In this document: piece after piece, positions 1 through 17,413 of the stretch | Layout of the letters: each line of letters starts with the position of its first letter | How positions within the stretch are numbered: the first letter of the stretch is position 1 | Source: Thermotogota bacterium | GTDB taxonomy: Bacteria > Bipolaricaulota > Bipolaricaulia > UBA7950 > UBA9294 | Assembly (NCBI GenBank): GCA_039679545.1 | Contig: JBDKUT010000068.1 | Span: 1 to 17,413 of the forward strand | DNA length: 17,413 nt | Direction of reading: 5' to 3' | Program-made: the position numbers and the translations under genes | Notes under the pieces: generated by a model | What the model was told of the DNA's origin: nothing | What the model saw: only the letters and a program-made list of their open reading frames with translations | Database searches by the model: none

Positions 1-2
1 TC

Positions 3-347
3 GCCGCGGTGCGAATCGCCGACGAGGTCGGCGCGCGGTTGATCGTGACCTCGACGTGGTCGGGGTACACGGCACGGCAGATCGCCCGGGAACGGCCGCA
101 TCAGACGATCGTCGCCCTCACGCCCAACGCCAAGGTCGAGAGACAGCTGGCGCTCGTGTGGGGCGTTGTCCCCGTCCTGGTTCCTCAGTACGAGGGGACG
201 GACGAGATGCTCCGAGTCGCGACAAAGTCGCTTCTCGAAGACAAGTACGCCGCCCCGGGAGAGCTCGTCGTCCTCTGTGCGGGGGTTCCCATCGGCGGCG
301 GAGGGACCACCAACTTCATCAAGGTCGAGCGGCTCGGCGCGGCCTGA
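3..347 (+). CDS. pyk: Pyruvate kinase, C-terminal alpha/beta domain (5'-truncated by window edge)
   Basis: Translation contains IVTSTWSGYTARQIARERP, LALVWGVVP and AGVPIGGGGTTNFIKV, matching PK_C domain hallmarks (TxSGxTA, LxWGV, GxTN). Confidence 0.93.
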   Translation, partial: AAVRIADEVGARLIVTSTWSGYTARQIARERPHQTIVALTPNAKVERQLALVWGVVPVLVPQYEGTDEMLRVATKSLLEDKYAAPGELVVLCAGVPIGGGGTTNFIKVERLGAA

Positions 348-386
348 GGCGCGAAGCGCACGCCCCAGGCCGACGCCGGCCACGGC

Positions 387-464
387 CTATCCCTTCACGA
401 GGATCGCGACGATTCCGATAGCAACCAACAACCCGGCGGCAATCCACAGGACGGTTGACTCCAT
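387..464 (-). CDS. Small single-pass membrane peptide, 25 aa (MESTVLWIAAGLLVAIGIVAILVKG)
   Basis: ATG at 464, TAG at 389-387. Strong SD AAGGAGGTG (477-469) overlaps the TGA of the upstream regulator gene. One uninterrupted hydrophobic stretch of about 19 aa. Below the size cut-off of the ORF track. Confidence 0.75.
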   Translation of the reverse strand: MESTVLWIAAGLLVAIGIVAILVKG

Positions 465-476
465 GCTCCACCTCCT

Positions 477-791
477 TCACTCCGGGAGATCCGCGAGCAG
501 CCCCTTCATTTGGCGGCGGTACTTGTCGAAGGCCTGCCTCCCCGCGTCGGTGAGCCTCACCATGGTGTGCGGCTTGCGGCCGAGGAAGTCCTTGACGATC
601 TCGACGTAGCCGGCCTCCTCGAGCTTCGACAAGTGCGACGAGAGGTTTCCCCACGTGAAGTCAGTGTTGTGCATGAGGAACACATAGTCGGCGCTTTCCA
701 CAACGTAGAGGTGCGCGACGAGCAGCAACCGCGCCGGCTCGTGGATGACGCGATCGATCTCGATTCTTCGGGGCTCCCTATCTCGCGTCAT
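477..791 (-). CDS. Winged-helix transcriptional regulator (HTH_34 / MarR-ArsR-like)
   Basis: IDRVIHEPARL, TWGNLSSHLSKLEEAGYVEIVKDFLGRKPHT and LTDAGRQAF are typical of this family. Overlaps the upstream membrane gene by 14 nt. Confidence 0.9.
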   Translation of the reverse strand: MTRDREPRRIEIDRVIHEPARLLLVAHLYVVESADYVFLMHNTDFTWGNLSSHLSKLEEAGYVEIVKDFLGRKPHTMVRLTDAGRQAFDKYRRQMKGLLADLPE

Positions 792-1449
792 GGGTGTCCT
801 CTTCAGCGTTCACGCCTTGCGCAAGAACAGGACGGGGAACCACCCGCAGGAACCGGACGTAGACGCCAATCCCTACCGCGAGGCTCACGCAGGCAGCGAC
901 GCCGTACACGATGGCCCCTCCAAACGGAAGCCGCGCTGGGAGCTTAACCACGATGTGGAGGAACTCCACGATCACGAACAGCCCCCCGTGCAGGAGAAGT
1001 CGAGGGTAGTCGAGGAACACGGCCAGTCCCCCTACCGGCACGAGGATGACGGCGGAGATGATCAGCCATGCGCCGATGTCGCCGGGGAGCGCAATCCCGA
1101 GTCCCTTGGATAGAGAGGTCAGGGCGACCAGACTTGCGGTGGCGAGGACGCATACGGCGAGCATGATGCGCATGGCTCGGGTACGACGTACGCGCCACGG
1201 GGCGAACTTGACGGTCCCGAGACGTGGCGCTACGTAGCGCCGCCGCATCCACATGGTGACGGCCACTTCGAGGAGCGCAAGCACGGTGAGCGCGGCGATC
1301 CGAGCCCACAGCGGAGTCCCCAGCTGATCGAGGATGGCCACCACTGCGGCAGCCAGCATGAGACCTCCAAACTGCACGTCCGTGAGCCCGTCCTGCTGGT
1401 ATGTCCGCCAGCTCTTTCGTTCGATGTCGCGTAGGCGAATCGAGTCCAT
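778..1449 (-). CDS. Hypothetical polytopic membrane protein (about 6 TM)
   Basis: 223-aa ORF with SD GGAGG upstream, alternating hydrophobic segments and a basic loop (YVAPRLGTVKF). Coupled to the HTH gene. Confidence 0.8.
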   Translation of the reverse strand: MDSIRLRDIERKSWRTYQQDGLTDVQFGGLMLAAAVVAILDQLGTPLWARIAALTVLALLEVAVTMWMRRRYVAPRLGTVKFAPWRVRRTRAMRIMLAVCVLATASLVALTSLSKGLGIALPGDIGAWLIISAVILVPVGGLAVFLDYPRLLLHGGLFVIVEFLHIVVKLPARLPFGGAIVYGVAACVSLAVGIGVYVRFLRVVPRPVLAQGVNAEEDTHDAR

Positions 1450-1460
1450 GAGTCATCCTC

Positions 1461-1500
1461 CAGAGTACTTTGTATTGCAGAGTTCTCTGTAGTGTACGGT
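1461..1500. promoter_or_regulatory. Putative operator: palindrome ACTTTG-N5-CAGAGT (1467-1483) with flanking half or degenerate sites at 17-bp spacing
   Basis: Inverted repeat seen directly. Preceded by half-site CAGAGT (1461-1466) and followed by TCTCTG-N5-TACGGT (1484-1500). AT-rich island lying over the -10/+1 region of the operon promoter. Confidence 0.65.
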
Positions 1501-1518
1501 TGCGGCGAGGGATGTCAA
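1491..1518 (-). promoter_or_regulatory. Sigma70-type promoter for the membrane protein / HTH / peptide operon
   Basis: Minus strand reads TTGACA (1518-1513), 16 nt, TACACT (1496-1491). Confidence 0.7.
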
Positions 1519-1588
1519 GGGAAGGCGGCGGCACGCCCACGCGCTGGACGCGGTCTTGCCTAGCTGTGCCGCGCAGAGGACGAGTCCA

Positions 1589-1617
1589 TTGACGAGGACT
1601 TGGCGGCCCGGCAGAAT
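1589..1617 (+). promoter_or_regulatory. Sigma70-type promoter driving the riboswitch-EamA transcript
   Basis: TTGACG (1589-1594), 17 nt, CAGAAT (1612-1617). Predicted +1 near 1623-1624 coincides with the 5' end of the aptamer. Confidence 0.6.
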
Positions 1618-1622
1618 CAGGA

Positions 1623-1736
1623 GCGCCGACCTGAGCGACTAGGGTTCCGCTGCGACGGCAGGCCTGGACCGAGCGTCGCAAGAGCCACCGTGCGTAGCAC
1701 CTGATCGGACAAGAGCCGGAAGGGAGTAGGCGGCAC
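1623..1736 (+). ncRNA. ykkC-yxkD family riboswitch aptamer (variant, subtype-2-like)
   Basis: Conserved blocks CTAGGGTTCCG (1639-1649), CTGGACCGAGCG (1664-1675) and CACC...CGG-ACAAGAG-CCG-GAAGG (1698-1723). Stems: P1 GCGAC/GTCGC, inner hairpin CTGC/GCAG, P3 CCT/AGG and CGG/CCG. Located in the 5' UTR of a transporter. Confidence 0.88.
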
Positions 1737-1777
1737 CGACAGCGCGCGGGGAACCCTGCGCGGAGGGGGTGTTGCGC

Positions 1778-2667
1778 ATGGACGGATCGTCTCACGGTCG
1801 TGCCGTTCTCGAAGCTCTCCTCGTGACGTTCCTCTGGTCCACCTCGTGGATTCTCATGCGGATCGGGCTCCGCGAGATCCCAGCGCTGACGTTCGCCGGT
1901 CTTCGGTACACGATAGCGGCGCTCGTCCTTCTGCCGGGGGTCTGGAGCGCCCGCCGCGAGCTGCGAGCTCTGCCGCGGCGGGACTGGAGACGGCTTGCGA
2001 CGCTTGGCGTCGTCTTCTACGCTTTCACGCAGGGCGGTGTCTTCCTCGCGTTGACGCGCCTCGAAGCGGCTTCGTTGAGCCTCGTGCTCTGCTTCACGCC
2101 GGCGCTCGTCGCGACCGCGGGGCTCGTGACGCTCCGGGAGAAGCCTGCGGCTGTGCAGTGGATCGGCTTGGCGCTCGGTGTCGGAGGAGTCCTTCTCTTC
2201 TTCTCCCCAACCTTCTCTCGCGGGGACGGGCTCGGATTCGCTCTCGCCGGGTTCGTACTGTGCGCGAACGCCGCCGCGTCCCTCCTTGGACGTTCGATCA
2301 ACCGTCGTCGTGTGGCGTCGCCGATCGTCGTCACGGCGATCAGCATGGGCGTCGGCGCCGTGCTCCTGCTCGGCGTGGGACTCGCAACACAGGGTTTGCC
2401 GAAGCTCTCGGCGACGGGGTGGGGCATCGTCGCTTGGCTCGCCGTCGTGAACACAGCGGTCGCGTTCACCCTTTGGAACCGGTCTCTGCGGGTTCTGTCT
2501 GCCGTCGAGTCGAGCACCATCAAAACACGATGGCGATCCAGATCGCCGCTCTCGCCTGGGTCTTCCTTGGCGAGGACCTCGGTGCCGTCGGGATAGTCGG
2601 CATCCTGACGACCGTGGCTGGGACGACGCTGGCCCAACTCCGTCGTGCGGAGCGCACGACGGAGTGA
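1778..2667 (+). pseudogene. EamA/DMT family transporter with a 1-nt frameshift near 2522-2525 (pseudogene or sequencing error)
   Basis: LLVTFLWSTSWIL, PALTFAGLRY and AFTLWNRSL occur in one frame. The C-terminus NTMAIQIAALAWVFLGEDLG continues in another frame to TGA 2667. SD GGAGG at 1762-1766, ATG at 1778. Confidence 0.85.
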
Positions 2668-2703
2668 TCGCGCTTGGGACTTCCACCGCGGGCGGGGGAC
2701 CGG

Positions 2704-3819
2704 CTATCCGGCCTCCTGTGCGCTCTGCCGCAGAACGAGGCTCGCGAGCACGATCGTGAGAACGACGAAGACGAGCACGCCGGCGAATCCGACAGGCTCT
2801 TCCCACGGCGCGAGCCCTTTGACCATCACGGCCCGCAGGAGGCGATTCGAATACGTCAGCGGCACGACGTACGACAAGGGGCGCAACACGGCGGGAATCG
2901 CTTGGATCGGCCACATCATCCCCGACAGAAGAACGGAAGGCAGGACAACGAGGGGGAAAAAGACGATCGCTTGCGATTCCGTCTGGGCCAGCGCCGAGAG
3001 GAGGGTCCCAAGCCCGACGCTTCCCACCGCAAACAGGATGACCGACACGAACGCCCACACAATCGACCCGTTGATCACGATGTCGAAGACAAGCTTCCCG
3101 ATCGAGAGGACCACGAGCGACTGCACCAAGGCGATCAGCCCGAACGCGAGGACGTACCCGAGGATGAACTCGCTTCGCCGCACAGGCGACACCCAGACGC
3201 GCGAGAACGTCCCGTCGACCTTCTCGCGCACGATCGATAGGAGCGTGAGAACCGTGCTGATCAGAGCGACGACGAGTCCCATGATCGCCGGGGCGAAGCT
3301 GTCGATGAACCGCACCTCGACGCCGTACAGCTCGCGGGTCTCGATGTTTATGGGCCCTCCCTCGCCGAGGTCCATGATCGCGTCGGCCAATCCCATGCTG
3401 ACCGTCGACGCGATCAACGGGTCCGACTCGTCGACGGTCAGATCGATCGTTCCCTGGGCGGTTGTCGCGACCCCCATCGCGAAGTGGGCGTAGTAGAGGC
3501 TCGTGAACTTGTCCGGAATGCGGATCACGGCCTGATACCCCTCCTTGAGGAGGAGCCGCTCGGGGTCGTTGCCCGGGGCGAGAACCGTGACGCGAAACGC
3601 ATCGTCCGCCTGCAAGTTCTCGAGGATCGACGCCGTGAGGTCGGTGTTGTCCTCATCGATGAACGCGGCGCGCACGCCGGTGATGTCGCCCGAGAACGAG
3701 TACCCAAAGAGAATCATGGCGATCGCCGGGAGGAGCAGCATGAACACGAGCACGCGCCGATCGTGCCACAGCTGGTGCAGAACTCGCTCCGTGACGGTGA
3801 GGATTCGGTAGAGCTTCAT
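2704..3819 (-). CDS. ABC-2 type transporter permease (YbhR/YbhS-like)
   Basis: N-terminal TM, extracytoplasmic domain, SIVREKVDGTFSRVWVSPV and LLSGMMWPIQAIP...PLTY motifs. ATG 3819 overlaps the ATPase stop (ATGA). Confidence 0.9.
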   Translation of the reverse strand: MKLYRILTVTERVLHQLWHDRRVLVFMLLLPAIAMILFGYSFSGDITGVRAAFIDEDNTDLTASILENLQADDAFRVTVLAPGNDPERLLLKEGYQAVIRIPDKFTSLYYAHFAMGVATTAQGTIDLTVDESDPLIASTVSMGLADAIMDLGEGGPINIETRELYGVEVRFIDSFAPAIMGLVVALISTVLTLLSIVREKVDGTFSRVWVSPVRRSEFILGYVLAFGLIALVQSLVVLSIGKLVFDIVINGSIVWAFVSVILFAVGSVGLGTLLSALAQTESQAIVFFPLVVLPSVLLSGMMWPIQAIPAVLRPLSYVVPLTYSNRLLRAVMVKGLAPWEEPVGFAGVLVFVVLTIVLASLVLRQSAQEAG

Positions 3820-4577
3820 CGAGAGCCTCCTGTCCCGTTTCGGGTCAAGACGAGGAACACGTCCTCCATGTCCGACGTGGCCGTCCCGCTCGCGGACGTG
3901 GCCCACGCCTTCAGATCGGCCGGTGCTCCCTCGGCGGCGAGCCGCCCTCGCTGGACGAGGCCGACCCGTCCGCACCGCTCGGCCTCGTGGACGTAGTGGG
4001 TCGAGACAAGCAGGGTCCGCCCTGCGTCGCTAAGGCCTCGGAAGTGCTCCCAGAACTCGATGCGCAACGCGGGATCGAGACCGATCGTCGGCTCGTCGAG
4101 GAGCAGCGCGTCGGGCTCGTGGACCAGGGTGCAGGCGAGGGACAGGCGCTGCTTCTCCCCTCCCGAGAGGCGGTCCGCGCGTTGCTTCATCCGGTCCGCG
4201 AGGTGCATGAGCGTGAGAAGCTCCCGCGTCCGACGCGCGACGTCGCGGCGGGTCATCCCGTAGATACGGCCGAAGAAGAGGAGGTTCTCGGCCACCGACA
4301 GGTCGCGGTACACGGCTCGCTCCTGCGGCATGTATCCGAATTGGCTCTCCACGGCGCGGCGCTCCTTCGGCATGAGGTGGCCCAGGAGCCGAGCCTCACC
4401 GCTCGTCGGCGTCGTCAGTCCGCACAGCATGCGGATCAACGTCGTCTTTCCTGCGCCGCTCGGGCCGACGAGCCCGTAGATCTCCCCGCGGCGAACGGCG
4501 ACCGTGATCCCATCGACGGCGTGAAGCTCCCCGAACGTCTTGACCAGGGACTGACCCTCAAACGTCGCGTCAGCCAT
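3816..4577 (-). CDS. ABC transporter ATP-binding protein (drug-exporter/CcmA-like)
   Basis: Walker A GPSGAGKT, signature LSGGE, Walker B LLLDEP, H-loop STHY. Start taken at ATG 4577 (MADATF). Confidence 0.95.
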   Translation of the reverse strand: MADATFEGQSLVKTFGELHAVDGITVAVRRGEIYGLVGPSGAGKTTLIRMLCGLTTPTSGEARLLGHLMPKERRAVESQFGYMPQERAVYRDLSVAENLLFFGRIYGMTRRDVARRTRELLTLMHLADRMKQRADRLSGGEKQRLSLACTLVHEPDALLLDEPTIGLDPALRIEFWEHFRGLSDAGRTLLVSTHYVHEAERCGRVGLVQRGRLAAEGAPADLKAWATSASGTATSDMEDVFLVLTRNGTGGSR

Positions 4578-5334
4578 TCGGCGCCTCCGTCGGAAGGGCG
4601 AAGAGCGCAGGATCGAGCCGTTCGTTGACGACCAACTCTTGGTACGTGATCTCATTTTTCAGGACGCCGTCCGCGTCGTAGGCCTCGACCCTCCGGGCGA
4701 GGAAGATACCGGGAGCAACCTCGACGACGTCTTGGATACGAACGTCAGCGATCAGGTTCCCGTCGACGTCGTACAGGAGGCGGCGGGTTGGGACGAAGGT
4801 CTCCGAATCGATCCACAGCTCGGTGGAGCCGTAGACGGCGTCGTCCGTCTTCGGAGTTCCGATCAGGTGGTACTTGCCGCCGTCAAGCCCGGCGAGCGTG
4901 AACTCGTAGTCGTTGAACTCATCCTGCACGTCGCGCAGGAGCTGCCGGAAGAGGAGCCACGGCTGCTCGGCCGTCGAGAGGTCCGATAGCTTTGTCGCGT
5001 GCCACGTCTCGTTCGCAGCGATGTAGACGAGCATCGCGTCGCCCACGATGAGGGTCATGTTGCCGGCCATGTAGTCGGGGGCGATGTACTCCTGCCGCAT
5101 CTTGTTCGGTTGTTCGAGGGAGAGCCTCATCTCCTGAATCAGGTTCACCTGCCCGTTCTTGAACGTGTGTACGACGATGCGGGCTTGGAGCGTCTCGATC
5201 GCCGTGGCGTTCGCGCGGAGGCGGTCGAGGACCTCGTCCGCCGACGTCAGCGTCTGCGCGCCGGCGGCCGACGACGCCAGAGCCACGCAGACCACGCTGA
5301 ACCATGCCAGCCTGGGAGTGAGTGCCTTGTTCAT
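4570..5334 (-). CDS. LolA-like / outer-membrane lipoprotein-sorting family secreted protein
   Basis: Signal peptide (ending AAGA-Q), QPNKMRQEYIAP, LWIDSETFVPTRRLLYDVDGNL and VNERLDPALF match the LolA-like fold pattern. Confidence 0.75.
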   Translation of the reverse strand: MNKALTPRLAWFSVVCVALASSAAGAQTLTSADEVLDRLRANATAIETLQARIVVHTFKNGQVNLIQEMRLSLEQPNKMRQEYIAPDYMAGNMTLIVGDAMLVYIAANETWHATKLSDLSTAEQPWLLFRQLLRDVQDEFNDYEFTLAGLDGGKYHLIGTPKTDDAVYGSTELWIDSETFVPTRRLLYDVDGNLIADVRIQDVVEVAPGIFLARRVEAYDADGVLKNEITYQELVVNERLDPALFALPTEAPNG

Positions 5335-5951
5335 CGCTTCTCCTTTGCTTGTTTCGCGGCCACGTAGCGACGGCCTTTCTCGGTGAGGAGTCCGTCGCCG
5401 TAGATCTTCTTGAGGGCGTCGACGAGGCCCGGCAGAGGGATTCGCGTCTCCAGGAGGACCTGGGGGGTGAGCGCCGAGCGAATGGTTGCCGTCAGGAGCA
5501 GGAACCAGTGCGCGGGATCGATGTCGTCCCGCACGTACCCGTCCAGCTGGGCCTGCGCCATCAGGGTTCGCAGGCGCGCGACGCGCTCGAGGCGCATCTT
5601 GTCGATCTTCTCCCAGAGGGAGGGCGCGATCCGTCCGACCTGCTCGATCACCGTCGTTTGGATCTGGGGCAGAAAGCGGGTCACGAGGTCGAGCGAAGCG
5701 ATGATCCGGTCCATCGCGGTCTCTTCCGTCTCGAGGACCTCATCCCATCGGGCGAGGTTTGCCTGGATGAATGAGACGACGATGGCCTCCACGAGCGCGT
5801 CTTTGCTCGGGAAGAGGTTGTAGAGCGTCTTCTTGCTCACGCGGGCACGGCGTGCGACCTCGTCGGTCGTGATCGCACGCAGCCCCTCCGAGAGGAGAAT
5901 CTGCCGCCCCGCACTCAGGATCTCGGCTTCTCGTGTCACCAGGTCCTCCAC
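5331..5951 (-). CDS. TetR/AcrR family transcriptional regulator
   Basis: N-terminal HTH GLRAITTDEVARRARVSKKTLYNLFPSKDAL. GTG start; stop overlaps the next ATG. Confidence 0.93.
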   Translation of the reverse strand: MEDLVTREAEILSAGRQILLSEGLRAITTDEVARRARVSKKTLYNLFPSKDALVEAIVVSFIQANLARWDEVLETEETAMDRIIASLDLVTRFLPQIQTTVIEQVGRIAPSLWEKIDKMRLERVARLRTLMAQAQLDGYVRDDIDPAHWFLLLTATIRSALTPQVLLETRIPLPGLVDALKKIYGDGLLTEKGRRYVAAKQAKEKR

Positions 5952-5990
5952 GGATACCGTTGAGTACCAAAATAGTACTCTAGAGTATCC
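5952..5990. promoter_or_regulatory. Putative TetR operator, 39-bp hyphenated palindrome
   Basis: GGATAC-N4-GAGTAC-N7-GTACTC-N4-GTATCC directly abutting the tetR start codon. Confidence 0.75.
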
Positions 5991-6001
5991 ACTCCGGTCA
6001 A
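5972..6001 (-). promoter_or_regulatory. Candidate sigma70 promoter of the tetR operon
   Basis: Minus strand TTGACC (6001-5996), 18 nt, TACTAT (5977-5972), overlapped by the palindrome. Confidence 0.5.
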
Positions 6002-6080
6002 GTGGGATGAAACGAGATCTCCGGAAGCGAGGTTGGTAGAGGGGAATCCCTCTCCCGCAACGGTCTCTGGAAGCCGACAG

Positions 6081-6428
6081 CTATGCTGTCTCGCCGAAGA
6101 CGTCCTTCATCACGTCCATGGCGAATCGAGCGCGCACGGTCGTTGCGCCGTTCCCCATCATGATGGCCACGTCGACCGCCTCGAGGACTTCTGCAAGGGT
6201 CGCGCCGTGCTCGACGGCCTTCTCGATGTGCCACTGCATGCAGGACTCGCAGTCGATCGTGATCGAGATGCCGACGGCGATCAGCTCCTTGTGCTTCCGG
6301 CTGAGCGCGGCGTCCGACATGATGGGATCGTCCATGTCGGACACGGCCTTGTAGCCCTTCGACTTGTGGGCGATGAACCAGGAGTAGGCCTCTTTGCGCT
6401 TGCGTTCGATCTCTCGCAGCTTGTCCAT
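6081..6428 (-). CDS. Carboxymuconolactone decarboxylase (CMD)/AhpD-like protein
   Basis: ALSRKHKELIAVGISITIDCESCMQWH...GAT..EVLEA with CxxC. SD GGAGG before ATG 6428. Confidence 0.88.
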   Translation of the reverse strand: MDKLREIERKRKEAYSWFIAHKSKGYKAVSDMDDPIMSDAALSRKHKELIAVGISITIDCESCMQWHIEKAVEHGATLAEVLEAVDVAIMMGNGATTVRARFAMDVMKDVFGETA

Positions 6429-6516
6429 GATTGACCTCCGGAGGGTTGGCGCCGTGCGTTTGCTACGCCGTTCACGGGTGATGTTGCCCGGTTCATCGGG
6501 GCGTCTCCAACGCACG

Positions 6517-7395
6517 CTAGGCGTCGAGCCAGTCCTCGATCAGTCGGCGCGCGATGGACTTCGCCGAGGCGAGGACGAGCGTTCCGTCCTGCGTTTCTCG
6601 GCGCACTTCGTCTCGTGCCATCCACGCGGCCGACTCGATCTCGCGCCCGTCCACGCGAATCTCGTCCCCGACCGACTCCGCGACGAATCCGACCATCAAG
6701 CTCATCGGAAACGGCCACGGCTGGGATCCGACGTAGGAGAGGGTCGCCAGACCCAGGCCCACCTCTTCTTTGACCTCTCGACGGACGGCGTCTTCGAACG
6801 ATTCACCCGGCTCGACGAACCCGGCGAGGATTGAGCGCAGGCCGGGTCGGTAGCCCGGTTGGCGGGCCAGAAGACATCGGCCTCCGTGGGTAATGCGAAC
6901 GATGACGGCGGGGTCCGTGCGCGGAAAGTGGAGCGCGCCGCACGTGGGACTCGAACAGACTCGCAGGTAGCCGGCGTCCCGCATCTCGGTCGGTGCGCCG
7001 CACGCCGAGCAGTACTGCGTGCGGGCGTTCCACGCGAGAAGGGCGCGAGCCTGGGCGAGAAGCGACCACGTCTCGATATCGACGGGGTCCTGAATGGGGC
7101 CGAGCGCGGCGAATCGACCGAACGACAGAAGGGCCGCTCGTGCCTCCTCCGGAAGACCGGCGACGTCGACCGCGAACCGCGGCGCGCCCTTGTCGAAGCC
7201 GAGGAACACGGACTCGGCGGTGTCCGCGCCGAGCTTCGTTAGGGTCTGCTCGGGCACGCCGGCCGGGGCAATCGATGGCCCCGACGTAAGGAGCGCGTCG
7301 GGGCCGGCGTACACGACGTAGCGAGAGTCGGCGGCGTGGCGCGCCGTGTTGACGAACGAGGCGTCCGCTCTCCGGTGATCGGATCGATCAATCAT
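6517..7395 (-). CDS. nudC: NAD(+)/NADH diphosphatase (Nudix)
   Basis: Zn ribbon CSAC...C..TC, FPRTDPAVIV, Nudix box GFVEPGESFEDAVRREVKEEVG and the NudC signature SQPWPFPMSLM. Confidence 0.95.
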   Translation of the reverse strand: MIDRSDHRRADASFVNTARHAADSRYVVYAGPDALLTSGPSIAPAGVPEQTLTKLGADTAESVFLGFDKGAPRFAVDVAGLPEEARAALLSFGRFAALGPIQDPVDIETWSLLAQARALLAWNARTQYCSACGAPTEMRDAGYLRVCSSPTCGALHFPRTDPAVIVRITHGGRCLLARQPGYRPGLRSILAGFVEPGESFEDAVRREVKEEVGLGLATLSYVGSQPWPFPMSLMVGFVAESVGDEIRVDGREIESAAWMARDEVRRETQDGTLVLASAKSIARRLIEDWLDA

Positions 7396-7452
7396 GGCCC
7401 TCCCTCGAACGGCCTTAGGGTACTTGGTCTCGCGCGTTTCGCGAGGACGGAC

Positions 7453-8796
7453 TCACGTTTCCGAGGACGTCTTCTCCCCCCTGGCGTCGTAGTCCGGCAC
7501 CAATCTGTCGAGGTTGCGGACAGCGGGGATGAAGAAGAGGACGACGAGGCAGGTAAGGCAGTAGAGGGCTCCGGCGAGGACGTACTGCAGGCCGAGCCCG
7601 GAGCCGGGCGACGTGCCGATCGCCCAGCCGAAGGCACGGGACATCCACGTGTCCGACACCATGGCGGGCTCGGTGACGAAGTCGGCGAGCGCGCCGGCGA
7701 GCACGGGCGTTACGGGAATCAGCGACCAGGAGATGAACCGGCGTGAGGAGAAGACCCGGCCTTGAAGGTCGGGGGGAACCTTCGACTGCCAGATGGCCTG
7801 AGCCGTGCTGTTCGTCAAGGCGGCCGCCACGGCGCCGAGGGCGGCCGTGGGGATCCAGAAAGCAAGGCCGCGCCCGAGCCCGAAAAGGAAGAAGCCGAGA
7901 AACCCGAAGAGGAACTCGCCGACGAAGACGTTGGCCATCCGGCGCTTGAACCCTCTCCACGCGCTCATCAAGAGACCGCCGGCGACGCCGCCCAAGGCCG
8001 CGGCCGACGTGACCGCGCCGAGCGACACGCTGTTGTTCCCTGTTCGCGCCAGGATGAACGGGGCGATCAGGCCGAACCCGGTCAGAAAGTTGAGCGTCAC
8101 GAAGAAGAGCTGAAGCCCGAGGAGGCTCTTTCGCTTGAAGATGTACTTGAAGCCAAAAATGGCCTCAGCGAGCAGGTGTCCTCGCGCGGCCTCACCCTCC
8201 GTCGAGCGTGGCGGCGTGGGGACCTCCACAGCAAGAAGCGTGCCGATGGCGAGGACGAACGTCGCCAGGTCGAGCACGAGGATGCCCGTGAGGCCGGCGA
8301 TCGGGTAGAGGGCGCCGGCAAGGAGCGGCGCGAGGACTCCGGGACCCGAGTCGACGAGCCCCATCATTCCGTTCGCCCGTTGGTATTGCTCCTTCGGCAC
8401 CATGGTCGTGATCGCCGCTGAGTAGGCGGGCCACTGGAACGTGTTTCCGAGTCCGATGAGGATGGACGTCAGGTAGAGGTGCCAGACGGTGAGACCGCCC
8501 GTCGCATGCAGAATGAGGACGGCGGTCGTCGCGGCCGCGGCGGCAAGGTCGCTCACCATCATCATGAGCTTGCGGTTGTAGCGGTCGACCATCGCTCCGG
8601 CGATCGGCGAGAGGAGAAGGAACGGGAGGAGGAAGGACGTCGAGATCACGCCGAGAGCCGTCGCGCTCCCCGTCGTCTCGTAGGCCCAGATGGTAAGTGC
8701 GAAGCTCGTCGCGCTGGACGCGAGGACGGAGACGAGCTGCCCGATCCAGACGAGTGTGAACCCTGCCAGGCCGCCGGGTCTACGTCGAGATGCCAT
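7453..8796 (-). CDS. MFS transporter, DHA3 / MefA-like (macrolide-efflux-like) family
   Basis: FTLVWIGQLVSVL, motif A GAMVDRYNRK, PAYSAAITTMVPKEQYQRANG and QSKVPPDLQGRVFS. SD AAGGAGG. Confidence 0.9.
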   Translation of the reverse strand: MASRRRPGGLAGFTLVWIGQLVSVLASSATSFALTIWAYETTGSATALGVISTSFLLPFLLLSPIAGAMVDRYNRKLMMMVSDLAAAAATTAVLILHATGGLTVWHLYLTSILIGLGNTFQWPAYSAAITTMVPKEQYQRANGMMGLVDSGPGVLAPLLAGALYPIAGLTGILVLDLATFVLAIGTLLAVEVPTPPRSTEGEAARGHLLAEAIFGFKYIFKRKSLLGLQLFFVTLNFLTGFGLIAPFILARTGNNSVSLGAVTSAAALGGVAGGLLMSAWRGFKRRMANVFVGEFLFGFLGFFLFGLGRGLAFWIPTAALGAVAAALTNSTAQAIWQSKVPPDLQGRVFSSRRFISWSLIPVTPVLAGALADFVTEPAMVSDTWMSRAFGWAIGTSPGSGLGLQYVLAGALYCLTCLVVLFFIPAVRNLDRLVPDYDARGEKTSSET

Positions 8797-8835
8797 TCCG
8801 CCCTCCTTTCGGGACGTTCCGCGCCGTCGGCGCGT

Positions 8836-8874
8836 TCACTCTGCGCCGAAGAAACGGAGACGAGTGAACGGCAA
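8836..8874 (-). other. Candidate leader peptide (uORF) MPFTRLRFFGAE of a translational attenuator
   Basis: TTG at 8874 to TGA at 8838-8836, 39 nt upstream of the MFS ATG. Contains RLR; its codons can pair with the MFS SD. The uORF's own SD (AGGCGG) is weak and closely spaced. Confidence 0.45.
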
Positions 8875-8944
8875 CCGCCGCCTGGTGGACCCGATTTTGT
8901 GCGTTTTCCGTCTCGGCGCCGTCGTCGAGCGAATGAGTTGAGCG

Positions 8945-9517
8945 CTAAAGAGGACACGCCTCCGGCGGGTACAGGGCGTCATTTCGAAATGAGACGAGAG
9001 CGAGGACGACAGCGTCCTCGTACAGCGCCGTTCGATCGATGGCTCCACCGGTCAGGAGACCGATCGCACCTACGTCGCGCTTCGAGTCCGTCCGGCCGAA
9101 CACGCGGTCGTCGGCCTCACCGAGTTCGACGCCCTGACGCACGAGGTCCGCGACGGCGTCAGGAAGAAAGAACGTCCCGGTACGAGCTCGTCCGACGCGG
9201 GCGGCCGAAAGGACGACAACCCAAGCGAACGCAGTGAGTCGGCCGCCGTGCTCCTCGACACCGCCCTCGATGCCCACCCAGAACGCCGCCTCGGGCGTGA
9301 GGGCTCGTGCGCCGCGCGCTCGTTCCTCCGCACCCGCGAGAGTCTCCGCATCGGAGAAGGGTTGCGAACCGACCCCCGACGGCACGGCCCTCGCCACAAT
9401 CTCGATCGCCTCGTTCGGAAGCCCCCGGCGGAAGCCCGAACGTGTGGCTTCCAGCTTGACCGGGTTCGTCGACGCGACGACCACTGTCTTGCTGAAGCCG
9501 CGAGGCATCGGACTCAC
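8945..9517 (-). CDS. yjjX: Inosine/xanthosine triphosphatase (non-canonical purine NTP phosphatase)
   Basis: VASTNPVK, VPSGVGSQP, ETLAGAEERA, VGIEGG and GAIGLLTGG...R motifs of the YjjX family. Exact start (GTG 9517 or ATG 9508) uncertain. Confidence 0.92.
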   Translation of the reverse strand: MSPMPRGFSKTVVVASTNPVKLEATRSGFRRGLPNEAIEIVARAVPSGVGSQPFSDAETLAGAEERARGARALTPEAAFWVGIEGGVEEHGGRLTAFAWVVVLSAARVGRARTGTFFLPDAVADLVRQGVELGEADDRVFGRTDSKRDVGAIGLLTGGAIDRTALYEDAVVLALVSFRNDALYPPEACPL

Positions 9518-9792
9518 GGGCAGCCGCCGTGCCGGGCGCCGTAGGGGCGCTTCCAGTAGCCGAACTCAGGTTCGTAGCAGGTTCCGTCGATCTCGGACAC
9601 CATCTCCTGCATCCGGGACTGTGCGTCGGCGACCGCGCGGTTGTAGATGGAAGGGCCGATCTCCTTCAGGATGAACTGAAGCAGAAGCGACGTCTTGAGA
9701 TCACCGATGTCGAGGTCGAGGGCCTCGGCGAAGTAGCGTTTGAGCGACGCAGCGACCTGCTCCTTCGTTTCTGGACTGAGTTCGATCGCCAT
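9514..9792 (-). CDS. DUF2164 family protein
   Basis: SLKRYFAEALDLDIGDL..LLLQFILKEIGPSIYNRAVADAQ pattern. Confidence 0.85.
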   Translation of the reverse strand: MAIELSPETKEQVAASLKRYFAEALDLDIGDLKTSLLLQFILKEIGPSIYNRAVADAQSRMQEMVSEIDGTCYEPEFGYWKRPYGARHGGCP

Positions 9793-9811
9793 CTGTCTCC
9801 GGGTCGAAGAC

Positions 9812-10093
9812 CTAGTCCGTGCGGTTCGTAATCTCGATCAGGTGGTATCCAAACTGGGTCTGAACGGGGCCATGGACGACGCCGACCGCGTCATGAAACG
9901 CGACGTGGTCGAACTCGGGCACCATCTGCCCGGGAGAGAACTCCCCGAGATCGCCCCCCGCAGTTCCGGAGGGACACTTGGAGTGCTCCGCCGCCAGTTC
10001 TGCGAAGTCCGCGCCGCCTTGAATCTGCCGTAAGAGATCCTCCGCCTCCTCGTAGCTGTCCACCAGGATGTGCCGTGCTGCGGCTCTTGCCAT
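9812..10093 (-). CDS. ppiC: Parvulin-type peptidyl-prolyl cis-trans isomerase
   Basis: ARHILV, FAELAAEHSKCPSG..GGDLGEF..GQMVPEFD and GPVQTQFGYHLI. 93 aa from ATG 10093 with SD GGAGG. Confidence 0.95.
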   Translation of the reverse strand: MARAAARHILVDSYEEAEDLLRQIQGGADFAELAAEHSKCPSGTAGGDLGEFSPGQMVPEFDHVAFHDAVGVVHGPVQTQFGYHLIEITNRTD

Positions 10094-10323
10094 TCGGTTT
10101 CCTCCGTCTGTTCGTGGTTTTGCGCTTCTGTCCGACACCCGGTTCGATGCGTGATGATAGCGGGTCTCTCGGCGAGGACCAGGGGACTCGCGCGCCGGCT
10201 TCCGAGCAGGTCATTCGTCCGGCCTCGCCGCGCCCTCCGGGAATCGCCGCCTTCGGAAGAGCGGGCGCGGCTGACGGAATCTCGTAGAATCTCGACCGAT
10301 ACGGCTGGGCGGGGAGGGGTATC

Positions 10324-11103
10324 GTGCGAGATCGGGGAGTCTACGCGTCCGCTGTCTTCGTTGTTTCAGTCGTCGTCATGGGGCTTCGAGCGGTGGCATT
10401 GCCGCCGCCCGACGTGTCGGGATTATGGGTCTTGGTCGAGGTGATGCCCGCCGTGATCGACCTGCCAATCGTCGGGCCGGTCGAGATGACAACGATTACG
10501 GCTCTCCTCGTTCGTATCGAGCAGGTGGGAAACGAACTCACGCTCGAGCGAACCTACTGCTTCCAGGAGGTCCGGACGGCGCCTCCCCTCGTCACGACCG
10601 TCATCCCCGATCGCTTCGTAGCCTCGCTGGGCTCAAGTTTCGTGAAGGCTTGGCTGGAGGAGACCCCCGAAGGCTGGCGGTTCGTCCAACCGCTGTGCGT
10701 CGACGTCCGCGGTGCGTGCCTCGCTGATCCTGAGCATGAGGGTCTTCCGACAGAGGCGGCTGATCCTCGCGTCGTGGACCAGGACGGGGACGGCCACCCC
10801 GGCCTCACGATTCATGTGGCGCTCGCCGGGCTCTTGGGGGGAGACGCCTACGTCGTGAATCGAACATGCACGGCTCTCGAAGGATGGGTGCTCGAGGATG
10901 GATCCATCTACGGCGCGATCCAATGGTCCAGCGAGCAGAACGTGATCGCCGCGCGCGATCCTCTCCTCCTCGCGTCCTACGTCTACACCCTGGATCCCGA
11001 TCCGACAAAACACTTCTTCATCCTCCGCCGAATCTCCGAGTCCGAACCCTGCCGCGCAATCCGCGACAGCCTCGCGAACCTGCTTGGCCTGCCGCCCGGA
11101 TAA
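10324..11103 (+). CDS. Hypothetical secreted protein with Dx[DN]xDG-like loop
   Basis: GTG start after GGGAGG, N-terminal hydrophobic signal-like segment, DQDGDGHPG motif, beta-rich pattern. Confidence 0.7.
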   Translation: MRDRGVYASAVFVVSVVVMGLRAVALPPPDVSGLWVLVEVMPAVIDLPIVGPVEMTTITALLVRIEQVGNELTLERTYCFQEVRTAPPLVTTVIPDRFVASLGSSFVKAWLEETPEGWRFVQPLCVDVRGACLADPEHEGLPTEAADPRVVDQDGDGHPGLTIHVALAGLLGGDAYVVNRTCTALEGWVLEDGSIYGAIQWSSEQNVIAARDPLLLASYVYTLDPDPTKHFFILRRISESEPCRAIRDSLANLLGLPPG

Positions 11104-11180
11104 GTCCACGGCGCCGTTTGGTTTGTTCGGATAGCCGTTGCTACTCTGGGACGGCTCTCGAGCAGCGAACGGAGGCGCTC

Positions 11181-11750
11181 ATGAAGATCGTTTGGGGGTT
11201 CCTCGGGCTGATCACTCTGGCGGCCATCGGGTTCGTGGGGGTCTTGCAGACGTCGCCCTCACCGATCACCCACGTTGATGTGAGCCGGTACATGGGATTC
11301 TGGTACGCGATTGCGCACATTCCGACGTCGTTCGAACGCGCCTGCGCTCAGGGGACCACGGCGCACTACCAGCTCCTGCCGAACGGCCGTGTCGTCGTCA
11401 CAAACACGTGCTACCGCGAGGACGGGACACCGAGCCGTGTCGTTGGGGAAGCGTGGATCCCGAATCCCGCAGAACCGGGCAAGCTTAAGGTCAGCTTCGT
11501 CAAGTTCCTCGGCCTGTGGCTCTTCCCGGGGGACTACTGGATCCTCGACCTCGCCCCCGACTACAGCTACGCCGTGGTGGGGCACCCGCAGCTTCGGTAC
11601 GGATGGATTCTCTCCCGCACGTCCACCCTCCCGAGCGACGTCCTCGCCGGAATCTACAGCCGGCTCGAGGCGGCCGGCTACTCCCGCACGGCATTCCAGC
11701 CGATCGATCAGACGATGCACCTCTCGAAGGCGCTTCGGTCTGGCGGCTGA
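11181..11750 (+). CDS. Lipocalin family protein (Blc-like)
   Basis: DVSRYMGFWYAIAHIP (GxW), GKLKVSF, DYWILDLAPDYSYAVVG and WILSR. SD GGAGG before ATG 11181. Confidence 0.92.
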   Translation: MKIVWGFLGLITLAAIGFVGVLQTSPSPITHVDVSRYMGFWYAIAHIPTSFERACAQGTTAHYQLLPNGRVVVTNTCYREDGTPSRVVGEAWIPNPAEPGKLKVSFVKFLGLWLFPGDYWILDLAPDYSYAVVGHPQLRYGWILSRTSTLPSDVLAGIYSRLEAAGYSRTAFQPIDQTMHLSKALRSGG

Positions 11751-11840
11751 TGGCCGCGGCAATGCGGGCTGCTTGCCGTTGCGGGACCCGCGCCTCGGCG
11801 GTACCGTAGGGCGTTGGTTTCCGAACGGAGGGCTGCCGAC

Positions 11841-12620
11841 ATGAAGCTGCTCGAAGGGAAGCGCGGTCTCGTCTTCGGCGTCGCCAACGAGCGGAGCATC
11901 GCGTGGCACATCGCGCGGAACGCCGCGGAGCACGGTGCGACGTGCGGGTTCCCGCACCTCCCGGGCGAGAAGATGCAACGGAGGGTCGAGAAGGCGCTCG
12001 AGGACGGAGGATTCGCCCAGCCGTGGCTCCACCCGTGCGACGTCTCGAGTGACGCCGACCTCGATCGGCTGTTCGCGGCGTTCGCCGCCGACTTCGAGAC
12101 GCTCGATTTCGTCGTCCATTCCATCGCCTACGCCGACCGCGCGTACCTCCAGCCGGGAACCTTCGCGGACACGCCTCGCGAAGTCTTCGCGCAGGCGCTT
12201 GACATCTCCGCGTACTCGCTCGTTGCGATCGCCCGACGCGCGAAGCCCCTGATGAGAAACGGCGGGGCGATCCTCACGCTTTCGTACTACGGCGCCGAGA
12301 AGGCCGCACTCGGGTACAACGTCATGGGGGTCGCCAAGTCGGCGCTCGAGTCATGTGTTCGTTACCTGGCAGCCGACCTCGGCGGGCTGGGGATCCGCGT
12401 CAACAGCCTGTCCGCTGGACCGTGCCGAACCCTGTCCGCCATGGCCGTCGGAGGGTTTGACCAGATCCTCGACAAGGTCGCCGAATCCGCCCCTCTGCGG
12501 CGGAACATCGAGACCGACGAGGTCGGCAAGGCCGCCGTGTACTTGTTGTCGGACCTCTCCTCCGGCGTGACCGGCGAGACCCACCACGTCGACGCCGGCT
12601 ACAACGCGATCGTGACGTGA
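11841..12620 (+). CDS. fabI: Enoyl-ACP reductase (NADH)
   Basis: GVANERSIAW, DFVVHSIAYA, DISAYSL, YNVMGVAKSALE (Y-x6-K), RVNSLSAGP and HVDAGY. Confidence 0.96.
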   Translation: MKLLEGKRGLVFGVANERSIAWHIARNAAEHGATCGFPHLPGEKMQRRVEKALEDGGFAQPWLHPCDVSSDADLDRLFAAFAADFETLDFVVHSIAYADRAYLQPGTFADTPREVFAQALDISAYSLVAIARRAKPLMRNGGAILTLSYYGAEKAALGYNVMGVAKSALESCVRYLAADLGGLGIRVNSLSAGPCRTLSAMAVGGFDQILDKVAESAPLRRNIETDEVGKAAVYLLSDLSSGVTGETHHVDAGYNAIVT

Positions 12621-13366
12621 CCGCAGCGCCCCTCCCCGACCACGTCGTCCGCGAGAGCGCCCGAGCGAAACACGTCCACCTACGAGTCTCAGCTCGCGCC
12701 GGGCTCGAGGTCGTCGTCCCCATCGGGTTCGACCGACGGCACGTGCCCACCCTCTTGCGCGAGAAGGCGGCGTGGATCGCTAGGGCGCTCTTGGAGGTGG
12801 ATCGGGCGCGAGAACTGGCTCTCCTGGACTCGGCGGAGGAGCCGCCAGAACGAATCGTCCTTCGGGCGATCGGCGAGACCTGGACTGTCGATCTGGGGAG
12901 CGTCGAGCGTGCCTCAGTCTCCGTCCGGGAGTGCGGCGACGGACGTCTCTACATCGAAGGCCGGGTCGACGATCCCCCGACGTGGCGCCCGGCCCTCCGG
13001 CGCTGGGTCATGCGGAAGGCGCGGCGCCATCTCGTTCCGTGGCTCGAATCCGAGGCCGCGGCGCTGGGCGTCCGTGTCGAGCGAGTCTCGATCCGTTCTC
13101 CGAAGAGCCGCTGGGGAAGCTTCTCGCAGGGCGGGACCGTCTCGCTCAACGCGCAGCTTCTCTTCCTGCCGCCGGAGCTCGTCCGCTACGTGCTCGTCCA
13201 CGAGCTCTGCCACGCGACGCACCCTGACCACTCGCCGCGGTTCTGGAGGCTCGTGGAACGACGCGTTCCGGACGCTCAGGCGCTCCGATCCACGCTGCGC
13301 GACGGGTGGCAGCTCGTCCCGGACTGGATGCACGACTCGGCGAGCGGGTCCGATCGACCGGACTAG
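12617..13366 (+). CDS. YgjP-like / M48 (DUF45) zinc metallohydrolase
   Basis: KSRWGS, YVLVHELCH (HExxH) and HSPRFW. GTGA overlap with fabI. Confidence 0.9.
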   Translation: MTAAPLPDHVVRESARAKHVHLRVSARAGLEVVVPIGFDRRHVPTLLREKAAWIARALLEVDRARELALLDSAEEPPERIVLRAIGETWTVDLGSVERASVSVRECGDGRLYIEGRVDDPPTWRPALRRWVMRKARRHLVPWLESEAAALGVRVERVSIRSPKSRWGSFSQGGTVSLNAQLLFLPPELVRYVLVHELCHATHPDHSPRFWRLVERRVPDAQALRSTLRDGWQLVPDWMHDSASGSDRPD

Positions 13367-14358
13367 CGTTTGGAAAGATCCGTGCCGGGACGAAGTTCTT
13401 TCTCGTAGACGAGCTGCGTTCGGATCGTGCGCATTCCGGCGCGTTCGTAGAGGCGCACGGCGCCGGTAAGGTTCTCGGAGTCGACGAGCACCTCGGCCGA
13501 CGCGCAACCCCGCTCGTAGAATTCGTGGAGCGCGCGGGCCAGGAGCGCGGAGCCGAGCCCTCGGCCCCGCCAAGCCGGGCGAACCCCGAGGCTTCCCACG
13601 ACGCCGCGTGTCCGGTCGAGGGGGATGTGGGGGCGGCAGAGGGCGAAACCGGCGATCGATCCTTCCGCGACCGCCAGGTGGCACAGCGAGGCGTCGAACG
13701 CGTCGCCCTGCCACTCGATCCACTCGCGCTGCTCCCGGATCTCCTCTTCGAGCGGCCTCGCCACGAAGCCCCAGTGGTCGCGAAACACCTCGAGGCTTGC
13801 TTCGGCGAGAGCGGGGAGGTCTTCGCGGGGGTCGAAGGTTCGCCGATCGACTCCGTTGGGCCACCGCAGAGGAGGAGGAGGCGGTGGGAAGTCGATGCGC
13901 AGTCGCCGCATCGTGCGGGCCGGCTTCGCTCCGTGGCGCTCGAGGGCGCATCGCTTGGCTTCATCGTTCTCGAACGCGTAGACCGCCAGGACGACGCGCG
14001 CCTCGGCGGGGGCCTTGTCGACGAATGCCGCCGCGCGGGCGACGATCCAGGCGAAGAGGAGGTCCCACGCCTGCGGATCTCTCGACGCACTCGGGGCTAC
14101 GTCGAGCGAGCCCATGACGTTCACGTACGGCTCGCCGGGGTCTTCGACGTCGGCCCAGCCGACCACGCGGCCGGTCGAATCGGCGAGAGCGCGGCCGTCT
14201 CGGCCGAGGTCCGTTTCGGGCTTGGTCATCCAGGTCCGAACCCGCTCTTCGGTCGTCTGATCCTCGCCGACGATCTGGCGCCACCGTTCGTTCACGAGCC
14301 TGGCAATCGCCGCCGCGTCGGAAAGCTCAGCCGGACGCGTGATCCATCGAGATGCCAT
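13363..14358 (-). CDS. Tandem GNAT N-acetyltransferase (MshD-like two-domain architecture)
   Basis: C-terminal motif A LGVRPAWRGRGLGSALL and VDSENLTGAVRLYERAGM, with a degenerate N-terminal GNAT domain. Start taken at ATG 14358. Confidence 0.88.
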   Translation of the reverse strand: MASRWITRPAELSDAAAIARLVNERWRQIVGEDQTTEERVRTWMTKPETDLGRDGRALADSTGRVVGWADVEDPGEPYVNVMGSLDVAPSASRDPQAWDLLFAWIVARAAAFVDKAPAEARVVLAVYAFENDEAKRCALERHGAKPARTMRRLRIDFPPPPPPLRWPNGVDRRTFDPREDLPALAEASLEVFRDHWGFVARPLEEEIREQREWIEWQGDAFDASLCHLAVAEGSIAGFALCRPHIPLDRTRGVVGSLGVRPAWRGRGLGSALLARALHEFYERGCASAEVLVDSENLTGAVRLYERAGMRTIRTQLVYEKELRPGTDLSKR

Positions 14359-14489
14359 AGGATTGTCCTTCTCCCTGCGGGTCTGTGGAACAGCGAGTGT
14401 ACCGCCGGGGATGCCGAGGGCTCCAGCCACTAGCATCGATCCCCCTCGACCAAGTACCGTTGACGGACTGCCCCAACCGAGGAGGGTTC

Positions 14490-15674
14490 ATGGATCACGT
14501 GCTCGACTGCTCGGGGTACGAGATCGTCAAGACGGACATCGTCCGCGCCCAGGGGGCGTACCTGTTCGACGCTGTGGGAGACCGCTACGTCGACTTCGAG
14601 TCCGGCGTCTGGTGCACGGCTCTCGGACACAATCACCCCGTGGTTCGTGACGCGACACTGGCCCAGCTCGGGCGGGTCAGCCATCTGGGGTACCGCGTCG
14701 AGAGCGCACTGGCCGAGGACGCCGCCGTGACCGTCCTCAGCACGCTTCCGCTCTCCGACGGGAAGTGCCTCTTCCTTGCGTCGGGGAGCGAGGCGGTCGA
14801 GCTCGCCGTCCAGATCGCGCACGGACTGACGGAGAAGCCCTTCCTCCTTTCTCTCTCCGACTCGTATCTCGCCGCGTACGGCTCGGCCGCGAAGCGCGAT
14901 CTTTCGGAGTGGTACCTCTTCGACTGGCGGGAGTGCGTCGGTTGCGCCGATGCCGACGAGTGCTCCGCCGAGTGCCCGCGAGTCCGTGCTGTGCCGTTCG
15001 ACCGGATGGGTGGGTTCGTCCTCGAGCCGGGGAATGCCGGGGGAACGGTCCATCTCCCACCGAGCGGGCTGATCCGAACGCTCTCGTGCCGAGTTCGGGA
15101 GCACGGAGGCCTGATCGTTGTCGATGAGGTGACGACCGGCCTCGGCCGGACCGGTCTGTGGTACGGCTTCGAGCACTACGGGATCTCGCCCGACCTGGTC
15201 GCCCTCGGCAAGGGACTTGGAAACGGGTATCCCGTAAGCTGCGTCGCGATGACGAGAGCGATCGGCGCACGCCTCGAGCGCGAGCGGTTCCACTACGCCC
15301 AGTCGCACCAGGACGACCCGCTTGGCTGCGTCATCGCGAAGACGGTGATCGACACGCTGCGGCGCAAGAGTTTGATCGAGCGCGGCGCCCGGATGGGCAA
15401 GGTTCTTCTTGACGGTCTGCGGTCGGTTGCCCGGTCCCACACCGCCGTCACGGACGTGCGCGGTCGCGGGCTGATGGTTGTGCTCGAGGTCGACGGGACG
15501 GGAAAGAAGGACGTCGTGACACCCCTCTTCCGGAGGCTTCTCGACAGGGGATTCCTCGTCGGATGCAAGCCGGCGGCGAGCCTTCTTCGCTTCTACCCGC
15601 CGCTCGTCATCTCGGAGGACGACATCAACGGGCTGCTCAACGCCATCGCCGAGGTTCTGGAGGATGCGACGTGA
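14490..15674 (+). CDS. Class-III PLP-dependent aminotransferase (atypical)
   Basis: GAYLFDAVGDRYVD, LGHNHP, SGSEAVE, VDEVTTGLGRTG, PLP lysine in LGKGLGNG and VRGRGLM. SD GAGGAGG before ATG 14490. Confidence 0.92.
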   Translation: MDHVLDCSGYEIVKTDIVRAQGAYLFDAVGDRYVDFESGVWCTALGHNHPVVRDATLAQLGRVSHLGYRVESALAEDAAVTVLSTLPLSDGKCLFLASGSEAVELAVQIAHGLTEKPFLLSLSDSYLAAYGSAAKRDLSEWYLFDWRECVGCADADECSAECPRVRAVPFDRMGGFVLEPGNAGGTVHLPPSGLIRTLSCRVREHGGLIVVDEVTTGLGRTGLWYGFEHYGISPDLVALGKGLGNGYPVSCVAMTRAIGARLERERFHYAQSHQDDPLGCVIAKTVIDTLRRKSLIERGARMGKVLLDGLRSVARSHTAVTDVRGRGLMVVLEVDGTGKKDVVTPLFRRLLDRGFLVGCKPAASLLRFYPPLVISEDDINGLLNAIAEVLEDAT

Positions 15675-16282
15675 GGATCTTCTCGATCGTCGCCGTCACC
15701 GCTACCAACCTCTTCATCGGCGTCTCCTATTGGCGGCTCCTGCGCGCCCGCCGAATCCAACCCGCCCTTGCGATGTGGGTCTTCTTCACGATCGCTGTCG
15801 TGGGGAGCCTCGTCACGTACCTGGCCGAGGGCTCCTACAGCCTTCTCGACAACATCCTGAACACAACCGACGTCGTGATGGTCGGATCCGTCACGGTTCT
15901 GATTTTGATCTACGGCGATCGAACGACGCGTTTCACCCGGTTCGATCTCGGGTGCCTGATCGCCGTGCTTGGGATCGTCGGGTTCTGGGCCGCGACGCGA
16001 CAACACGCCGTCTCTCACCTCCTGATTCAGGGGATCCTCCTCATCGGCTACTTCCCGGTGGTTCGACGGCTGCTCAAATCCTCGCAGAACACCGAGTCCT
16101 TCGCTATCTGGATCGCCATGTTCCTCGCCCCGGCGTTCGGCCTCCTGTCAAGCAAGGGGTGGCTCGCCACCGTCTACTCCGTCCGTAACCTCTGTTGCAC
16201 AGCCGCGCTTCTCGCGCTCATGGCGTGGGTCGAGTGGAAGGCGCGCCGTGCGCAGCGATCGACCGAGGAGGATGCGGGATGA
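15671..16282 (+). CDS. Hypothetical membrane protein (about 7 TM, PQ-loop-like repeat)
   Basis: GTG 15671 overlaps the upstream stop and its own stop overlaps the downstream ATG. Hydrophobic helices with two similar units (Y..LLR..RIQP...MW and YFPVVRRLLK...TES...W). Confidence 0.75.
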   Translation: MRIFSIVAVTATNLFIGVSYWRLLRARRIQPALAMWVFFTIAVVGSLVTYLAEGSYSLLDNILNTTDVVMVGSVTVLILIYGDRTTRFTRFDLGCLIAVLGIVGFWAATRQHAVSHLLIQGILLIGYFPVVRRLLKSSQNTESFAIWIAMFLAPAFGLLSSKGWLATVYSVRNLCCTAALLALMAWVEWKARRAQRSTEEDAG

Positions 16283-17295
16283 ACCCGATCGAACGGCTCC
16301 ACGCGCTTCCACGGACCGGCCTGGCGTTCCTACCTACCCCGTTGATGGAGCTTCCCCGCTTGTCGCAGCGTCTTGGGGGTCCTCGCCTCTGGATGAAGCG
16401 CGACGATCAGACCGGCCTCGGCCTCGGGGGCAACAAGGTGAGGAAGCTCGAGTACCTCGTTGGGGAGGCCCGCGCGCGAGGATGTGACACGCTGGTTACG
16501 AGCGGTGCGATCCAATCGAACCACTGTCGCCAGACGGCGGCAGCCACGGGCCTCGGCTGCGTGCTCGCCCTCGGCGGCGAGGAGCCGACGGGCGCCCCGA
16601 CCGGGAACCTTCTCCTCGACCGGCTGTTCGGCGCGACGGTTCGATGGTGCGGTGAGAGCCGGAAGGGCGAGAAGGTTCCTGCGATCGTCGAGGAGCTGTG
16701 CCGTTCAGGACGCCGCCCGTACACGATTCCCTACGGCGGGTCCGACGAGATCGGTGCTATGGGGTTCGTCGCTGCGATGGGCGAGCTCAAGGCGCAGCTC
16801 GAGGAGCAGCGAGCGCAGCTCGCCGAGCGGCGGCTCAAGGCGACCACGATCGTCGTGGCGTCGAGCTCCGGTGGGACGCAGGCGGGGATGGTCGTCGGCG
16901 CTGACGTTTTCGAGCTTCCTGTCCGCATTGTCGGCATCGGAATCGACAAAGGCGAAGCGGGCGAAGGCCCGTACGAAGTGCGGCTTGCTGAGCTGGCCAG
17001 GCGGCTCGCAGCGCGGCTCGGAATGCCTGCGCACTACACCGCGGATCGCTTCGACGTTCGCACCGGCTACCTTGGCGGCGGGTACGGGGTGGTCAGCGAC
17101 CTCGAACGCGAGGCGATCAAACTCGTCGCACAGACGGAGGGGGTTCTCCTCGACCCGGTGTACACGGGGCGCGCGATGGGTGGACTTGCAGACCTTGTCA
17201 AGACCGGCGCGCTCAGAGGCGACGAGGCAATCCTCTTCTGGCACACGGGCGGGACGCCGGCCCTCTTCGGGCGCGCGGAGGACCTGGTGGTCTGA
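16279..17295 (+). CDS. D-cysteine desulfhydrase family PLP enzyme (DcyD/ACC deaminase superfamily)
   Basis: PTPL, KRDD.TG...GGNKVRKLEYL, QSNHCR, SSGGTQAG, EGVLLDPVYTG and FWHTGG. SD GAGGAGG before ATG 16279. Confidence 0.92.
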   Translation: MNPIERLHALPRTGLAFLPTPLMELPRLSQRLGGPRLWMKRDDQTGLGLGGNKVRKLEYLVGEARARGCDTLVTSGAIQSNHCRQTAAATGLGCVLALGGEEPTGAPTGNLLLDRLFGATVRWCGESRKGEKVPAIVEELCRSGRRPYTIPYGGSDEIGAMGFVAAMGELKAQLEEQRAQLAERRLKATTIVVASSSGGTQAGMVVGADVFELPVRIVGIGIDKGEAGEGPYEVRLAELARRLAARLGMPAHYTADRFDVRTGYLGGGYGVVSDLEREAIKLVAQTEGVLLDPVYTGRAMGGLADLVKTGALRGDEAILFWHTGGTPALFGRAEDLVV

Positions 17296-17413
17296 GCCCG
17301 CCGCGGCAAATCACCCCATCGGCTCGCTCTTTGTGGGCCCTACAAATCCGCGGAACCTGTCGTCTTGGTGGTACGCGTCGTTTCTGTCCGGGTGGGGACT
17401 CCTGCCGAGCCGG

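Follow-up and report, generated by a model that had tools for sequence, protein, structure and literature searches.

Known ykkC riboswitches

Of the five published ykkC subtypes, 2d alone still lacks a ligand in the literature covered here, the latest statements on it as an orphan dating from 2021 (PMC8457001) and 2023 (PMC9881157). It regulates transporters annotated as EamA (phn_DUF6) and TauE (PMC7266159), and the accessible text of a 2020 review gives its gene simply as EamA. A small, charged, toxic compound was proposed as its ligand, and the introduction of the same paper ascribes conserved nucleotides in the tail to 2a, 2b and 2c, with 2d not listed there (PMC5912903). A search of the literature outside the subscription journals found no ligand assignment for 2d. 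An XMP/GMP ykkC subclass was reportedly described in 2025, for which that search gave no match.

The guanidine-I riboswitch (RF00442) is built on a P1/P1a/P1b core with a P3 loop docking motif and carries an adenine at position 46 and an ACACGG block. In subtype 2 this marker is a base other than A, a pyrimidine in 2a and 2b, and it was reported that a pyrimidine there prevents guanidine binding (PMC8457001). The ppGpp riboswitch 2a combines a pyrimidine marker with a P0 helix, a conserved C75, an ACACCG block and an unpaired NARG linker, and is found before amino-acid biosynthesis genes (PMC6003355, PMC9881157). In 2a and in the PRPP riboswitch 2b, A74 is present, A5 and G6 as well as G104 and G105 are unpaired, and the last two contact pyrophosphate (PMC6031431). 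Genes for the biosynthesis or transport of amino acids or purines lie downstream of 2a and 2b. The (d)ADP/(d)CDP riboswitch 2c precedes NUDIX or HAD genes, and in the five rows of Table S2 of PMC9881157 that were compared it has G at the marker and an AUU/CG internal loop.

The leader and its relatives

The window, i.e., the whole stretch of 17,413 nucleotides analysed here (contig JBDKUT010000068.1), carries on its forward strand, before an EamA gene, an RNA that is real and conserved and has the ykkC fold of the guanidine riboswitch without the bases that bind guanidine. The core blocks and the P1-P3 architecture of the motif are present, and the RF00442 match, the alignment and the covariation place a subtype-2 aptamer with a four-way junction (P0-P1-P2-P3) at 1625-1734. 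RF00442 matched 1628-1724 over all 107 model positions (39.8 bits, E 3.2e-4 in the window search), this being the sole match in the genome, yet the score falls below the gathering score of 63 bits, and two true guanidine-I control RNAs score 96-97 bits. A sequence-only reading of this DNA had called a ykkC variant here and had suggested this search; the full-length match, together with the matches in genomes of the same family, puts the call beyond chance. The elements that it named are all in place, namely GGACCGAGCG at 1666-1675, CACCU at 1698-1702, the strands GCCG-A-CCU (1625-1632) and AGGCGGC (1728-1734), the loop ACAAGAG (1709-1715), and GAU (1703-1705) facing GA (1719-1720). The folding energy of the aptamer alone is uninformative, since it is not unusual (z 0.07), and the unconstrained folding minimum of the leader differs from the ykkC fold.

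RF00442 matches were found in 17 of 73 other genomes of the same family, one in each, and none of the 74 genomes, the window's included, reaches the cut-off. A search of species genomes with a pattern turned up 36 loci, among them 16 duplicates of earlier ones and two of another gene group. The resulting alignment of window-type RNAs holds 36 members from Bipolaricaulota, Chloroflexota, Fraserbacteria and 'Thermotogae'. In 18 of these the marker C and GCACC were preset by the search pattern; the other 18, all from the same family, were found by RF00442 alone, and every one of them has the marker C and the GCACC bases. A control search with patterns on viral contigs returned mostly chance matches, and we judged five of its 31 loci to be real ykkC RNAs. 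One locus of the viral contig collection, used as a control, holds a purine riboswitch in tandem with a PRPP-type one (L142); its contig is probably host DNA.

Helices and covariation

Across the 36 RNAs, 95% of alignment cells pair and double changes occur at 10 of 25 pairs. Neither any of the 500 shuffles nor any slid control reaches this level of covariation, the shuffle test being inflated by relatedness and the structure having been drawn on the window. The helices that covary are P1, P1b and the upper P3 stem. P1 (1635-1639 with 1675-1679, plus strand) encloses P1b and the invariant UAGGGUUCCG and CCRAG blocks; it is 100% paired, with double changes at three of five pairs, and P1b is 94% paired, with double changes at four of seven. 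A short P2 (GC/GC, 1684-1693, plus strand) adjoins a conserved purine-rich internal loop, is 92% paired and is longer in other members. The Rfam-style P2 hairpin GUGC/GCAC was rejected, being 72-78% paired with zero double changes. The GCACC block and P3 occupy 1697-1724 on the plus strand, as placed by the alignment and by parsing of the pocket. In the window, two bases make up the 3' strand of P3, as against three in guanidine-I and PRPP aptamers, and the base of P3 allows two registers, CCU with AGG or with GGG.

The extra closing stem that had been proposed at the ends of the aptamer, P0, is borne out. Its 5' strand lies at 1625-1632 with A1629 bulged, as indicated by the alignment, by a swap test and by mapping on the T. 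mathranii row; its 3' strand (1728-1734), according to folding computations, doubles as the 5' arm of a predicted OFF hairpin, and both strands are on the plus strand. In the swap test, run on 34 of 35 loci (the one dropped was without a start), own ends paired at -11.5 kcal/mol and swapped ends at -10.1, and none of 5000 permutations was as good. The inner part of P0 is formed by CCU (1630-1632), an insertion relative to PRPP aptamers that is complementary to AGG (1728-1730); it is conserved rather than covarying, being 85% paired with one double change.

Pocket bases and subtype markers

Pocket positions were assigned by manual mapping onto the PRPP aptamer of T. mathranii (its row in Table S2 of PMC9881157, numbered as in PMC6031431), which gives G1673 as G48, C1674 as C49, G1697 as A74, C1698 as C75 and C1700/C1701 as C77/C78. 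Position 1720 maps to either G96 or G97, and the tail UAGG at 1727-1730 is equivalent to U102-G105. The subtype marker at 1674 on the plus strand (A46 in guanidine-I, C49 in PRPP numbering) is C in 40 of 41 window-type RNAs, and position 74 is G in 39 of 41; two guanidine controls have A at both. The window RNA thus has C1674 and GCACCU in place of the guanidine-I marker and block, and the pyrimidine at 1674 agrees with subtype 2.

Two details of the sequence-only reading have to be amended. The block is preceded by G1697 and is therefore GCACC, not the ACACC of 2a/2b. The contrast of GGACC with GGUCC is not diagnostic, because both occur across published subtypes (guanidine-I rows with GGACC, a 2a row with GGUCC); the diagnostic base is C1674. 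The claim of nucleotide-sensing signatures is half right: the bases of the upper phosphate site are kept, but those of the tail, which touch pyrophosphate in 2a/2b, should by prediction pair within P0. Since the inserted CCU is complementary to the UAGG tail, the prediction for this RNA is that a site of the ppGpp or PRPP type is closed. The bases that are kept would be suited to a metal-bridged site for one phosphate, the guanidine contacts having been dropped.

The EamA gene and the likely link to subtype 2d

The reading frame downstream (1778-2596, plus strand, 272 amino acids) encodes an EamA/DMT transporter (PF00892, E 2.3e-30) and leaves the frame of its orthologues near 2522-2525, a break that the sequence-only reading had overlooked. 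An EamA gene is next downstream in 35 of the 36 window-type loci, the remaining locus being cut by a contig end. No purine, amino-acid or hydrolase gene lies downstream of any readable member, no TauE gene was seen at the loci gathered, and no neighbour further downstream recurs among window-type loci. A search of solved structures with the window protein gave one weak match (E 0.0099). The link between RNA and gene is not obligatory, as seven genomes of the same family (L191, L204, L206-L209, L212) keep the orthologue without a detectable ykkC RNA upstream; five of these form one clade in one genus.

The EamA gene had been taken as a departure from the known subtypes, but in the accessible parts of the two papers EamA is what defines published 2d (PMC7266159, PMC5912903). 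The window RNA resembles 2d, as described there, in its ykkC scaffold, its non-guanidine marker, the EamA gene downstream and the want of conserved unpaired tail contacts. It differs in that its long P0 with CCU/AGG has no counterpart in those descriptions and in that its EamA protein falls outside the phn_DUF6 clade, scoring 22 bits on TIGR03340 (phn_DUF6) against a cut-off of 288; the window copy also has private changes and a frameshifted gene. As the window protein is not phn_DUF6-like, phn_DUF6-like genes were fetched separately, the best 80 of 110 being taken; their proteins score 92-145 bits on TIGR03340, below the same cut-off. A ykkC RNA, found by a loose pattern, precedes 35 of these best 80 genes.

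The phn_DUF6-linked RNAs share the pocket of the window-type RNAs: the marker is C in 39 of 39 parsed (one was unparsed), G74 is found in 36 of 39, and they too have a short P3 3' strand and a P0. The tail AGG is missing from all 40, whereas in window-type RNAs it is mostly paired, and P0 in most of them has 5 bp with long linkers, as opposed to the long P0 of the window type. The two EamA protein groups lie far apart on a quick, unfinished tree. With about 80 RNAs gathered in this way, two EamA clades that are distant from each other are tied to a single pocket signature. One Anaerolineae genome (G172) has two such RNAs, L029 and L218, one for each clade.

Whole-model scores do not place the window, because a proxy 2d covariance model made from the phn_DUF6-linked RNAs prefers the PRPP riboswitch (52.6 bits) to the window (39.1 bits); this model fails to separate the subtypes and was rejected as a classifier. 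Judged by the published descriptions, the window RNA likely belongs to orphan subtype 2d, its EamA being in a different clade. The suggestion that this is a 2d-like subtype-2 RNA with a P0 and an orphan ligand is supported, and the window RNA is a candidate orphan-ligand riboswitch and likely a new 2d member, in a damaged copy. The gathered RNAs define P0 and offer intact constructs with clear starts and two kinds of expression platform. They should help in the search for the ligand, and with it would come a substrate for two transporter clades that are still uncharacterised.

Two further neighbours were observed at phn_DUF6-like loci. About 290 nt past the phn_DUF6-like gene, six near-identical loci of one lineage (L061, at 2647-3816, L062, L063, L065, L066 and L069) carry a gene for a dioxygenase resembling TmpA/gamma-butyrobetaine hydroxylase, with a match of 298 bits against a cut-off of 400. 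It gives a weak hint to the ligand; in the protein of L061, what we take to be the position of the iron-binding HxD motif reads YTD. In one subgroup (L116, L118, L120, L121, L122 and L125), the phn_DUF6-like gene has a short-chain dehydrogenase gene directly 3' of it in the same orientation.

Promoter and expression platform

A sigma-70-type promoter-like site (TTGACG, 17 nt, CAGAAT) lies at 1589-1617 on the plus strand, and a -10-like hexamer is found at the equivalent place in 31 of 34 window-type loci, compared with 4.9% at upstream offsets. Given this recurrence, transcription likely begins with the first base of P0, near 1624. Downstream, folding predicts an OFF hairpin at 1730-1775 on the plus strand (1730-1737 with 1768-1775, inner stem 1743-1750 with 1755-1762), which encloses the Shine-Dalgarno-like GGAGGGGG at 1762-1769. 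The hairpin has an energy of -32.5 kcal/mol (z -3.1) and a pair probability of at least 0.96 with the aptamer core forced. With the core drawn in, the OFF state comes to -51.0 kcal/mol and the P0 state to -46.1, a gap of 4.9. By computation, then, the expression platform and the complete aptamer are mutually exclusive. No terminator was found in the leader of the window.

In the mechanism proposed, the hairpin would outcompete P0 when no ligand is present and cover the ribosome-binding region; binding of a ligand in the P1/P3 pocket, which could pay the gap of 4.9 kcal/mol, would stabilise P0 and so expose the translation start. Because P0 competes with this hairpin, an ON switch is predicted. 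A helix over the ribosome site overlaps P0 in 19 of 34 loci, without covariation (544 of 5000 permutations). In several Anaerolineae, by eye, a hairpin competing with P0 is followed by a run of U, and an ON switch is predicted for the translational and the terminator-like arrangements alike.

Private changes and the frame break in the window copy

Three bases of the window aptamer depart from its relatives: A1682G and A1713G, the latter in the P3 loop, where 34 of 35 relatives have A in each case, and G1720A in the 'GA' strand, where all 35 have G. The ACAAGAG loop and the GA strand, which had been read as features of the class, are thus private to this copy. Compared with two congeneric orthologues, the EamA gene has one base fewer near 2522-2525, so that the last 47 residues are in another frame (2524-2667, plus strand). 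Other genes of the window-type set are interrupted as well (L011, L018, L038, L050). Among 18 same-family copies, three departures from conserved positions are found only in the window and L018, both with broken genes, and none of the 15 intact copies has more than two (p ~0.02, calculated by hand with a threshold chosen afterwards). The dN/dS of the window EamA to its congeners (0.19-0.23) is like that of intact pairs, so any decay must be recent.

The window copy is likely weakened or recently decaying. The break near 2524 may instead be an assembly error. Of 234 long matches between the assembly and a congener, 10 at most show a frame change, in a noisy set with shadow frames in which error and mutation are indistinguishable. 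A programmed frameshift was considered and set aside, since no slippery site was seen by eye and the orthologues are continuous. In itself the window copy contributes little, the bases that make it unusual being private and its gene broken in the assembly, and with the copy likely weakened or decaying the relatives are the better test objects.

Ligand and alternative readings

The explanation that we favour, and hold to be probable, is that a ykkC subtype-2 leader, likely 2d, switches on EamA translation upon binding a small, charged, non-nucleotide metabolite. For the ligand, the tentative first choice is a compound carrying a single oxyanion, be it phosphate, phosphonate or something similar, as G48, C49, C77 and C78 are kept and the pyrophosphate site is predicted closed; a small toxic cation, the published guess, follows close behind. 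A phosphonate nutrient is disfavoured, because the C-P lyase PhnJ was missing from all 74 same-family genomes. A phosphonatase search also gave none in the 74, but its positive control went unmatched too, which makes this search uninformative.

Less probably, the window-type RNAs form a separate ykkC subclass, sister to 2d and with a ligand of its own. The long P0 reaching the junction sets them apart from most phn_DUF6-linked RNAs with their 5-bp P0, as do their own EamA clade and a P3 whose 5' side is longer by a base, and a window-type covariance model scores its own members, many of them by construction, at 77-142 bits and the phn_DUF6-linked RNAs at 31-68. What speaks for a single group is the common pocket signature and the intermediates on both sides: L020, L032, L182 and L183 before the window-type gene, and the window-like long P0 in four RNAs before phn_DUF6-like genes (L144, L184, L218 and, by eye, L220). 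A specific form of this reading, to which we give a comparably low rating, envisages a Bipolaricaulota/Anaerolineae class in which CCU zips P0 to the junction, the pyrophosphate site is closed and a Mg-bridged phosphate site stays; it would sense a small phosphate-, phosphonate- or zwitterion-type metabolite and control an EamA clade of its own, acting on translation in one of the two phyla and through termination in the second.

A nucleotide sensor, for ppGpp, PRPP, a nucleoside diphosphate as in 2c or another guanine nucleotide, is improbable. In its favour, the window RNA resembles the crystallised PRPP aptamer of T. mathranii (PMC6031431), with which it shares G48, C49, C75, A76, C77, C78 and U79 as well as P0, a similar P3 loop, the UAGG tail and the ON logic, and if the missing P3 base is the equivalent of G96, C1698 (C75) would be free for a guanine ligand. 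G replaces A74, the 3' strand of P3 is one base shorter and the 5' strand one longer, no purine genes follow, and the inserted CCU is predicted to pair with A103-G104-G105. In 2a/2b this AGG holds the pyrophosphate, which leaves the nucleotide reading weak; by the hand mapping the equivalents of A5 and G104/G105 are predicted to be paired, and they are not conserved across the wider group. With 2a (PMC6003355, PMC9881157) the pyrimidine marker, P0 and C75 are shared, whereas the ACACCG block, the unpaired NARG linker and the amino-acid biosynthesis genes are absent. The five 2c rows (Table S2, PMC9881157) have GCACCU, the short 3' strand and GAGGG in common with the window, but they carry G rather than C at the marker and AUU/CG where the window type has KAN/RG, their tails differ, and NUDIX/HAD genes stand in place of EamA. 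Among the rows compared, which are part of that table, none has the window-type P3 start or an EamA neighbour.

That G1720A switches specificity in nature in the way of G96A, a change that alters ligand preference 40,000-fold and turns a PRPP into a ppGpp aptamer (PMC6031431), is very hard to credit. All 35 relatives keep the G, which corresponds to G96 or G97, but this assignment is ambiguous, the change occurs in one genome only, and it is accompanied by A1713G in the docking loop, A1682G and the frameshifted gene. A divergent guanidine-I riboswitch controlling a DMT-superfamily guanidine exporter is just as hard to credit, in keeping with the earlier claim that this is no standard guanidine sensor: guanidine-I is the best Rfam match and shares the P1/P1a/P1b core and the docking motif, but the equivalents of A46, G72 and G73 are C, C and U, a pyrimidine marker is reported to prevent guanidine binding (PMC8457001), a P0 is added, and the score is well under those of the true controls. 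One RNA before the same EamA clade, from an Anaerolineae genome (L188; G202:C24, minus strand), has the guanidine-type A at the marker together with CACCGG, which fits the guanidine reading; it may be an intermediate between the window-type group and guanidine-I.

Two minor observations remain. Locus L119 has a second, partial AGGGTTCG block immediately 5' of its aptamer. On the minus strand of the window, a divergent promoter-like site at 1491-1518 (TTGACA, 16 nt, TACACT) faces a hydrophobic reading frame of 223 amino acids without a Pfam match and a winged-helix (HTH_34) gene (477-1449).
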